In this document: positions 1 through 64,000 of the stretch, one piece after another
How the letters are laid out: each line of letters begins with the position of its first letter
Position numbering within the stretch: position 1 is the stretch's first letter
Assembly (NCBI GenBank): GCA_033764495.1
Contig: JANRIY010000050.1
Span: 8,617-72,616 of the forward strand
DNA length: 64,000 nucleotides
Source of the DNA: Sphingopyxis sp.
GTDB lineage: Bacteria; Pseudomonadota; Alphaproteobacteria; Sphingomonadales; Sphingomonadaceae
Direction of reading: 5' to 3'
Translations under genes and position numbers: made by a program
The notes under the pieces: model-generated
The model's input: the letters and a program-made list of their open reading frames with translations, nothing else
Databases searched by the model: none
What the model was told of the DNA's origin: nothing

Positions 1-137
1 CGCGCATGGCCGAATATCGCGCCAAGACCGCGCCAATCCTGCCGATCTATGAGAGCCGCGGCATTGTCGCGCGCGTCGACGGTATGGCCAGCATGGATGC
101 GGTGGGCGAAGCCATTGAGGCCATTATCAAAAAATAA
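1..137 (+). CDS. adk: adenylate kinase, C-terminal fragment (5' end outside the window)
   Basis: Frame 3 reads MAEYRAKTAPILPIYESRGIVARVDGMASMDAVGEAIEAIIKK, then TAA at 135-137. The pattern Y..T.P....Y...G....VDG fits the conserved Adk C-terminus. Absent from the ORF track because the true start is off-window. Confidence 0.7.
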   Translation, partial: RMAEYRAKTAPILPIYESRGIVARVDGMASMDAVGEAIEAIIKK

Positions 138-140
138 CCT

Positions 141-247
141 CGTCATTCCCGCGCAGGCGGGAATCCATCTCCGGCTGTCGCCTTTCCTCCAAACTTGCGT
201 TAATCGGCACGCTTGGGAGATGGCTTCCCGCTTTCGCGGGAATGACG
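141..247. repeat. REPIN/MITE-like palindromic element (two inverted 32-nt arms around a 43-nt core)
   Basis: 141-172 and the reverse complement of 216-247 agree at 29/32 positions. Each arm has its own GC hairpin (145-164 and 225-242). Lies in the adk/SRPBCC intergenic space. Confidence 0.8.
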
Positions 248-261
248 AAGGGGGCTGAAGA

Positions 262-903
262 ATGCGCAAATCGAGATGGTTCGCTATGGCGTTGGGTCTC
301 GCCTTCGCCCCACTCCCCGCCGCCGCCAAGGTCATCGACCAGAGCGACGCCGGCTTCACCGCCGCGCACAGCGCGCGCGTCGCGGCCAGTCCTGCCGATG
401 TCTGGAAAATGTTGCGCGCCCCGCAAAATTGGTGGTCGGGCGAACATAGCTGGTCGGGTGATGCCGCCAATTTCTGGATGGACGCGCAGGCGGGCGGCTG
501 CTTCTGCGAAAAATTGCCCGGCGGCGAAGGCCTGCTCGGCAGCGTCCAGCATGCACGGATCCTCTTTGCCAAGCCTGGCGAGCTGCTCCGCCTGTCGGGC
601 GCGTTCGGCCCGCTGCAGGGCGAGGCGGTCACTGGCACGCTCACCATCCAGATCAAGGCCATGGAGGGCGGCAGCATCATCCGCTTCGACTATGTCGTCG
701 GCGGCTATATGCGCTTCAAGGTTGCCGACATCGCCCCCGCTGTCGACGGCGTGATTGGCCAGCAGCTCGCTGGCCTTGCTAAGGCACTGGGTGGCGCGCT
801 GCCCGCCGAGGGCGCGGCGGCAAAAGAGGAAGGCGATCTGGCCGCTACCGCCAAGGCGCTGGCAGAGGACGCGAAAAAGGAAGAGGAAGCGCCGGAAGAT
901 TGA
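262..903 (+). CDS. exported SRPBCC/Aha1-like (START-fold) domain protein
   Basis: ATG at 262. Signal-peptide-like N-terminus MRKSRWFAMALGLAFAPLPAAA. The body resembles the SRPBCC/activator-of-Hsp90-ATPase family. Lys/Glu/Ala-rich C-terminal tail. GC-rich third codon positions. Confidence 0.55.
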   Translation: MRKSRWFAMALGLAFAPLPAAAKVIDQSDAGFTAAHSARVAASPADVWKMLRAPQNWWSGEHSWSGDAANFWMDAQAGGCFCEKLPGGEGLLGSVQHARILFAKPGELLRLSGAFGPLQGEAVTGTLTIQIKAMEGGSIIRFDYVVGGYMRFKVADIAPAVDGVIGQQLAGLAKALGGALPAEGAAAKEEGDLAATAKALAEDAKKEEEAPED

Positions 904-930
904 CCGCGGGCGCTGATTTCGTTCCCTCTT

Positions 931-1002
931 TTCGTCATCCTGAACTTGTTTCAGGATAACGAACCACAGCCTGTTGTCCTGAAACACGTTCAGGACGACG
1001 AA
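931..1002. repeat. REP doublet (REPIN-like), family CGTCRTSCYGAAC-TTG-TTTCRGSAYRAC
   Basis: 931-960 and the reverse complement of 973-1002 agree at 27/30 positions. Each arm is an 8-bp hairpin. Sits between the convergent stops at 903 (+) and 1008 (-). Confidence 0.8.
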
Positions 1003-1007
1003 CTATC

Positions 1008-1520
1008 CTATATCTTCTTCAACCCCGCCAGCGCCGCAAACGGCCCGGCCTGATCCTCGCGCAGCACGCCGCGCTCCGCCAGAATGCGGTCGGCATCGGG
1101 ATGGCGCGGAAAAGGATCGAGCGCCAGCGCCAGTGACTGGACCGCGGCTTCGCCAACATCGACCCCGCCGGGCTCGAGCGGCATGATATCCAAATCGGCA
1201 TCGCCCAGCTCAACCTCGGCATCGGCCTCGTCGGGAAGGCTGAGCGCCGCGACATAGCGCAGCGCAAAGGGTTCAGTCAGCGTGGCGGCCACGGGCAGGC
1301 TTGTCGCGGCGCAGGCCTGAACCACATCAGCGGCTACCGTGCCCTTCAGCAGCGCCCCGCCGGCCACCGGCTCGAGCGTAGCGGTAACCTCGAACCGGTC
1401 CAGCGCCTCCAGCCCCAGCCGCGCTGCCACCCGCGCCCGCGCCTCGGCATCGGCGACGACCGCAATCGGCCCCGTCCGCCCGATCGCATCCTGCGCCACC
1501 AGATGCGAAAATTCGCTCAT
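1008..1520 (-). CDS. YceD/DUF177 family protein (large-subunit rRNA accumulation protein)
   Basis: 170-aa acidic protein, MSEFSHLV...ATLTEPFALRYV...DIMPLEPGGVDVGEAAVQSLALALDPFPRHPD, typical of DUF177. Its start overlaps the upstream gene's stop by 4 nt. Confidence 0.7.
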   Translation of the reverse strand: MSEFSHLVAQDAIGRTGPIAVVADAEARARVAARLGLEALDRFEVTATLEPVAGGALLKGTVAADVVQACAATSLPVAATLTEPFALRYVAALSLPDEADAEVELGDADLDIMPLEPGGVDVGEAAVQSLALALDPFPRHPDADRILAERGVLREDQAGPFAALAGLKKI

Positions 1521-2041
1521 GCAGGCAGCCGCTCCGCCGCGACCAGTTCGGCCACCGGCATTGCCGCCAGCGCAGCGCGCAGCGCGGTCACTTCCGCCAG
1601 CACATGCGCCATCGCTTCCGGCGCGGGCGCTTCGCCGCGATACAGGTTGCGCAGCAGCGCCGCCTCCATCGCCGCCGGGTCGCTCGCGCCATCGCGATAG
1701 GCCCCCAGCCGGCCCCCCAGCGCGCTCATAATTTGGCCGATCTGTTTGCCGACGATCAGGTCGCCAAAGCCGATCTGGCGCATCTGTCCGTCCATATCGT
1801 CGACGAATATCTCGGTCAGCAACACGCCGTCGCGCCCATGCTCGGGCGCTTCCTCGATGCGAAGCAGCACTTGGGCCAGCACCAGCGCGACCATGTCAAA
1901 GCGTCCGTCGAGCGTGTCGGCGACGCCGCCGCGCCGATACCAATGCTCCTCGCGCGCGCGGGCCACAACGGCGTGCCACAAGGGGCGCAGGGCATCGCGC
2001 GGGTCGGCGGCGCGGCGAAACAGTCGATCAAACAGGGCCAT
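1517..2041 (-). CDS. ubiquinol-cytochrome c chaperone (Cbp3-like) family protein
   Basis: I use the internal ATG at 2039-2041 (MALFDRLFRRAADPRDALRPLWHAVVARAREEHWY...). The longer ORF-track N-terminus (to 2239) is Arg/Ala-rich and runs into the divergent bamE promoter region. Confidence 0.6.
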   Translation of the reverse strand: MALFDRLFRRAADPRDALRPLWHAVVARAREEHWYRRGGVADTLDGRFDMVALVLAQVLLRIEEAPEHGRDGVLLTEIFVDDMDGQMRQIGFGDLIVGKQIGQIMSALGGRLGAYRDGASDPAAMEAALLRNLYRGEAPAPEAMAHVLAEVTALRAALAAMPVAELVAAERLPA

Positions 2042-2186
2042 GGCCCGCGCATAGCGATTTCCGCGCGCCAGCGAAAGCCGTCCACAAAGCCGTTCACCGG
2101 GGCGACAAGCGGCTTGTGCGAGGGAAGCGCTTGCGGCTAAGCGGGGCGGTACCGCAGCGCGCCGCGCCGCACGGGAGAATTTGTTG

Positions 2187-2651
2187 ATGCATGCCAGCCG
2201 TTTTCGCACCGCCATCGTCGGCGGCCTGATCGTCACCACCTTGCTCAGCGGCTGTGCGCAATTGCGCGGGCGGCAGGGCTATGTCGTCGATCCGGTGCTC
2301 GCCGATTCGGTGACCGCTGGCGTCGACAACCGCGAATCGGTGGAAAAAACGCTGGGTCGCCCGACGTTCGTGGGCCAATTTTCGGACCGCGACTATTTCT
2401 ATGTCGCGCGCGAAACCCGCCAGCTTGCCTTTGCCAATCCGCGCCCGGTGGCGCAGATTGTCATGCACGTGAAGTTCGACGCGGCGGGCAATGTCACCGC
2501 GGTCGAGCGCACCGGCCTCGAAAATGTCGTGCGTTTGAGCCCCGAGGGCGACAAAACGCCGACGCTGGGCCGCGAACGCAGCTTCTTTGAGGATATCTTC
2601 GGCAACATCGGCGCGGTCGGCGCGCCGGGCGCCGGAGCGCCGCAGCAGTAA
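2187..2651 (+). CDS. bamE: outer membrane protein assembly factor BamE (SmpA/OmlA lipoprotein)
   Basis: ATG at 2187 lies 8 nt after GGGAGA (2173-2178). Lipobox LLSGC. The motif G.VVD......V..G.....V...LG.P is typical of BamE. Confidence 0.75.
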   Translation: MHASRFRTAIVGGLIVTTLLSGCAQLRGRQGYVVDPVLADSVTAGVDNRESVEKTLGRPTFVGQFSDRDYFYVARETRQLAFANPRPVAQIVMHVKFDAAGNVTAVERTGLENVVRLSPEGDKTPTLGRERSFFEDIFGNIGAVGAPGAGAPQQ

Positions 2652-2656
2652 CCGCT

Positions 2657-2684
2657 GTCCTGAGCCCGTCGAAGGGTCCGGGAC
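2657..2684. repeat. GC-rich hairpin between the convergent bamE and maeB genes (REP-like, no U-tract)
   Basis: GTCCTGAGCCC-GTCGAA-GGGTCCGGGAC gives about 9 pairs including wobbles. No flanking T-run on either strand. Confidence 0.4.
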
Positions 2685-2696
2685 GATAAGGCGGAC

Positions 2697-4961
2697 CTAA
2701 ACCGCAATCCCTCCCGCCGCCAGCACCGCCAGCGTCACCAGTTCTGACGCGGGCGACGCCATCGTTGCGATCTGCACCGGATATTTCATGTTCAGCAGCA
2801 TCGGGCCGATAATGGTTCCGCTGCCCAGCTCGCGCAGCAGCTTGGCGGACAGGTTCCCCGATTGCAGCCCCGGCATGATCAGCACATTGGCCGGCCCCGA
2901 CAGGCGGCAAAAGGGATAATTTTTCATCACATTGGGATTGAGCGCGACGTCGGGGGCCATCTCGCCTTCATATTCAAACCCCGGCGCGCGCGCGTCGAGC
3001 GCGCCCACCGCGCCGCGGATGCTGTCGAGCCAATTGCCCTCAGGATTGCCAAAGGTCGAATAGGACAGGAACGCCACGCGCGGCTCGTGCCCCATCGCGC
3101 GCGCCACCATTGCCGTGCGCTCGGCAATGTCGGCGAGCTGCTCGGACGTCGGCCGTTCGTTGACCGTGGTGTCGGCCAGGAAGATCGTCTGGTGCTGGCC
3201 GACAAAAATATGCACGCCCAGCGGCGTCTTGCCCGCGGCGGGGTCGATCACGCGCTTCACCTCGCGCAGCGTCTGGGCATAGGTGCGCGTCACCCCGGTG
3301 ATCATCGCGTCGGCCAGCCCCATTTTCAGCATCAGCGCGGCAAAGGTGTTGCGGTCGCGGTTGACCATCCGTTCGCAGTCGCGGCGCAGATAGCCGCGCC
3401 GCTGCAGCCGCGCATACAGCATCTCGACCATTTCGGGCACGTGCGGCGAATTGGTGCTGTTGTGAATCTCGAATTCGTCGGCGTTGGGCACCCCCATCTC
3501 CACCAACCGCTCGCGCGTCCAGTCGCGCCCGACCAGCACGGGGATGCCATAACCGCCATCGCGGAACTGGATCGCGGCGCGCAGCACCACCTCCTCTTCG
3601 CCTTCGGCAAACACCACGCGCTTGGGGTTCGCCTTGGCGGCGTCATAGGCCAGCGTCAGCACCGATGTCGTGGGGTTGAGCCGCGCGCGCAGCGACCGCG
3701 CATAGGCCTCGAAATCTTCGATCGGCTTTTGCGCGACGCCCGATTCCATCGCCGCCTTCGCGACCGCGCAGGGGACAATTTCCATCAGCCGCGGGTCAAA
3801 GGGCGACGGGATGATATAATCGGGGCCAAAGCTCGACGCCCGCCCGCCATAGGCCGCCGCGACCTCCTCGGGCACCTGCTGGCGCGCCAGCTCGGCAATG
3901 GCGTGCGCGGCAGCGATTTTCATCGCATCGTTGATCGTGGTTGCGCGCACATCCAGCGCGCCGCGAAAGATGAAGGGGAAACACAGGACATTGTTGACCT
4001 GGTTGGGATAATCCGACCGCCCCGTGGCGATAATCGCATCGGGCCGCGCCGCACGCGCGTCGGGGGGTGAAATTTCGGGGTCGGGGTTGGCCATCGCAAA
4101 GATGATCGGCGCGGCCTTCATGTCCCGCACCATCTCGGGCTTCAGCGCGCCTGCCGCCGATAACCCCAGGAAAATATCGGCATCGACCAGCGCCTCGGTC
4201 AGCGTGCGGGCCTTGGTCGGAATCGCATGCGCCGATTTCCACTGGTCCATGCTTTCGGTGCGGCCCTGATAAATCACGCCCTTGCGGTCGCACATCGTCA
4301 CATTTTCGTGTCGCACCCCCATCGCCTTCATCAGCTCGGTGCAGGCAATCGCCGCTGCCCCCGCGCCGTTGACGACGACCTTCACTTCGTCGAGCTTGCG
4401 CCCGGTCAGGAAACAGGCGTTGATGATCCCGGCGGCGGAAATGATCGCGGTGCCATGCTGGTCGTCGTGGAACACCGGAATGTTCATGCGCTCGTGCAGC
4501 GCTTGCTCGATGATGAAGCAATTGGGCGCGGCAATGTCTTCCAGATTGATGCCGCCAAAGCTCGGCTCGAGCAGCGCGACGGCGTCGATAAACGCCTGCG
4601 GGTCCTCGGTCGCAACTTCCAGATCGATGGAATCGACGTCGGCAAAGCGCTTGAACAGCACCGCCTTGCCCTCCATCACCGGCTTCGACGCCAGCGCGCC
4701 CAAATTGCCCAGCCCCAAAATCGCGGTGCCATTCGAAATCACCGCGACCAGATTGCCCTTGGCGGTATATTCATACGCCGCCGCCGGGTCTTCGGCGATC
4801 GCGCGTACCGGCACCGCGACGCCGGGCGAATAAGCCAGCGACAAATCGCGCTGCGTCGCCATCGGCTTCGACGCAATAATCTCGATTTTCCCTGGCCGCC
4901 CCATGGAATGAAACAGCAGCGCCTCGCGGTCCGAAAACTGCACCTTGCTCTCGTCGCTCAT
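2697..4961 (-). CDS. maeB: NADP-dependent malic enzyme (malic enzyme domain plus phosphate-acetyltransferase-like domain)
   Basis: 754 aa, with an N-terminus typical of MaeB (LLFHSMGRPGKIEI...DLSLAYSPGVA) and a PTA-like C-terminal half. Confidence 0.95.
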   Translation of the reverse strand: MSDESKVQFSDREALLFHSMGRPGKIEIIASKPMATQRDLSLAYSPGVAVPVRAIAEDPAAAYEYTAKGNLVAVISNGTAILGLGNLGALASKPVMEGKAVLFKRFADVDSIDLEVATEDPQAFIDAVALLEPSFGGINLEDIAAPNCFIIEQALHERMNIPVFHDDQHGTAIISAAGIINACFLTGRKLDEVKVVVNGAGAAAIACTELMKAMGVRHENVTMCDRKGVIYQGRTESMDQWKSAHAIPTKARTLTEALVDADIFLGLSAAGALKPEMVRDMKAAPIIFAMANPDPEISPPDARAARPDAIIATGRSDYPNQVNNVLCFPFIFRGALDVRATTINDAMKIAAAHAIAELARQQVPEEVAAAYGGRASSFGPDYIIPSPFDPRLMEIVPCAVAKAAMESGVAQKPIEDFEAYARSLRARLNPTTSVLTLAYDAAKANPKRVVFAEGEEEVVLRAAIQFRDGGYGIPVLVGRDWTRERLVEMGVPNADEFEIHNSTNSPHVPEMVEMLYARLQRRGYLRRDCERMVNRDRNTFAALMLKMGLADAMITGVTRTYAQTLREVKRVIDPAAGKTPLGVHIFVGQHQTIFLADTTVNERPTSEQLADIAERTAMVARAMGHEPRVAFLSYSTFGNPEGNWLDSIRGAVGALDARAPGFEYEGEMAPDVALNPNVMKNYPFCRLSGPANVLIMPGLQSGNLSAKLLRELGSGTIIGPMLLNMKYPVQIATMASPASELVTLAVLAAGGIAV

Positions 4962-5091
4962 ATCCCGTGCCCCCGTTTCGTGCGCCGTAAAGCGACCCTA
5001 TGACCGGGGCGTGGCAAGGGCAAGGGGGGCGGGGCGATACTGGCGCGCGGCCCTTGCGGACCTATGGCTCTGCGCCCTAAGCAGATGGCGC

Positions 5092-7737
5092 ATGTCATCC
5101 GCCCCCGCCTTGACCATCTCATCCGCCCCCGCCACCCCGATGATGGCGCAATATTGGGCGCTCAAGGCCGAAGCCCCCGATTGCCTGCTCTTCTATCGCA
5201 TGGGCGATTTCTTCGAGCTGTTCTTTGATGATGCGCGGGCCGCCGCCGCGACGCTTGATATCGCGCTCACATCGCGCGGTGAGCATGGCGGCGAAGCGGT
5301 GCCGATGTGCGGGGTGCCGGTGCATGCGGCGGAGGCCTATCTTGCGCGCCTGATCCGCGCCGGGCACCGCGTCGCCATCGCCGAACAGGTCGAAACCCCC
5401 GCCGAGGCGAAGGCGCGCGGCGGGTCGAAAGCGCTCGTCGCGCGCGCCATCGTGCGCTTTGTCACCGCGGGCACGCTGACCGAAGAGACATTGCTTGAGG
5501 GGCGCAGCGCCAACCGCCTCGCCGCACTGGCGAGCATTGCCGCGACCGGCGAAACCGCCATCGCCGCCGCCGATATTTCAACGGGGCGCTTCGAAGTAGT
5601 GCTCACCGATGCGGGCCGCGTCGAGGCCGAACTCGCGCGCCTCGCCCCCAGCGAAATACTGGTGGCGGAAGGGCAGGCCGTCCCCGCCCCGTTCGCCGCG
5701 CGCGCCATCGAACGGCCCGCATCCGACTTCGCCAGCGCTGCCGCGGCCAAGCGGCTGCAGGCGCGCTTCGGCGTCGCGACGCTCGACGGCTTTGGCGATT
5801 TCGCGCGCGCCGAACTTGCCGCAATGGGCGCGCTCGACGCCTATCTCGGCCATGTCGGGCGCGGCAGCGCGGTGTTTTTGCAGGCGCCCGTGCGCGCGGC
5901 GGCCGGCGGCGTCATGGCCATCGATGCCGCGACGCGCGACAGTCTGGAGCTGACCCGCACCGCCGACGGCCAGCGCGGCGGCAGCCTGCTCGCCGCCATC
6001 GACCGCACCGTGACCGCGGGCGGCGCGCGCCAGCTCGCTGACGATATCGCCGCGCCGCTCACCGATAGGGCCGCCATCACCGACCGGCTCGACCTCGTCG
6101 ACTGGTTCGCGCGCAATGCCTTGCTGCGCGCCGAGGTGCGCGATGCCCTGCGCGCGCTGCCCGACGCCGCGCGGGCGCTCGGGCGGCTGGTGGCAGGGCG
6201 CGGCAGCCCGCGCGATCTTGCCCAGCTGCGCGATGCGCTCGGCGGCGCGCGGCGGCTGCGCGAACGGCTCGGCGCCTTGGCGCAGCGCCCTGCATTGCTC
6301 GATGCCATCCTCCCAGCGCTCGACGGGCACGGTGCGCTTGTCGATGAACTCACCCGCGCGCTGGTGGAAAGTCCGCCGCTCGATGCGGCCCAAGGCGGCT
6401 ATATCGCCGAAGGTTACGACCACGCGCTCGACGCGCTGCGCCACACGGCGCGCGACGGGCGGCAGGCGATTGCCGCGCTCGAGGCCGATTACCGCGCGCG
6501 CACTGGCATCGCCGGGCTCAAAATCCGCCATAACGGCGTGCTCGGCTATCATGTCGAGGTGACGGCGAAGGCCGCCGATGCGCTGATGGCGCCCACATCG
6601 GGCTTCACGCACCGCCAGACGCTCGCCGGGGTGGTGCGCTTCAACGCGCCCGACCTCCACGAAGCCGCGCTGCGCGTGACGCAGGCCGGCGCGCACGCGC
6701 TGGCCGCCGAAGCGGCGCATCTGGAGGCGCTGACCGCGCTTGCCGTCGCCCGCCGCGAGGCCATTGCGCGCAGCTGCGATGCGCTCGCCCGCATCGATGT
6801 TGCCGCCGCGCACGCCGACCATGCCATGACCCACGGCTGGTGCCGCCCCGGGCTGACCGATGACAATGTGCTCGCCATCACCGGCGGTCGTCACCCCGTG
6901 GTCGAAGCGGCGCTGGCGGCGCGCAGCGAACAGTTCGTCCCCAACGATCTGGCTTTGTCGCCAAGCGACCGGCTGTGGCTGGTCACCGGCCCCAATATGG
7001 GCGGGAAATCGACCTTCCTGCGGCAAAATGCGCTGATCATTGTGCTCGCGCAGGCGGGGGCATTTGTGCCCGCGTCGGCGGCCACCATCGGCCTCACCGA
7101 CCGGCTGTTCAGCCGCGTCGGCGCCAGCGACAATCTGGCACGCGGACGCTCGACCTTCATGGTCGAAATGGTCGAAACCGCTGCGATCCTCGCGCAGGCG
7201 ACGCCGCGCAGTTTCGTGATTTTGGACGAAGTCGGTCGCGGCACGTCAACTTACGACGGCCTCGCGCTGGCCTGGGCGGTGGTCGAGGCGGTGCACGAGG
7301 TCAACCGCTGCCGCTGCCTGTTCGCGACCCATTATCACGAATTGACGCGCCTTGCCGAGACGCTGGACGCGCTCTCGCTCCACCATGTCCGCGCGCGCGA
7401 ATGGCAGGGCGATCTGGTGCTGCTCCACGAACTCGCCGATGGCCCCGCCGACCGCAGCTACGGCCTCGCCGTCGCGCGCCTCGCCGGGGTCGCCCCGCGC
7501 GTCGTCCAGCGCGCCGAAGCGGTGCTCGCCAAGCTCGAGGCCGGGCGCGCCGCCACCGGCGGGCTCGCAGCGGGGCTCGACGATCTGCCCCTCTTTGCCG
7601 CAACCGTCGCTGAGGCGCCCGCGCCACCAACCGACGCGCTGCGCGACGCGCTCGCGGATATTCAGCCCGACAGCCTGACCCCGCGCGACGCGCTGGAACT
7701 GCTCTATCGGCTTAAGGGTCTGGCAGACGGGGCATGA
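5092..7737 (+). CDS. mutS: DNA mismatch repair protein MutS
   Basis: ATG at 5092 (MSSAPALTISSAPATPMMAQYWALKAEAPDCLLFYRMGDFFELF). Walker A GPNMGGKST. Stop at 7735-7737. Confidence 0.95.
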   Translation: MSSAPALTISSAPATPMMAQYWALKAEAPDCLLFYRMGDFFELFFDDARAAAATLDIALTSRGEHGGEAVPMCGVPVHAAEAYLARLIRAGHRVAIAEQVETPAEAKARGGSKALVARAIVRFVTAGTLTEETLLEGRSANRLAALASIAATGETAIAAADISTGRFEVVLTDAGRVEAELARLAPSEILVAEGQAVPAPFAARAIERPASDFASAAAAKRLQARFGVATLDGFGDFARAELAAMGALDAYLGHVGRGSAVFLQAPVRAAAGGVMAIDAATRDSLELTRTADGQRGGSLLAAIDRTVTAGGARQLADDIAAPLTDRAAITDRLDLVDWFARNALLRAEVRDALRALPDAARALGRLVAGRGSPRDLAQLRDALGGARRLRERLGALAQRPALLDAILPALDGHGALVDELTRALVESPPLDAAQGGYIAEGYDHALDALRHTARDGRQAIAALEADYRARTGIAGLKIRHNGVLGYHVEVTAKAADALMAPTSGFTHRQTLAGVVRFNAPDLHEAALRVTQAGAHALAAEAAHLEALTALAVARREAIARSCDALARIDVAAAHADHAMTHGWCRPGLTDDNVLAITGGRHPVVEAALAARSEQFVPNDLALSPSDRLWLVTGPNMGGKSTFLRQNALIIVLAQAGAFVPASAATIGLTDRLFSRVGASDNLARGRSTFMVEMVETAAILAQATPRSFVILDEVGRGTSTYDGLALAWAVVEAVHEVNRCRCLFATHYHELTRLAETLDALSLHHVRAREWQGDLVLLHELADGPADRSYGLAVARLAGVAPRVVQRAEAVLAKLEAGRAATGGLAAGLDDLPLFAATVAEAPAPPTDALRDALADIQPDSLTPRDALELLYRLKGLADGA

Positions 7738-10490
7738 CCGACCGCTTCGCCAGCCTTGACGACCGCCGCGCCATCATCGACCGGCGCGCACTGGCCGATG
7801 CGCTCGACACAGCGATGGCGAATGCGCGGCACGGCAGCGCGCGGCGGCGCATTTTGGTGCTCATGCTCAAAGATGCGCTGGACGCGGGGCGGGCCGAGGT
7901 AGCGCGGCGGCTGGCCCTCCACCCTACCGCCGGACGCGCGGCGGCGCTGGCGCAAACCTTTCTGATCGACCAGATCATCCGGTTGGCGCACGATGTCGTG
8001 ACCGACCACCTCTATCCTTCGGGCAACAAATCATCGGGTGAACGCCTCGCATTGATCGCAGTCGGGGGTTATGGCCGCGCCGAGCTGTGCCCGCACAGCG
8101 ACGTCGACATCGGCTTCATCACCCCGTTCAAACAAACCAGCTGGACCGAACAGGTGATCGAGGCGATGCTCTACACCTTCTGGGATCTGGGGCTGAAGGT
8201 CGGCCATTCATCGCGCTCGGTTGACGAGATGATCCGCGCTGCGCGCGACGATCTGACCGTGCGTACCGCGCTTTTGGAAGCGCGCTTCATCTGGGGCGAT
8301 CGTGCGCTTTACGAAGCCGCCGCGGCGCGCTTTGCTGCCGAGGTGGTGGCGGGCAATGCCAAGGCGTTCGTCGCCGACAAGCTCGCCGAACGTGACGAGC
8401 GCCACGTCAAAATGGGCGATTCGCGCTATGTCGTCGAACCCAATGTGAAGGAAGGAAAAGGCGGCCTGCGCGATCTCCACACGCTGTTGTGGATCGGCAA
8501 ATTCATTCATCAGGTGCGCGCCGCCCCCGAACTGGTCGACGCCGGGCTGCTGACGGCGGGCGAATTGCGGCAATTTGCCCGCGCGGAAAATTTCCTGCTC
8601 GCGGTGCGCTGCCACCTTCACCTGATCACCGGGCGCACCGAGGACCGGCTGACGTTTGACGTCCAGCGCGAGATCGCCGAACGGATGCGCTTTGCCGCGC
8701 GGCCGGGCAAGAGCGCAGTCGAACGTTTCATGCAGCTATATTTCTTGCATGCCAAAGCGGTGGGCGACCTCACCGGAACATTCCTTGCGCACCTCGATGA
8801 CCAGCAGGCCGCGCGCGGTCGGCGATTCCTGCCGACGATGTTCCGCCGCCCTGCCAAACTCGGCAGCTTTGTGCTCGACCGCGGGCGGCTGGCGCTGCCT
8901 TCGGACAAACATTTTATCGAAGACCCGGTGCGCCTGCTCGAAATTTTTGCGCTCGCCGACAAGCACGGGCTGGAGGTCCATCCCACCGCGATGCGCCAGG
9001 CGCGCCACGATGCGCGGTTGATTGATCAGGCGGTGCGCCGCGATCCGCGCGCCAATGCGCTGTTTCTTGACGTACTGACGTCACCGCGTGACCCCGAAAC
9101 CGTGCTGCGCTGGATGAACGAAGCGGGGGTCTTCGGTCGTTTCATTCCCGATTTCGGCCGTGTCGTCGCGCAGATGCAGTTCGACATGTATCATCATTAC
9201 ACCGTCGATGAACACACTATCCGTGCCATCGGGCTGCTCGCGCGGATAGAGGCGGGCAAGCTTAAGGGCGATCATCCGCTGTCCAGCGTCATCATGGCGC
9301 AGATCCAATCGCGCCGCGTGCTGTACGTCGCGGTGCTGCTACACGACATCGCCAAGGGGCGCGGCGGCGACCATAGCGTGCTGGGGGCCGAACTCGCGCT
9401 CACCCTCTGTCCGCGCCTCGGCATGACGGCGGCAGAGACCGAAACCGTATCCTGGTTGGTGCGCTATCACCTGCTCATGTCGGCGACCGCCTTCAAGCGC
9501 GACCTCGCCGATTTCAAAACCATCCTGGATTTTGCGGGCGCGGTGCAATCGCCCGAACGGCTGCGCTTGCTGTTGGTGCTCACCGTGGTCGATATCCGCG
9601 CGGTCGGCCCGGGCGTGTGGAACGGCTGGAAGCGCCAATTGCTCAGCGAACTCTATGATGCCGCCGAAGAAGTGCTGCGCCTTGGCCACAAGCAGCGCGG
9701 GCGTGAGGCCCGCATCGCGGCCAAGAAAGAAGCGGCGGCGGAGCGGCTGGCGCTTGCTCCTAGCGCCTTTGACGCGCTCGCCCGGCGCTTGCCCGAAAGC
9801 TATTGGATCGCCGAATCGGTCGATGTAATCGCCGCCAACCTGCGTCACATGCTCGCCCATCCCGGCGCGGCACTCGCGGTCAGCGCCATCCCCGACGCCG
9901 ATCGCGGCGCGACCCTTGTGATGGTGCTCGCCGCCGACCATCCGGGGCTCTTCTACCGCATTGCGGGCGGCATCCATCTGGCCGGCGGCAACATCATCGA
10001 CGCACGCATCCACACCACGCGCGACGGCATGGCCCTCGACAATTTCCTGGTGCAGGATCCTTTGGGGCGGCCCTTCGCCGATGATCGCCAGATCGAACGG
10101 CTGTCGCGCGCGATCGACGATGCGCTCGCCAACCGCCAGAAATTGCTGCCCAAGCTCGCAGCCCGCCCCTTACCGCGCACCCGTGCCGAAACCTTTCGCA
10201 TCGCGCCCAATGTGCTGATCGACAACAAAGCGTCGAACCGGTTTACGGTGGTCGAGGTGAATGCACAGGACCGCCCGGCGCTGTTGAACCAGCTCGCCTA
10301 TGCGCTGTTCCAGTCGAAGGTCACCGTGCACAGCGCGCATGTCGCCACCTATGGCGAACGCGCGGTCGACGTCTTTTACGTCACCGACCTGCTCGGCGGC
10401 AAAATCGACAGCGCCGCACGCGTGCGGGCGCTGGAAAAGCGCTTGCTTGAGGCGGCTGCCGGCGAAGTGGCCGGCGCGGTCGCGGCCTAA
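7734..10490 (+). CDS. glnD: [protein-PII] uridylyltransferase/uridylyl-removing enzyme GlnD
   Basis: 918 aa with nucleotidyltransferase, HD (LLHDIAKG) and two C-terminal ACT-like regions. ATG at 7734 overlaps the mutS TGA (ATGA). Confidence 0.93.
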   Translation: MTDRFASLDDRRAIIDRRALADALDTAMANARHGSARRRILVLMLKDALDAGRAEVARRLALHPTAGRAAALAQTFLIDQIIRLAHDVVTDHLYPSGNKSSGERLALIAVGGYGRAELCPHSDVDIGFITPFKQTSWTEQVIEAMLYTFWDLGLKVGHSSRSVDEMIRAARDDLTVRTALLEARFIWGDRALYEAAAARFAAEVVAGNAKAFVADKLAERDERHVKMGDSRYVVEPNVKEGKGGLRDLHTLLWIGKFIHQVRAAPELVDAGLLTAGELRQFARAENFLLAVRCHLHLITGRTEDRLTFDVQREIAERMRFAARPGKSAVERFMQLYFLHAKAVGDLTGTFLAHLDDQQAARGRRFLPTMFRRPAKLGSFVLDRGRLALPSDKHFIEDPVRLLEIFALADKHGLEVHPTAMRQARHDARLIDQAVRRDPRANALFLDVLTSPRDPETVLRWMNEAGVFGRFIPDFGRVVAQMQFDMYHHYTVDEHTIRAIGLLARIEAGKLKGDHPLSSVIMAQIQSRRVLYVAVLLHDIAKGRGGDHSVLGAELALTLCPRLGMTAAETETVSWLVRYHLLMSATAFKRDLADFKTILDFAGAVQSPERLRLLLVLTVVDIRAVGPGVWNGWKRQLLSELYDAAEEVLRLGHKQRGREARIAAKKEAAAERLALAPSAFDALARRLPESYWIAESVDVIAANLRHMLAHPGAALAVSAIPDADRGATLVMVLAADHPGLFYRIAGGIHLAGGNIIDARIHTTRDGMALDNFLVQDPLGRPFADDRQIERLSRAIDDALANRQKLLPKLAARPLPRTRAETFRIAPNVLIDNKASNRFTVVEVNAQDRPALLNQLAYALFQSKVTVHSAHVATYGERAVDVFYVTDLLGGKIDSAARVRALEKRLLEAAAGEVAGAVAA

Positions 10491-12871
10491 CTGCGCAGCA
10501 CTGCCCCCAGCTTCGCCGCCGCTGCCACCACGGCGTCGCTGATGGCTTTGAGATCCGCATCGGTGAAGCTCTTATCGCCGGGCTGCAGCACGACCTCGAC
10601 CGCCAGACTGACCTGACCATCGGGCACACCCGCGCCGACAAAGCGGTCGAACAGCCGCGCCGCGACGATATGCGCCTTGTCCGCACCCTTGACCGCACGC
10701 ACCAGCTCGCCCGCCGCCAAAGTTTCGGGCGCGAGGAAGGCAAAGTCGCGGGTCACCGCCTGCAAGGCGGGCGGGGCGAAGGGCGCGCGCATGAAACCTG
10801 ACGCGCGCTTGGCCGGAATGGCGTCGAGATGAATCTCCGCGACCGCAACCGGCCCATCCAGATCGAACGCCTTGGCCGTCGCGGGGTGCAGCATGCCGAA
10901 CGCCGCAAGCACCGTCTTGGGCCCCAGCCGCAGCGTCGCCGACTGGCCGGGGTGATAGTGCGCGCCTGCTTCGCCCATGACCTGCAGATTGTCGGTCGGG
11001 GCGCCGGCTGCTGCCAGCAAAGCCAGCACTTCGGCCTTGGCGTCGAACGCATCGAAGCGCGCGGCTTTGCCGCTCGCCCAACCGCGCGGCATTTTTTCGC
11101 CGCCCAGTAACAGGCCCAGCGTCGGCCGTTCGATGCTGGTGCCGTCGGCGCTGCGAAAATAACGCCGCCCGATTTCAAACAGGCGGACACTGGGCGCGCC
11201 GCGATCCATATTGCGCTGCGCCGCCATCAGCAGCCCGGGCAACAGCGACGGCCGCATGACCTTCAAATCCTCGCTGATCGGATTGGCAAGCGTCCAGTCG
11301 CCCCCCCCGAACGCCGCCGCCGCATTTTCGGGCAGGAACGACCAGGTGATCGCCTCGTTCAGCCCGCGCGCCGCCGCCGTGCGCCGTACCCGCCGCTCGA
11401 CCTTCTGCATCGGTGTCGCGGTCGGCTTGGCGACCCCGTCTGCGCGGGGCAATGGGGCGCTGGCGATATTGTCGAAGCCGATGATCCGCGTCACTTCCTC
11501 GACCAGATCGGCAGGCCCATCGATGTCGCGCCGCCAACTGGGGACGGTGACTGTCCAGTCGGGTGCCACGGCAAAGCCAAGCGAAGCCAAGATGGCGGCC
11601 TGTTGCTCGGCGGGAACTTCAATCCCGCCCAGCCGCGCACAATGTGCCGGATCATAGCTCAGCGACCGCGCAGCGAGCGGGGGTTCGCCGGCGCGCACCA
11701 CCTCACTCGCTGTCCCGCCGCAAATATCGATGACCAGCGCCGTAATAATCTCGACCGCATCGTCCAGAAACGCCGGATCCACCCCGCGCTCGAACCGCGT
11801 GCGCGCATCGCTGGTCAGCCCCAGCGCCTGCCCCGTCCGCGCAATATGCTCGGGGGTGAAATAGGCGACCTCCAGCAGCACATCGGTGGTGGTCTCGCTG
11901 CACCCCGAATGTTCGCCGCCCATGATGCCCGCGATGTCATGGACACCACTGTCGTCGGCGATCACGGTCATCGCCGACGTCAGCGCATATTGCTTGCCAT
12001 TCAGCGCGGTGACGGTTTCGCCGTCCTTTGCGCGCCGCGCCACGACCGCACCGGTCAGCTTGGGCAGGTCATAGGCATGGCTCGGCCGTCCATGGTCAAG
12101 CATCACATAGTTGGTGATATCGACCAGCGCCGAAATCGGTCGCTGCCCGGCGCTCTTCAGCCGCGCCTGCATCCAGGCGGGCGACGCGCCATTGGTCACG
12201 CCTTTGATAACGCGGCCATAGAAAGCGGGGCAGCCTGCAGGATCGTCGGTGCGAATTTCGGTCGGGCAGGGATAGCTCGCTGCCACCGACGGCACTTCCA
12301 AGGGCCTCAGCGTCCCCAGCCCGGCTGCCGCCAGATCGCGCGCGATGCCGCGCACGCCCATGCAATCCTGCCGGTTGGGGGTCACCGACACATCGATCAC
12401 CGGATCGTTCAAATCGGCATAGTCGCAGAACGCCATGCCCACCGGCGCATCAGCGGGCAATTCGATGATGCCGTCATGGTCATCGCCCAGCTCCAGCTCG
12501 CGCGACGAACACATCATGCCGTTCGATTCGACGCCGCGGATCGCGGCCTTGCGCAGCACCATGCCGTTCGCCGGCACCACCGCGCCCTCGCGCCCGAACA
12601 CCCCGACCAGGCCGGCGCGCGCATTGGGCGCGCCGCACACGACCTGCAGCGGCACGCCGTCGCCACGGTCGACCGACAGCACTTGCAGCTTGTCGGCCTG
12701 CGGATGCCGCTCGGCGGTCAGCACGCGCGCAACGGTGAACCCCGCTAGGCGCTCGGCGGGGTTCTCGATGCCCTCAACCTCCAGCCCGATGCGGTTCAGC
12801 GTGTCCGCAACCGCCTGAATGTCGGCGTCGGTATCAAGGTGGCTCTTCAACCACGAAAGGGAGAATTTCAT
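10487..12871 (-). CDS. pheT: phenylalanine--tRNA ligase beta subunit
   Basis: 794 aa, [14 protein letters not shown]..., with tRNA-binding, B3/4, B5 and FDX-ACB regions. Its start overlaps the pheS stop. Confidence 0.96.
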
Positions 12872-13953
12872 GCGCCCACTCCCCCGCTCAATGTGGGCAC
12901 ATCGAGCGCGCCAAAGCCATAATGGCCCAGCCAGCGCATATCGCCGTCAAAGAAGGCGCGCAGGTCGTCCATGCCATATTTCAGCATCGCCAGTCGGTCG
13001 ACGCCCGTGCCAAAGGCAAAGCCCTGCCACTCGTCGGGATCGAGCCCGCAGGCGGCAATCACCTTGGGGTGCACCATGCCGCTGCCCAGCACCTCCATCC
13101 AGCCTTCGGACCCGCCGATCACGCGCTTGCCGTTCACCAGGCTATAGCCAACATCGACCTCGGCGCTTGGCTCGGTGAAGGGGAAATAGCTCGGCCGCAG
13201 CCGCAGCACGACATCGTCGCGCTCGAAAAAGGCTTTCAGAAACGTCTCGAGCGTCCATTTGAGGTGCCCCAGTGTGATACCGCGATCGATGACCAGCCCC
13301 TCGATCTGGTGGAACATCGGCGTGTGCGTGGCGTCGCTGTCCGACCGATAAACGCGCCCCGGCGCGATGATCCGAATGGGGGGTTGCTGCGACATCATGG
13401 TGCGGATCTGCACTGGCGACGTGTGGGTGCGCAGCAACATCTTATGGTTGCTGCCTGCGATGTCCGGGAAATAGAAAGTGTCGTGCATCGCCCGCGCCGG
13501 GTGCGTATCGGGGATGTTGAGCGCGGTGAAATTGTGCCAGTCGTCCTCAATCTCCGGCCCTTCGGCGACGGCAAAGCCCATGTCGGCGAAAATTTCGGCC
13601 AGCTCGTCCATGACTTGGCTGACCGGATGCACCGATCCGCGCGGCGCTTCGGGCGCGGGCAGCGTCAGGTCGACGCGCTCGGCTGCGAGCCGCGCGGCCA
13701 GTGCTTCGCTTTCCAATGTGGCTTTGCGTGCAGCGAGCGCGGTGCTCACCGCTTCGCGCAGACCGTTGATGCGTGGGCCTTCGCTGGCGCGCTGCTCGGG
13801 GGTCATCCCGCCCAGCGTTTTCAGCAGCGCCGACACGCTTCCGGCTTTGCCCAGCGCTTCGATGCGGATCGCCTCGACCGTGTCGAGATCGGAGGCGGTA
13901 TCGATCCGCGTCAGCAGGTCGGATTGCAGGGTATCGAGGTCACTCATCATCAT
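12868..13953 (-). CDS. pheS: phenylalanine--tRNA ligase alpha subunit
   Basis: Class II aaRS core ([26 protein letters not shown]). Three consecutive ATGs at 13953/13950/13947 leave the exact start ambiguous. Confidence 0.95.
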
Positions 13954-13985
13954 TTTCCCGGTAGAGCCGGTTTGCCCATAAGCGA

Positions 13986-14019
13986 AAGGGCGCGAACGGC
14001 AACTGCCGTCCACGCCCTT
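13986..14019 (-). promoter_or_regulatory. intercistronic stem-loop between rplT and pheS (possible attenuator or processing site)
   Basis: AAGGGCG (13986-13992) pairs with CGCCCTT (14013-14019), and CGGCA (13997-14001) pairs with TGCCG (14004-14008). No clean U-tract follows on the minus strand. Confidence 0.4.
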
Positions 14020-14044
14020 CTCGCGCATTCCAACAAAGTTTGCG

Positions 14045-14410
14045 TTATGCCGCTTTCGGCAACGCAGCCTTCGCCTGCGCGATGATGGTGGTAAACACCG
14101 CGCCTTCGTTCATGGCCAGGTCGGCCATGACCTTCCGGTCCAGCTCGATACCTGCCAGCTTCACGCCGTGCATGAACTGCGAATAGGTCAGGCCCTCGGC
14201 GCGGACCGCAGCGTTGATCCGCTGGATCCACAGCGCGCGGAAGTTCCGCTTCTTAACCTTGCGGTCGCGATAGGCATATTGCCCGGCCTTCTCGACGGCC
14301 TGGCGGGCGATGCGGATGGTGTTCTTGCGGCGGCCGTAAAAGCCTTTCGCCTGATCCAAAATCCGCTTGTGCTTGGTGCGCGTCGTGGTGCCGCGTTTGA
14401 TGCGTGACAT
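14045..14410 (-). CDS. rplT: 50S ribosomal protein L20
   Basis: [31 protein letters not shown]... is canonical L20. Confidence 0.97.
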
Positions 14411-14423
14411 GGGCGCGCGCTCC

Positions 14424-14627
14424 TTACTTCAGGCCGTACGGCGCCCACAGGCGCACATGACCCGCATCGGCATCGCTCAGCACGCTGGTGCCGCGGTTGG
14501 TGCGGATATATTTGGAATTGTGGCTGATCAGGCGGTGACGCTTGCCGGCGACGCCGTGCTTCACCTTGCCCGTCGCGGTGAATTTGAAGCGCTTCTTCAC
14601 ACCGCTTTTGGTCTTCATTTTGGGCAT
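14424..14627 (-). CDS. rpmI: 50S ribosomal protein L35
   Basis: The internal ATG at 14625-14627 gives [24 protein letters not shown]... (67 aa). GGAG lies about 7 nt upstream. The longer ORF-track N-terminus is rejected. Confidence 0.95.
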
Positions 14628-14760
14628 TTCGGTCTCCTTGTTCTGGGACAATCTCGACCGGCCCTGGCAGCCCTTGTAGCCAGGCAGGTCATCACGCGAT
14701 CGTCGGCGAAGCGGGGCCGTTAGCCAAGCGTGCGCCAAAATGCAAGCGATTCGGCGCTTT

Positions 14761-14802
14761 GTTACTATTTCAAGCTCGGCATGTTACCATTTCAAGCTCG
14801 GC
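14761..14802. repeat. tandem direct repeat, 2 copies of a 20-mer with 22-bp period
   Basis: GTTACTATTTCAAGCTCGGC (14761-14780) and GTTACCATTTCAAGCTCGGC (14783-14802) agree at 19/20. TCGGCGCTT flanks both sides (14751-14759 and 14798-14806). Locally AT-rich, in the divergent rpmI/DUF4129 intergenic region. Confidence 0.85.
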
Positions 14803-14869
14803 GCTTGCTTACGCTGACGCCTGCGTTAGGACTGGAGGCAATGCCACCGTCCTCCCCGCGCGCTTTTGC

Positions 14870-15622
14870 ATGACCGCTAAGGCTCCCACGCCTGTCAAAG
14901 GGCCGCCGCCGCAACAGCTGCCCAATGGTCCTGCGCGCGCGGAAGTGGACAGCGGCGCGCTGGCCGATCCTTGGCTCGCCGATGCCGATCTGGTCGATCC
15001 GGCCTATGCCGAAACCATGGCCAAGGAAGGTTTGCAGACCAGCCTTCCCGAAGCGCCCCCGCCACCCCCGACGCCTCGGTGGCTGGAGGACTTTTTTGAC
15101 TGGCTGGGCGACGTCTTCAATGCCATCGGCAAGTTTTTCGAAGCGACCGGCGTCGGCTTGACCTATGTGCTGTGGGGTCTCGGGGCGCTGCTCATCCTGT
15201 TCATTGCCTATCGCCTGTTCCCGGGCTTTGCCGACTGGATTAACGCGCTGCTCGGGCGCAAGGTCGAGGAAGCCGAACCCGAGCAAGGCTTGGCCGAAGC
15301 CAGCGCCGCGCGCGCGCGGCTTGCCGATGCCGACGCGCTCGCCGCCGAAGGGCGCTACGCCGAAGCCGTGCATCTGCTCCTCTATCGCAGCGTCGATGAC
15401 ATCGCCGCGCGCCGCCCTGGCCTCGTCAAACCCGCCATCACGTCGCGCGATCTTGCGGGGTCGCGCGACCTGCCCGGTATCGCGCGCGCCGCTTTTGCCC
15501 GCATCGCGCGCGCGGTTGAAGTCAGCCTGTTCGGCGGCCAGCCGGTTGATGCCAATGTGTGGGGCGAATGCCGCGCGGCCTATTCGGAATTGACCGTTCC
15601 AAAGGCATGGGCCACGGCATGA
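14870..15622 (+). CDS. DUF4129 domain membrane protein (first gene of the MoxR module)
   Basis: ATG at 14870. Pro-rich N-terminus (PPPPPTP). One TM segment (GLTYVLWGLGALLILFIAYRLF). The C-terminus (AAEGRYAEAVHLLLYRSVDDIA...SRDL...FARIARAVEVSLFGGQPV) fits the DUF4129 pattern. Confidence 0.55.
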   Translation: MTAKAPTPVKGPPPQQLPNGPARAEVDSGALADPWLADADLVDPAYAETMAKEGLQTSLPEAPPPPPTPRWLEDFFDWLGDVFNAIGKFFEATGVGLTYVLWGLGALLILFIAYRLFPGFADWINALLGRKVEEAEPEQGLAEASAARARLADADALAAEGRYAEAVHLLLYRSVDDIAARRPGLVKPAITSRDLAGSRDLPGIARAAFARIARAVEVSLFGGQPVDANVWGECRAAYSELTVPKAWATA

Positions 15623-16875
15623 GCGCCGATACCGCCCGCACCCCGTTCGACCCGCGCGTGATCGGCGCGGTGATCGTCATCGGCGTCATCGGCTTCATCG
15701 CCATGTGGGCATTGATGGCGCTCGGTCCGCAATTGTCGGCGGGCAATAATGCGCAGGGTCATGCGCTGTCGAAGGGCGTGGCGGGTTATGCCGGGATCGT
15801 CGATTATGCTGAGCGCGCCGACATTTGGGTCGATGTGCGCCGCGAAGTGGTGAAGGCAACCCCGCTGGGCGATGATGAGGGCAGCACGCTGCTGGTCCTC
15901 ACCCCTGACCAGAGCAGCGAGCCTGACGAGATCGAAGCGCTGATCAAGGCACATGGGCGCGAACCGGTGCTGATCGTGCTGCCCAAATGGCGATCCATCC
16001 CGCATCCGCAGCGCAAGGGATGGACAGGCATCGCCTTTCCGGTCACCGCGCGCCAAGATTTGTTGGACAAGGCGGACATCGGCGGCGTTGGCAAGCCGCG
16101 CATCGCACCGCTAGCCGCCACGGTGCAAACCAGCTTTGCGGGGCCAAGCAATCGCCGCGACGCCGTGACACTAGCGGCCGGGAACTGGCAACGTGTGGCA
16201 CCCGGGCCGCGCAACGCCAGCCTGCTCGCGGTGCCGGGCAGCGACGATGCATTGCTGGTGCGCAGCGCCAACCGCCGCGTCTATGTCCTCGCCGACCCCG
16301 ACCTCATCAACAATTTCGCTTTCGCCAGCCGCGAACGTGCGCGCACCGCGCTCGCCGTGCTTGATATGGTGGCAGAGGACAGCGACGCCGGTGGGATCGC
16401 CTTCGACGTCACGCTCAATGGCCTCGGCGGCGGCAGCGGCTTTCTGCGGCTCGCGTTTGTGCCGCCTTTCATCGGCATCACCGCCTGCCTGATTGCGGCG
16501 GGCCTGTTTGCGCTATGGCAGGCGGCGGCGCGTTTTGGCCCCGCGCGCGTGGCTGCGCGTGCCATCCCCATTTCCAAGCGCGCGCTCATTGAAAGCAGCG
16601 CCGAACTGGTCGCACAGACGCGGCGTGAGGCCGATGGTGCCGACGCCTGGCTGCGTGGTCAGCGCGAGGCGCTGGGGCGCGCGCTGCACGCGCCGCCGGG
16701 GCTCGAAGGTGCCGCGCTCGATGACTGGATCGACCGCCGCCGGCCGGCCAGGGTTGGGGGCGATGGCTTTGCCGCGCTCGCCCGCCGCCTCCCGCTCGCC
16801 CGTAATAGCAACGAATTATTGGGGCTCACCCGCGCCCTGCACACCATCAGAAAGGATTTGCTGCGTGAGCATTGA
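15619..16875 (+). CDS. DUF4350 domain membrane protein
   Basis: ATG at 15619 overlaps the upstream TGA (ATGA). N-terminal TM (VIGAVIVIGVIGFIAMWALMAL), a large central domain, a second TM (FVPPFIGITACLIAAGLFALW) and a cytoplasmic tail. Confidence 0.5.
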   Translation: MSADTARTPFDPRVIGAVIVIGVIGFIAMWALMALGPQLSAGNNAQGHALSKGVAGYAGIVDYAERADIWVDVRREVVKATPLGDDEGSTLLVLTPDQSSEPDEIEALIKAHGREPVLIVLPKWRSIPHPQRKGWTGIAFPVTARQDLLDKADIGGVGKPRIAPLAATVQTSFAGPSNRRDAVTLAAGNWQRVAPGPRNASLLAVPGSDDALLVRSANRRVYVLADPDLINNFAFASRERARTALAVLDMVAEDSDAGGIAFDVTLNGLGGGSGFLRLAFVPPFIGITACLIAAGLFALWQAAARFGPARVAARAIPISKRALIESSAELVAQTRREADGADAWLRGQREALGRALHAPPGLEGAALDDWIDRRRPARVGGDGFAALARRLPLARNSNELLGLTRALHTIRKDLLREH

Positions 16876-17830
16876 TAACATCGACGGCGTCGCCAATCTC
16901 GCGGGCCAGCTGCGCGCCGAAGTGGGCAAAGCCGTGGTCGGACAGGACGCCCTTGTTGATATGGTCAGCATTGCGCTGCTCGCGGGCGGCCATTGCCTGC
17001 TCGAAGGGCCACCGGGTACCGCCAAGACGCTGCTCGCCCAATGTTTCGCCCGCGCCGCAGGGCTGGGTTTCGGGCGCATCCAGTTCACGCCCGATCTGAT
17101 GCCTGGTGACATTTTGGGGTCGAACCTGTTCAACTTCCAGACCTCGACCTTCACCCTCACCAAGGGGCCGATTTTCACCGAGCTGCTGCTCGCCGACGAA
17201 ATCAACCGCACCCCGCCCAAGACGCAGGCCGCGCTTTTGGAAGCGATGCAGGAACGCCGCGTCACCATCAACGGCGAACCGCACAGTCTCAGCCCGCGCT
17301 TCACCGTGCTGGCAACGCAAAACCCGATCGAGCAGCAGGGCGTCTATCCACTGCCCGAGGCGCAGCTCGACCGCTTCCTGTTCAAACTCATCGTCGGCTA
17401 TCCCGATGCCGCCGAAGAACGGCGGATCGTCGCCGACCATGGCGGACGCTTCAAGGCGCCGGCGGCGGGCGATTTCGGGGTGACACAGATTGCCGACGCC
17501 GCGACCATCGCGGCGGCGATTGATGTCGTCGCCCAAGTGCGGCTGGCCGACGAGATTGTCGACTATATCGTGCGCCTCGTCCGCGCGACGCGCGCCACCG
17601 CCGATCTCGAATGCGGGGCCAGCCCTCGCGCCGCCAGCCTGCTTGCGCGCGCTGCCTGCGCCAGCGCGGCTATCGACGGGCGCGACTATACCATCCCCGA
17701 TGATGTCAAACGCCTCGCCGCCAATGTACTGCGCCACCGTTTGATTCTGTCTCCCGCCGCCGAAATCGACGGGCGCAATGTCGAAACGGTGGTCGAGGAA
17801 CTGGTGAACGCGACCGAGGTGCCGCGTTGA
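16865..17830 (+). CDS. MoxR-family AAA+ ATPase
   Basis: GTG at 16865 (VSIDNIDG...), 11 nt inside the upstream gene. Walker A GPPGTAKT, Walker B LLADEINR. About 321 aa, typical of MoxR. The ORF-track N-terminus from 16493 is rejected as out of family. Confidence 0.9.
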   Translation: MSIDNIDGVANLAGQLRAEVGKAVVGQDALVDMVSIALLAGGHCLLEGPPGTAKTLLAQCFARAAGLGFGRIQFTPDLMPGDILGSNLFNFQTSTFTLTKGPIFTELLLADEINRTPPKTQAALLEAMQERRVTINGEPHSLSPRFTVLATQNPIEQQGVYPLPEAQLDRFLFKLIVGYPDAAEERRIVADHGGRFKAPAAGDFGVTQIADAATIAAAIDVVAQVRLADEIVDYIVRLVRATRATADLECGASPRAASLLARAACASAAIDGRDYTIPDDVKRLAANVLRHRLILSPAAEIDGRNVETVVEELVNATEVPR

Positions 17831-19164
17831 TTCTGCCCACGCCGCTCACGATTCTGTTGCTGCTCACCGGCGCGCCGGTGGCGCTGGGGCTGGGCCTGAT
17901 CCGCCCCGACTTGTGGCTCTTGTCGCTGGTGTGGATTGGGGTCATCGCGGCGCTGATGCTGGTCGATGCGCTGGTCGCGGGCGATCTGCGCCGGATCGCG
18001 GTTGATCTGCGCGCGCCGCGCAGCGTGGGCATCGGCGACCCCTTCAACCTGCTGGTGCGCCTCGACGCGCCGGGCGCGCGCTGGAAACCGGCAAAGATTG
18101 ACATTGCCATGGCGGTCGATGCGCGGCTCGATGCCGGGGGACGGATTGCGGGCATCGGTTTCCCCGCCGATGCGCCCGGTGGGGCGGGGCTGACGCTGAT
18201 CAAGAATTTCACCCTCGCCGCTGCGCGGCGCGGCACCGCGCGCATCGACGGGCTGTGGCTGCGCTGGCGCGGACCCTTGGGCCTCGCCATCCTCCAGCGC
18301 CGCTATGCCGAGCACCGCGAGATCGCCGTTGTGCCCAGCTTGCGCAGCGTGCGCGAAGACGGCCTCAAGCTGTTTCGCCGCGATGCCCAATTCGGCCTGC
18401 GTCAACAAATGCTGGTGGGCGAAGGCAGCGAGTATGAAGCGCTGGGCGAATATCAGCCCGGCATGGACCGGCGCAGCATCGATTGGACCGCCTCGGCGCG
18501 CCATGTGAAACTTTTGGCGAAAGAATATCGCATCGAACGCGACAACCGGCTGGTGCTGGCCATCGACGCCGGCCGCACGATGAGCGAGCCGGTTGACGGC
18601 ATGCCGCGCGTCGACCGCGCCGTTTCGGCGGCGCTGCTGCTCGCCTTGGTTGCCTTGAAGATGGAGGACCGGGTCAGCCTGTTCCACTTCGCTGCCAAGC
18701 CTGGCGGATCGACGCCGGTGCTGGCGCACAGCAGCGATTTTCCGCTGCTCCAGGCGGCTGCCGCACGCATCGATTATGCGCATGAGGAAAGCAATTTCAC
18801 GCTGGCGCTGGCAACCCTTGGCGCGCAGCTCAACCGCCGTTCGCTGATTGTCCTCTTCACCGAATTCACCGATCCGACCAGCGCCGAGCTGATGATCCGC
18901 GCCGCCGGACGGCTGGTGAAGCAACACCGCCTGCTGTTCGTGGTGCTCAAGGACAGCGAGTTGGAAGCGGTTGAACGGATGGAGCCAACGGAGCCCGCCG
19001 ATCTGGTGCGCACCAATGTCGCTGCCGCGCTGCTGCGCGACCGCCGTATTGTCATCGCGCGGCTGCAACGCATGGGCGTCGATGTGGTCGAAGTGGCGCA
19101 CGACCGCGTGTCGAGCGGTGTGCTCGATGCCTGGATGGCGATCAAAAAAGCCGGGAGTCTCTGA
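17827..19164 (+). CDS. DUF58 (VWA-like) domain membrane protein, MoxR partner
   Basis: TTG at 17827 overlaps the MoxR TGA (TTGA). Two N-terminal TM segments. Contains the signature YQPGMDRRSIDWTASARHVKLLAKEYRIERDNRLVLAIDAGRTM. Confidence 0.75.
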   Translation: MILPTPLTILLLLTGAPVALGLGLIRPDLWLLSLVWIGVIAALMLVDALVAGDLRRIAVDLRAPRSVGIGDPFNLLVRLDAPGARWKPAKIDIAMAVDARLDAGGRIAGIGFPADAPGGAGLTLIKNFTLAAARRGTARIDGLWLRWRGPLGLAILQRRYAEHREIAVVPSLRSVREDGLKLFRRDAQFGLRQQMLVGEGSEYEALGEYQPGMDRRSIDWTASARHVKLLAKEYRIERDNRLVLAIDAGRTMSEPVDGMPRVDRAVSAALLLALVALKMEDRVSLFHFAAKPGGSTPVLAHSSDFPLLQAAAARIDYAHEESNFTLALATLGAQLNRRSLIVLFTEFTDPTSAELMIRAAGRLVKQHRLLFVVLKDSELEAVERMEPTEPADLVRTNVAAALLRDRRIVIARLQRMGVDVVEVAHDRVSSGVLDAWMAIKKAGSL

Positions 19165-20183
19165 TGCCTGCCGTGCAAGCCCCCGCCTTTTCCGCCAGCC
19201 GCTTCCGCGCCGAGCGCGAGGCCGACTGGATCATTTTCGACCAATTGCTCACCCGGCTGGAAAAAGGGTCGGCATCGTCCTTGTCCACCGACGAGCTGCT
19301 GCGCCTGCCCGTGTTATACCGCGCGACACTTTCGTCACTTTCCATCGCGCGCGCCACCAGCCTTGATCGCGCGCTCAATGACCATCTGGAATCGCTCGCG
19401 ATGCGTGGCTATTTCCTGCTCTACGGCGTGCGCGAAAAGCGCAGCGCGCGGCTCCTGCGATTCTTTGCCCACGACTGGCCCGCCGCCGTGCGCGCGGTTT
19501 GGAAGGAGACACTGGTGATCGCGCTGGTGCTCTTGCTTGGCATCGCGACCAGCTGGTCCTTGACCTCCAGCGACCCGCAATGGTTCTTCCAGTTCGTTCC
19601 CGAAAATCTGGCGGGCGGGCGCACGCCCGAAGCGAGCGCCGAATATCTGCGCTCGACCATCGGTCACGGCAAAGCGCTGGTCGAAGATGGCGAAAGCAGC
19701 GGCATGGCTGTCTTTGCCTCCTATCTGTTCCAGCACAACAGCCGCATCGGCATTATGTCTTTTGCGCTGGGATTTGCCTTTGGCGTGCCGACATTGCTGC
19801 TGATTTTTTACAATGGCCTGTCGTTGGGACCGATGCTGGCGGTGTTCGCCGACAAGGGGCTGGGGGTCGATTTTGGCGGCTGGCTGGCCATCCACGGCAC
19901 GACTGAATTGTTCGCCATCATCCTTGCGGGCGCGGCGGGGCTCAAGATCGGGACGACGATGGTCTTTCCCGGCGAGATGGACCGGCTGACCGCACTGTCG
20001 CGCGCCGGACGCACGGCAGGCAAAGTGATGGTCGGGGTCATCATCATGATGTTGTGTGCGGGTCTGCTCGAAGGCTTTGCGCGCCAGCTGATCACCGACA
20101 CGGTGCTGCGCTACAGCATCGGCGGCACGCTGCTACTCGGCTGGCTTGCCTTTTACTACACGCCGCGGCGGACAGCGGCATGA
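19164..20183 (+). CDS. SpoIIM-like (stage II sporulation protein M family) integral membrane protein
   Basis: ATG at 19164 shares one nt with the upstream TGA (TGATG). Cytoplasmic N-domain followed by about 5-6 TM segments. The motifs FQHNSRIG...FYNGLSLG...HGTTELFAIILAGAAG fit the family. Confidence 0.6.
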   Translation: MPAVQAPAFSASRFRAEREADWIIFDQLLTRLEKGSASSLSTDELLRLPVLYRATLSSLSIARATSLDRALNDHLESLAMRGYFLLYGVREKRSARLLRFFAHDWPAAVRAVWKETLVIALVLLLGIATSWSLTSSDPQWFFQFVPENLAGGRTPEASAEYLRSTIGHGKALVEDGESSGMAVFASYLFQHNSRIGIMSFALGFAFGVPTLLLIFYNGLSLGPMLAVFADKGLGVDFGGWLAIHGTTELFAIILAGAAGLKIGTTMVFPGEMDRLTALSRAGRTAGKVMVGVIIMMLCAGLLEGFARQLITDTVLRYSIGGTLLLGWLAFYYTPRRTAA

Positions 20184-21055
20184 CTCCCGAAGCCACTGCG
20201 CAGGCGGCCGCCATCCAGAACAAGCGCGACAAGCGCCGCCAGTTCGTCACCCCCGAAGGCGTCGATCTGGAACTGGCGATTGCCAGCTCGGGGCTGCGCT
20301 TTGCTGCGCTGGTAATCGACCTGACATTGCTGATTCTGATCCTCATCCTTTTCACCCTGCTCGCCATCTGGATTGGCTTTGGCGGCGGGGCGGACGCTGC
20401 GGCCACCATCTGGCTGCTAGGCTTTTTCCTGCTGCGCACCTTCTGGTTTATCGGCTTTGAACTCGGCAAACGCGCTGCAACGCCGGGCAAGCGTATTGCG
20501 GGCATCCGCGTCGTCGCGCGCGACGGTGGGCGCTTGACGGCGGACGCCGTGATCGCGCGCAACCTGATCCGCGAACTGGAAATCTTCCTGCCGTTCACTT
20601 TTCTCGGCGCTGGCGCGGCCGAGGATATGGTGGGCTGGGGCACCAGCTTGGCGGGCGCGGCGTGGACGCTGACCTTGGGCTTCTTCCTGCTGTTCAACCG
20701 CGACCGGATGCGCATGGGCGATCTGATCGCGGGCACCTGGGTGGTTCAGGCGGGGCGAGCGCGGCTGGCCCGCGATCTGGCCACGGCGAGCGCCGCTGAT
20801 GAAGCGCTGCGCTTCACCGACGCCGAACTTGCTGTTTATGGCGAATTTGAACTGCAGGAACTGGAACGCGTCCTGCGCACCAACGAATCGCGCGTGGTTG
20901 CACAGGTCGCCGACACCATTCGCGCCAAAATCGGGCGCATGCGCACCGAGGATGATGCCATTTTTCTCGAAGCCTATTACCGTCAATTGCGCACGCGGCT
21001 GGAACGGGGAATGCTTTTCGGCAAACGCCGCGCCAACAAATTCGCCAAGGAATGA
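20180..21055 (+). CDS. RDD family membrane protein with a C-terminal soluble domain
   Basis: ATG at 20180 overlaps the upstream TGA (ATGA). GLRFAALVIDLTLLILI... and PGKRIAGIRVVARDGGRLT fit the RDD pattern. About 110 aa of helical tail. Confidence 0.65.
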   Translation: MTPEATAQAAAIQNKRDKRRQFVTPEGVDLELAIASSGLRFAALVIDLTLLILILILFTLLAIWIGFGGGADAAATIWLLGFFLLRTFWFIGFELGKRAATPGKRIAGIRVVARDGGRLTADAVIARNLIRELEIFLPFTFLGAGAAEDMVGWGTSLAGAAWTLTLGFFLLFNRDRMRMGDLIAGTWVVQAGRARLARDLATASAADEALRFTDAELAVYGEFELQELERVLRTNESRVVAQVADTIRAKIGRMRTEDDAIFLEAYYRQLRTRLERGMLFGKRRANKFAKE

Positions 21056-21059
21056 GCTT

Positions 21060-21737
21060 ATGTCTGTAGCCGATGCCCTACACTCCCGCCGTTCGGTGCG
21101 CGCATTCCGCCCCGATCCCGTTGATCCAGCAATTCTTCGCGATGCCTTGGCGGCGGCGCAGCGCGCACCGTCGGGCGGCAACCTTCAACCCTGGCGCGCC
21201 ATCGTGCTTACCGGCCAGCCGTGGGAGCGGCTCAAGGAAGCGGTCGCCGCGCGCGTCGCGATGGGGGCCGAGGGGCAGCAGATGGAATATTCCATCTACC
21301 CCGAAATCCTGCCCGATCCCTGGAAGGCGCGCCGCTATGGTGTGGGCGAGGCGCTCTATGGCGCGCTTGGGATTCCACGCGAAAACAAGATGGGCCGGAT
21401 GCTGCAATTTGCAGAAAATTTCCGCGGCTTCGGCGCGCCGGTGATGGTGTTTCTCTATACCCCGCGCACTATGGGGCCGCCGCAATGGTCCGACATGGGG
21501 ATGTGGCTGCAATCGCTGATGCTGCTGCTGACCGAAGCGGGCCTCGGCACCTGCGCGCAGGAATGCTGGGCGGTTTATGGCGAAACCATCCGGAACGAAC
21601 TCGGGATCGCCGACGACCAGATCCTTTTCTGCGGCCTCGCCATCGGCCACACCGATATCGACAATCCGGTCAATAATTGGTCCGTGCCGCGCGCGCCGCT
21701 CGATGAGGTGATAGAATGGCGCGGGTTCGAAGGATGA
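21060..21737 (+). CDS. nitroreductase family protein
   Basis: ATG at 21060, 4 nt after the RDD stop. HSRRSVRAF...AAQRAPSGGNLQPW is a classic nitroreductase N-terminus. Confidence 0.8.
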   Translation: MSVADALHSRRSVRAFRPDPVDPAILRDALAAAQRAPSGGNLQPWRAIVLTGQPWERLKEAVAARVAMGAEGQQMEYSIYPEILPDPWKARRYGVGEALYGALGIPRENKMGRMLQFAENFRGFGAPVMVFLYTPRTMGPPQWSDMGMWLQSLMLLLTEAGLGTCAQECWAVYGETIRNELGIADDQILFCGLAIGHTDIDNPVNNWSVPRAPLDEVIEWRGFEG

Positions 21738-22231
21738 AACGGCGGATCGCGGCCGGGCTGCTTGTCGCCATGCTGGCCGGTTGCGTTGCAGCGCCCAAGC
21801 CGGCTGCCCCGCCGCCCCGGCCGCCAGTGGTTGTCGCGCCGCCGCCTGCGCCCGTGCTGCCCCCGCCGCCAGTGCAGCCGTGGGACGAACTGCCGGTCAC
21901 CGAAGGCGGCTGGCAACTGGCTGCAGACGGCCGCGCTGCTCGCTTCGTGGATGACGGCGGCGTTGAACGCGCGGCGATCGTCTGCGCGGCTCCGGGGCGC
22001 ATCATCCGGATCGGTCTGAACGGAGAGCGGGCCATGCGGCTGGGCATTTCAACGAGCAGCGAGCTGCGCGAACTCATGCTCGCTGATGGCTCCGCCGACT
22101 TGCCTGTGGGCGATCCGATCCTCGACGCCATCGCCTTTAGTCGTGGCCGTTTTGCGCTCCGCGCCTCGCAATTGCTTGTGCTGCCGGTGCAGGCCGAAAT
22201 CGGCCGCGTGATAGAGGATTGCCGCGGTTAG
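21734..22231 (+). CDS. hypothetical lipoprotein
   Basis: ATG at 21734 overlaps the nitroreductase TGA (ATGA). Lipobox LAGC. Pro-rich linker. No family recognised. Confidence 0.5.
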   Translation: MKRRIAAGLLVAMLAGCVAAPKPAAPPPRPPVVVAPPPAPVLPPPPVQPWDELPVTEGGWQLAADGRAARFVDDGGVERAAIVCAAPGRIIRIGLNGERAMRLGISTSSELRELMLADGSADLPVGDPILDAIAFSRGRFALRASQLLVLPVQAEIGRVIEDCRG

Positions 22232-22241
22232 GGTCCTGACC

Positions 22242-22244
<3 letters not shown>
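22229..22244. other. 16-bp palindrome containing both convergent stop codons
   Basis: TAGGGTC-CT-GACCCTA. TAG at 22229-22231 ends the plus-strand gene, and the complement of 22242-22244 is the TAG of the minus-strand gene. Confidence 0.9.
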
Positions 22245-26811
<4,567 letters not shown>

Positions 26812-26815
<4 letters not shown>

Positions 26816-27753
26816 CCAAAAACCGACCAGCCGGTCGCCCAAGCGAAATGTTCCAGGGCCTCTGCCCCGGCCAGCGAGGTCCCGGCGGCATTCAGTCCTG
26901 GCGACCACACCGCGATCGACCCGCGCCCAGGTGCGATGCACAAAATGCCGCCGCCTACGCCCGACTTGCCGGGCAGTCCGACCTTGAACGCGAATTCGCC
27001 TGAATTGTCATAATGGCCGCACCCCAGCATGATGGCGTTGATGCGCCTCGCGCGGTGCGGTTCAACCAACTGCTCGCCGGTGCGGGGGTCGCGGCCATTG
27101 CACGCTAGGAACAGCCCCGCTTGGGCGAGCTGGCGACAGCTCATCGCCAGCGCGCATTGGCGAAAATAAACCTCCAGAACGGTTTCCACGGGATGCCGCA
27201 GATTGCGGAACGCCGCCATGAAATGCGCGAGGCTGCGGTTGCGCGCGCCAGTCTGCGATTCGGAACTCGCAACCTCGGCATCAATGGTCACGCCATCATC
27301 GTGGGCGCGCGCGCGCATATATTTCAGGATCTCGGAAACCACGACATCGCTGGCGCGCCCGTCAATCAGCCGGTCGGTCGTGGCAATCGCCCCGGCATTG
27401 ATGAAAGGGTTGCGCGGGATCCCTTGCTCGTTTTCCAGTTGGACAATCGAATTGAACGCGCTGCCCGACGGCTCGCGCCCGACGCTGGACCATAAATCGC
27501 TGCCCAGCCGCCGCAGCGCCATCGCCAGGGTGAACACTTTCGACACCGACTGGATTGAAAACGGCACATCGGCGTCGCCCGCGACATGCACTGTCCCGTC
27601 GGGCAGCGCGAGGGCAATGCCCAATGCGCGTGGTTCGACGTTCGCCAGCGCGGGAATATAGTCAGCAACCTTGCCCTTGCCGACGTGTGGCAAAGCGACC
27701 TCATAGGCTTGGGTGACACAGCGTTCGAGATCGATAAAGGGGGCGTCGGTCAT
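26812..27753 (-). CDS. glsA: glutaminase A
   Basis: [11 protein letters not shown]...[10 protein letters not shown]...EPSG..FNS...NPFINAGAI are canonical glutaminase motifs. Confidence 0.9.
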
Positions 27754-27775
27754 GCTAGCTGGCTAGCACAGTTCA

Positions 27776-28513
27776 TTAAGGCACCACCAGTTCGCCGTTC
27801 CAGTCGCGCTGCTGCCCCGATTGTTCCGGCGTTGCCGCATCGAGCACCGCCAGCATCGCGCCTGCACTCGCCTCGGGCGTCAGCAGATTGGCGACGCCAC
27901 GCTGGAATGGCTGCGACAGAGCCGTGTCGACCGTACCCGGATGCAACATCAGCACGGCGAGCTGCGGATGCGTGCGCGCCAATTCGATGCTCAACGTGCG
28001 CAGCAGCATCGCCAGCGCCGCCTTGCTGGCGCGATAGCCATACCAGCCGCCCAGCCGGTTATCGCCGATGCTGCCCACGCGCGCGCCGATGACCCCGATC
28101 AGCGCGCGCCGGTCGCGCGGCACATGTGGTAACAGCGCTTTGAGCGCCAGCAGCGGCCCGGTGGCGTTGACCGCGAAGAGGGTGGCAAAGGCGTCGGCCT
28201 CTATGGCTTTCCAGCTCTTCTCGGGCTGCACCCTATCGCCGCGATGGAGCAGCCCGCTGGCGATGAAAATCAGGTCGATGGGGCCGTCCGCGCCGATGGC
28301 GGCGGCCGCACCGGCCATGCTGGCGGCGTCAGTCAAATCGGCGGCATGCCGGATGGCGCTCGTCGGCCCGGCGTCGCCGCTGCGGCTGACACAGTGCAGT
28401 GCCACGCACCGCGGATCGCTCGCCAGCCGCGCCGCCACCGCCGCGCCAATGCCGCCTCCTGCGCCGATGACGACGCCGCGGTAGTTCGACTGCAATGATT
28501 TCATGTCCGCCAT
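27776..28513 (-). CDS. SDR family oxidoreductase
   Basis: Rossmann motif VVIGAGGGIG. Start at ATG 28513 or 28504. The ORF-track start at 28546 falls inside a REP element. Confidence 0.8.
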   Translation of the reverse strand: MADMKSLQSNYRGVVIGAGGGIGAAVAARLASDPRCVALHCVSRSGDAGPTSAIRHAADLTDAASMAGAAAAIGADGPIDLIFIASGLLHRGDRVQPEKSWKAIEADAFATLFAVNATGPLLALKALLPHVPRDRRALIGVIGARVGSIGDNRLGGWYGYRASKAALAMLLRTLSIELARTHPQLAVLMLHPGTVDTALSQPFQRGVANLLTPEASAGAMLAVLDAATPEQSGQQRDWNGELVVP

Positions 28514-28540
28514 ATTCTGCTGCCGCCCGTCCCAAAGCCT

Positions 28541-28612
28541 CGTCATGCTGAACTTGTTTCAGCATAACGCGCCACTGACGGTTTGTTATCCCGAAACAAG
28601 TTCGGGATGACG
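28541..28612. repeat. REP doublet (REPIN-like), same family as 931-1002
   Basis: 28541-28568 and the reverse complement of 28585-28612 agree at 24/28. All four differences fall on two base pairs of the arm hairpin, so they are compensatory. Confidence 0.85.
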
Positions 28613-28667
28613 AGACACGGGTGCAATGTGCATAACTCACCCGCCAAAAGCGAGATTGCGCAACTTG

Positions 28668-31088
28668 ATGCCCCTCCCCGCCCCCTTCACCAACTGGTTT
28701 GCCCAGCGCGGCTGGACCTTGCGCCAGCATCAAGCGGCCATGATCGATGCTGCGGCAGCCGGCGACCATGCGCTGCTCGTCGCCGCCACTGGCGCGGGGA
28801 AGACGCTCGCGGGATTCCTCCCCAGCCTCATTGATCTGGCTGATGGCGCGCACGACGGCCTCCACACGCTCTACGTCTCGCCGCTCAAGGCGCTCGCTGC
28901 CGATATCGAGCGCAATCTCGCTGCCCCCATCGCCGATATGGGTCTGCCGATCCGCGTCGAAACCCGCAGCGGCGATACATCGAGTGACGCCAAAGCGCGC
29001 CAGCGCAGCCGCCCGCCGCATATCTTACTGACCACGCCCGAATCGCTGTCGCTGCTGCTCTCCTATCCCGACAGCTTCACCCTGTTCGCGAACCTCAAAA
29101 CCGTGGTGATCGACGAGGTTCACGCCTTCGCTACCGGCAAGCGCGGTGACCTGCTCGCCCTTGCCCTTGCGCGGCTGCACAGCATCAACCCCGCGCTGCG
29201 CCGCGCAGCGCTGTCGGCGACCATTGCCGACGTGGATGCCTATCGCCGCTGGCTCGCCCCCGGCGGCGATGTTGCGCGCGTGCGGCTGGTGGAAGGCGAG
29301 GCCGGGGCCGACCCCGATGTGCGCATTTTATTGCCCGAAGGCGCAGTGCCCTGGGCGGGCCATTCGGGCCGATATGCCATCCACCAGGTGATGGCCGAGG
29401 TGGCGCGGCACCGCACCACCATCATTTTCTGCAATACGCGCGGCCTGGCCGAGCTATTGTTTCAGGAATTGTGGAAGGCCAATGACGCGGGCCTGCCCAT
29501 CGCCATCCACCACGGCAGCCTTGATCGAGAGGCCCGTCTGCGCGCTGAGGCAGCGATGGCCGCAGGGCGGCTGCGCGCGCTCGTCGCCACCTCTAGCCTC
29601 GACATGGGGCTCGACTGGGGCGACGTCGATTGCGTCATCCAGATGGGCGCACCCAAAGGCTCCTCGCGGCTGCTCCAGCGCATCGGCCGCGCCAACCACC
29701 GGCTCGACGAACCCAGCCGGGCGCTGCTAGTGCCGGGCAACAGGTTCGAGTTTCTGGAAGCACAGGCTGCACTCGACGCGGTCGCCGCGGGGGAGCGCGA
29801 CGCCGATGCTTTCCGCCCCGGCGCACGCGACGTGCTGGCACAGCACGTCATGGGCATGGCCTGTGCCGCGCCCTTTGCCGAAGTTGAATTGCTCGCCGAA
29901 GTGCAAAGTGCCGCCCCCTATGCCGATATGTCGGCCGAAGAATTCGCGCGCATCATCGGCTTCGTCCGCGACGGCGGCTATGCGCTCAAGGCCTATGACC
30001 GCTTCCGCCGCCTCGCGCCCGATGGACCCGCCAAAGATGGCAAGATACGCTGGCGCATCGCACACCCGCGCCTTGTCACCCAGCACCGCATGAATGCTGG
30101 CATCATCGTCGATGCCCCCACGCTCGATGTGCGCTTCAAGAATGGGCGGCGACTGGGCCAAGTCGAGGAATATTTTGCGAGTACATTGACCGTGGGTGAC
30201 ACCTTCGCTTTCGCTGGATTGTCACTGGAGGTAGAGGCGATGCGCGACCTTGACCTCATCGTCCGCGCAACCAGCAAACCGGCGCGCATTCCCAGCTATG
30301 TCGGCGCGCGAATCGCACTGTCGACGCGCCTCGCTGACCGGGTGCGCGACTTTCTCGCCCATCCCGCCAGCTGGGACCGCTTCCCGCCTGATGTGCAGGG
30401 ATGGCTGCGCCTGCAGGCCGCTAAATCGGTGCTGCCGCGGGCCGGCGAATTGCTCGCCGAAACCTTCCCGCACGAGGGCCGCCACTATCTGGCACTCTAT
30501 CCGTTCGAAGGCTGGAACGCACACCAGTCGCTCGGTATGCTCTTAACCAAGCGGATGGAACGCGCGGGCCTCCAACCCCTGGGTTTTGTCGCCTCGGACT
30601 ATGCGCTCGCCATCTGGTCGGTGCGCCCAGTAGCCGACCCTGCTGCTCTCCTGTCGCCCGACATTTTGACCGACGAATTCATCGAATGGGTCGAAGGTTC
30701 GAACCTGCTCAAACGCGCTTTTCGGGAGGTGGCGGTGATCGGCGGCCTCATCGAACGCCAGCATCCGGGCAAGCGCAAGACCGGTAAACAGGTCACTTTT
30801 TCCACTGACCTAATTTACGACGTCTTGCGCAAATTCGAACCCGACCACTTGCTCATTCAGGCGGCCTGGGCCGATACGCGCGCGCGCCTCACCGACGTCG
30901 CCCGGCTCGGCGACCTGCTCGACCGGGCGGCGGGAACCTTGCTTCACCAGCGATTGCCGCGCATCAGCCCGCTCGCGGTGCCGCTGCTCGTGTTGATTGG
31001 GCGCGAAAGCGTCGGCACCGACGCCACTGACGATGCGTTGCTGATGGAAGCGGCAGCGCAGCAATTGGCGGCAGTGGCGGCGGGTTGA
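28668..31088 (+). CDS. Lhr-like DEXH-box helicase (ligase-associated DNA damage response type)
   Basis: ATG at 28668. Walker A ATGAGKT and DEVH box (VIDEVHAF). About 806 aa, with a C-terminal DEAD-associated region. Confidence 0.85.
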   Translation: MPLPAPFTNWFAQRGWTLRQHQAAMIDAAAAGDHALLVAATGAGKTLAGFLPSLIDLADGAHDGLHTLYVSPLKALAADIERNLAAPIADMGLPIRVETRSGDTSSDAKARQRSRPPHILLTTPESLSLLLSYPDSFTLFANLKTVVIDEVHAFATGKRGDLLALALARLHSINPALRRAALSATIADVDAYRRWLAPGGDVARVRLVEGEAGADPDVRILLPEGAVPWAGHSGRYAIHQVMAEVARHRTTIIFCNTRGLAELLFQELWKANDAGLPIAIHHGSLDREARLRAEAAMAAGRLRALVATSSLDMGLDWGDVDCVIQMGAPKGSSRLLQRIGRANHRLDEPSRALLVPGNRFEFLEAQAALDAVAAGERDADAFRPGARDVLAQHVMGMACAAPFAEVELLAEVQSAAPYADMSAEEFARIIGFVRDGGYALKAYDRFRRLAPDGPAKDGKIRWRIAHPRLVTQHRMNAGIIVDAPTLDVRFKNGRRLGQVEEYFASTLTVGDTFAFAGLSLEVEAMRDLDLIVRATSKPARIPSYVGARIALSTRLADRVRDFLAHPASWDRFPPDVQGWLRLQAAKSVLPRAGELLAETFPHEGRHYLALYPFEGWNAHQSLGMLLTKRMERAGLQPLGFVASDYALAIWSVRPVADPAALLSPDILTDEFIEWVEGSNLLKRAFREVAVIGGLIERQHPGKRKTGKQVTFSTDLIYDVLRKFEPDHLLIQAAWADTRARLTDVARLGDLLDRAAGTLLHQRLPRISPLAVPLLVLIGRESVGTDATDDALLMEAAAQQLAAVAAG

Positions 31089-31146
31089 GCATGCTTGCGG
31101 ACCCGGCACGATAGGCATATCATCAGGTCTGGAGAGGAGCGGCAGC

Positions 31147-32166
31147 ATGGCCCGCAAATTCATCGTACCTGCCACGCTGCTTGCCGCGCCGCTGCTGCTT
31201 GGCGCAGCCTCGGTCGCGGCGCCCGCAGCGCCTGTCCCCGATCTAGGCCAGAGCGCAGTGGCCACCGAAACTGTCGCAACGCCGCTGATCCAGCCCTTTG
31301 ATATCGACGCCTCGAGGCGCATGGCGGTGCCTGTGACCATAGGCGATCAAGGGCCGTTCAGCTTTCTGGTCGATACAGGCGCGGAGCGCACCGTCATTTC
31401 GCGCGAACTGGCGAGCCGGCTGGCATTGGCGCAGGGCCAGCAGCTGCGCCTCGCCACCATCAGCGGCCCCGCCACCGCGCCGTCCTATAAAATTGCGTCG
31501 CTGGCCATGACCGACCTCACGCTGGCGCCCTTTGAAGCGCCGGCACTTTATGGCAATCATATCGGCGCAGCCGGGTTGTTGGGCGTCGATATGCTGCAAG
31601 GCCGCCGCGTGCTTATCGATTTCCGCCGCGAGGAAATGCGTATCAGCGCCAGCCGCCGTAATTTGCGTCCAATAATTCGCGATGATGATGCGATTGTCGT
31701 CACCGCACGCAATCAGGCGGGGCGCCTGATCCTCTCCGATGCGCGCATTGACGGCAAGCGCGTGGACGTGATTGTCGATACCGGTGCCCAAACCAGCATC
31801 GGCAATCTGGCGATGATGCGGCTGGTGAGCCAGCGCGGCGAGAACCGGTTTCCCTTCGTCGCCAGCCAGCTGACCGGCGTGAACGGCGAGACAATACCGG
31901 CTGAAAAAACCGTGCTGCGCCGCATCAATATTGAGGGCATTGATGTCAACGACCTGACCGTCTCTTTCGCCGACAGCCATGCATTTCGCGCGCTCGGCCT
32001 GCGTGACCGCCCAGCGATGCTGCTGGGGATGGACGGGCTGCGGCTGTTCGACCGGATCGAGATTGATTATGCCAACAAACGCATCATCCTCGATCTGCCG
32101 GACGGCGCGGGACGCAGCGGCGGCCAGCGGCTGGCGGCAGGGGCCAAACGCGCGCGCGCATCCTGA
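31147..32166 (+). CDS. exported retropepsin-like aspartic protease with two tandem DTG domains
   Basis: SD GGAGAGGA (31131-31138). Signal peptide. DTG at 31372-31380 (FLVDTGAERT) and at 31777-31785 (VIVDTGAQTS). Confidence 0.7.
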   Translation: MARKFIVPATLLAAPLLLGAASVAAPAAPVPDLGQSAVATETVATPLIQPFDIDASRRMAVPVTIGDQGPFSFLVDTGAERTVISRELASRLALAQGQQLRLATISGPATAPSYKIASLAMTDLTLAPFEAPALYGNHIGAAGLLGVDMLQGRRVLIDFRREEMRISASRRNLRPIIRDDDAIVVTARNQAGRLILSDARIDGKRVDVIVDTGAQTSIGNLAMMRLVSQRGENRFPFVASQLTGVNGETIPAEKTVLRRINIEGIDVNDLTVSFADSHAFRALGLRDRPAMLLGMDGLRLFDRIEIDYANKRIILDLPDGAGRSGGQRLAAGAKRARAS

Positions 32167-32211
32167 TCGGCCTTGCCGCAAGCGGCGCGGCGAGTTAGCG
32201 CCGTTGGGGTG

Positions 32212-32922
32212 ATGGAAACTGCGACGCCTGACCCATTTGCCTTTGATTTCGCGGGGGAACGCTGGTCAGCGACGCCGGAAGGTGCGCTGTTCTGGCCGCG
32301 TCGCCGCGTGCTGTTGGTTGCCGACCTGCACCTGGAAAAGGCGAGCTGGTTTGCCGCGCATGGCCAGCCCCTGCCTCCCTATGACAGCCGAATCACCATG
32401 GCGGTGCTGGCGGTGGTGGCCGCCCGCCTCGTCCCCGACGAAATCTGGTGTCTGGGCGACAGCTTCCACGACCATGGCGGCCAGGCGCGGCTCGACCCAG
32501 CGGCGGCTACGCTATTGGCTCAACTCGCCGCCCGCCACCGCTGGCGCTTCATTGCGGGCAACCATGACGGGCTGCCGGATGGGCAGTGGGGCACTCAATC
32601 GTGCGAAGAGTGGATCGAGCAAGGCATTGTTTTTCGCCATGAGCATGACCCTGCCGACCCGCGACCCCAGATTTCCGGCCACTTCCATCCCAAAACGCTG
32701 GTACAAATGCGCGGACGACAGGTGCGCCGCGCCTGTTTTGCTTGCGGGGCCGGTGTTCTGATCCTGCCCGCATTCGGCAGTCTGACCGGTGGTCTGGACA
32801 TCGATGATCCTACGATCGCACGGCTCTTCGCTGGACCCTATGCCGCCTTGGTTCCCACGGCGCAGGGGCTCGCCCGCTTTGCCCGCGCGCCTGTGGCGAA
32901 AATGTCGCATATCCCCGAATAA
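32212..32922 (+). CDS. pdeM: ligase-associated DNA damage response endonuclease PdeM (metallophosphoesterase)
   Basis: ATG at 32212 (TTG at 32173 is also possible). Metallophosphoesterase motifs ADLHLEK, GDSFHD, GNHD and GHFHP. Confidence 0.75.
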   Translation: METATPDPFAFDFAGERWSATPEGALFWPRRRVLLVADLHLEKASWFAAHGQPLPPYDSRITMAVLAVVAARLVPDEIWCLGDSFHDHGGQARLDPAAATLLAQLAARHRWRFIAGNHDGLPDGQWGTQSCEEWIEQGIVFRHEHDPADPRPQISGHFHPKTLVQMRGRQVRRACFACGAGVLILPAFGSLTGGLDIDDPTIARLFAGPYAALVPTAQGLARFARAPVAKMSHIPE

Positions 32923-33017
32923 TATGCGGTTTTTGCTGCACCGCGCCTAGCAACATGGCCGTTGCTCGCTATTACGGTGCCATAAAGAAAAATGGTTTGA
33001 TTGGAGAGGATCACATT

Positions 33018-35786
33018 ATGAACAAATTCCGCTCGACGGGCGTGGCCAATTTGTTGCGCGGCTCGGCTCTCGGTTTCTCGCTGGCGGTCGCTGTCGTCGC
33101 GATGCCCGCCGTGGCGCAGGATGCTGAAGCTCCGGCCGAAGAAGAGATCGCGGACGACGCCATCGTCGTGACCGCGCAGGGCCGATCACAGCTCCTGTCC
33201 GACGTTCCTGTCGCCATTTCGGCGGTCAACGCCGAAACGTTGCAGAACAGCGGCGCCAACGACATTCGCCAGCTCAATCAGGTGGCGCCGTCGCTGCTCG
33301 TGTCGTCAACGGGTAGCGAGGCCAATGGATCGGCGCGTATTCGCGGGATCGGCACGGTCGGCGACAACCCCGGTCTGGAGAGCTCGGTGCCGGTGTTTAT
33401 CGACGGCGTCTACCGTTCGCGCTCGGGCATCGGCCTTAACGAGCTCGGCGAAATCGACCGGGTCGAGGTGCAGCGCGGTCCGCAGGGCACGCTGGGTGGC
33501 CGCAACTCGTCGGCGGGCCTCATCAGCATCTATTCCAAGCGGCCTCGCTTCGAATTCGGTGCCAATGGCGAGGCGACATATGGCAATTATGATTTCCTGC
33601 GCTTTACCGGCAGCGTTACGGGCCCCATCACCGACACCATCGCCGCGCGTCTCGACGGCGTCTATGTCAAGCGCGACGGCTTTTACCGCGACACGACCAA
33701 CAACACCGACGTCAATGATCGCAACCGTTATTTCGTGCGCGGCCAATTGCTGTTCGAACCCAGCGACGCGGTCTCGTTCCGCCTGATCGCGGATTATACC
33801 TATCGCGATGAAAAATGCTGCGCGGCGACCTATGTCGACAGCTCGGTCAACCAGTTCATCGGCAACCTCAACAATCCGTCGACCCCGCTCGCGCCGCTCC
33901 AGCAGAATGGCAACAACATCATCAACGTGCTGCGCGATCTGGGCCAACCGTTGGCGGCGTTCAACCAGGGCTATGGCCGCGGTATCTCGGTCACTCAGGG
34001 CCGAAGCTTTGCTGGTGAGACCAAGGATTATGGTATTTCGGGTGAACTCGAATGGGATATCGGCGGTGCCACGCTGACGTCGATTACCGCCTACCGCGAA
34101 TATCGCTCGGGCCAGGCGTCGGACACCGATTATGGCGCGGTTGACATCCTCTATCGCGCCCCCAGCGACGATGCCTATCGCCAGTTCCACACCTTCACGC
34201 AGGAAGTTCGTCTGCAGGGTGAGGCATTCGATGGCAAGCTCGACTGGCTCGTCGGCGGCTTCTACGCCAATGAAAAGCTCACAGTGCGCGACAATCTGCG
34301 CTTCGGTTCGCAATATGGCCGCTTTGCAAATTGCCGCATCATCTCGGGCGGCGGTCTGGCCGGGCTCTATTCGCCGACCAGCCCCTTGTGCGTCGCCCCG
34401 GGCGTCGGCCCGGCAACACTGGCCGGTGCCACCGGCGCATCGGGGCCTGACATTGTCGCGGCCTTCACCGCGCTCGATGGCCTCAGCGATCGCGGCACGA
34501 TTAACGACCGCTATTTCCAAGAGGGCAATAACTGGGCGTTGTTCACCCACAATATCATCCACATCACCGACACGGTCGATTTGACGCTCGGCTTGCGTTA
34601 TACGAACGACAAGAAGGATTTCGACGCCACCTTCAGCAACGACAATACCGTTTGTACGACCATTCAAGGACTGGTGTCGGATGATCTGGCCAGCACCAAC
34701 GCCACCGCGCGGGCGCTTGCCGGTGCACTGATCGGTCTCGGCTGTCAGGGCAACTCGACCGCCGAACTCAACGGCGTGTCGATCAATGACAGCCGCAGCG
34801 AGGACGAATGGACCGGCACCGCCATCCTGTCGTGGAAGCCGATTGATGACCTTCTGGTCTACGGCAGCTTCGCGCGCGGTTATAAGGCGGGTGGGTTTAA
34901 CCTCGATCGCTCGGCGCTCAAATCGTCGGTCCCGACCTTTGCCTCGGTCGGCGGCGCGCAGGCGCTGGTCGGCAATCTCCAGTTCGACCCCGAACTGGTC
35001 GACAGCTATGAAGTCGGCGCGAAATATTCGAGCGGAGCGTTCAGCGCCAGCCTGTCGGCCTTCCGCTCGGACTTCAGCAACTTCCAGCTGAACACCTTCA
35101 ACGGCTCGGTGTTCCTGGTCGCCACGGTCAATGGCTGCGACAATCTGGTCGGCGGCCCCGGCGCGGATAGTGATCTCAGCAACGCCACCGGCACCTGCGC
35201 GCCCGGCGATGTGACTTATGGCGTGCGCACTCAGGGCTTCGAGCTTGAAACGTCGCTGTCGCCGGTGCGCAACTTCCGTGTCGCCGCTGGTCTCACCTAT
35301 GCGCGGACCAAATATCGCAGCGACCTCATCGGTACGGAAAGCGGCCTGGTGCCGCTCGATGCTGCCCTCCGCGTTCTGCCGGGCAAAAATCTGTCGAACG
35401 CGCCAGAATTTGTTGCCACCAGCAGCATCACCTGGACGCCGGACATCGGCAGCAATGGACTCACTGGTCTCGTCTATATCGATGGCCGCCTTACCAGCGA
35501 TTACAACACCGGGTCGGACCTGTTCCCGCAAAAGGCGCAGGACGGCTTTGCATTGTTCAACGCACGCGTTGGCCTGCGCGGGCCCGATGAAAAATGGAGC
35601 ATCGAGCTGTGGGGGCAGAATATCTTCAACAAACAATATGCGCAGGTCGCCTTTAACTCACCCTTCCAGGCGGGCACCACGGCGGCGCCGTTTGTTGATC
35701 CCAACTATCCCGGCGGCCGCCAGATCTTCTCGCAGTTCCTTGCCGAACCGCGCACTTATGGCATCACGCTGCGCGGCAGCTTCTGA
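33018..35786 (+). CDS. TonB-dependent receptor
   Basis: SD GGAGAGGA (33003-33010), then ATG at 33018. Signal peptide ending AVAQD. Plug-domain motifs and a C-terminal ...YGITLRGSF beta-signal. Confidence 0.9.
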   Translation: MNKFRSTGVANLLRGSALGFSLAVAVVAMPAVAQDAEAPAEEEIADDAIVVTAQGRSQLLSDVPVAISAVNAETLQNSGANDIRQLNQVAPSLLVSSTGSEANGSARIRGIGTVGDNPGLESSVPVFIDGVYRSRSGIGLNELGEIDRVEVQRGPQGTLGGRNSSAGLISIYSKRPRFEFGANGEATYGNYDFLRFTGSVTGPITDTIAARLDGVYVKRDGFYRDTTNNTDVNDRNRYFVRGQLLFEPSDAVSFRLIADYTYRDEKCCAATYVDSSVNQFIGNLNNPSTPLAPLQQNGNNIINVLRDLGQPLAAFNQGYGRGISVTQGRSFAGETKDYGISGELEWDIGGATLTSITAYREYRSGQASDTDYGAVDILYRAPSDDAYRQFHTFTQEVRLQGEAFDGKLDWLVGGFYANEKLTVRDNLRFGSQYGRFANCRIISGGGLAGLYSPTSPLCVAPGVGPATLAGATGASGPDIVAAFTALDGLSDRGTINDRYFQEGNNWALFTHNIIHITDTVDLTLGLRYTNDKKDFDATFSNDNTVCTTIQGLVSDDLASTNATARALAGALIGLGCQGNSTAELNGVSINDSRSEDEWTGTAILSWKPIDDLLVYGSFARGYKAGGFNLDRSALKSSVPTFASVGGAQALVGNLQFDPELVDSYEVGAKYSSGAFSASLSAFRSDFSNFQLNTFNGSVFLVATVNGCDNLVGGPGADSDLSNATGTCAPGDVTYGVRTQGFELETSLSPVRNFRVAAGLTYARTKYRSDLIGTESGLVPLDAALRVLPGKNLSNAPEFVATSSITWTPDIGSNGLTGLVYIDGRLTSDYNTGSDLFPQKAQDGFALFNARVGLRGPDEKWSIELWGQNIFNKQYAQVAFNSPFQAGTTAAPFVDPNYPGGRQIFSQFLAEPRTYGITLRGSF

Positions 35787-35808
35787 TCGCCTGACCGGTT
35801 CAGCAAAA

Positions 35809-35842
35809 GGCCCGTCCACCCCAGCGGTGGGCGGGCCTTTTT
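35809..35842 (+). terminator. intrinsic terminator after the TonB-dependent receptor, probably bidirectional
   Basis: GGCCCGTCCACC-CCAGC-GGTGGGCGGGCC forms a 12-bp stem with one G-U pair, followed by TTTTT (35838-35842). AAAA lies on the other side, serving the convergent yggS. Confidence 0.8.
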
Positions 35843-35899
35843 CTATTGTTTCAACTGCGGTGAAACGACCGGCACCGGCCCATGTAAGTGGAACGAAAC

Positions 35900-36565
35900 T
35901 TAACTCCGCGCGCCGAACAGCGCAGTACCAACGCGTACATGCGTCGCGCCCAGCATCACCGCGGTGGCAAAATCGCCGCTCATCCCCATACTGCGCAGCG
36001 GTAAGGCGTGCCGGTCGGCCAGCTCGGCGAGCAGCGCGAAATAGGGCGCGGCTTCAGTATCGGCGGGCGGAATCGCCATCAGCCCGCCAATGGCCAGCCC
36101 TGCATCTTTTGCCTCGGCCAGCAATGCCGGAAGTCCGCCAATCGCCACCCCGCCCTTCTGCGGCTCGTCGCCGATATTCACTTGCACGAACAAGGTCGGC
36201 TGCTTCCCTGCCTTGTCGCAGGCCCGCGCCAGTGCCGTCACCAGCGACGACCGGTCGAGCGAATGCACGGCATCGAACAGCGCCACTGCCTCGTCCGCCT
36301 TGTTGGATTGCAACTGGCCGATCAGATGCAGCGCTATGCCGGGCGTTGCGGCGCGCAGCGCGGGCCATTTACCTGCCGCCTCCTGCACCCGGTTTTCGCC
36401 AAACACGCGCTGACCGGCGGCAATCAGCGGCACTATGGCGGCGGCGTCGTGCGTCTTGCTCACCGCGATCAGCGTCACATCATGTGCCTCGCGTCCGGCC
36501 CTGCGCGCCGCTGCGGCGATGTCCTGCTTTACGTCAATCAGCCGCTGCGCTGCATCTTCGGTCAT
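35900..36565 (-). CDS. yggS: YggS family pyridoxal-phosphate homeostasis protein
   Basis: The internal ATG at 36563-36565 gives MTEDAAQRLIDVKQDI...LIAVSKTH...FGENRVQE...HLIGQLQSNK (221 aa). The ORF-track extension to 36973 is rejected. Confidence 0.85.
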   Translation of the reverse strand: MTEDAAQRLIDVKQDIAAAARRAGREAHDVTLIAVSKTHDAAAIVPLIAAGQRVFGENRVQEAAGKWPALRAATPGIALHLIGQLQSNKADEAVALFDAVHSLDRSSLVTALARACDKAGKQPTLFVQVNIGDEPQKGGVAIGGLPALLAEAKDAGLAIGGLMAIPPADTEAAPYFALLAELADRHALPLRSMGMSGDFATAVMLGATHVRVGTALFGARS

Positions 36566-36614
36566 TGGGGGCCTCTTGCTTGTGCCGGTCGAAGCCGTGC
36601 CTATAGGTGCGTTC

Positions 36615-37214
36615 ATGGTTTCTTGTAATCCCTCGCGCAGCTGGCTGCTCACCGATGCGCGGCTCGCCGGGCACGGGCTGGCAGCGGCGCAACGCTTGCC
36701 GCCCGGTAGCACGATTGTCCTGCGCAGCGATAAACTTGCCCCGGCTGCGCGGCGTGTGCTTGCGATCAGGCTCAAGCGCATCTGCCGCGCCCGTCGGCTG
36801 CGGCTGCTTGTGGCGGGTGACGATATTGGTATGGCGCGGCGGATAGGTGCCGACGGCGTGCATTTGCGAAGCCGCTCGGCGCGGTTGGCAGGGGCTGCAC
36901 GCCGCGCCGGCCTTCGCGTCAGCGCACCGGTGCATAACTGGCAAGAGGCGCGCGCGGCGGCGCGTGCGCGCATCGATTATGCGCTGATTTCGCCGCTCTA
37001 TGCGACCCGCAGTCATCCGGACGCTTCACCAATTGGACAGCGTTGCTTTATCCGGCTGGCGGTGGCGGCGCGCGCTGCACCGGTCGCGCTTGGTGGGATG
37101 ACGGCGGCGCGCCACCGCGCGCTATGTTTGCGCTGCAGCCATATCAGGCCCGGCTGGGCCGCCATCGATGCGTGGGAAATCGGGCGCAGACCAACGCCGG
37201 CAGTTTCCGTCTAA
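36615..37214 (+). CDS. thiamine phosphate synthase (ThiE/TenI) family protein
   Basis: ATG at 36615. LLTDARL...VVLRSDKL......GADGVHL......ISPLYAT.SHP...P.G resembles the TMP-TENI fold. Divergent. Confidence 0.5.
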   Translation: MVSCNPSRSWLLTDARLAGHGLAAAQRLPPGSTIVLRSDKLAPAARRVLAIRLKRICRARRLRLLVAGDDIGMARRIGADGVHLRSRSARLAGAARRAGLRVSAPVHNWQEARAAARARIDYALISPLYATRSHPDASPIGQRCFIRLAVAARAAPVALGGMTAARHRALCLRCSHIRPGWAAIDAWEIGRRPTPAVSV

Positions 37215-37239
37215 CGAAACCAGAACCCATTTCGCAGGG

Positions 37240-37935
37240 TCAGAAACGGAACTGCGTACCCACATAGACCGCCTGATTGTCACGCTGGTCGTTGGTCAGC
37301 GGACCAAGGCGCTCATCGCTCGAATAGCGCACCCCGGCGGTCACATCGATATTGCGGCTGACGCGGTACCGCCCGCTCAGGTCCACTTCCTGCCCGGCGG
37401 CCGGTGCGCCAGCGCGCGGAGTTGCGCCCACGGGATCAGCGGCAACGCTGCTGACGCGCGAGGCAAAGCGCGACGGCCTACCTTCGCGTTCCTCCGGAGC
37501 GCGCACCTGCGGTAAATTGCGGATGTCGAGCCCACGCCCAACTTGCGGCAAAACAAACTTTTCAAAGCCAACCGACTTGCCCAGATTATAGGCGACGGGA
37601 GCAATTGTCACCGGTTGGCTAGCGCCGCCGACCAGCGCGCGCGTGCGGGCTGCGTCTCCGACGGGCGCGCCGTCGCGGGCACGCACCACCACGGTAATCG
37701 CGCGATTGGCCTGTCCGCTAGCAACGACCGGCGTAAAGCTGAAATTCTGGCGCGCCCGCTCAGACACCTGCGCATATCGGGCGATCAAGCGCGGATCCCC
37801 CGCGGCGGGCGTAAACTGACCGAGCAGTGCGTTTGACAGGCCGGTTTCGCGGATCCGGTCGGTGCGGCTCATTGCGGCCAGTGCGGGCGGCAGCGCAAGC
37901 GCAGCGAGGGCCGCAACCGCAACCCCCCGCTTCAT
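37240..37935 (-). CDS. hypothetical exported protein with an OMP-like C-terminal beta-signal
   Basis: ATG at 37933-37935 (MKRGVAVAALAALALPPALAA). The C-terminus ...AVYVGTQFRF ends in Phe. No family recognised. Confidence 0.45.
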   Translation of the reverse strand: MKRGVAVAALAALALPPALAAMSRTDRIRETGLSNALLGQFTPAAGDPRLIARYAQVSERARQNFSFTPVVASGQANRAITVVVRARDGAPVGDAARTRALVGGASQPVTIAPVAYNLGKSVGFEKFVLPQVGRGLDIRNLPQVRAPEEREGRPSRFASRVSSVAADPVGATPRAGAPAAGQEVDLSGRYRVSRNIDVTAGVRYSSDERLGPLTNDQRDNQAVYVGTQFRF

Positions 37936-38207
37936 CCAGTTTGCCCCACGCTCTGTCATTGTCACAAACGACTCCAGCCAACCTTTGTTACATAGGCGTT
38001 GGTGGCCATATTGCAAAGCGCGCTAACCAGAAAATTGGCGAGGTAAACCGGCAAGCTCGAGAATCATGCCGCGCTGTTGCAATGAGTCCACACCTGCTGC
38101 AGTCCGCCCCGCTTGCCCGCCCCCGCGAACATGGCTAGAGCAGGCTACCAACAGGATCATGCGCCCGCCAGGCACGCGGCTACGCCAAGGAAAGACAAGA
38201 TACAGCG

Positions 38208-38648
38208 ATGATTCCCATGAACCAAGCAACCCGACTGATTGTGGCTGGCGCCGCACTCGCCATGCTGACGGCATGTGGCGGCAAGGAACGCCCGCGCGCC
38301 GATGTCGCTGCCTCGCAGGTTACCACTATCGGGGTGAACAGCTTTTTGTGGCGCGCTTCGCTCGACGCTCTGTCGTTCATGCCGTTGCTGCAGGCCGATT
38401 CGTCAGGCGGTGTTATCATCACCGACTGGTATGCCAATCCGTCGAACCCCAATGAACGGATGAAGGTCACCGTTTCGATCCTCGACCGCGATTTGCGCGC
38501 CGATGCGCTGCGCGTTGCGGCCTCGCGGCAGGTGGCGCAGGGCGGAACCTGGGTCGATGCACCGGTGCAGGCGGCGACCGTGCAAAAGCTGGAGGAGATC
38601 ATCCTTACCCGCGCCCGCGACCTGCGCCAAAGCGCGATCGAAGGCTGA
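38208..38648 (+). CDS. DUF3576 domain lipoprotein
   Basis: Lipobox LTAC. NSFLWRASLDALSFMPLLQADSSGGVIITDWY matches the DUF3576 signature. Conserved position upstream of leuS in Alphaproteobacteria. Confidence 0.75.
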   Translation: MIPMNQATRLIVAGAALAMLTACGGKERPRADVAASQVTTIGVNSFLWRASLDALSFMPLLQADSSGGVIITDWYANPSNPNERMKVTVSILDRDLRADALRVAASRQVAQGGTWVDAPVQAATVQKLEEIILTRARDLRQSAIEG

Positions 38649-38699
38649 ATTTCTTGAACTGAACATGCGGCCGCGTCCGACGGCCGAAAAGGATATCGC

Positions 38700-41249
38700 A
38701 TGACCCGCGACCCGCGCTTCTCGCCGCTCGCCGCCGATGCGCGCTGGCAGGCAGCATGGGAGGCGTCGGCCAGCTTCCGTGCCGACGATGCCAGCCCCAA
38801 ACCGCGCGCCTATGTGCTCGAAATGTTTCCCTATCCCTCGGGGCGCATCCACATGGGGCATGTGCGCAACTATACGATGGGCGACGTCATCGCGCGATTC
38901 AAGAAGATGACGGGGCACGAAGTGCTCCATCCGATGGGCTGGGACGCGTTTGGCATGCCAGCGGAAAATGCCGCGATGGAAAAGGGGGTGCACCCAGGCG
39001 GCTGGACCTATGCCAATATCGCTGCGATGCGCGGTCAGTTGAAACGCCTTGGCCTCGCTATCGACTGGAGCCGCGAACTCGCCACCTGCGATGCCGCTTA
39101 TTATGGTCAGGAACAGGCGCTGTTCCTTGACCTGTTCGCCGCTGGCCTCGTCTATCGCAAGGAAAGCTTCGTCAACTGGGATCCGGTCGATATGACCGTG
39201 CTCGCCAATGAGCAGGTGATCGATGGGCGAGGCTGGCGCTCGGGCGCGCTGGTCGAACGGCGCAAGCTGTCGCAATGGTTCCTGAAAATCACCGACTTTG
39301 CCGACGATCTGCTCGCTGGCCTCGGCACGCTTGACCAATGGCCCGACAAGGTGCGGCTGATGCAGGAAAACTGGATCGGCAAGTCGGTTGGCATGCAGTT
39401 CGCCTTCCGCTTTGTCGGCGGCAAGCCCGCGTTCGACGTGTTCACGACGCGCCCCGACACGCTCTACGGGGCCAGCTTCACTGCGATTTCGCCCGACCAT
39501 CCGCTCGCCGCAGACCTCGCCGCGAACAGCCCGGAGCTTGCCGATTTCATCGCCCGCTGCCGTCAGCAGGGGACCAGCGCGGCCGAGGTTGAAACCGCCG
39601 AAAAAATGGGTTTCGACACAGGCCTAGCGGTTGAACATCCGCTCGACCCCGCCCGGCATCTGCCCGTCTGGGTGGTCAACTATGTGCTGATGGATTATGG
39701 CACCGGCGCGATTTTCGGCTGCCCGGCGCACGACCAGCGCGACCTCGATTTCGCGCGCAAATACGACCTGCCGGTGATCCGCGTGATTGCCGATGGTGAC
39801 AATAATGACCCGCATTTCACCGGCGACGAAGCATACACTGGCCCGGGCAAAGTGGTGAACAGCCATTTCCTTGACGGCATGACCATTGAGGAAGCCAAGG
39901 CGGCGATCATTGCGCGCGCCGAACATGACGGCTGGGGCAAAGGGACCACCGTGTGGCGGCTGCGCGATTGGGGCGTGTCGCGCCAGCGCTATTGGGGTAC
40001 GCCCATCCCCTTCATCCACTGCGATGCGTGCGGCGTGGTGCCGGTGCCCAAGGATCAGCTGCCCGTTACGCTGCCCGACGATGTCAGCTTCGCCATTCCG
40101 GGTAACCCGCTCGACCGCCACCCGACATGGAAGCACGTCCTCTGCCCCCAATGCGAGCAGGCGGCGCGGCGTGAAACCGACACGCTGGATACTTTCGTTG
40201 ATTCGAGCTGGTATTTTCTGCGCTTCGCCAGCGCGCCCGCCGATGCGCCCTTTGATCCGGCGGTGGTGCAGCGCTGGTTGCCGGTCACCCAATATATCGG
40301 TGGGGTCGAACATGCGATCCTGCACCTGCTCTACGCCCGCTTCTGGACCCGTGCGCTCCAGCATATGGGCAAGCTAGACTTTGCCGAACCCTTTGCGGCG
40401 CTGTTTACGCAAGGCATGGTGACGCACGAAACATATAGCCGCGATCAAGGCCAAGGGCTGCCGCCGCTTTTTTTCACGCCGGATGAAGTTGACCGCTCCG
40501 CCGACGGCGCGAAGCTGCAGGCGGACGGTGCACCGGTTGACATCGGCCGCGTCATCAAAATGTCGAAGTCGAAAAAGAATGTCGTCGATCCCGACGCCAT
40601 CCTCGACCAATATGGCGCCGACGCGGTGCGCTGGTTCATGCTGTCGGACAGCCCGCCCGAACGCGACCTGCCGTGGAGCGAAGCGGGGATTGAAGGCGCA
40701 TGGCGCTTTGTCCAGCGGCTTTGGCGCCTGTTTGGTGAGGCAGAAAAGACCGGCGATGGCAGCGTCGACAAGCCGCTCGCTCGCGCTCTGCATCAGGCCA
40801 TTGCGGGCTGCGCGCAGGATATCGAGGCGCTTCAGTTCAACAAGGCGGTCGCCAAAATCCACGCGCTCGCGAATGCGGTCGAAAAGGCTGCCCCTTCGGC
40901 AACGCGGGCCGAAGCCTGCGCCACGCTCATCCGCCTAATCGCGCCGATGATGCCGCATCTCGCCGAAGAAGGCTGGGCCGGGCTGCCGCCTGCGTTGCGC
41001 CCCACCCTGCTTGTCGCCGATGCACCTTGGCCCGAGGTCGACTCCAGCTTGTTGGTCGAGGATGAAGTGACGATCGCCATCCAGATGATGGGCAAGCTGC
41101 GCGAAACCATCACCGTGGCCAAGGGATTGCCGCGTGAAGAGCTGGAGGCCGCCGCGCTGGCCGCGCCGCGCATCATCGAATTGCTGGCGGGGGCGAGCCC
41201 TAAAAAGGTGATTGTCGTGCCCGACCGGCTGGTCAATATCGTCACCTGA
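38700..41249 (+). CDS. leuS: leucine--tRNA ligase
   Basis: 849 aa with a HIGH-type motif ([13 protein letters not shown]) and KMSKS (IKMSKSKKN). Confidence 0.97.
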
Positions 41250-41758
41250 TGCGTCTGATTTTTCTCCTTGCTCCACTACTGCTGGCTGCTTGCGGGCTGC
41301 AGCCGCTCTATAGCGCAGGGGGCAAGGGCGTGGTTGCCGAAACACTTGCCGATGTCCGCGTCGCCCCGATTGAAGGGCAAGCCGGCTGGCTGGTGCGCAA
41401 CGCGCTGCGCGACCGTCTGGTCGCGGCGCAGGGCGGCGAAGGACCGGGCGAACGCTTCCGTCTCGACATCAAGCTTGAAGATAGCATCACCGGCTTTGGC
41501 GTGCGCGCCGACGATTCGGTTACGCGCGAGCGCCGCACGCTGCGCGCGCGCTACCAGCTGGTCGAAGCAGCGACGGGCGAGGTGCTGCTCGACGCCACCG
41601 CCACGTCGGACGCAGGCATCGATGTTGTCGGCAGCGAATTCGCTACTATTGCGGCTGAACAAAGCGCTCAGGAACGCCTCGCCCAAGCCATTGCCGACCA
41701 GATTGTCGCGCGCCTGGCCGTCTTCGCGCGCCGCCGTGCTGCCGCGCCGGGGCGATGA
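41249..41758 (+). CDS. lptE: LPS-assembly lipoprotein LptE
   Basis: ATG at 41249 shares one nt with the leuS TGA. Lipobox LLAAC. Conserved leuS-lptE-holA order. Confidence 0.7.
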   Translation: MRLIFLLAPLLLAACGLQPLYSAGGKGVVAETLADVRVAPIEGQAGWLVRNALRDRLVAAQGGEGPGERFRLDIKLEDSITGFGVRADDSVTRERRTLRARYQLVEAATGEVLLDATATSDAGIDVVGSEFATIAAEQSAQERLAQAIADQIVARLAVFARRRAAAPGR

Positions 41759-42786
41759 AGGCGGAAAAGCCCGCCGACCTTGGCCGCCTGACCAGCCTCG
41801 GCGGCGGCACGCGGTTTTATCTGGTGGCCGGTCCCGACGAAGCAAGCTGCGCCGCGCTGGGTGCGCACCTCGTCGCCCTGGCCGGTGCCGATGCCGAGCG
41901 CATTGATCTGTCGAGCGACGAGGTAAAGCGCGATCCGGCGCGCCTCGCCACCGAAGCCGCGTCGCTATCGCTGTTCGCCGGAGCGCGGGTCGTGCGGCTG
42001 ACGATTGCGGGCAGCGGCGATGACTGTCTGGATGCGGTGGCGGCGCTGCTCGCGGCCGACGCCGCACCCAATCCGGTCGTCGCCACCGCGCCGTCGCTCA
42101 CCAAAAAGTCGAAACTGTTCAAGCTGGCGGAGGATTCGGCGCTGGTGCGCGCTGCCGTCTGTTATCAGCCCGACACGCGCGAGCTGGTCAGCATCGCTGT
42201 CGCTGCAGCCCGCAGCGAAGGGTTGCAGCTCGGCGGGCGCGAGGCGACGATGCTGGTTGAAATGGTGGCGGGCGACCAGCAATTGCTGGTGCGCGAGATA
42301 GAGAAACTGGCGCTCTATCGCGATGCCGCACCCGACCGCCAGCGCGCGGTGGTGGCCGAGGACATTAGCGCTCTGGGCGCGGGCATTGATGAGGAAGATA
42401 TCGGGGCCTGTGTCAATGTCGTGCTGGGCGGCAAGGTTGCCGAATTGCCCGCCATGCTGGCCAGCGCCGAAGCCGTGGGGGTCGCAGATATCCGCCTGTT
42501 GCGTGCGCTGGCCATCCGGGTGCAATTGCTGGCGCGGCTGCGCGCCGAGGTCGACGGAGGCCAGCACCCGCGCACGTTGGTTAGTGACAAACGCTATGGC
42601 ATCTTCTGGAAAGAGGTTGATGCCGTCACGGTCCAGCTGCGGCTGTGGGATGCGATCCGGCTGGCGCGGCTGATGACCTTGCTTCTGGGCTGCGAACGCG
42701 CCCTCAAGGCATCGGGCACAGCGGGGTCGGTGCTGCTGCGGCGCCTGCTCGTCGATGTTGCTCGCCAAGCCGCGCGGGCGCGGTAA
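41755..42786 (+). CDS. holA: DNA polymerase III subunit delta
   Basis: ATG at 41755 overlaps the lptE TGA (ATGA). 343 aa. The N-terminus ...RFYLVAGPDE and the synteny both fit HolA. Confidence 0.75.
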   Translation: MKAEKPADLGRLTSLGGGTRFYLVAGPDEASCAALGAHLVALAGADAERIDLSSDEVKRDPARLATEAASLSLFAGARVVRLTIAGSGDDCLDAVAALLAADAAPNPVVATAPSLTKKSKLFKLAEDSALVRAAVCYQPDTRELVSIAVAAARSEGLQLGGREATMLVEMVAGDQQLLVREIEKLALYRDAAPDRQRAVVAEDISALGAGIDEEDIGACVNVVLGGKVAELPAMLASAEAVGVADIRLLRALAIRVQLLARLRAEVDGGQHPRTLVSDKRYGIFWKEVDAVTVQLRLWDAIRLARLMTLLLGCERALKASGTAGSVLLRRLLVDVARQAARAR

Positions 42787-42796
42787 ATCAATCTCC

Positions 42797-42825
42797 CGTC
42801 ATCTCAGAATTGATCCGGGACGACG
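42797..42825. repeat. degenerate solo REP unit
   Basis: CGTCATCTCAGAATTGATCCGGGACGACG keeps the CGTCAT...GACG ends of the REP family but has lost most of the stem complementarity. Confidence 0.4.
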
Positions 42826-42860
42826 ATACTGAAGCCACTTGGTCGGGCTGACCTCCAACC

Positions 42861-43382
42861 TTACTCATATTCTACCGAAATCGGAATACGCCCGCGGTAG
42901 TTGCCGTCACCGTCGCTCGCCACGGTCAGCCGCCCGCCAAAGCGAAAGCGCAGCCGCCCATTCGGGCCCAGTCGCGGCGCCGGGCCGAGGTCGGTCACGA
43001 CATCAACCACGCGGGCGCTGCGCCCTTGATCGCCGTCCAGCAGGATTTCCGCGGGAATCGCGATGCGGACGGCGCGACCCGGCGTGCCGCTGATCATGGC
43101 TTCGCCGGTCAGCGCCATGCCGCCCAGATCGCGCACGTCACCGCTCAGCCGCCGCTGCCCGCTTACTGGATCGACCATTACGCTACCGCCGCTGCGTCCA
43201 GTGGCCACGCGGCTGAAATCCAAGGCAGATGAAATTTCGATGCGCAAGGGCAGTTCGTCGCTCGCCGGGACCGGCCGGTTGGCGCTGGCCCCGCTTTGGT
43301 CGCACAGCAGGCACGGCGCGGCGCTGACGGACGGCCAGAACAGCACTGCCGAGAGCAGCGAAAGGGTCAGACGCAATATCAC
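42861..43382 (-). CDS. DUF4402 (spore coat U/fimbrial-like) domain exported protein
   Basis: GTG at 43380-43382. Signal peptide. The body LRIEISSALDFSRVA...GRAVRIAIPAEILL...GRLTVASDGDGNYRGRIPISVEYE resembles DUF4402. Confidence 0.5.
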   Translation of the reverse strand: MILRLTLSLLSAVLFWPSVSAAPCLLCDQSGASANRPVPASDELPLRIEISSALDFSRVATGRSGGSVMVDPVSGQRRLSGDVRDLGGMALTGEAMISGTPGRAVRIAIPAEILLDGDQGRSARVVDVVTDLGPAPRLGPNGRLRFRFGGRLTVASDGDGNYRGRIPISVEYE

Positions 43383-43512
43383 GGTATCGGGCTTGGCACA
43401 TCATGGTTAACCACGCGTAACCACCGGGCGAGCAGGCGTAACCCGGCGGCCCCTTGCAGCGAACCCGCTGAGCCCCGATATGCGGGTTGCTCCAGTCACG
43501 AAAGGCTGACCC

Positions 43513-43911
43513 ATGACCAATTCCAAACCGCTCGACCCCATGGCCGAATATGTGCTGCGCGAAGGCGGCACCGAACGCGCCTTCACCGGAAAATATAATA
43601 ATTTCAAAGGCGACGGCATGTTCCACTGCGCCGGTTGCGGCGCGCCGCTGTTCGACAGCCAAACCAAATATGACAGCGGCTCGGGTTGGCCCAGCTATAC
43701 CGCGCCTGCCGACGAAGCAGCTGTGAAGGAATTGGCCGACACCAGCCACGGCATGCGCCGCGTCGAGGTGCGTTGCGCGCGCTGCGAAGGCCATTTGGGG
43801 CATGTCTTTCCTGACGGTCCCGGGCCGACCGGCCTGCGCTATTGCATCAACAGCGCCGCGCTTGACTTCGCCGCGCGCGACGCGGATGACGCGGGCACGG
43901 GCACTGATTAA
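43513..43911 (+). CDS. msrB: peptide-methionine (R)-S-oxide reductase
   Basis: CAGCGAPLF...GWPS...[24 protein letters not shown] is the canonical MsrB pattern with both CxxC zinc motifs. Confidence 0.92.
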
Positions 43912-43973
43912 CGCGGCATAAAGCGAGGCTGCGTCAAGGCCACACCGGGTGATGGACAAAAGGATGATGGCTT

Positions 43974-46073
43974 TTGCGCGGTGAACGGCGACAATTGACG
44001 GGCGGCGACGCTGGTGGCCGCAGTGTGAAAAAACCCACCGCGCCGCGCCCCGACGATGTGCCGCCGACCGGTTGGCGGCTGTGGTTGCGCCGCCTCGTCC
44101 GTTGGGGTCTGGGTGCGGGCTTGGTTGCTTTTGTCGCACTTGGCGTCGCGGTGGGCATCGCGGTGCAGCGCATCCCCAGCTTTGAACAGCTGAAGGGCAC
44201 CCCGGCGGGCCAGACAATTCGCGTGCGCGCGGTGGATGGCACCGTATTCTTCACCCTCGGCCCCAACTACGGCCGCTGGCTGCCCTTGTCCGAAGTGCCG
44301 CAGGTGATGCAGGATGCGATGGTCGCGGTTGAGGATCGGCGCTTTCGCTATCACCCCGGCGTCGATCCGGTCGGAATTGCGCGCGCTGTCACGGTGAGTG
44401 CGACCGGCGGCGGTCGGCTGCGCGCCGTGTCCACCATCTCGCAGCAACTCGCGCGCAACCTGTTCCTTTCGAACAACCGCAGCTATGTCCGCAAATTGCG
44501 CGAAGCCGTGCTGGCGATGGCGCTCGAATGGAAATTCTCGAAGGACCAGATTCTCGAAATCTATCTCAACAAAGTCTATTTTGGCGGCGGCAGTTATGGC
44601 ATCGACGCCGCCTCACGCACCTTTTTCGGCCACAGCGCGACTGAAATGTCGCTGTCAGAGGCGGCGGTAGTCGCCGGGCTGGTGAAGGCCCCGTCGCGCT
44701 ATGCCCCCACCGCCGACCCGCGTGCTGCGCTCGGCCGCGCCGGCGTCGTTTTGGACGTCATGGTTGATGCCGGTTTTCTGACTGCCGCAGAAGCCGCTAA
44801 CGCCAAGCCTGCAAATGTCAAAATGGCGCAGGAAAGCGGCCAAAATAGCGCGCGCTATTTCACCGACTGGATGCTTCCCCAGCTCGATCTGGTCATCGAC
44901 GAAGGCACCAAAGCGCTTGATGTTTGGACCACGCTCGACCTTAATCTCCAGCGCGCCGCCACCAGCGCGATCCAGGCCAATGTTCCGCGCGGGGTGCAGG
45001 GCGCTCTGGTCAGCCTTGACCGTGACGGCGCGGTGCGGGCGATGGTTGGCGGCACCGACTATGTCAGCTCCAATTATAACCGCGCAACCCAGGCCGTGCG
45101 GCAGCCGGGGTCGGCGTGGAAATTGTTCGTCTATCTGGCCGCGCTCGAATCCGGGCTGCGCGTCGATGACAAGGTGGTCGACCAGCCAGTGACGATCAAC
45201 GGCTGGAGCCCTCGCAACGCGACCGGGCGCTTCTCGGGCGAAATGACAGTGCGCACCGCCTTTGCCAATTCGATCAACACCGTGGCGGCGGTGATCGGCG
45301 ATGAAATCGGCTTTTCGGCGGTGGCGGGCATGGCGCGCCGCTTTGGCATCACCACCCCGGTCAATACCCAGCCCTCGATGGTGCTCGGCACGGCCGAGGT
45401 TCGCGTCATCGACATGACCGCCGCCTTTGCCGCGGTCGCGCGGCGCGGCGTGTCGGTCGAACCCTATGGCATCACCAAGGTTGCGACGACCGAAGGGGAG
45501 CTGCTTTACCAGCGCAAGCCGCAAGCGGGCCAACGGCTCGTTGATGATTGGGTTGCGGCGGGGATCACCGACCTGCTGCAAACCGCGGTCAACACCGGCA
45601 CCGGTCGCGCCGCGCAAATCGGCCGCCCGGTCGCTGGCAAAACCGGCACCACGACCAGCAACAAGGACGGCTGGTTCCTTGGTTTTTCCAGCGGTCTTAC
45701 CACCGGCGTGTGGATGGGCCGCGACGATGCCAAAGCGGTCGGCGGGCTCCAGGGCGGCCGCGCCCCGGCGCAAGCCTTTGCGCAATATATGCGCATCGCC
45801 GTCGCGCGCCGCCCGGTCGAGCCCTTTGACACCGAAGTCGTACTGCCCGAATGGCAGCTGGAAGAAGACGGTGAGGCCTACTTTGGCGAGCCGGGGGCTG
45901 AGGGTTATGTCGACGAAAACGGCATGCCGATCGAGTTGCCCGTCGAACCGGAGGCGGGCGAAGGCGGGGAATTCGTGGCCCCGCCCAAGGAGCCGGTCGA
46001 ACCAAAACTCGACGAAGATTGGCTCAACGAACAAACCGGAGGCGGGGGCGCGCAGCCTCCGCCCCGGCCCTAG
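43974..46073 (+). CDS. PBP1A-family bifunctional penicillin-binding protein (GT51 transglycosylase plus transpeptidase)
   Basis: GT51 motif EDRRFRYHPGVD. Transpeptidase motifs SAWK, SIN and KTGTT. Start uncertain (TTG at 43974 or GTG at 44025). Acidic/Pro-rich tail. Confidence 0.85.
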   Translation: MRGERRQLTGGDAGGRSVKKPTAPRPDDVPPTGWRLWLRRLVRWGLGAGLVAFVALGVAVGIAVQRIPSFEQLKGTPAGQTIRVRAVDGTVFFTLGPNYGRWLPLSEVPQVMQDAMVAVEDRRFRYHPGVDPVGIARAVTVSATGGGRLRAVSTISQQLARNLFLSNNRSYVRKLREAVLAMALEWKFSKDQILEIYLNKVYFGGGSYGIDAASRTFFGHSATEMSLSEAAVVAGLVKAPSRYAPTADPRAALGRAGVVLDVMVDAGFLTAAEAANAKPANVKMAQESGQNSARYFTDWMLPQLDLVIDEGTKALDVWTTLDLNLQRAATSAIQANVPRGVQGALVSLDRDGAVRAMVGGTDYVSSNYNRATQAVRQPGSAWKLFVYLAALESGLRVDDKVVDQPVTINGWSPRNATGRFSGEMTVRTAFANSINTVAAVIGDEIGFSAVAGMARRFGITTPVNTQPSMVLGTAEVRVIDMTAAFAAVARRGVSVEPYGITKVATTEGELLYQRKPQAGQRLVDDWVAAGITDLLQTAVNTGTGRAAQIGRPVAGKTGTTTSNKDGWFLGFSSGLTTGVWMGRDDAKAVGGLQGGRAPAQAFAQYMRIAVARRPVEPFDTEVVLPEWQLEEDGEAYFGEPGAEGYVDENGMPIELPVEPEAGEGGEFVAPPKEPVEPKLDEDWLNEQTGGGGAQPPPRP

Positions 46074-46810
46074 CCAAAGCGGTAGCGGTGCAGTTCGCGC
46101 CCGTTGGTTCTCAGCCAGCGCCGGGCGCCCGCCACCGGAGCGCCGTTGAGAACGTCGACCAACGCGTGAAACTCCGGCCCATGGTGCATGTGCACCCGGT
46201 GCGCCACTTCATGCGCCACGGTCGCGTGGCGGACCGCGTCGGGTGCCATGATTAGCCGCCAGCTATAGCGTAGCCGTCCGTCGGCGGCACAGCTGCCCCA
46301 GCGGCTCCTTGGATCGCCCACCGCGACGCTGGCGATGGCAATGTCATGCGCCGCGGCGATGGTACGGCTTTCGGCGTCAAGCAGCGCCAGCGCTTCGGCT
46401 TTCAGCCAGCGTCCGATCCGCGGGCCCACGGTTTCGGCGGGGCCGCCCAGCATCAGCGCCGCGCCGTCGTCCACCACCCTGCGCGCCCGGCCCGCGTCCC
46501 AGTCAACCCGCCGCAGCGTTCCGCGCACGGGCAGGCTGACCCCGGCTGTTACCGCAATCGGGCCCTCGTCGCGCGCCACTTGCCCCGCGATCCAACCTTG
46601 CTGGTCCTTAACCCACGCCAGCGCCTGCCGTTCGCTCGCGCGGCACGGGATGGTCAGGCGCAGCTCGCCGCGCACGGCGTCAAACACCAGCCGGTACCGC
46701 CGCGCGGCAGCGTGGCGCACGAGCCGCAACGGCCAGTCTTGCCCCGCAACGGCGATATGCAGCGCCTCAGACTTCGCGTTCGACAAGATGCTGCTCCAGC
46801 GGCCCGGCAA
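46070..46810 (-). CDS. M48-family/YgjP-like (DUF45) metallopeptidase
   Basis: HEVAHRVHMHHGPEF zinc motif. TTG start at 46810 (alternative TTG at 46786) overlaps the ycgN 3' end. Confidence 0.75.
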   Translation of the reverse strand: MPGRWSSILSNAKSEALHIAVAGQDWPLRLVRHAAARRYRLVFDAVRGELRLTIPCRASERQALAWVKDQQGWIAGQVARDEGPIAVTAGVSLPVRGTLRRVDWDAGRARRVVDDGAALMLGGPAETVGPRIGRWLKAEALALLDAESRTIAAAHDIAIASVAVGDPRSRWGSCAADGRLRYSWRLIMAPDAVRHATVAHEVAHRVHMHHGPEFHALVDVLNGAPVAGARRWLRTNGRELHRYRFG

Positions 46811-47204
46811 TGGTTTCGCTCACTGTCCAGCCGACAATCGACTGCCCTGCACGGTGCAGGGCGGCATCGTCCCCGCTTTCCAGATAATGCCAACTGGGCA
46901 ATGGCAGGCCATCCGCGCGCAGCCGGTAGGCGCAGGTCAGCGGCAGCCACGCGATCTCGTCAATCTTGTGGCGGCTCAGCGTCAGGCAATCGGGCACATG
47001 GCGCTTGCGGTTTGGATAATCGCTGCAGCGCGCCGTCGCGGGATCGATCATTCGGCACACTACATTGGTGGGATAAATCCGGCCCGTATCCTCATCTTCC
47101 AGCTTGTGGAGGCAGCATTTACCACAGCCGTCACACAGCGCCTCCCATTGCCCGGCGTCCAACGTATGCAGCGGCGCATCCCACCAACGGGTCGCCGCGC
47201 TCAT
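46767..47204 (-). CDS. ycgN: YcgN family cysteine-cluster protein (UPF0260)
   Basis: WEALCDGCGKCCLHKLEDEDTG...RCSDYPNR...VPDC..L....I....WLP.TCAYRL matches the YcgN family. Confidence 0.85.
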   Translation of the reverse strand: MSAATRWWDAPLHTLDAGQWEALCDGCGKCCLHKLEDEDTGRIYPTNVVCRMIDPATARCSDYPNRKRHVPDCLTLSRHKIDEIAWLPLTCAYRLRADGLPLPSWHYLESGDDAALHRAGQSIVGWTVSETIAGPLEQHLVEREV

Positions 47205-47851
47205 TTGACCCAGCGGTCAAGTTCGGCGGCGACCAGCGCGGGCCGCCCCTCGTCGTCGGGCGTGCTGATGTCATCAATGGGGAGCAACGCCAGCGGCTCG
47301 CCCTCAGGCCCCATCAGATAGGCGAGCTGCGTATGCGCCATCAGATAGCGGTCGGGGGCGGAGCCCTCCTGCTTCTTATATGTCACCAGAAACGCCTTGG
47401 CTGCCCCGGCCACCGCCGCTTCACTGCCGGTCAGGCCCAAGAGGCGCGGATGATAGCGCGCAACAAACGGCGCCAGCGCTTCGGGCGTGTCGCGTGCAGG
47501 GTCGATGCTAATGAAAATCGGCGCGACCTTTGCCCCGCGCTCGGGGTCGATCGCCTCGAACTGGCGCAGCCCGGCCATCAGCTTCTGCAAATCGACCGGG
47601 CAGACATCGGGGCAAAAGCTGTATCCGAAATAGATCAAGCGATATTGCCCTTTAAAGTCACTATCGCGTACGGTTTTGCCGCTCTGGTCGGTCAGCATGA
47701 AGGGGCCGCCAATGGTCGCACCCTGCAGCGGCGGTTCGGGCGGCGGGCCTGAACAGGTAGCGCTCAACAGCAGGATAGGCGCCAGCACACCCGTTCCTAG
47801 CATCACCCTTGCATGGCGGGGGGCGAAGGCCCCATATAGTCGGTTCATCAT
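47201..47851 (-). CDS. SCO family (Sco1/SenC) copper chaperone/thiol-disulfide protein
   Basis: ATG at 47851 or 47848. FGYSFCPDVCP CxxxC motif. Its stop overlaps the ycgN start (ATGA). Confidence 0.85.
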   Translation of the reverse strand: MMNRLYGAFAPRHARVMLGTGVLAPILLLSATCSGPPPEPPLQGATIGGPFMLTDQSGKTVRDSDFKGQYRLIYFGYSFCPDVCPVDLQKLMAGLRQFEAIDPERGAKVAPIFISIDPARDTPEALAPFVARYHPRLLGLTGSEAAVAGAAKAFLVTYKKQEGSAPDRYLMAHTQLAYLMGPEGEPLALLPIDDISTPDDEGRPALVAAELDRWVK

Positions 47852-47906
47852 GCCGCCAGCCTTGCTGGTGTAAGGCGGCAAAATCAAGCATTCGTCAGGT
47901 GGCCCC

Positions 47907-48521
47907 ATGCTGCGATTTTTCCGTTTTGCCCGTTTTGCCCTTCCCGCCCTCGCCGCGACGCTGCTCCTACCCACCAGCGCCGCCGCGCAATTTTCGGACA
48001 GTTATAATTTCCTCAAAGCCGTGCGCGAACGTGACGGGGCCGAGGCGAGCAAGTATCTGAACGACGAAACGACCCGCGTTATCAATACGCGCGATACGTC
48101 GAGCGGGGAAACGGCGCTCGCCATCGTCATCAAGAACCGCGACCTTAGCTGGACGCGCTTCCTGCTCGCCAAAGGCGCCAATCCCGGCATCGCCGACCGC
48201 CAGGGGATGACGCCGCTCATGCATGCGACGCTTCTCGGCTTTACCGACGGCGCTGAAGCGCTGCTGGGGCGCGGCGCGCAGGTCGATCAGGCCAACAGCC
48301 GCGGCGAAACCGCGCTGATTCTGGCGGTGCAGCGCCGCGACGCGGCAATGGTGCGCATGCTGGTCAAACGCGGAGCGAATCCGGACAAAACCGACCATAT
48401 TGCCGGGCTGTCGGCGCGTGACTATGCCAAGCGTGATGATCGCACCGGCACCATGCTGGCGCTGCTCGACGCAAAGGACGAAACCACCAGGCCGCTGGGG
48501 CCGGTGTTCGGACCGAATTGA
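47907..48521 (+). CDS. exported ankyrin-repeat protein
   Basis: Signal peptide ...LLLPTSAAAQ. Three or four ANK repeats (G.TAL..A......V..LL..GA). Confidence 0.8.
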   Translation: MLRFFRFARFALPALAATLLLPTSAAAQFSDSYNFLKAVRERDGAEASKYLNDETTRVINTRDTSSGETALAIVIKNRDLSWTRFLLAKGANPGIADRQGMTPLMHATLLGFTDGAEALLGRGAQVDQANSRGETALILAVQRRDAAMVRMLVKRGANPDKTDHIAGLSARDYAKRDDRTGTMLALLDAKDETTRPLGPVFGPN

Positions 48522-48550
48522 CCGGTTCAATGTAATTCTAACCTTGTAAA

Positions 48551-48566
48551 TCACACTGTAGTGTGA
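48551..48566. promoter_or_regulatory. 16-bp inverted repeat upstream of ribBX (candidate operator)
   Basis: TCACACT-GT-AGTGTGA, two perfect 7-bp arms, in the AT-rich 81-nt intergenic region. Confidence 0.4.
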
Positions 48567-48573
48567 AACAGAA

Positions 48574-48599
48574 ACACATCTCCACAGTGGAAGGTGTGT
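48574..48599 (+). promoter_or_regulatory. hairpin sequestering the ribBX Shine-Dalgarno sequence
   Basis: ACACAUCUCCAC pairs with GUGGAAGGUGUGU (about 12 pairs with one bulged A). It includes the SD GGAAGG (48589-48594), which lies 8 nt before the ATG at 48603. Confidence 0.4.
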
Positions 48600-48602
48600 A
48601 TC

Positions 48603-49904
48603 ATGTCGACCGAACTCATCACCCGCCTGCGCGGCCTCGTCACCGAAGGCGGATTGTCGCGCTCGGGGCTCGCCCGTGCGGCGGGGTTGCATGCCAATAC
48701 CTTGCGCGATCTGGACCAGCCCGACTGGAACCCCACCGCCGACACGCTGCGCAAGCTCGAAGCCTATTTGTTCGACAGCGACGACACGCCCGCGCTCGTC
48801 CCCATCGAAGAAATCATCGAGGAAGCGCGCAACGGCCGCATGTTCATCCTGGTCGATGATGAAGACCGCGAGAATGAGGGCGACCTTATCATTCCCGCGC
48901 AAATGGCGACCCCCGATGCGATCAACTTCATGGCGACACACGGCCGCGGGCTTATCTGCCTCGCCATGACCCGCAGCCGGGTCGACCAATTGGGGCTCGA
49001 CCTGATGAGCCGCTCGAACGGCACCCGCCACGAAACCGCCTTCACCGTGTCGATTGAGGCGCGCGAAGGCGTGACAACGGGTATTTCGGCGCACGACCGC
49101 GCGCGCACCATTGCGGTGGCCATCGATGCAGGCAAATCGCGCGACGATATCGTCACGCCGGGCCACGTCTTTCCGCTGGTCGCGCGCGACGGCGGCGTCC
49201 TGGTGCGCGCGGGGCATACCGAGGCGGCGGTTGACGTCGCGCGGCTAGCCGGGCTCAACCCGGCGGGCGTGATTTGCGAAATTATGAAGGACGACGGCAC
49301 CATGGCGCGGATGGACGATCTCGTCGCCTTCGCGCGGCTCCACAAACTCAAAATGGGGACGATCCGCGACCTCATCGCCTATCGCCGCAAACATGATCAC
49401 CTCGTCGAAAAGCGCGCCGAAATGACCTTCACCAGCCGCTGGGGCGGCGACTGGAAGGCGATTACCTTTTTCAACAAGGCCACCGGCGATGAAACCATGG
49501 CGCTGGTCAAAGGCCATATCGACCCCGGGCAGCCGACACTGGTGCGCATGCACACCATGTCGATGTTCGTCGATGTGTTCGGTGAAACCAACGAACGCGC
49601 AGGGCTGTTGTCGCGCTCGATGGAAATGATTGCCGAGGAAGGGCGCGGCGTGCTCGTGCTCATCAACAGGCCGATGCAAGGCATCGTCTCGCGCTTCATG
49701 GCGCTGCGCGCCCAAGGCAAAGCGGCGGGCGACCCACAGGTGGAGGAGCTGCGCGATTACGGTGTCGGTGCGCAAATCCTCGCCGAACTGGGGGTCCACG
49801 ACATGGTGCTGCTGACCAACACACACCACAGCTTGGTCGGGCTCGACGGTTATGGCTTGTCGATCGTCGGCGAACGCGCCATTCCCGGTACCGGAGGCGA
49901 ATGA
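48603..49904 (+). CDS. ribB: 3,4-dihydroxy-2-butanone-4-phosphate synthase with an N-terminal HTH-like extension and a degenerate GTP-cyclohydrolase-II-like C-domain (RibBX type)
   Basis: ATG at 48603. DHBP synthase core MFILVDDEDRENEGDLIIPAQ. The C-domain aligns to RibA, but VHSEC...RCDCG is replaced by MHTMS...NERAG. Confidence 0.85.
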   Translation: MSTELITRLRGLVTEGGLSRSGLARAAGLHANTLRDLDQPDWNPTADTLRKLEAYLFDSDDTPALVPIEEIIEEARNGRMFILVDDEDRENEGDLIIPAQMATPDAINFMATHGRGLICLAMTRSRVDQLGLDLMSRSNGTRHETAFTVSIEAREGVTTGISAHDRARTIAVAIDAGKSRDDIVTPGHVFPLVARDGGVLVRAGHTEAAVDVARLAGLNPAGVICEIMKDDGTMARMDDLVAFARLHKLKMGTIRDLIAYRRKHDHLVEKRAEMTFTSRWGGDWKAITFFNKATGDETMALVKGHIDPGQPTLVRMHTMSMFVDVFGETNERAGLLSRSMEMIAEEGRGVLVLINRPMQGIVSRFMALRAQGKAAGDPQVEELRDYGVGAQILAELGVHDMVLLTNTHHSLVGLDGYGLSIVGERAIPGTGGE

Positions 49905-49907
49905 TTC

Positions 49908-50333
49908 ATGGCCAATCTGCTGATTGTCGAGGCGCGCTTCTATGCGCATATCAACGACATGCTGCTTGATGGCGTGCGCAGCGCGATCGACGCGGCGGGG
50001 CACACCCATGAAACCATCACCGTTCCCGGCGCGCTCGAAATCCCCGCCGCCATCGCGCTCGCCAGCGAAACCGGACGCTATGACGCCTATGTCGCGGTCG
50101 GCGTGGTGATTCGCGGCGAAACCTATCACTTCGAAGTCGTGTCGAACGAAAGTGCGCGCGCGATCATGGCACTCAGCCTCGACGGCTTTGCCATTGGCAA
50201 CGGCATATTGACCGTGGAGAATGAGGCGCAGGCGCTGGTGCGCGCCGACAAGACGCTGAAGGACAAGGGCGGTGAAGCCGCCAATGCGGCGCTCGCGATG
50301 CTTTCGCTCAAGTATCGGTTCGGCGTTGCCTGA
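49908..50333 (+). CDS. ribH: 6,7-dimethyl-8-ribityllumazine synthase
   Basis: [12 protein letters not shown]...VPGALEIP......[16 protein letters not shown]... is typical of RibH. GGAGG lies upstream. Confidence 0.9.
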
Positions 50334-50337
50334 CCGG

Positions 50338-50958
50338 ATGCCACCTTCGCGCTACCGCATTGTCGAGCGCGGCGGGCGGCTCGAAATCATCGACCGTGAA
50401 ACCGGCGAACGCCCGCAAAGTGCGGCCGAACGCATGGCCGCGCACGACGCGGCGCACGGCGACGCCGCGCTGCGTAATGACCGGCAGGAGGAACAGCGCG
50501 CCAAAACGCCGCCGCCAGCACCGGCCAATCCGGCTGCGCCCAAGCCCGCGCCGCCTAGCGATCCGATCCGTGAGCGGCTTCAGAAGAAAGCCTCACCTGG
50601 GCAACCCAAGGGCGAAGCCAAACCGCCGCGCGCCAAGCATCCGGCTGACCCGCCGATGCAGCGTCCCGCACAAACCGCTTCCTCGCTCGTAAAAGGCACT
50701 TTCGTCACTGGCAAATGGTGGGACAGCAAAGGCCCGCGCAGCGTAGCTTTGGGGGAAAAGGGCAAGGCCAAACTTGGCAACGGCTTGATGACCGCGCTCA
50801 TCATCGGCTTCTTCATCCTGATCGCGCTCATCGTCGTCCAGCCCGCGCTGTTGCTGGTCGCCGCTTTCGTGCTGTTCCGCTTCGGCGGCACGATCGTTGG
50901 CCCCATCGGCGCCTGGCTGATCGACGACGCTATCAAGGCCGACGGCGGAACAGCTTAG
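50338..50958 (+). CDS. hypothetical membrane protein (basic/Pro-rich linker, two C-terminal TM segments)
   Basis: ATG at 50338, 4 nt after the ribH stop. The N-terminus MPPSRYRIVERGGRLEIIDRETGE is followed by a low-complexity region and then LMTALIIGFFILIALIVVQPALLLVAAFVLF. Confidence 0.5.
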   Translation: MPPSRYRIVERGGRLEIIDRETGERPQSAAERMAAHDAAHGDAALRNDRQEEQRAKTPPPAPANPAAPKPAPPSDPIRERLQKKASPGQPKGEAKPPRAKHPADPPMQRPAQTASSLVKGTFVTGKWWDSKGPRSVALGEKGKAKLGNGLMTALIIGFFILIALIVVQPALLLVAAFVLFRFGGTIVGPIGAWLIDDAIKADGGTA

Positions 50959-51043
50959 CCAAGCCCCAACGTGGTTATTCCGGCAAGAGCTGAAACCGGC
51001 GGCGGGAGCGAAGTGATTTCTTACCCTTCGCGCGCAACGAAAC

Positions 51044-52135
51044 CTATGCCGCTGCCCCCGTCAGCGCCGGAAAGTCGGTGTAGCCCTCGGCGCCCGGCCC
51101 ATACCAGTCGCGCGGGCTTGACGGGGTAAAGGGCGCGCCGGTGCGCAACCGCTCAACCAGATCGGGAGCACCGATAAACGGACGACCATAGCTAATCGCA
51201 TCGGCGAGACCCGACGCCAGATCTTCGGCAAAATTCTCGCCGTCATATTCCTGGTTCAGCACCAGCGGCGCATGGAACACTTTGCGGATATCGGGCGACA
51301 CGCGCGGCACATCGCTTTGCCCGAAATCGCCATATGGCTTTTGCTCGCGCAGCTCGAGGAAAGCGATGCCGATGCGCTGCAATTCTGCGGCGGCGGCGGT
51401 AAACAGCGCCACTGGATTGCTGTCGTCGGCCCCTTGCGTTTCGCCATTGGGCGACAGCCGCACCGCAGTGCGATCTGCACCGACGGTATCGGCCACCGCC
51501 TGTGTCACTTCAGCGAGCAGGCGGATACGGTTCTCGATCGGCCCGCCATAGGCATCATCGCGGAAATTGCTGTTGTCGCGCAAAAACTGGTCGATAAGAT
51601 AGCCGTTGGCTGCATGGATCTGCACCCCGTCAAAGCCCGCGCGCATCGTATTCTTGGCAGCATGGACATAATCGCCAATGACGCGCGGGATCTCGTCGAG
51701 TCGCAGCGCTCGCGCCTCGACATAATCTTTTTTGCCTTCGGCGGTGTGGGCAAAGCCCGGCGCTTTGGTTGCCGACGACGACACCGGTGGCTCGCCGCCC
51801 AGGAAATCCGAATGGACGAGGCGGCCCATATGCCACAGCTGCAAGATGATGCGCCCGCCTGCATCGCGCACTGCGCCAGTCACCGGCTTCCACGCCTCGA
51901 CTTGTTCATCGGACCAGATGCCCGGTGCTGCGGGCCAACCCGACCCTTCTTGGCTAATCCCTGTGGCCTCGGCGATAATCAACCCGGCGGCGGCGCGCTG
52001 GCTGTAATATTCGGCCTTGAGTGCGGTGATGGGTACATGCCCCGCGCTCGACCGCCCGCGCGTCAGCGGCGCCATCAAAATGCGATTTGGGGCAGACACC
52101 GCACCCAGCTGGATAGGATCGAACAGGCTGGTCAT
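51044..52135 (-). CDS. Old Yellow Enzyme family NADH:flavin oxidoreductase (N-ethylmaleimide reductase-like)
   Basis: ATG at 52133-52135 (MTSLFDPIQLG...NRILMAPLTRGR). HAANGYLIDQFL motif. GGAGGA as RBS. Confidence 0.85.
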   Translation of the reverse strand: MTSLFDPIQLGAVSAPNRILMAPLTRGRSSAGHVPITALKAEYYSQRAAAGLIIAEATGISQEGSGWPAAPGIWSDEQVEAWKPVTGAVRDAGGRIILQLWHMGRLVHSDFLGGEPPVSSSATKAPGFAHTAEGKKDYVEARALRLDEIPRVIGDYVHAAKNTMRAGFDGVQIHAANGYLIDQFLRDNSNFRDDAYGGPIENRIRLLAEVTQAVADTVGADRTAVRLSPNGETQGADDSNPVALFTAAAAELQRIGIAFLELREQKPYGDFGQSDVPRVSPDIRKVFHAPLVLNQEYDGENFAEDLASGLADAISYGRPFIGAPDLVERLRTGAPFTPSSPRDWYGPGAEGYTDFPALTGAAA

Positions 52136-52196
52136 GGGGGCGTTTCCTCCTTGCATTGCAGTTTGCAACCTTCTGCCCGTCAGCTAAGCGCGCGCC

Positions 52197-53114
52197 ATGA
52201 CCGATGCAAGCGCTCCGCAAGACAAGTTAATCTTTGCCCCTGCCAAGCGCGGCAGTGCGGGCCTTGCCTTTGCGGCACTGATCCTCGGCAATGTCGCTAT
52301 CGCCTTCGGCCCGCTGCTCGTCCGACTGGCCGACACCGGGCCGATTGCCACAGGCTTCTGGCGACTTGCGCTCGCCGCGCCGCTGCTCGCGCTGATCGGA
52401 TGGCGCGCCGGATTTCGTCCGCATCAGCTCGGTGGCGGCGTGACCGCGTTGTTGTTGTTCGCGGGGGCCTTGTTTGCCGCTGACATCATTGCCTGGCACC
52501 TCGGCATTTTCCAGACCAAGCTCGGCAACGCCACCCTCCTCGCCAATTGTGCAAGTTTGCTGCTCGCCATTTATGGTGTGGTGCTCGCCCGCCGCCTGCC
52601 CACGCCGATGCAGGGAACAGCCATGCTATTGGCGTTCGGCGGCGCGGCGCTGCTTATGCTGCAAAGTTTCGAACTCTCGCCTCGTCATTTCAACGGCGAT
52701 CTGCTCAGCCTGCTCGCAGGCCTGTTCTACACTTTCTATCTCGTCGCGATGATGCGCGCGCGCGAACATACCGAAAGCTGGATGGCGCTCGCTATCGCCA
52801 GCGCCGTCGCCGCAGCGCTGCTGCTCCCCGCAGCAATTTACGCGGGCGAACGGGTGTGGCCTGGTGACTGGACCCCGCTGATCATCCTGGCGCTCACCAG
52901 CCAGATTGTGGGGCAAGGGTTGCTCACTTTTGCCATGCCGCATGTCAGCCCGCTGGTGCTGGGTCTTGCGCTGCTGCTCCAGCCCGCTTTGTCGGCCTTT
53001 GCCGGCTGGTGGGCTTTCGGCGAAGCGCTGACTCTGCTCGATTTCATCGGTGGCGCGATGGTGATGGCGGCGCTCATACTCGTGCGCCTTGCCGACAGGC
53101 CCGGGCGGGCCTAG
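52197..53114 (+). CDS. DMT-superfamily (EamA-like) transporter
   Basis: About ten predicted TM segments arranged as two EamA-like halves. Confidence 0.8.
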   Translation: MTDASAPQDKLIFAPAKRGSAGLAFAALILGNVAIAFGPLLVRLADTGPIATGFWRLALAAPLLALIGWRAGFRPHQLGGGVTALLLFAGALFAADIIAWHLGIFQTKLGNATLLANCASLLLAIYGVVLARRLPTPMQGTAMLLAFGGAALLMLQSFELSPRHFNGDLLSLLAGLFYTFYLVAMMRAREHTESWMALAIASAVAAALLLPAAIYAGERVWPGDWTPLIILALTSQIVGQGLLTFAMPHVSPLVLGLALLLQPALSAFAGWWAFGEALTLLDFIGGAMVMAALILVRLADRPGRA

Positions 53115-53123
53115 ATTGCCGCT

Positions 53124-53789
53124 ATGACCAGCGTTCTCCCCGCCGACCCCACGCTCGATGAAATCCGCGCCGCGCTTGCGCCCGCCATTGCGCAGGCCGC
53201 CGCCTTCGACGGCTTCACGCCGCTCGCCATCGCCAACGCGGCGCAGGGTGCAGGCGTCGACCCCGACGTCGCCCAGCTCGCCTTCCCCGGCGGCGCGGCG
53301 GATATGGTTGATGCCTGGTTCGCCGGCGTCGATGCCGAAATGCTCGAACGCCTGCCCGCCGAACAGCTGGCCGCGATGAAGATCCGCGATCGCATCACAT
53401 CGCTGGTCGAAGCGCGGCTCGACATTCTCGCGCCGAACCGCGAATCGCTCCGCCGGGCGCTAGGCGTGCTGGCCCTCCCTTCCAATGTTGCCCTTGCTGC
53501 ACGGCTTGGCTGGCGCGCGGCCGATACCATGTGGGCGGCGGCGGGCGACACTGCCACCGATTTCAACCATTACAGCAAACGTGCGATCCTCGGCAGCGTC
53601 TATGCCGCGACCATGGCGGTGTTTCTGAACGACGAAAGCGATGGCCATGCCGACACCTGCGCTTTCCTCGCCCGCCGCATCGCGGGGGTGATGAAGTTCG
53701 AAAGCTGGAAGCATCGCCGCAATGTAGCCAAATTGGAACGGCCCAGCCTCACGCGCTTTATCGGCCGGCTGCGCTATTCGGGGAAATAA
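53124..53789 (+). CDS. COQ9 family protein
   Basis: A 221-aa helical protein. ...FDGFT..A...AA...G.D......FP.G..D.V..W...D..M... and ...D.N.Y.KR..L..VY..T fit the alphaproteobacterial COQ9 homologues. Confidence 0.65.
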   Translation: MTSVLPADPTLDEIRAALAPAIAQAAAFDGFTPLAIANAAQGAGVDPDVAQLAFPGGAADMVDAWFAGVDAEMLERLPAEQLAAMKIRDRITSLVEARLDILAPNRESLRRALGVLALPSNVALAARLGWRAADTMWAAAGDTATDFNHYSKRAILGSVYAATMAVFLNDESDGHADTCAFLARRIAGVMKFESWKHRRNVAKLERPSLTRFIGRLRYSGK

Positions 53790-53827
53790 GCGCGGCCTGC
53801 TGCGTTATCGACTCGCCAAGCCCAATT

Positions 53828-53846
53828 TCTATTGATAATCGCTCGC
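53828..53846. promoter_or_regulatory. weak Fur-box-like sequence upstream of feoA
   Basis: TCTATTGATAATCGCTCGC matches 12/19 positions of GATAATGATAATCATTATC, with the central GATAATC perfect. It ends 2 nt before the feoA ATG. Confidence 0.3.
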
Positions 53847-53848
53847 AA

Positions 53849-54094
53849 ATGGAAACCACGCTGGACCGGCTGCCGCTCGGTCAAACTGCCCGCATCATCG
53901 CCATCGACTGGGACGCGCTCGACGTTGCCGAAGGGCGGCGGCTGCGCGAGCTGGGGCTGCTCGACGGCACCGAACTGACCGCACTCCATCGCGGCGGGCT
54001 GTTTTGGCGCGATCCGCTCGCCGTCGCTATCGGCCGCATGCGCATCGCCATTCGTGCGCGCCACGCTGCCGCCATCCGGGTAGAGCAGATATGA
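53849..54094 (+). CDS. feoA: ferrous iron transport protein A
   Basis: The internal ATG at 53849 gives METTLDRLPLGQTARIIAI......RRLRELGLLDGTEL (81 aa), a FeoA SH3-like domain. Confidence 0.8.
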   Translation: METTLDRLPLGQTARIIAIDWDALDVAEGRRLRELGLLDGTELTALHRGGLFWRDPLAVAIGRMRIAIRARHAAAIRVEQI

Positions 54095-54122
54095 CCCGCG
54101 CGGTGCATCTTGGGGCGCGCGC

Positions 54123-55985
54123 ATGACAAACGCTGCCCCACTCGTCGCGCTGGTTGGCAATCCCAATGCGGGCAAGTCCAGCCTGTTCAACGCGCTCACC
54201 GGCGCGCGCCAGAAAATCGCCAATTATCCCGGCGTCACCGTCGAACGGCACAGCGGGCGCACCGCTTTTGCCGACGGCCGCCCGCTCGAACTCATCGATC
54301 TGCCGGGCAGCTACAGCCTCACCCCCGCCAGCCTTGACGAGGCGGTCACGCGCGACGTCGTGCTGGGCCAGCAAGCGGGGGAACGCCGCCCCGATGCGCT
54401 GATTGTGGTGGTCGATGCAGGCAATTTGGATCAGCATCTCTGTTTCGCGCTCGAACTGATCGGCCAGGGCTTGCCCGTGGTGATCGCGCTCAACATGGTC
54501 GATATGGCCGCGCGCGACGGGCTGGAACTCGACGCTGCTGTGCTCGCTGCCGGGCTCGGCGTGCCGGTGCTGCCGACCGTCGCGGTGCGCAAGCGCGGGC
54601 TCGATGCGCTGCTCGACGCGCTCGATGGGGCGTTGAAAAAGGGCGCCGCTGCGCCCCCTGCCGCCAACGACGATCAACGCGCGCTGCATCATCAGGCCCG
54701 CGCCCTCGCCCGAGCGGCCATCGTCCGCGAAGCGCCCGCGCGGCGCTGGACCCAGGCGCTCGACCGCGTGCTGCTGCATCCGGTGGCGGGCTTTGCCATC
54801 CTGCTCGCGCTCTTGTTCGTCATGTTTCAGGCGGTGTTTGCCTGGGCCACGCCCTTTGCCGACGCGCTCGAAGGCGGCATCGGCATGGTGCAGGGACTGG
54901 TTGTGGATGCCATGCCCGACGGCTTTTGGCGCGGGTTGATTGTCGAAGGTCTGCTCGGCGGCGTCGGCTCGGTGGTGGTCTTCCTGCCGCAAATCTTGAT
55001 CCTCTTCCTCTTCATCCTGCTGCTCGAGGCGTCGGGCTATATGACGCGCGCGGCCTTTCTGATGGACGGGCTGATGGCCAAGGTCGGCCTGTCGGGGCGC
55101 GGCTTCATCCCGCTCCTCTCCAGCTTCGCCTGCGCCATTCCCGGCATCATGGCGACGCGCGCCATGCCCGATGCGCAGGACCGGCTGACCACCATCCTAG
55201 TCGCGCCGCTGATGACCTGTTCGGCGCGGTTGCCTGTTTATGCCGTCATCATCGCGGCTTTCATCCCCTCGACCAATGTCGGCGGAACGCCCATCGGCAT
55301 GCAGGGACTGATCCTGTTCGGACTCTATCTTTTCGGCATCGTCGGCGCGTTGCTCGTCGCGCTGGTGCTGCGCCGCACGGTGACCAAGGGGAATACGGCG
55401 GGGATGATGATGGAATTGCCGCGCTACCAAATGCCGCGTGTGGGCGATGTCCTGCTGGGCCTGTGGCAGCGCGCCTGGGCCTTCCTGCGCCGCGCGGGGA
55501 CCATCATTCTTGCCACCACGGTCGTCCTATGGCTGCTCCTCACTTACCCCAAGGTGCCACCGGGCAGCGAGGTCAGCCAGGTTGATTACAGCGTCGCCGG
55601 GCGCATCGCTTCGGGGCTGGAAGTCGTCGTCAAACCTATCGGCTTCAACCACGACATCGCGCTCGCGCTGATCCCGGCGATGGCGGCGCGCGAGGTCGCG
55701 GTGGCCGCGCTTGCCACCGCCAATGCGGTGGATGCGGGCGATGATGAGGAAGCCATGGCAACCGCGCTGGGTGATACGCTGGCGGGCAAATGGTCGCTCG
55801 CCACCGCGCTTGCCTTCCTCGCCTGGTTCGTCTTTGCGCCGCAATGCATCTCGACCATCGCTGTCACGCGCCGCGAAACCGGCGGGTGGAAATGGCCATT
55901 GTTCATGGTTGGCTATTTGTTCGCGCTGGCCTATGCCGCTGCGGGTATCACCTACTGGACGGCCGTCGCCCTCGGGCTTGGCTGA
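54123..55985 (+). CDS. feoB: ferrous iron transporter FeoB
   Basis: G-domain [24 protein letters not shown] and NMVD motifs, followed by a polytopic membrane domain. Confidence 0.95.
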
Positions 55986-56014
55986 CCCATGAAAATTCGG
56001 GAGCAAATGGGGCC

Positions 56015-56527
56015 ATGGCTGGCAGCGTCAACAAAGTCATCTTGATCGGCAATCTGGGCAAGGACCCGGAAATCAAATCCTTCCAGAACGGCGGCAAAAT
56101 CGCCAATTTCAGCATCGCCACGTCCGAACAGTGGAAGGACAAGATGACCGGCGAGCGCAAGGAACGCACCGAATGGCACAATATCGTCATCAACGGTGAC
56201 GGGCTGGTCGGCGTGGTCGAACGCTACCTCAAAAAGGGCAGCAAGGTCTACATCGAAGGCTCACTGCGCACCCGCAAGTGGCAGGACCGCGACGGCAACG
56301 ACCGCTACACCACTGAGGTGGTGGTTGCGGGAATGAGCGGCGCGCTCACTATGCTCGACGGTGCGCCCGGCGGCGGTGGCGGCGGCGCACGCAGCAACGA
56401 CGGCTGGGGCAATGGCGGCGGATCCGGCGGCAGCAGCTGGGATCAGGGCGGCGGTGCGCCGTCGGGCAGCAGCGGCGGCTCGCGCGCGCCCTTTGACGAT
56501 GATCTCGACGACGACGTGCCCTTCTGA
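56015..56527 (+). CDS. ssb: single-stranded DNA-binding protein
   Basis: ATG at 56015 ([19 protein letters not shown]...). Gly-rich linker and acidic tip [10 protein letters not shown]. Confidence 0.95.
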
Positions 56528-56535
56528 GACATGGC

Positions 56536-57009
56536 ATGGCGGCCCTTTCGCCGATCACCGCCATCGATGTCTGCCGCGGCGTTGCCCGCCTGTTTGCACA
56601 GGCGGGGCTGGTGGCCATTCCCGAAGTGCCACTCCCAAACGGCCGCCGCGCCGACCTGCTCGCGATTGATGCCAAGGGCCAAATCACGATTGTCGAGGTC
56701 AAGGTCAGCCGCGCCGACCTGCACGGCGATGGCAAATGGCCCGACTATTGCGACTGGTGCGACCGCTTTTATTGGGCGCTCGCCGAGGGGCTAGATCCCG
56801 CGATCCTCGATACGCCGCCCTATCGCCCCGAAATGGCGGGGCTGATCATCGCCGATCGCTATGGCGCAGCGCTGGTGCGCGAAGCGGCCGTCGAGCCAAT
56901 CGCCAGCGCCCGCCGCAAGGCCGAGCTGCTGCGGGTGGCGCGGCTGGCGATGCGGCGGTTAATGGTCGCCAATGACCCCGATCTCGCCGCCGACTGGGCC
57001 GGCGGCTAG
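56536..57009 (+). CDS. MmcB family DNA repair protein (PD-(D/E)xK-like)
   Basis: GRRADLLAIDAKGQITIVEVKVSRADL......KW.DY...CD.FYWA fits the MmcB/DUF2161-type family. Confidence 0.65.
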   Translation: MAALSPITAIDVCRGVARLFAQAGLVAIPEVPLPNGRRADLLAIDAKGQITIVEVKVSRADLHGDGKWPDYCDWCDRFYWALAEGLDPAILDTPPYRPEMAGLIIADRYGAALVREAAVEPIASARRKAELLRVARLAMRRLMVANDPDLAADWAGG

Positions 57010-57034
57010 CCGCGCGCCTGCAAATCCCTATCCT

Positions 57035-57063
57035 CGTTATCCCGAATCAAGTCCGGGATGACG
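57035..57063. repeat. solo REP unit
   Basis: CGTTATCCCGAATCAAGTCCGGGATGACG has the stem ATCCCG/CGGGAT. Same family ends as the 931 and 28541 doublets. Confidence 0.6.
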
Positions 57064-57095
57064 AAATTTGTAGCGCTAGAACCGACATCAGCGCG

Positions 57096-57710
57096 TCAAC
57101 CCCGCGCCTGCATCCGCTGCAGATAGCGCGCGAGCACGTCGATCTCCAGATTGACCGGCCGCCCAGGTGCTGCTTCGTCCAGCGTAGTCATTGCGCGGGT
57201 GTGCGGGATAATGTTCAGCGTGAAATGCGCGCGGCCGTCGCTCTGATCCGCCACGCTGTTGACCGTCAACGACACGCCGTCGACTGTTACCGAGCCCTTG
57301 GCGGCCAGATAGGGCGCGATTTCGGCCGGGGCGGCAATGGTGACCACCCAGCTGTCGCCGCTCGGTACGATGCTGACCACTTCGCCCACCCCGTCGACGT
57401 GGCCGGTAACGATATGCCCACCCAACTCGTCGCCGACTTTCAGCGCGCGTTCCAGGTTCAGGCGGACGCCGGCATCCCACATCCCCGGCGCGGTACGCGC
57501 CTGCGTCTCGGCGCTGGCATCGACCGCGAACCAGTGCCCATCGGCGTCGCTGCCCTTGTCCACGACCGTCAGGCACGCCCCCGAACAGGCGATCGACGCG
57601 CCGATCGCAATGCCGGCCGGGTCATAGGCGGTGCCGATCACCAGCCGCAAATCGCCACGCTCCTCGCGCGCGCGAACGGTGCCAATGTCGGTGATAATGC
57701 CGGTAAACAT
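57096..57710 (-). CDS. ribE: riboflavin synthase
   Basis: ATG at 57708-57710 gives the canonical MFTGIITDIG. The TTG at 57722 in the ORF track is rejected. Confidence 0.9.
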   Translation of the reverse strand: MFTGIITDIGTVRAREERGDLRLVIGTAYDPAGIAIGASIACSGACLTVVDKGSDADGHWFAVDASAETQARTAPGMWDAGVRLNLERALKVGDELGGHIVTGHVDGVGEVVSIVPSGDSWVVTIAAPAEIAPYLAAKGSVTVDGVSLTVNSVADQSDGRAHFTLNIIPHTRAMTTLDEAAPGRPVNLEIDVLARYLQRMQARG

Positions 57711-57718
57711 GGTTGGGC

Positions 57719-58708
57719 TCAATCCTCTCGCACCGCGTCGTAGACGGCCAGCCGGTCGCTGCCAAGCATCCGGCTGTCGCTGAGCTGCCAGCGTCCGTGC
57801 GCATCCGCCAGGTCGTCGAGGCCAAGGTCGGACAGCGCGCTGCGCCCTGCACCGATCAGGATCGGGGCCTGATAATGCAGCAGCCGGTCAACGCGCCCTG
57901 CGCGCAGGAAAGCAGCGGCGGTCTGCGCTCCGCCTTCGACCAGCAGCGATTCGACGCCGAGCAGCCTATCAGTCGCCTCGGGGCTGGCAACCGCAGTCCA
58001 GCCCTTGGGCGCACTACCGCTGGTGAGCACTAGTCGCTGTGGGCTGCGCCCCTCCAGCCCCCGCAGACGGACATCAAGAAGCGGCGCGTCGGCTTCCAAA
58101 GTCCCGCGCCCGACCAAGATCGCATCGTGCCGCGCGCGCTCCAGATGTCCGTGCGCCCGTGCTCGCTCGCCAGTGATCCAGCGACTCTGGCCATCCGCGC
58201 GCGCGATCATCCCGTCCAGTGAAGTTGCGATTTTCAGCGTGATGAAGGGCCGACTGCGCTCGACGCGCGACAGCCACGGGGCCATGCTAGCGTGCGCTGC
58301 CGTGCCGCCAATGCCTTCGATCACCTCCACGCCGGCGGCATGCAGGCGTGCAATACCTTGTCCGGCTGTGCGCACATCAGGGTCGGCCAGCGCGGCCACC
58401 AGGCGGGCAACCCCTGCCGCGATTAGACTGTTCGCACAGGCAGGCCCGCGCTCGCTGACATGCGCGCATGGCTCCAGCGTGACATATGCGGTGGCACCGC
58501 GCGCCGCCGCTCCCGCCTCGGCCAGTGCCATCGCCTCGGCGTGCGGGCGGCCGCCGGGCTGAGTCCACCCGCGCCCGACGACTCGGCCTTCGTTCACCAG
58601 CACACATCCGACATTGGGATTGGGGGTCGTCCGCGCCGCCCCGCGCGCCGCCAGCGCTAACGCCGCTGCCATCCAGCGGGCATCATCCGGGTCTGCGGCC
58701 TTGCTCAA
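57719..58708 (-). CDS. ribD: bifunctional diaminohydroxyphosphoribosylaminopyrimidine deaminase / 5-amino-6-(5-phosphoribosylamino)uracil reductase
   Basis: Deaminase zinc motifs HAE and TLEPCAH, plus the reductase half. TTG start at 58708 overlaps the upstream stop (TTGA). Confidence 0.9.
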   Translation of the reverse strand: MSKAADPDDARWMAAALALAARGAARTTPNPNVGCVLVNEGRVVGRGWTQPGGRPHAEAMALAEAGAAARGATAYVTLEPCAHVSERGPACANSLIAAGVARLVAALADPDVRTAGQGIARLHAAGVEVIEGIGGTAAHASMAPWLSRVERSRPFITLKIATSLDGMIARADGQSRWITGERARAHGHLERARHDAILVGRGTLEADAPLLDVRLRGLEGRSPQRLVLTSGSAPKGWTAVASPEATDRLLGVESLLVEGGAQTAAAFLRAGRVDRLLHYQAPILIGAGRSALSDLGLDDLADAHGRWQLSDSRMLGSDRLAVYDAVRED

Positions 58709-59163
58709 CGCGGCGGTGGTGCGCCGCGCGCGGCGCGCTCGGCCAGGGTGGATCGCTTGACTTCGGGCCGTTTGCCAATTGCGTCGGCTTCGGCCCCCAA
58801 TGTCTCGCGCGTCAGCTTGTCGGCCTCGGTCGAATCATATTCGATGCCAAGCGACTTGGCGAGTTCCTGGTAATTGCGCCGCCGCTCGGCGTTGCGCCGG
58901 GTGGTCTCCTTGGCGCGCGCGATCCAATCGGCGCGCACTTCGGCATCGCTGCGATCGGCCTTCCAGCTCTCGAAATAGACGATGCTCGCGCGTGGCGGAT
59001 CGTAACGGATCAGTTTCTCAGAAAAACCCCAGAAAACAACCGCCGCCAGTGCGGCCGCAACGCCGAGCAGCGGCCAGCGGTGTGGGCGTGGTTCACGGAT
59101 ATAGGCCCAGAAATCACTCGCCCCGCCCGCTACATCCCAATTGCCAAACATGCGCATGACCAT
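58705..59163 (-). CDS. hypothetical single-pass membrane protein, first gene of the ribD-ribE operon
   Basis: One TM (WPLLGVAAALAAVVFWGF) followed by a charged helical tail. No family recognised. The start could be 59163, 59157 or 59151. Confidence 0.45.
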   Translation of the reverse strand: MVMRMFGNWDVAGGASDFWAYIREPRPHRWPLLGVAAALAAVVFWGFSEKLIRYDPPRASIVYFESWKADRSDAEVRADWIARAKETTRRNAERRRNYQELAKSLGIEYDSTEADKLTRETLGAEADAIGKRPEVKRSTLAERAARGAPPPR

Positions 59164-59339
59164 GATTTAGGCGATTCGGCGCGGCGTTGCCAGACATTGA
59201 TGCGCAAGCCGTCATTCCCATTTGCCCAAGATAAACCGGCACCGAACGCCGCTGCTTGCTAAAATGCGATTGCAAATTCTGCAATTGTGAATGTGCATTT
59301 CGCAGTTGCACAATGAATGCTGCACTGCAATATCAGCCC

Positions 59340-59399
59340 TGCCTTTCAGGCATCCTCTCCCAAAACTTTCACAGGGCCACCCTCGGGTGGCCCTTTTTT
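59340..59399 (+). ncRNA. candidate small RNA with an anti-SD motif (5' end uncertain, could lie as far upstream as about 59260)
   Basis: A plus-strand intrinsic terminator with no plus-strand CDS upstream. UCCUCUCC at 59353-59360 lies in the linker before the terminator. Possible promoter: TTGCAC (59306-59311), N16, CAATAT (59328-59333). Confidence 0.35.
59374..59399 (+). terminator. rho-independent terminator
   Basis: GGGCCACC(C)-TC-(G)GGTGGCCC forms an 8-9 bp GC stem, followed by TTTTTT (59394-59399). Confidence 0.8.
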
Positions 59400-59430
59400 C
59401 TTGGGCGCGGCGCCCTCCGCCGGCTCTCCT

Positions 59431-59892
59431 TTAGCTCTGGTCGGGCATTATCGCTTCGAATCGCCGCACCTCGGCGATAAAGCTACCGGGCAATGGCTCG
59501 GTTTCGCCGCTGTCCAGGCCGACATGAGCAAAGGTCAGCGTGACGTCGCACAGCCGCTCGTCGCCACGGAACATCCCGCAATGCAGCGTGAATTGATCGC
59601 GTCCGAACCAGGCCACGCGCGCGCCGATGGTAACGATCTCGTCCAGCCGCGCCGGGGCATGATAATCGATTTCGGCATTCACCACGACAATATCGGTCAG
59701 ATATTGCTGGAAATATTGCTCGGGCAATCCTTCGCCCAGTGCACGGAAATATTCGGTCAAGCCAAGATCGGCATAGACCAGATAGTTGCTGCTATAGACC
59801 ACACCGGTGCGGTCGAGCTCGTTGAAGCGCACGCGCGCATCATGCTGCATGCGGAACTGCGCCTTGGGGACGGCGTGAAAGCGATCATCCAT
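59431..59892 (-). CDS. acyl-CoA thioesterase (4HBT/YbgC-like hotdog fold)
   Basis: 153 aa. ...VRFNELDRTGVVYSSNYLVYADLGLTEYFRALG... is typical of the hotdog thioesterase N-terminus with a catalytic Asp. Confidence 0.75.
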   Translation of the reverse strand: MDDRFHAVPKAQFRMQHDARVRFNELDRTGVVYSSNYLVYADLGLTEYFRALGEGLPEQYFQQYLTDIVVVNAEIDYHAPARLDEIVTIGARVAWFGRDQFTLHCGMFRGDERLCDVTLTFAHVGLDSGETEPLPGSFIAEVRRFEAIMPDQS

Positions 59893-59899
59893 GACGGGT

Positions 59900-61720
59900 T
59901 CAGGCGGCGAGCGCTGGCTGCGCGATGCCGAGCGGAGCTGTCGCGCTTCTTAACCAATCCAGCTCTTCATCATTCATTCCATGTGCCAACTTGGCAAAAA
60001 CATCGGCGTGATAGGCATTGAACCAGGCAATTTCCGCAGGCGACATCAGCGCCGCGTCGATCAAAGTCTTGTCGATCGGGGCGAATGTGATGGTTTCAAA
60101 TGCCAGCATCGGCTGTTCAGCATCGGCCAGCGGCGCGGGTACCACCAGCACCAGATTTTCGATGCGGATGCCAAATTCGCCGGTCTTATAATAACCAGGC
60201 TCGTTCGACAGAATCATCCCCGCGTGCAGCGGCTCTTCGGTCCCAGCTTGCCCGCCCGATGGCTTGGCAATGCGCGCGGGCCCTTCGTGCACCGCAAGGT
60301 AGGTGCCGACGCCGTGGCCGGTGCCATGCGCGTAATCGACCCCGTCAGCCCATAGAAATTGCCGGGCCAGCGTGTCGAGCTGGCTGCCGCGCGTGCCAAC
60401 CGGAAAGCGCGCAGTGGCGAGCGCGATATGACCCTTCAACACCTGCGTGAAGCGACGTTTCATTTCCGCGGTTGGCTCGCCAATCGCGACGGTGCGCGTG
60501 ATGTCGGTCGTGCCATCGGGATATTGGCCACCCGAATCAACGAGGTAAATCCCCTGCATTGGCAAAGGCGCGCTATTCTCCGGGTCGAAACGGTAATGCG
60601 GGCTCGCCGCATTGCCCCCCGCTGCGGAGATTGTGTCGAACGATAAATCTCTCAAATCGCCACTCATCTCACGAAAGCCGCGCAACTTGTCGGCAACGCT
60701 TGCCTCGGTCAGCCCGCCCGCCGGGGTGGCGCCCTCCAGCCAGCGCAGGAAGCGCGTCACCGCAACGCCGTCGCGTACATGGGCATTTTTCATGCCGGCG
60801 ATCTCGACAGGATTCTTGCACGCCTTGGGTAGCACGGCAGGATCGCGGCGGCGCACGATGGTCGCTCCGCCATCCTCCAGCGCCTTAAAGATCGCCGCGA
60901 CCGCGCGCTCGGGGTCGGTGGCAACGCGCTTGCCCTGCATCGCCGTCAATGCCGCGGTCAGCGCACCATAATCGTGCAGCCGCACACTATTGCCCAAATG
61001 CTGGCGCACCGGGTCGGTCACTTTGTCGGGCGCGATGAACAAATCGGCGGTCGCGTCGGCGTGGATGATGGCAAAGGCCAGCCCCACCGGCGTCCGCGCC
61101 ACATCCGCCCCGCGCAAGTTGAACGTCCAAGCGACCGAATCGAGCGCGGTCATCACGGTCGCGTCCAGCCCCTCGGCCTTCAGCCAGTCGGCGATGGTGG
61201 CGCGCTTGGCGCTCGCGCTCTGCCCCGCCAGCGCATCGCTGTGCACCGCCACCGGCGCGGCGCTGGGCGCGGGGCGGTCATTCCACACCGCATCGATGGG
61301 GTTGCGCGCCACTGCGACCAACTCGGCCCCCTTGGCGGCGAGCTGGGCGGCGGTCGATTTTACCCAGTCAACGCCGTGCAGCCATGGATCATAGCCAATC
61401 CGCTGTCCCGCCGACACATTGTCGGCCAGCCACGCCGCCACGCTCGACGCCGGCACATCGACATAGTCATAATCCGCGCCGCTGACCTGCTGGCCAACTT
61501 GCAACGTATAGCGCCCGTCGGTGAACATCGCCGCCTTGTCGGCCAGTACCGCCGCCGTCCCCGCCGACCCGCCAAAGCCCGTCAACCACGCCAGCCGCTG
61601 CGCATAGTCGCCGACATATTCGGACATATGTTCGTCGCTGATGGGGATGACGAAGCCATCGAGGCCGTCGGCGGTGAGCTGCGCGCGCAGTGCGGCAAGG
61701 CGGGCAGAATATGGCGACAT
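59900..61720 (-). CDS. aminopeptidase P family (M24B) protein
   Basis: ATG at 61718-61720 (MSPYSARLAALRAQL...). Metal-binding motifs DSGGQY, HGTGHGVG, SNEPGYY and IRIEN. Confidence 0.85.
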   Translation of the reverse strand: MSPYSARLAALRAQLTADGLDGFVIPISDEHMSEYVGDYAQRLAWLTGFGGSAGTAAVLADKAAMFTDGRYTLQVGQQVSGADYDYVDVPASSVAAWLADNVSAGQRIGYDPWLHGVDWVKSTAAQLAAKGAELVAVARNPIDAVWNDRPAPSAAPVAVHSDALAGQSASAKRATIADWLKAEGLDATVMTALDSVAWTFNLRGADVARTPVGLAFAIIHADATADLFIAPDKVTDPVRQHLGNSVRLHDYGALTAALTAMQGKRVATDPERAVAAIFKALEDGGATIVRRRDPAVLPKACKNPVEIAGMKNAHVRDGVAVTRFLRWLEGATPAGGLTEASVADKLRGFREMSGDLRDLSFDTISAAGGNAASPHYRFDPENSAPLPMQGIYLVDSGGQYPDGTTDITRTVAIGEPTAEMKRRFTQVLKGHIALATARFPVGTRGSQLDTLARQFLWADGVDYAHGTGHGVGTYLAVHEGPARIAKPSGGQAGTEEPLHAGMILSNEPGYYKTGEFGIRIENLVLVVPAPLADAEQPMLAFETITFAPIDKTLIDAALMSPAEIAWFNAYHADVFAKLAHGMNDEELDWLRSATAPLGIAQPALAA

Positions 61721-61872
61721 GGGGTTCCAGACTGTTGCGTTGATGGTGGCAGCATAGCTGCCGCACGCTCCAAGGGAAAGCATTTGCCACGGTGTTGCCG
61801 CGTCCGCATGGTCCCGCGGGGCGGCTCACCACCACAGCCTTTGCTGCCCGGCAAAGCAGCGGAGAGAGAATC

Positions 61873-62646
61873 ATGAGCGGTTTCCAGAACAAGGTCGTCC
61901 TGATCACGGGGGCGACATCGGGCCTTGGCGCGACCGCGGCGGTGTCGCTGGCCAGCAAGGGCGCCAAGGTCGCCATCACCGGGCGGCGCGAGGAACAGGG
62001 CCACGCTGTGGTTGCGCAAATGGAAGCGGCCGGCGGCGAAGGAATGTTCATCCAAAGCGACGTCACGGTTCAGGCCGATGTCGATGCGATGGTCGCGAAA
62101 ACTGTTGATCGCTTTGGGCGGCTCGACGGCGCGGTGAACAATGCGGGCATAACAGGCGGTATGTTTAAGCCGGCCGCCGACTTTTCCGACGAGGACTGGC
62201 ACAGCGTCATCGACATCAACCTGACCGGCGTCTTCGCCAGCATGCGCGCTCAAATCCCTGCAATGCTCGCGAGCGGCGGCGGTTCGATTATCAACATTTC
62301 GTCGATGTACGGCCTGAACGGCGGCGACATCGGCAATTGCGGCTATGTGAACAGCAAATGGGGCGTCATTGGTCTGACCAAGACCGCCGCGATCGATTAT
62401 GCGCAGGCGGGCATCCGCGTGAACGCCATCTGCCCCGGCTATTGCCATTCGGAAATGGTGGACCCCTATGCCGAAGCCGAACCGGCGTTGTTCGAAAAGC
62501 TGCTCGAACGATATACCGCATCGGGAAAGCTCGGCGAATCGCACGTCGTCGCCGACGCGATCGAATTTCTGCTCTCTCACCAATCGAGCTTTATTAGCGG
62601 TGCCGCCATCCCGGTTCAAGGCGGTCAGCATTCGCGCCTGTATTAG
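61873..62646 (+). CDS. SDR family oxidoreductase
   Basis: GGAGAGAG, then ATG at 61873. TGATSGLG Rossmann motif, NNAG, and Y...K (YVNSK). Confidence 0.85.
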   Translation: MSGFQNKVVLITGATSGLGATAAVSLASKGAKVAITGRREEQGHAVVAQMEAAGGEGMFIQSDVTVQADVDAMVAKTVDRFGRLDGAVNNAGITGGMFKPAADFSDEDWHSVIDINLTGVFASMRAQIPAMLASGGGSIINISSMYGLNGGDIGNCGYVNSKWGVIGLTKTAAIDYAQAGIRVNAICPGYCHSEMVDPYAEAEPALFEKLLERYTASGKLGESHVVADAIEFLLSHQSSFISGAAIPVQGGQHSRLY

Positions 62647-62741
62647 GCGCGCGGCCTTTATCGCGGCCAGAAAAATCCGCTAGCCGCACTGCGGCAGATT
62701 GTGCCAATGACCGGCGGTTGATCCTGCCGGAGCCTGAATTG

Positions 62742-64000
62742 ATGCGTGCTACAGCCATCTTTGCCCTTGCCGTCGCTGCCGCCTTTTCGGCCCCTGCCCT
62801 TGCCCAGAAAGCCCCCATGACCGAACCGACCGCATCACCCGTCCAGCCCCCAATTGCCAAGAAAATCCCGCACAATATGGTGCGCCACGGCGTAACGATG
62901 GTCGACAATTACCACTGGCTCAAGGATCAGGGTTACCCCAAGATCGATGACCAGCCGGTGCTCGATTATCTGAATGCGGAAAATGCATATTTCGATGCGG
63001 TGATGAAGCCGCATGCGGCGCTCACCGAGCGGTTGTTTCAGGAGATGCGTGGACGCATCAAGGAAGCCGACGCCAGCGTGCCCCAAAAGGATGGCGATTA
63101 CCTTTATTGGGTCGAATATGAGGAGGGTGCCGAATATAAGAAATGGTATCGCAAGCCTGTCTCGGGCGGCGATGCGCAGCTGATTTTAGACGAGGTCGCG
63201 CTAGCCGAGGGCAAGGAATATTTCCGCCTTGGCGCCTTCTCGGTCAGTCCCAACGGCAAGCTGCTGGCGTTCAGCGTCGACGATAATGGCTCCGAACGCT
63301 TCGAGGTTCGTTTTCGTGATCTGACGACCGGGGCGATGCTAACCGATGTAATACCTGGCACCTTGTCGTCGCTGGTCTGGGCTGAAAACAACAATGTGTT
63401 GCTCTATGGCCTCGCCAACGAAAATTGGCGCACCGACAATGTTTGGATGCACGTCATCGGCACCAAACAAAGCGAAGATGTGCAGATTTTCAAGGAAGCC
63501 GACCCTGGCTTCGGCGTCGGCATCGGCACCACCGCCGCCGACGATTATATCGTCATCGCCACCGGCGACAATGAAACCAGTGAGGTTTATTTACTCCCTG
63601 CCGACGAACCGAATGCGCAGCCTATGCTGGTGTCGAAGCGACAAAAAGGCCGCGAATACAGCGTCGATGTGCGTGAGAAAACGCTTTATATTCTCACCAA
63701 CGACGAACATCCCAATTTCCGTGTTGCCACCGCCAGCCTTGATACGCCTGATAATTGGACGACGCTGATCGCCGGGTCAGACGATGTCTACATCACCGAC
63801 CTATCCATTTTTCGGGACTATTTCGTGCTTGAGACGCGCGAGGGCGGCTTGGACCAGATTGACTTGCGCAGCTATGCCGCGCCGACGGTGGCGGGACGAA
63901 TCAAATTTCCTGAAACTACCTATGTTGCGGGGTTGGGCGACAATCCCGAATATCATCAGGACAAATTGCGCATCGATTATGAATCGATGATCACGCCAGA
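62742..64000 (+). CDS. S9A prolyl oligopeptidase family, oligopeptidase B-like, N-terminal part (3' end outside the window)
   Basis: ATG at 62742 with a signal peptide (MRATAIFALAVAAAFSAPALAQ). DNYHWLKD...VLDYLNAENAYF is the typical PtrB N-terminus. The frame stays open to the window end, so it is absent from the ORF track. Confidence 0.75.
   Translation, partial: MRATAIFALAVAAAFSAPALAQKAPMTEPTASPVQPPIAKKIPHNMVRHGVTMVDNYHWLKDQGYPKIDDQPVLDYLNAENAYFDAVMKPHAALTERLFQEMRGRIKEADASVPQKDGDYLYWVEYEEGAEYKKWYRKPVSGGDAQLILDEVALAEGKEYFRLGAFSVSPNGKLLAFSVDDNGSERFEVRFRDLTTGAMLTDVIPGTLSSLVWAENNNVLLYGLANENWRTDNVWMHVIGTKQSEDVQIFKEADPGFGVGIGTTAADDYIVIATGDNETSEVYLLPADEPNAQPMLVSKRQKGREYSVDVREKTLYILTNDEHPNFRVATASLDTPDNWTTLIAGSDDVYITDLSIFRDYFVLETREGGLDQIDLRSYAAPTVAGRIKFPETTYVAGLGDNPEYHQDKLRIDYESMITP

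Follow-up and report, generated by a model that had tools for sequence, protein, structure and literature searches.

A MoxR ATPase gene coupled to five membrane-protein genes in a conserved six-gene module of Sphingopyxis

Introduction

Genes for MoxR AAA+ ATPases are accompanied by genes for VWA-type adaptors in RavA-ViaA, NorQ-NorD, CbbQ-CbbO and the Bacteroides Bat operon, and the logic of this MoxR and VWA pairing is established for the NorQD, CbbQO and CoxDEF maturation systems. A locus of Sphingopyxis sp. raises the question of what such a pair does when it is encoded together with four other membrane proteins. The locus lies within a 64,000-nucleotide stretch of contig JANRIY010000050.1, referred to here as the window, and comprises six genes, g1 to g6, whose products were assigned in an initial annotation to the DUF4129, DUF4350, MoxR, DUF58, SpoIIM and RDD families. 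That annotation, made from the DNA sequence alone, knew of no function assigned to the cluster and termed it, by way of interpretation, an envelope machine.

Earlier work describes only sub-associations of these families. An archaeal secretion or membrane-remodelling complex of DUF4350, MoxR and vWA proteins has been predicted, and it has been remarked that bacterial SpoIIM homologues have a COG0714 ATPase and a vWA protein as neighbours (Makarova, Galperin and Koonin 2015, PMC5898192). In the library covered by our full-text search we found no paper containing both DUF4129 and DUF4350 and none giving the cluster a role, in agreement with the initial annotation. Here, we describe a computational analysis of the organization, conservation and products of this module, and weigh what the complex that it may encode is likely to do.

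Results

Six overlapping genes constitute a predicted operon

The plus strand between positions 14870 and 21055 contains six reading frames, each open down to one stop codon, and all six products score above the Pfam gathering thresholds for DUF4129 (marginally), DUF4350, AAA_3/MoxR, DUF58, SpoIIM and RDD. Consecutive genes are joined by ATGA at 15619-15622 (g1/g2), by a GTG start for g3 at 16865, 11 nt within g2, whose stop ends at 16875, by TTGA at 17827-17830 (g3/g4), by TGATG at 19162-19166 (g4/g5) and by ATGA at 20180-20183 (g5/g6). Gene callers applied to relatives gave identical junction geometry, as in Sphingopyxis terrae (L015), and these overlaps suggest that translation of the six genes is coupled. 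The start/stop overlaps, the family assignments and the transmembrane (TM) topology proposed in the initial annotation were thus borne out, by the sequence at every junction, by profile search and by hydropathy scan, respectively. The six-gene set is real and is predicted to be one operon, in which a MoxR ATPase is coupled to five membrane proteins.

The module is surrounded by the housekeeping genes pheST, rplT, rpmI and gyrB. The divergent intergenic region between rpmI, on the minus strand, and g1 (14631-14869) is presumed to contain the module promoter; a scan of this region for the sigma-70 consensus revealed no promoter, and it carries a tandem 21-nt repeat (14760-14780 and 14782-14802) where none is expected by chance. 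Downstream, a plus-strand nitroreductase-family gene, g7 (21060-21737; Pfam Nitroreductase, 102 bits), begins 4 nt past g6 and may be co-transcribed with the module here. A nitroreductase gene follows the RDD gene in 11 of 47 loci, all of the Sphingopyxis type, and also in L015, and is absent next to the module from the other lineages examined; g7 thus lies outside the conserved module. Another membrane family, the seventh, is UPF0259/DUF7847-like; the initial annotation did not describe it, and it often adjoins the module in other loci but has no member in this window.

The module is fixed in the sampled Alphaproteobacteria and recurs in distant phyla

All six families are encoded on one strand at every one of the 62 alphaproteobacterial loci considered (one per GTDB species, with enough flanking sequence), and at 58 of these the order by reading-frame start is identical. 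In every alphaproteobacterial species sampled the module is fixed and present in a single copy, and the arrangement is far beyond what chance would produce. The sample across phyla is small and, having been picked via the SpoIIM-like protein, is biased towards loci with that gene; within it, a Pseudomonas locus (L010) contains all six families in the order RDD-SpoIIM-DUF4129-DUF4350-MoxR-DUF58, and the same families, sometimes reordered, are found in Catenovulum (L006), Planctomyces (L012, Planctomycetota) and Eisenbacteria (L013). Conservation thus extends beyond close relatives, to Gammaproteobacteria among others. The statement in the initial annotation that similar neighbourhoods occur in Actinobacteria and Bacteroidota holds for the former, with Nocardia (L002), Nonomuraea (L003) and mycobacteria, and for the latter, where five of the six families are detectable in Prevotella (L007). 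By a published annotation table, Rv3689-Rv3695 of Mycobacterium tuberculosis is the same cluster (PMC8191103). In M. chelonae the co-regulated block is contiguous and includes glpFK, so this co-regulation may stem from the region as a whole and not from a common regulon. No conserved gene for a soluble enzyme was found beside the module in the lineages compared.

The ATPase and its adaptor

The product of g3 (16865-17830, plus strand; GTG start) is a soluble 321-aa MoxR ATPase that matches Pfam AAA_3 (203 bits), AAA_lid_2 (75.9 bits) and bpMoxR (40.8 bits), resembles PDB entry 2r44 (6.6e-70) and has no TM segment by hydropathy scan. Its Walker A (GPPGTAKT) and Walker B (LLADEINR) motifs, both noted in the initial annotation, are conserved in 10 orthologues together with ATQNP and LPEAQLDRF, and the Arg-finger region is intact, as are the Walker motifs. 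The adjacent g4 (17827-19164, plus strand) encodes a 445-aa VWA-type protein with a DUF58 match of 69.9 bits and a VWA_2 match under threshold (23.8 versus 27). An N-terminal TM hairpin (residues 7-25 and 32-50) is predicted to place its large domain on the MoxR, or cytoplasmic, side of the membrane, and Asp47, within the second TM segment, is invariant. The MIDAS is degenerate: the sequence at the DxSxS position is D247-A-G-R-T, with D-x-G in 10/10 orthologues. Since this degeneracy extends to all orthologues, the g4 adaptor may differ in action from canonical MoxR-VWA pairs.

DUF4129 and DUF4350 proteins

The first gene, g1 (14870-15622, plus strand), encodes a 250-aa single-pass protein with a proline-rich, acidic N-terminal region, one TM segment (residues 95-113 by hydropathy scan) and a C-terminal DUF4129 domain (residues 171-238) predicted to lie on the cytoplasmic side. 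Its Pfam score is marginal (25.4 bits against a cut-off of 24.8), and orthologues in the same slot at L008, L010, L011, L014 and L015 also match DUF4129. The domain likewise follows the last TM segment in a 509-aa Pseudomonas protein, in TgpA of a Ralstonia MoxR-DUF58-TgpA operon (L096) and, as a sub-threshold match, in a 734-aa protein encoded in a haloarchaeal DUF4350/MoxR/DUF58 cluster. DUF4129 is thus a recurrent C-terminus of membrane proteins encoded with MoxR and DUF58, and it links the module to TgpA operons, a connection that the initial annotation had not made.

The 418-aa product of g2 (15619-16875, plus strand; DUF4350, 37.7 bits against a cut-off of 30.4) has two TM segments by hydropathy scan, at residues 14-32 and 278-296, on either side of an alpha/beta DUF4350 domain (residues 51-248) predicted to be periplasmic; the 122 C-terminal residues are Arg-rich and predicted to be cytoplasmic. 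DUF4350 shows HHpred similarity to GldG and to the flavodoxin-like fold (Makarova et al. 2015, PMC5898192), and no Cys/His/Glu triad is conserved within it among 13 orthologues from several phyla.

The SpoIIM-like and RDD proteins

The 339-aa product of g5 (19164-20183, plus strand) matches SpoIIM at 111.5 bits and, in precomputed annotation, carries an N-terminal cytoplasmic four-helix domain, PF28475/DUF8413. In its AF2 model (pLDDT 93.1, pTM 0.82) this domain precedes six long helices, predicted to span the membrane, and a search of the PDB with the model gave no fold match at E <= 0.001. Six residues (N192, N217, H244, E248, R274 and E303) are invariant in the 11 loci compared, which span several phyla. 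The final gene, g6 (20180-21055, plus strand), encodes a 291-aa RDD-family protein (65.4 bits) in which the RDD TM helices are followed by a helical C-terminal tail of about 100 residues. The signature residues R40, D47 and D181 are invariant in 11 orthologues, as are E94, G103-K104, R127 and R178.

In other lineages these two families also occur as single polypeptides, which the initial annotation did not report. Five SpoIIM-RDD fusions share a mutual identity of just 40-46%, about ten proteins have the reverse order, and fusions of both orders sit within full module contexts (L011 and L014). Fusion in both orders argues that the SpoIIM-like and RDD proteins probably share one complex. For a natural SpoIIM-RDD fusion, the AF2 model had a pTM of only 0.62, and its interface is putative. 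In mycobacteria, a pull-down of Rv0954 recovered Rv3694c and Rv3695 at comparable spectral counts (10 and 9), along with PbpA and LamA. Bernardetia retains the pair with no MoxR gene nearby, and the core can therefore exist without the motor.

Discussion

It is quite plausible that the products of the six genes make up a single complex in the inner membrane, which the MoxR AAA+ ATPase drives or matures. The g5 and g6 products would form a polytopic, heterodimeric core with a cluster of buried, invariant polar residues, and the DUF58 adaptor, held in the membrane by its TM hairpin, would recruit a cytoplasmic hexamer of MoxR. This pair would act on helical domains that the membrane subunits expose to the cytoplasm, namely DUF4129 of g1, the C-terminal tail of g2, the DUF8413 domain of g5 and the g6 tail. 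ATP hydrolysis might then serve assembly of the complex or a conformational switch, altering the state of the intramembrane polar site and of the non-catalytic, GldG-like DUF4350 domain, which would be the only sizeable periplasmic element. The likely role is envelope or membrane maintenance, that is, remodelling or assembly where wall and membrane grow, and a role in metalloenzyme maturation appears less likely. Precedents exist for the parts: SpoIIM is a scaffold for wall hydrolases, SppI, an RDD protein, binds the membrane protease SppA encoded by a neighbouring gene and regulates it, and TgpA of Pseudomonas aeruginosa is essential, periplasmic and co-transcribed with PA2875-PA2874. Insertion of pDM4 was tolerated in PA2875, which heads the tgpA operon, but not in tgpA. 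If PA2875 is the MoxR gene and PA2874 the DUF58 gene, as we presume, the ATPase could be dispensable for the core function of its partner.

The core could instead transport or conduct ions or small solutes, for example as a cation/proton antiporter, with MoxR-DUF58, DUF4129 and DUF4350 merely its assembly or gating factors. We regard this as unlikely. A Halobacillus RDD-family protein reportedly has Na+(Li+,K+)/H+ antiport activity, for which conserved Arg and Asp residues are needed, and the invariant R/D/D signature of g6, the invariant polar and charged residues in the TM helices of g5 and the invariant Asp of the second DUF58 TM segment would suit such an activity. However, deletion or overexpression of sppI left the salt and alkaline tolerance of Bacillus subtilis unchanged, SppI acts as a protease regulator, and no solved transporter resembles the models in fold. 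Secondary transporters are not generally known to need a dedicated AAA+/VWA pair and two bitopic partners. We consider quite unlikely a system devoted to protein secretion or surface assembly, equivalent in bacteria to the archaeal DUF4350-MoxR-vWA system: the shared DUF4350, MoxR and DUF58 trio, the predominance of membrane proteins and the resemblance of DUF4350 to GldG, of the gliding/T9SS-associated ABC system (HHpred; Makarova et al. 2015, PMC5898192), speak for it, but the bacterial module has no conserved secreted substrate, S-layer/Ig-like protein or outer-membrane component and no evident pore-forming element, and it is found alike in diderm and in mycolate/monoderm-type lineages.

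Two further readings are less likely again. A classical MoxR-VWA chaperone for metal or cofactor insertion into one particular enzyme, with the four other membrane proteins incidental, would follow the general logic of NorQD, CbbQO and CoxDEF, and a nitroreductase gene does lie next to g6 in this window. It is nevertheless very unlikely, as those four partners are present throughout the alphaproteobacterial loci and in other phyla, the nitroreductase is confined to Sphingopyxis, no other enzyme is conserved beside the module, and the MIDAS, which serves metal-mediated substrate binding, is degenerate. A role in phage defence or conflict, like that of the MoxR-vWA systems described by Kaur et al. 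2020, to which the bpMoxR match of g3 points, is barely credible given the housekeeping surroundings and a distribution that is fixed rather than that of a variable island; Pfam revealed no beta-propeller or effector domain, and no PADLOC match was significant, the best (0.0012) falling in a generic AAA region.

The reading of the module as an ATPase-driven envelope complex can be set against several known systems. Compared with the characterised MoxR-VWA pairs and the Bat operon, it has four dedicated membrane partners and a degenerate MIDAS, and no identifiable enzyme client, BatA/BatB-type VWA protein or TPR proteins. The archaeal arCOG01314 (DUF4350) system, whose secretion or membrane-remodelling role is a prediction only (PMC5898192), likewise has a membrane-anchored DUF4350 protein, a MoxR ATPase of COG0714 and a vWA protein of the DUF58 type in a shared neighbourhood, with the weak C-terminal DUF4129 in the haloarchaeal example; unlike the module, it includes S-layer/Ig-like proteins and lacks the SpoIIM-like/RDD pair, and its DUF4350 protein is described with a signal peptide and one TM segment at the C-terminus, whereas g2 has two and a cytoplasmic tail. 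SpoIIM of B. subtilis, which belongs to the SpoIID-SpoIIM-SpoIIP engulfment complex, shares the Pfam SpoIIM domain with g5 and is a polytopic scaffold for other envelope proteins; g5 has the additional DUF8413 domain and, in the loci compared, is paired with RDD and MoxR-DUF58, the cluster lacks spoIID and spoIIP genes, and the host is a non-sporulating alphaproteobacterium. In SppI-SppA, an RDD protein with a functional C-terminal domain similarly complexes with a neighbour-encoded membrane protein, but the partner of g6 is SpoIIM-like rather than a protease, and Pfam finds no protease domain in the module. The MoxR-DUF58-TgpA operons of P. aeruginosa (PA2875-PA2874-tgpA, co-transcribed, with PA2875 and PA2874 the presumed MoxR and DUF58 genes) and Ralstonia (MoxR and DUF58 genes checked here) lack DUF4350, SpoIIM-like and RDD genes, and g1 has neither TgpA_N nor the transglutaminase core, the catalytic domain of TgpA being periplasmic. 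In both these operons and the module, however, a MoxR gene is followed by a DUF58 gene, and a membrane protein ends in DUF4129 directly after its last TM segment.

Results

Organization of the six-gene operon and its flanks

Direct reading of the sequence yields six ORFs on the + strand between positions 14870 and 21055, encoding in order DUF4129, DUF4350, MoxR, DUF58, SpoIIM-like and RDD proteins, with one terminal stop per frame. The initial annotation described these genes as linked by start/stop overlaps, and reading of the five junctions confirmed every one. On the + strand, the DUF4129 and DUF4350 genes meet at ATGA (15619-15622), the MoxR gene opens with a GTG at 16865, 11 nt before the DUF4350 stop, and the DUF58 gene overlaps the MoxR stop by 4 nt at TTGA (17827-17830). 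The SpoIIM-like gene is joined to the DUF58 gene by TGATG (19162-19166) and to the RDD gene by ATGA (20180-20183). Shine-Dalgarno-like purine runs are recognisable upstream of the MoxR, DUF58 and SpoIIM-like genes, and a Sphingopyxis terrae relative shows identical overlap geometry in its gene calls.

The module is transcribed divergently to rpmI-rplT-pheS-pheT, and downstream of it lie a nitroreductase gene, two small ORFs and then gyrB; the closest named homologues come from Sphingopyxis. A scan for promoters and terminators gave nothing above shuffled expectation, with no promoter match upstream of the DUF4129 gene. In the divergent intergenic region between rpmI and the DUF4129 gene, a 21-nt motif, TGTTACYATTTCAAGCTCGGC, is present twice in tandem with 22-nt spacing (window 14760-14802, + strand), approximately 70-110 nt upstream of the DUF4129 start, where none is expected by chance. 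This tandem repeat was not found in any of 97 related loci, and Rfam returned only a chance-level match for the region upstream of the DUF4129 gene and none for the repeat. Downstream (21060-22231, + strand), the nitroreductase gene (21060-21737) begins 4 nt past the RDD gene and is followed by a gene for a 171-aa proline-rich putative lipoprotein. Both genes follow the module in 11 of 47 loci, all of the Sphingopyxis type, and thus represent a lineage-specific extension of the operon. The nitroreductase was rejected as a client enzyme on account of this restricted linkage.

Family assignments and membrane topology

All six Pfam assignments made in the initial annotation score above the curated gathering thresholds. 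The DUF4129 call is marginal (25.4 bits against a cut-off of 24.8) and is backed by same-slot orthologues, the Pseudomonas protein in the orthologous position scoring 36.9 bits. DUF4350 scores 37.7 bits (cut-off 30.4), and the Nonomuraea protein in the same slot reaches 104 bits. MoxR matches AAA_3 at 203 bits (cut-off 27) and AAA_lid_2 at 75.9 bits (cut-off 22.7). It is the only module protein with a solved relative by sequence, matching the MoxR structure PDB 2r44 at 6.6e-70; PDB sequence searches with the DUF4350, DUF58, SpoIIM-like and RDD proteins returned nothing meaningful. The remaining scores are 69.9 bits for DUF58 (cut-off 23.4; VWA_2 is slightly sub-threshold), 111.5 bits for SpoIIM (cut-off 26.9) and 65.4 bits for RDD. 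NCBIfam lacks a specific model for five of the six proteins.

Topology was taken from a hydropathy scan and an AF2 model of the SpoIIM-like protein (pLDDT 93.1, pTM 0.82). The DUF4129 protein has one TM segment, with the domain C-terminal to it, and in the second protein DUF4350 is flanked by two TM segments and followed by an Arg-rich tail. MoxR is soluble. The DUF58 protein begins with a TM hairpin, which places its N-terminus and large domain on one side of the membrane. The SpoIIM-like protein consists of a four-helix N-domain (DUF8413 in precomputed annotations) followed by six TM helices, and the RDD membrane domain carries a tail of approximately 100 residues. We infer the cytoplasmic and periplasmic sides of these proteins by applying the positive-inside rule and taking MoxR as cytoplasmic.

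Conserved residues and folds

The MoxR sequences GPPGTAKT, LLADEINR, ATQNP and LPEAQLDRF are kept in 10 orthologues, so that Walker A, Walker B and the Arg-finger region are intact. The DUF58 protein lacks the canonical MIDAS motif DxSxS, having D247-A-G-R-T at this site, and D-x-G-x-x is present in 10/10 module orthologues. Asp47, which lies in TM helix 2 of the DUF58 hairpin, is likewise invariant in all 10 orthologues compared; such a residue is unusual for a plain membrane anchor, and its conservation suggests a specific intramembrane contact. Within the TM helices of the SpoIIM-like protein, N192, N217, H244, E248, R274 and E303 are invariant. In the RDD protein, the signature residues R40, D47 and D181 are invariant in 11 orthologues. 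No catalytic-type triad is conserved among the DUF4350 orthologues.

Fusion proteins and a candidate seventh component

SpoIIM and RDD domains occur as single polypeptides in five SpoIIM-RDD proteins with a mutual identity of only 40-46%, and in approximately ten fusions of the reverse order. Both orders are found inside complete modules (loci L011 and L014). Frameshift artefacts are a poor explanation for such divergent fusions in both orders, and the fusions argue for a physical complex of the SpoIIM-like and RDD proteins. A DUF58-SpoIIM fusion was seen once. The AF2 model of a SpoIIM-RDD fusion (pLDDT 83, pTM 0.62, no error map) neither proves nor disproves an interface, and Foldseek searches of the PDB with this model and that of the SpoIIM-like protein gave no match at E <= 0.001.

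Of the first 14 loci outside the window, 8 have a polytopic family resembling UPF0259/DUF7847/GPDPase_memb next to the module, as do 30 of the 62 alphaproteobacterial loci. Its gene adjoins the module in loci L008, L009, L011-L014, L002 (Nocardia) and L003 (Nonomuraea), sometimes in two or three tandem copies. No homologue was detected anywhere in the window, and this protein is likely a seventh component that is absent from this genome region. On chromids or plasmids of Paracoccus (L004, 3254-3694) and Rhizobium (L005, 3212-3658), a DUF805 membrane gene immediately precedes the DUF4129-like gene, occupying the slot held elsewhere by the UPF0259-like gene.

Distribution and gene order

GTDB species genomes were scanned with a pattern built from a narrow alignment of the SpoIIM-like protein, which returned only Alphaproteobacteria: 80 loci from Sphingomonadales, Caulobacterales, Maricaulales, Micropepsales and Hyphomicrobiales. 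All six families are encoded on one strand in each of the 62 loci with enough flank, and the order of ORF starts is identical in 58 of these.

The comparison across phyla draws on a limited number of long contigs and of plasmid or chromid records. In Pseudomonas sp. CCM 7891, where precomputed Pfam matches name each family, the order is RDD-SpoIIM-DUF4129-DUF4350-MoxR-DUF58; Catenovulum is permuted in the same way, and MAGs of Planctomyces and Eisenbacteria retain the alphaproteobacterial order. The initial annotation suggested similar neighbourhoods in Actinobacteria and Bacteroidota, and module families are indeed present in Nocardia, Nonomuraea and Prevotella. In the two actinobacteria the RDD gene is divergent from the SpoIIM-like gene and adjoins MoxR-DUF58, with DUF4350 or DUF4129 upstream. 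In Prevotella, RDD and SpoIIM are separated by two unassigned ORFs from DUF4350, MoxR and DUF58. An RNA-seq table for M. chelonae (PMC8191103) includes DUF4350, MoxR, DUF58, SpoIIM and RDD genes corresponding to Rv3691-Rv3695, all strongly co-downregulated within a contiguous block that also takes in glpFK. An exhaustive phmmer search with the SpoIIM-like protein found 3611 cluster representatives at E <= 0.001, and profile matches include names from Myxococcota, Planctomycetes and many Gammaproteobacteria.

The single exception seen was Bernardetia (L001), which retains RDD and an elongated SpoIIM-like protein but lacks a neighbouring MoxR. The SpoIIM-like protein (8992-10845) is 617 aa long, with a 314-residue C-terminal extension that has no Pfam match, and its gene adjoins a divergent RDD gene; MoxR and DUF58 are absent within 9 kb. 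Thus the SpoIIM-like/RDD pair can exist without the ATPase. The MoxR gene of the Eisenbacteria MAG (L013, 5765-6651) was called in pieces of 173 aa and 122 aa, indicating a frameshift or assembly error in that copy. In Nocardia farcinica (L002, 3965-5830), DUF4129 and DUF4350 signals share one stop-to-stop ORF directly upstream of MoxR, which may be a true fusion or a high-GC artefact.

DUF4129 in other MoxR-DUF58 systems

In the DUF4129 protein of the window, a 509-aa Pseudomonas homologue, Ralstonia TgpA and a 734-aa haloarchaeal protein, DUF4129 always lies shortly past the last TM segment. It is therefore a repeated feature, on the predicted cytoplasmic side, of membrane proteins encoded alongside MoxR-DUF58. 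In Ralstonia the TgpA gene directly follows the MoxR and DUF58 genes, and in P. aeruginosa tgpA, whose product has a periplasmic transglutaminase domain, is co-transcribed with PA2875-PA2874. The haloarchaeal protein is encoded on a Halorussus megaplasmid (L097, 5475-13519) together with DUF4350, MoxR and DUF58, and its C-terminal DUF4129 match is sub-threshold. In the plasmid database, the MoxR of the window is matched best by its true orthologues and next best by haloarchaeal MoxRs, at 46-47% identity.

Discussion

MoxR-VWA pairs are usually viewed as chaperones that each serve one enzyme. Here such a pair is tied to four or five membrane partners of its own. The set is kept from Alphaproteobacteria to Actinomycetota and Bacteroidota and is found in pathogens, including mycobacteria, Pseudomonas and Prevotella. 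The best-supported reading, to which we give even odds, is that the module forms a single inner-membrane complex. The SpoIIM-like and RDD proteins would form its core, joined by bitopic DUF4350 and DUF4129 subunits, which a membrane-tethered DUF58 adaptor and a putative MoxR hexamer would engage, together with the core, from the cytoplasmic face. Predicted ATP hydrolysis would serve to assemble the complex or to change its state and, with it, that of the periplasmic DUF4350 domain.

A role of the complex in envelope maintenance may be proposed by analogy with SpoIIM and TgpA and from the Rv0954 pull-down. In that experiment Rv0954, a divisome-associated protein of M. tuberculosis, co-purified with Rv3694c and Rv3695 as well as PbpA and LamA, which is weak but suggestive evidence. 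More tentatively, the module could be a very widespread, undescribed ATP-powered membrane machine, M. tuberculosis (Rv3689-Rv3695) included. DUF4129, DUF4350, MoxR and DUF58 would be common to archaea, a SpoIIM-like/RDD heterodimer of unsolved fold would have been added in bacteria, and a cytoplasmic AAA+ motor would pass force or conformational change across the membrane onto the envelope in growth or division.

Among the alternatives, a transporter core regulated by MoxR is unlikely; for RDD proteins, the precedents are SppI, an inhibitor that binds the protease SppA encoded beside it, and one member reported as a cation/proton antiporter. That the module is a dedicated secretion system is likewise unlikely. 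Makarova, Galperin and Koonin (2015; PMC5898192) predicted an archaeal DUF4350-MoxR-vWA complex acting in secretion or membrane remodelling, and noted a vWA protein and a COG0714 ATPase adjoining bacterial SpoIIM homologues; the Halorussus cluster described above is a haloarchaeal example of the predicted complex. A classical enzyme-maturation chaperone is disfavoured because no enzyme is conserved beside the module, the nitroreductase being confined to Sphingopyxis. Also disfavoured is a defence system of the bpMoxR or MoxR-vWA conflict type, rejected because PADLOC gave no significant match; furthermore, Pfam found no beta-propeller or effector domain, the neighbours are housekeeping genes, and all sampled species carry the module as a fixed feature.

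Returning to the inner-membrane complex, a full-text literature search found no function assigned to the cluster, in agreement with the initial annotation, and in the searchable literature no paper mentions both DUF4129 and DUF4350; a paper on AopN deals with a weak KEGG motif and has no bearing on the module. The individual families, the MoxR-VWA logic and sub-associations (2015) are already known. The searchable literature contains no description of the module in full, with its six and often seven families, nor of how broadly it occurs, of the fusions between SpoIIM and RDD or of the DUF4129 pattern. The module is well defined, widely conserved and tractable by experiment, and it overturns no current ideas. 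Testable handles are offered by the fused SpoIIM-RDD proteins, by the invariant residues within the membrane and by the topology map. Its function, once worked out, would assign roles to six or seven 'DUF'-type families together, explain non-sporulation SpoIIM and RDD proteins, and shed light on the recurrence of DUF4129 in MoxR-DUF58 systems like that of the essential TgpA.

With the sporulation protein SpoIIM of the DMP engulfment complex, the SpoIIM-like protein shares the membrane domain; no SpoIID or SpoIIP autolysin domain was found among the cluster genes or their neighbours, and the host is Sphingopyxis-like, not a spore-former. The TgpA-type operon has only the C-terminal DUF4129 in common with the module, none of whose six proteins matches TgpA_N or Transglut_core in Pfam. 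Finally, the archaeal predicted secretion system of arCOG01314 combines DUF4350, MoxR and vWA proteins with S-layer or Ig-like membrane proteins (arCOG02884 and relatives); at the level of Pfam matches, no pfam07760-like or Ig-like protein was found in the cluster, and the trio of DUF4350, MoxR and vWA proteins is present.
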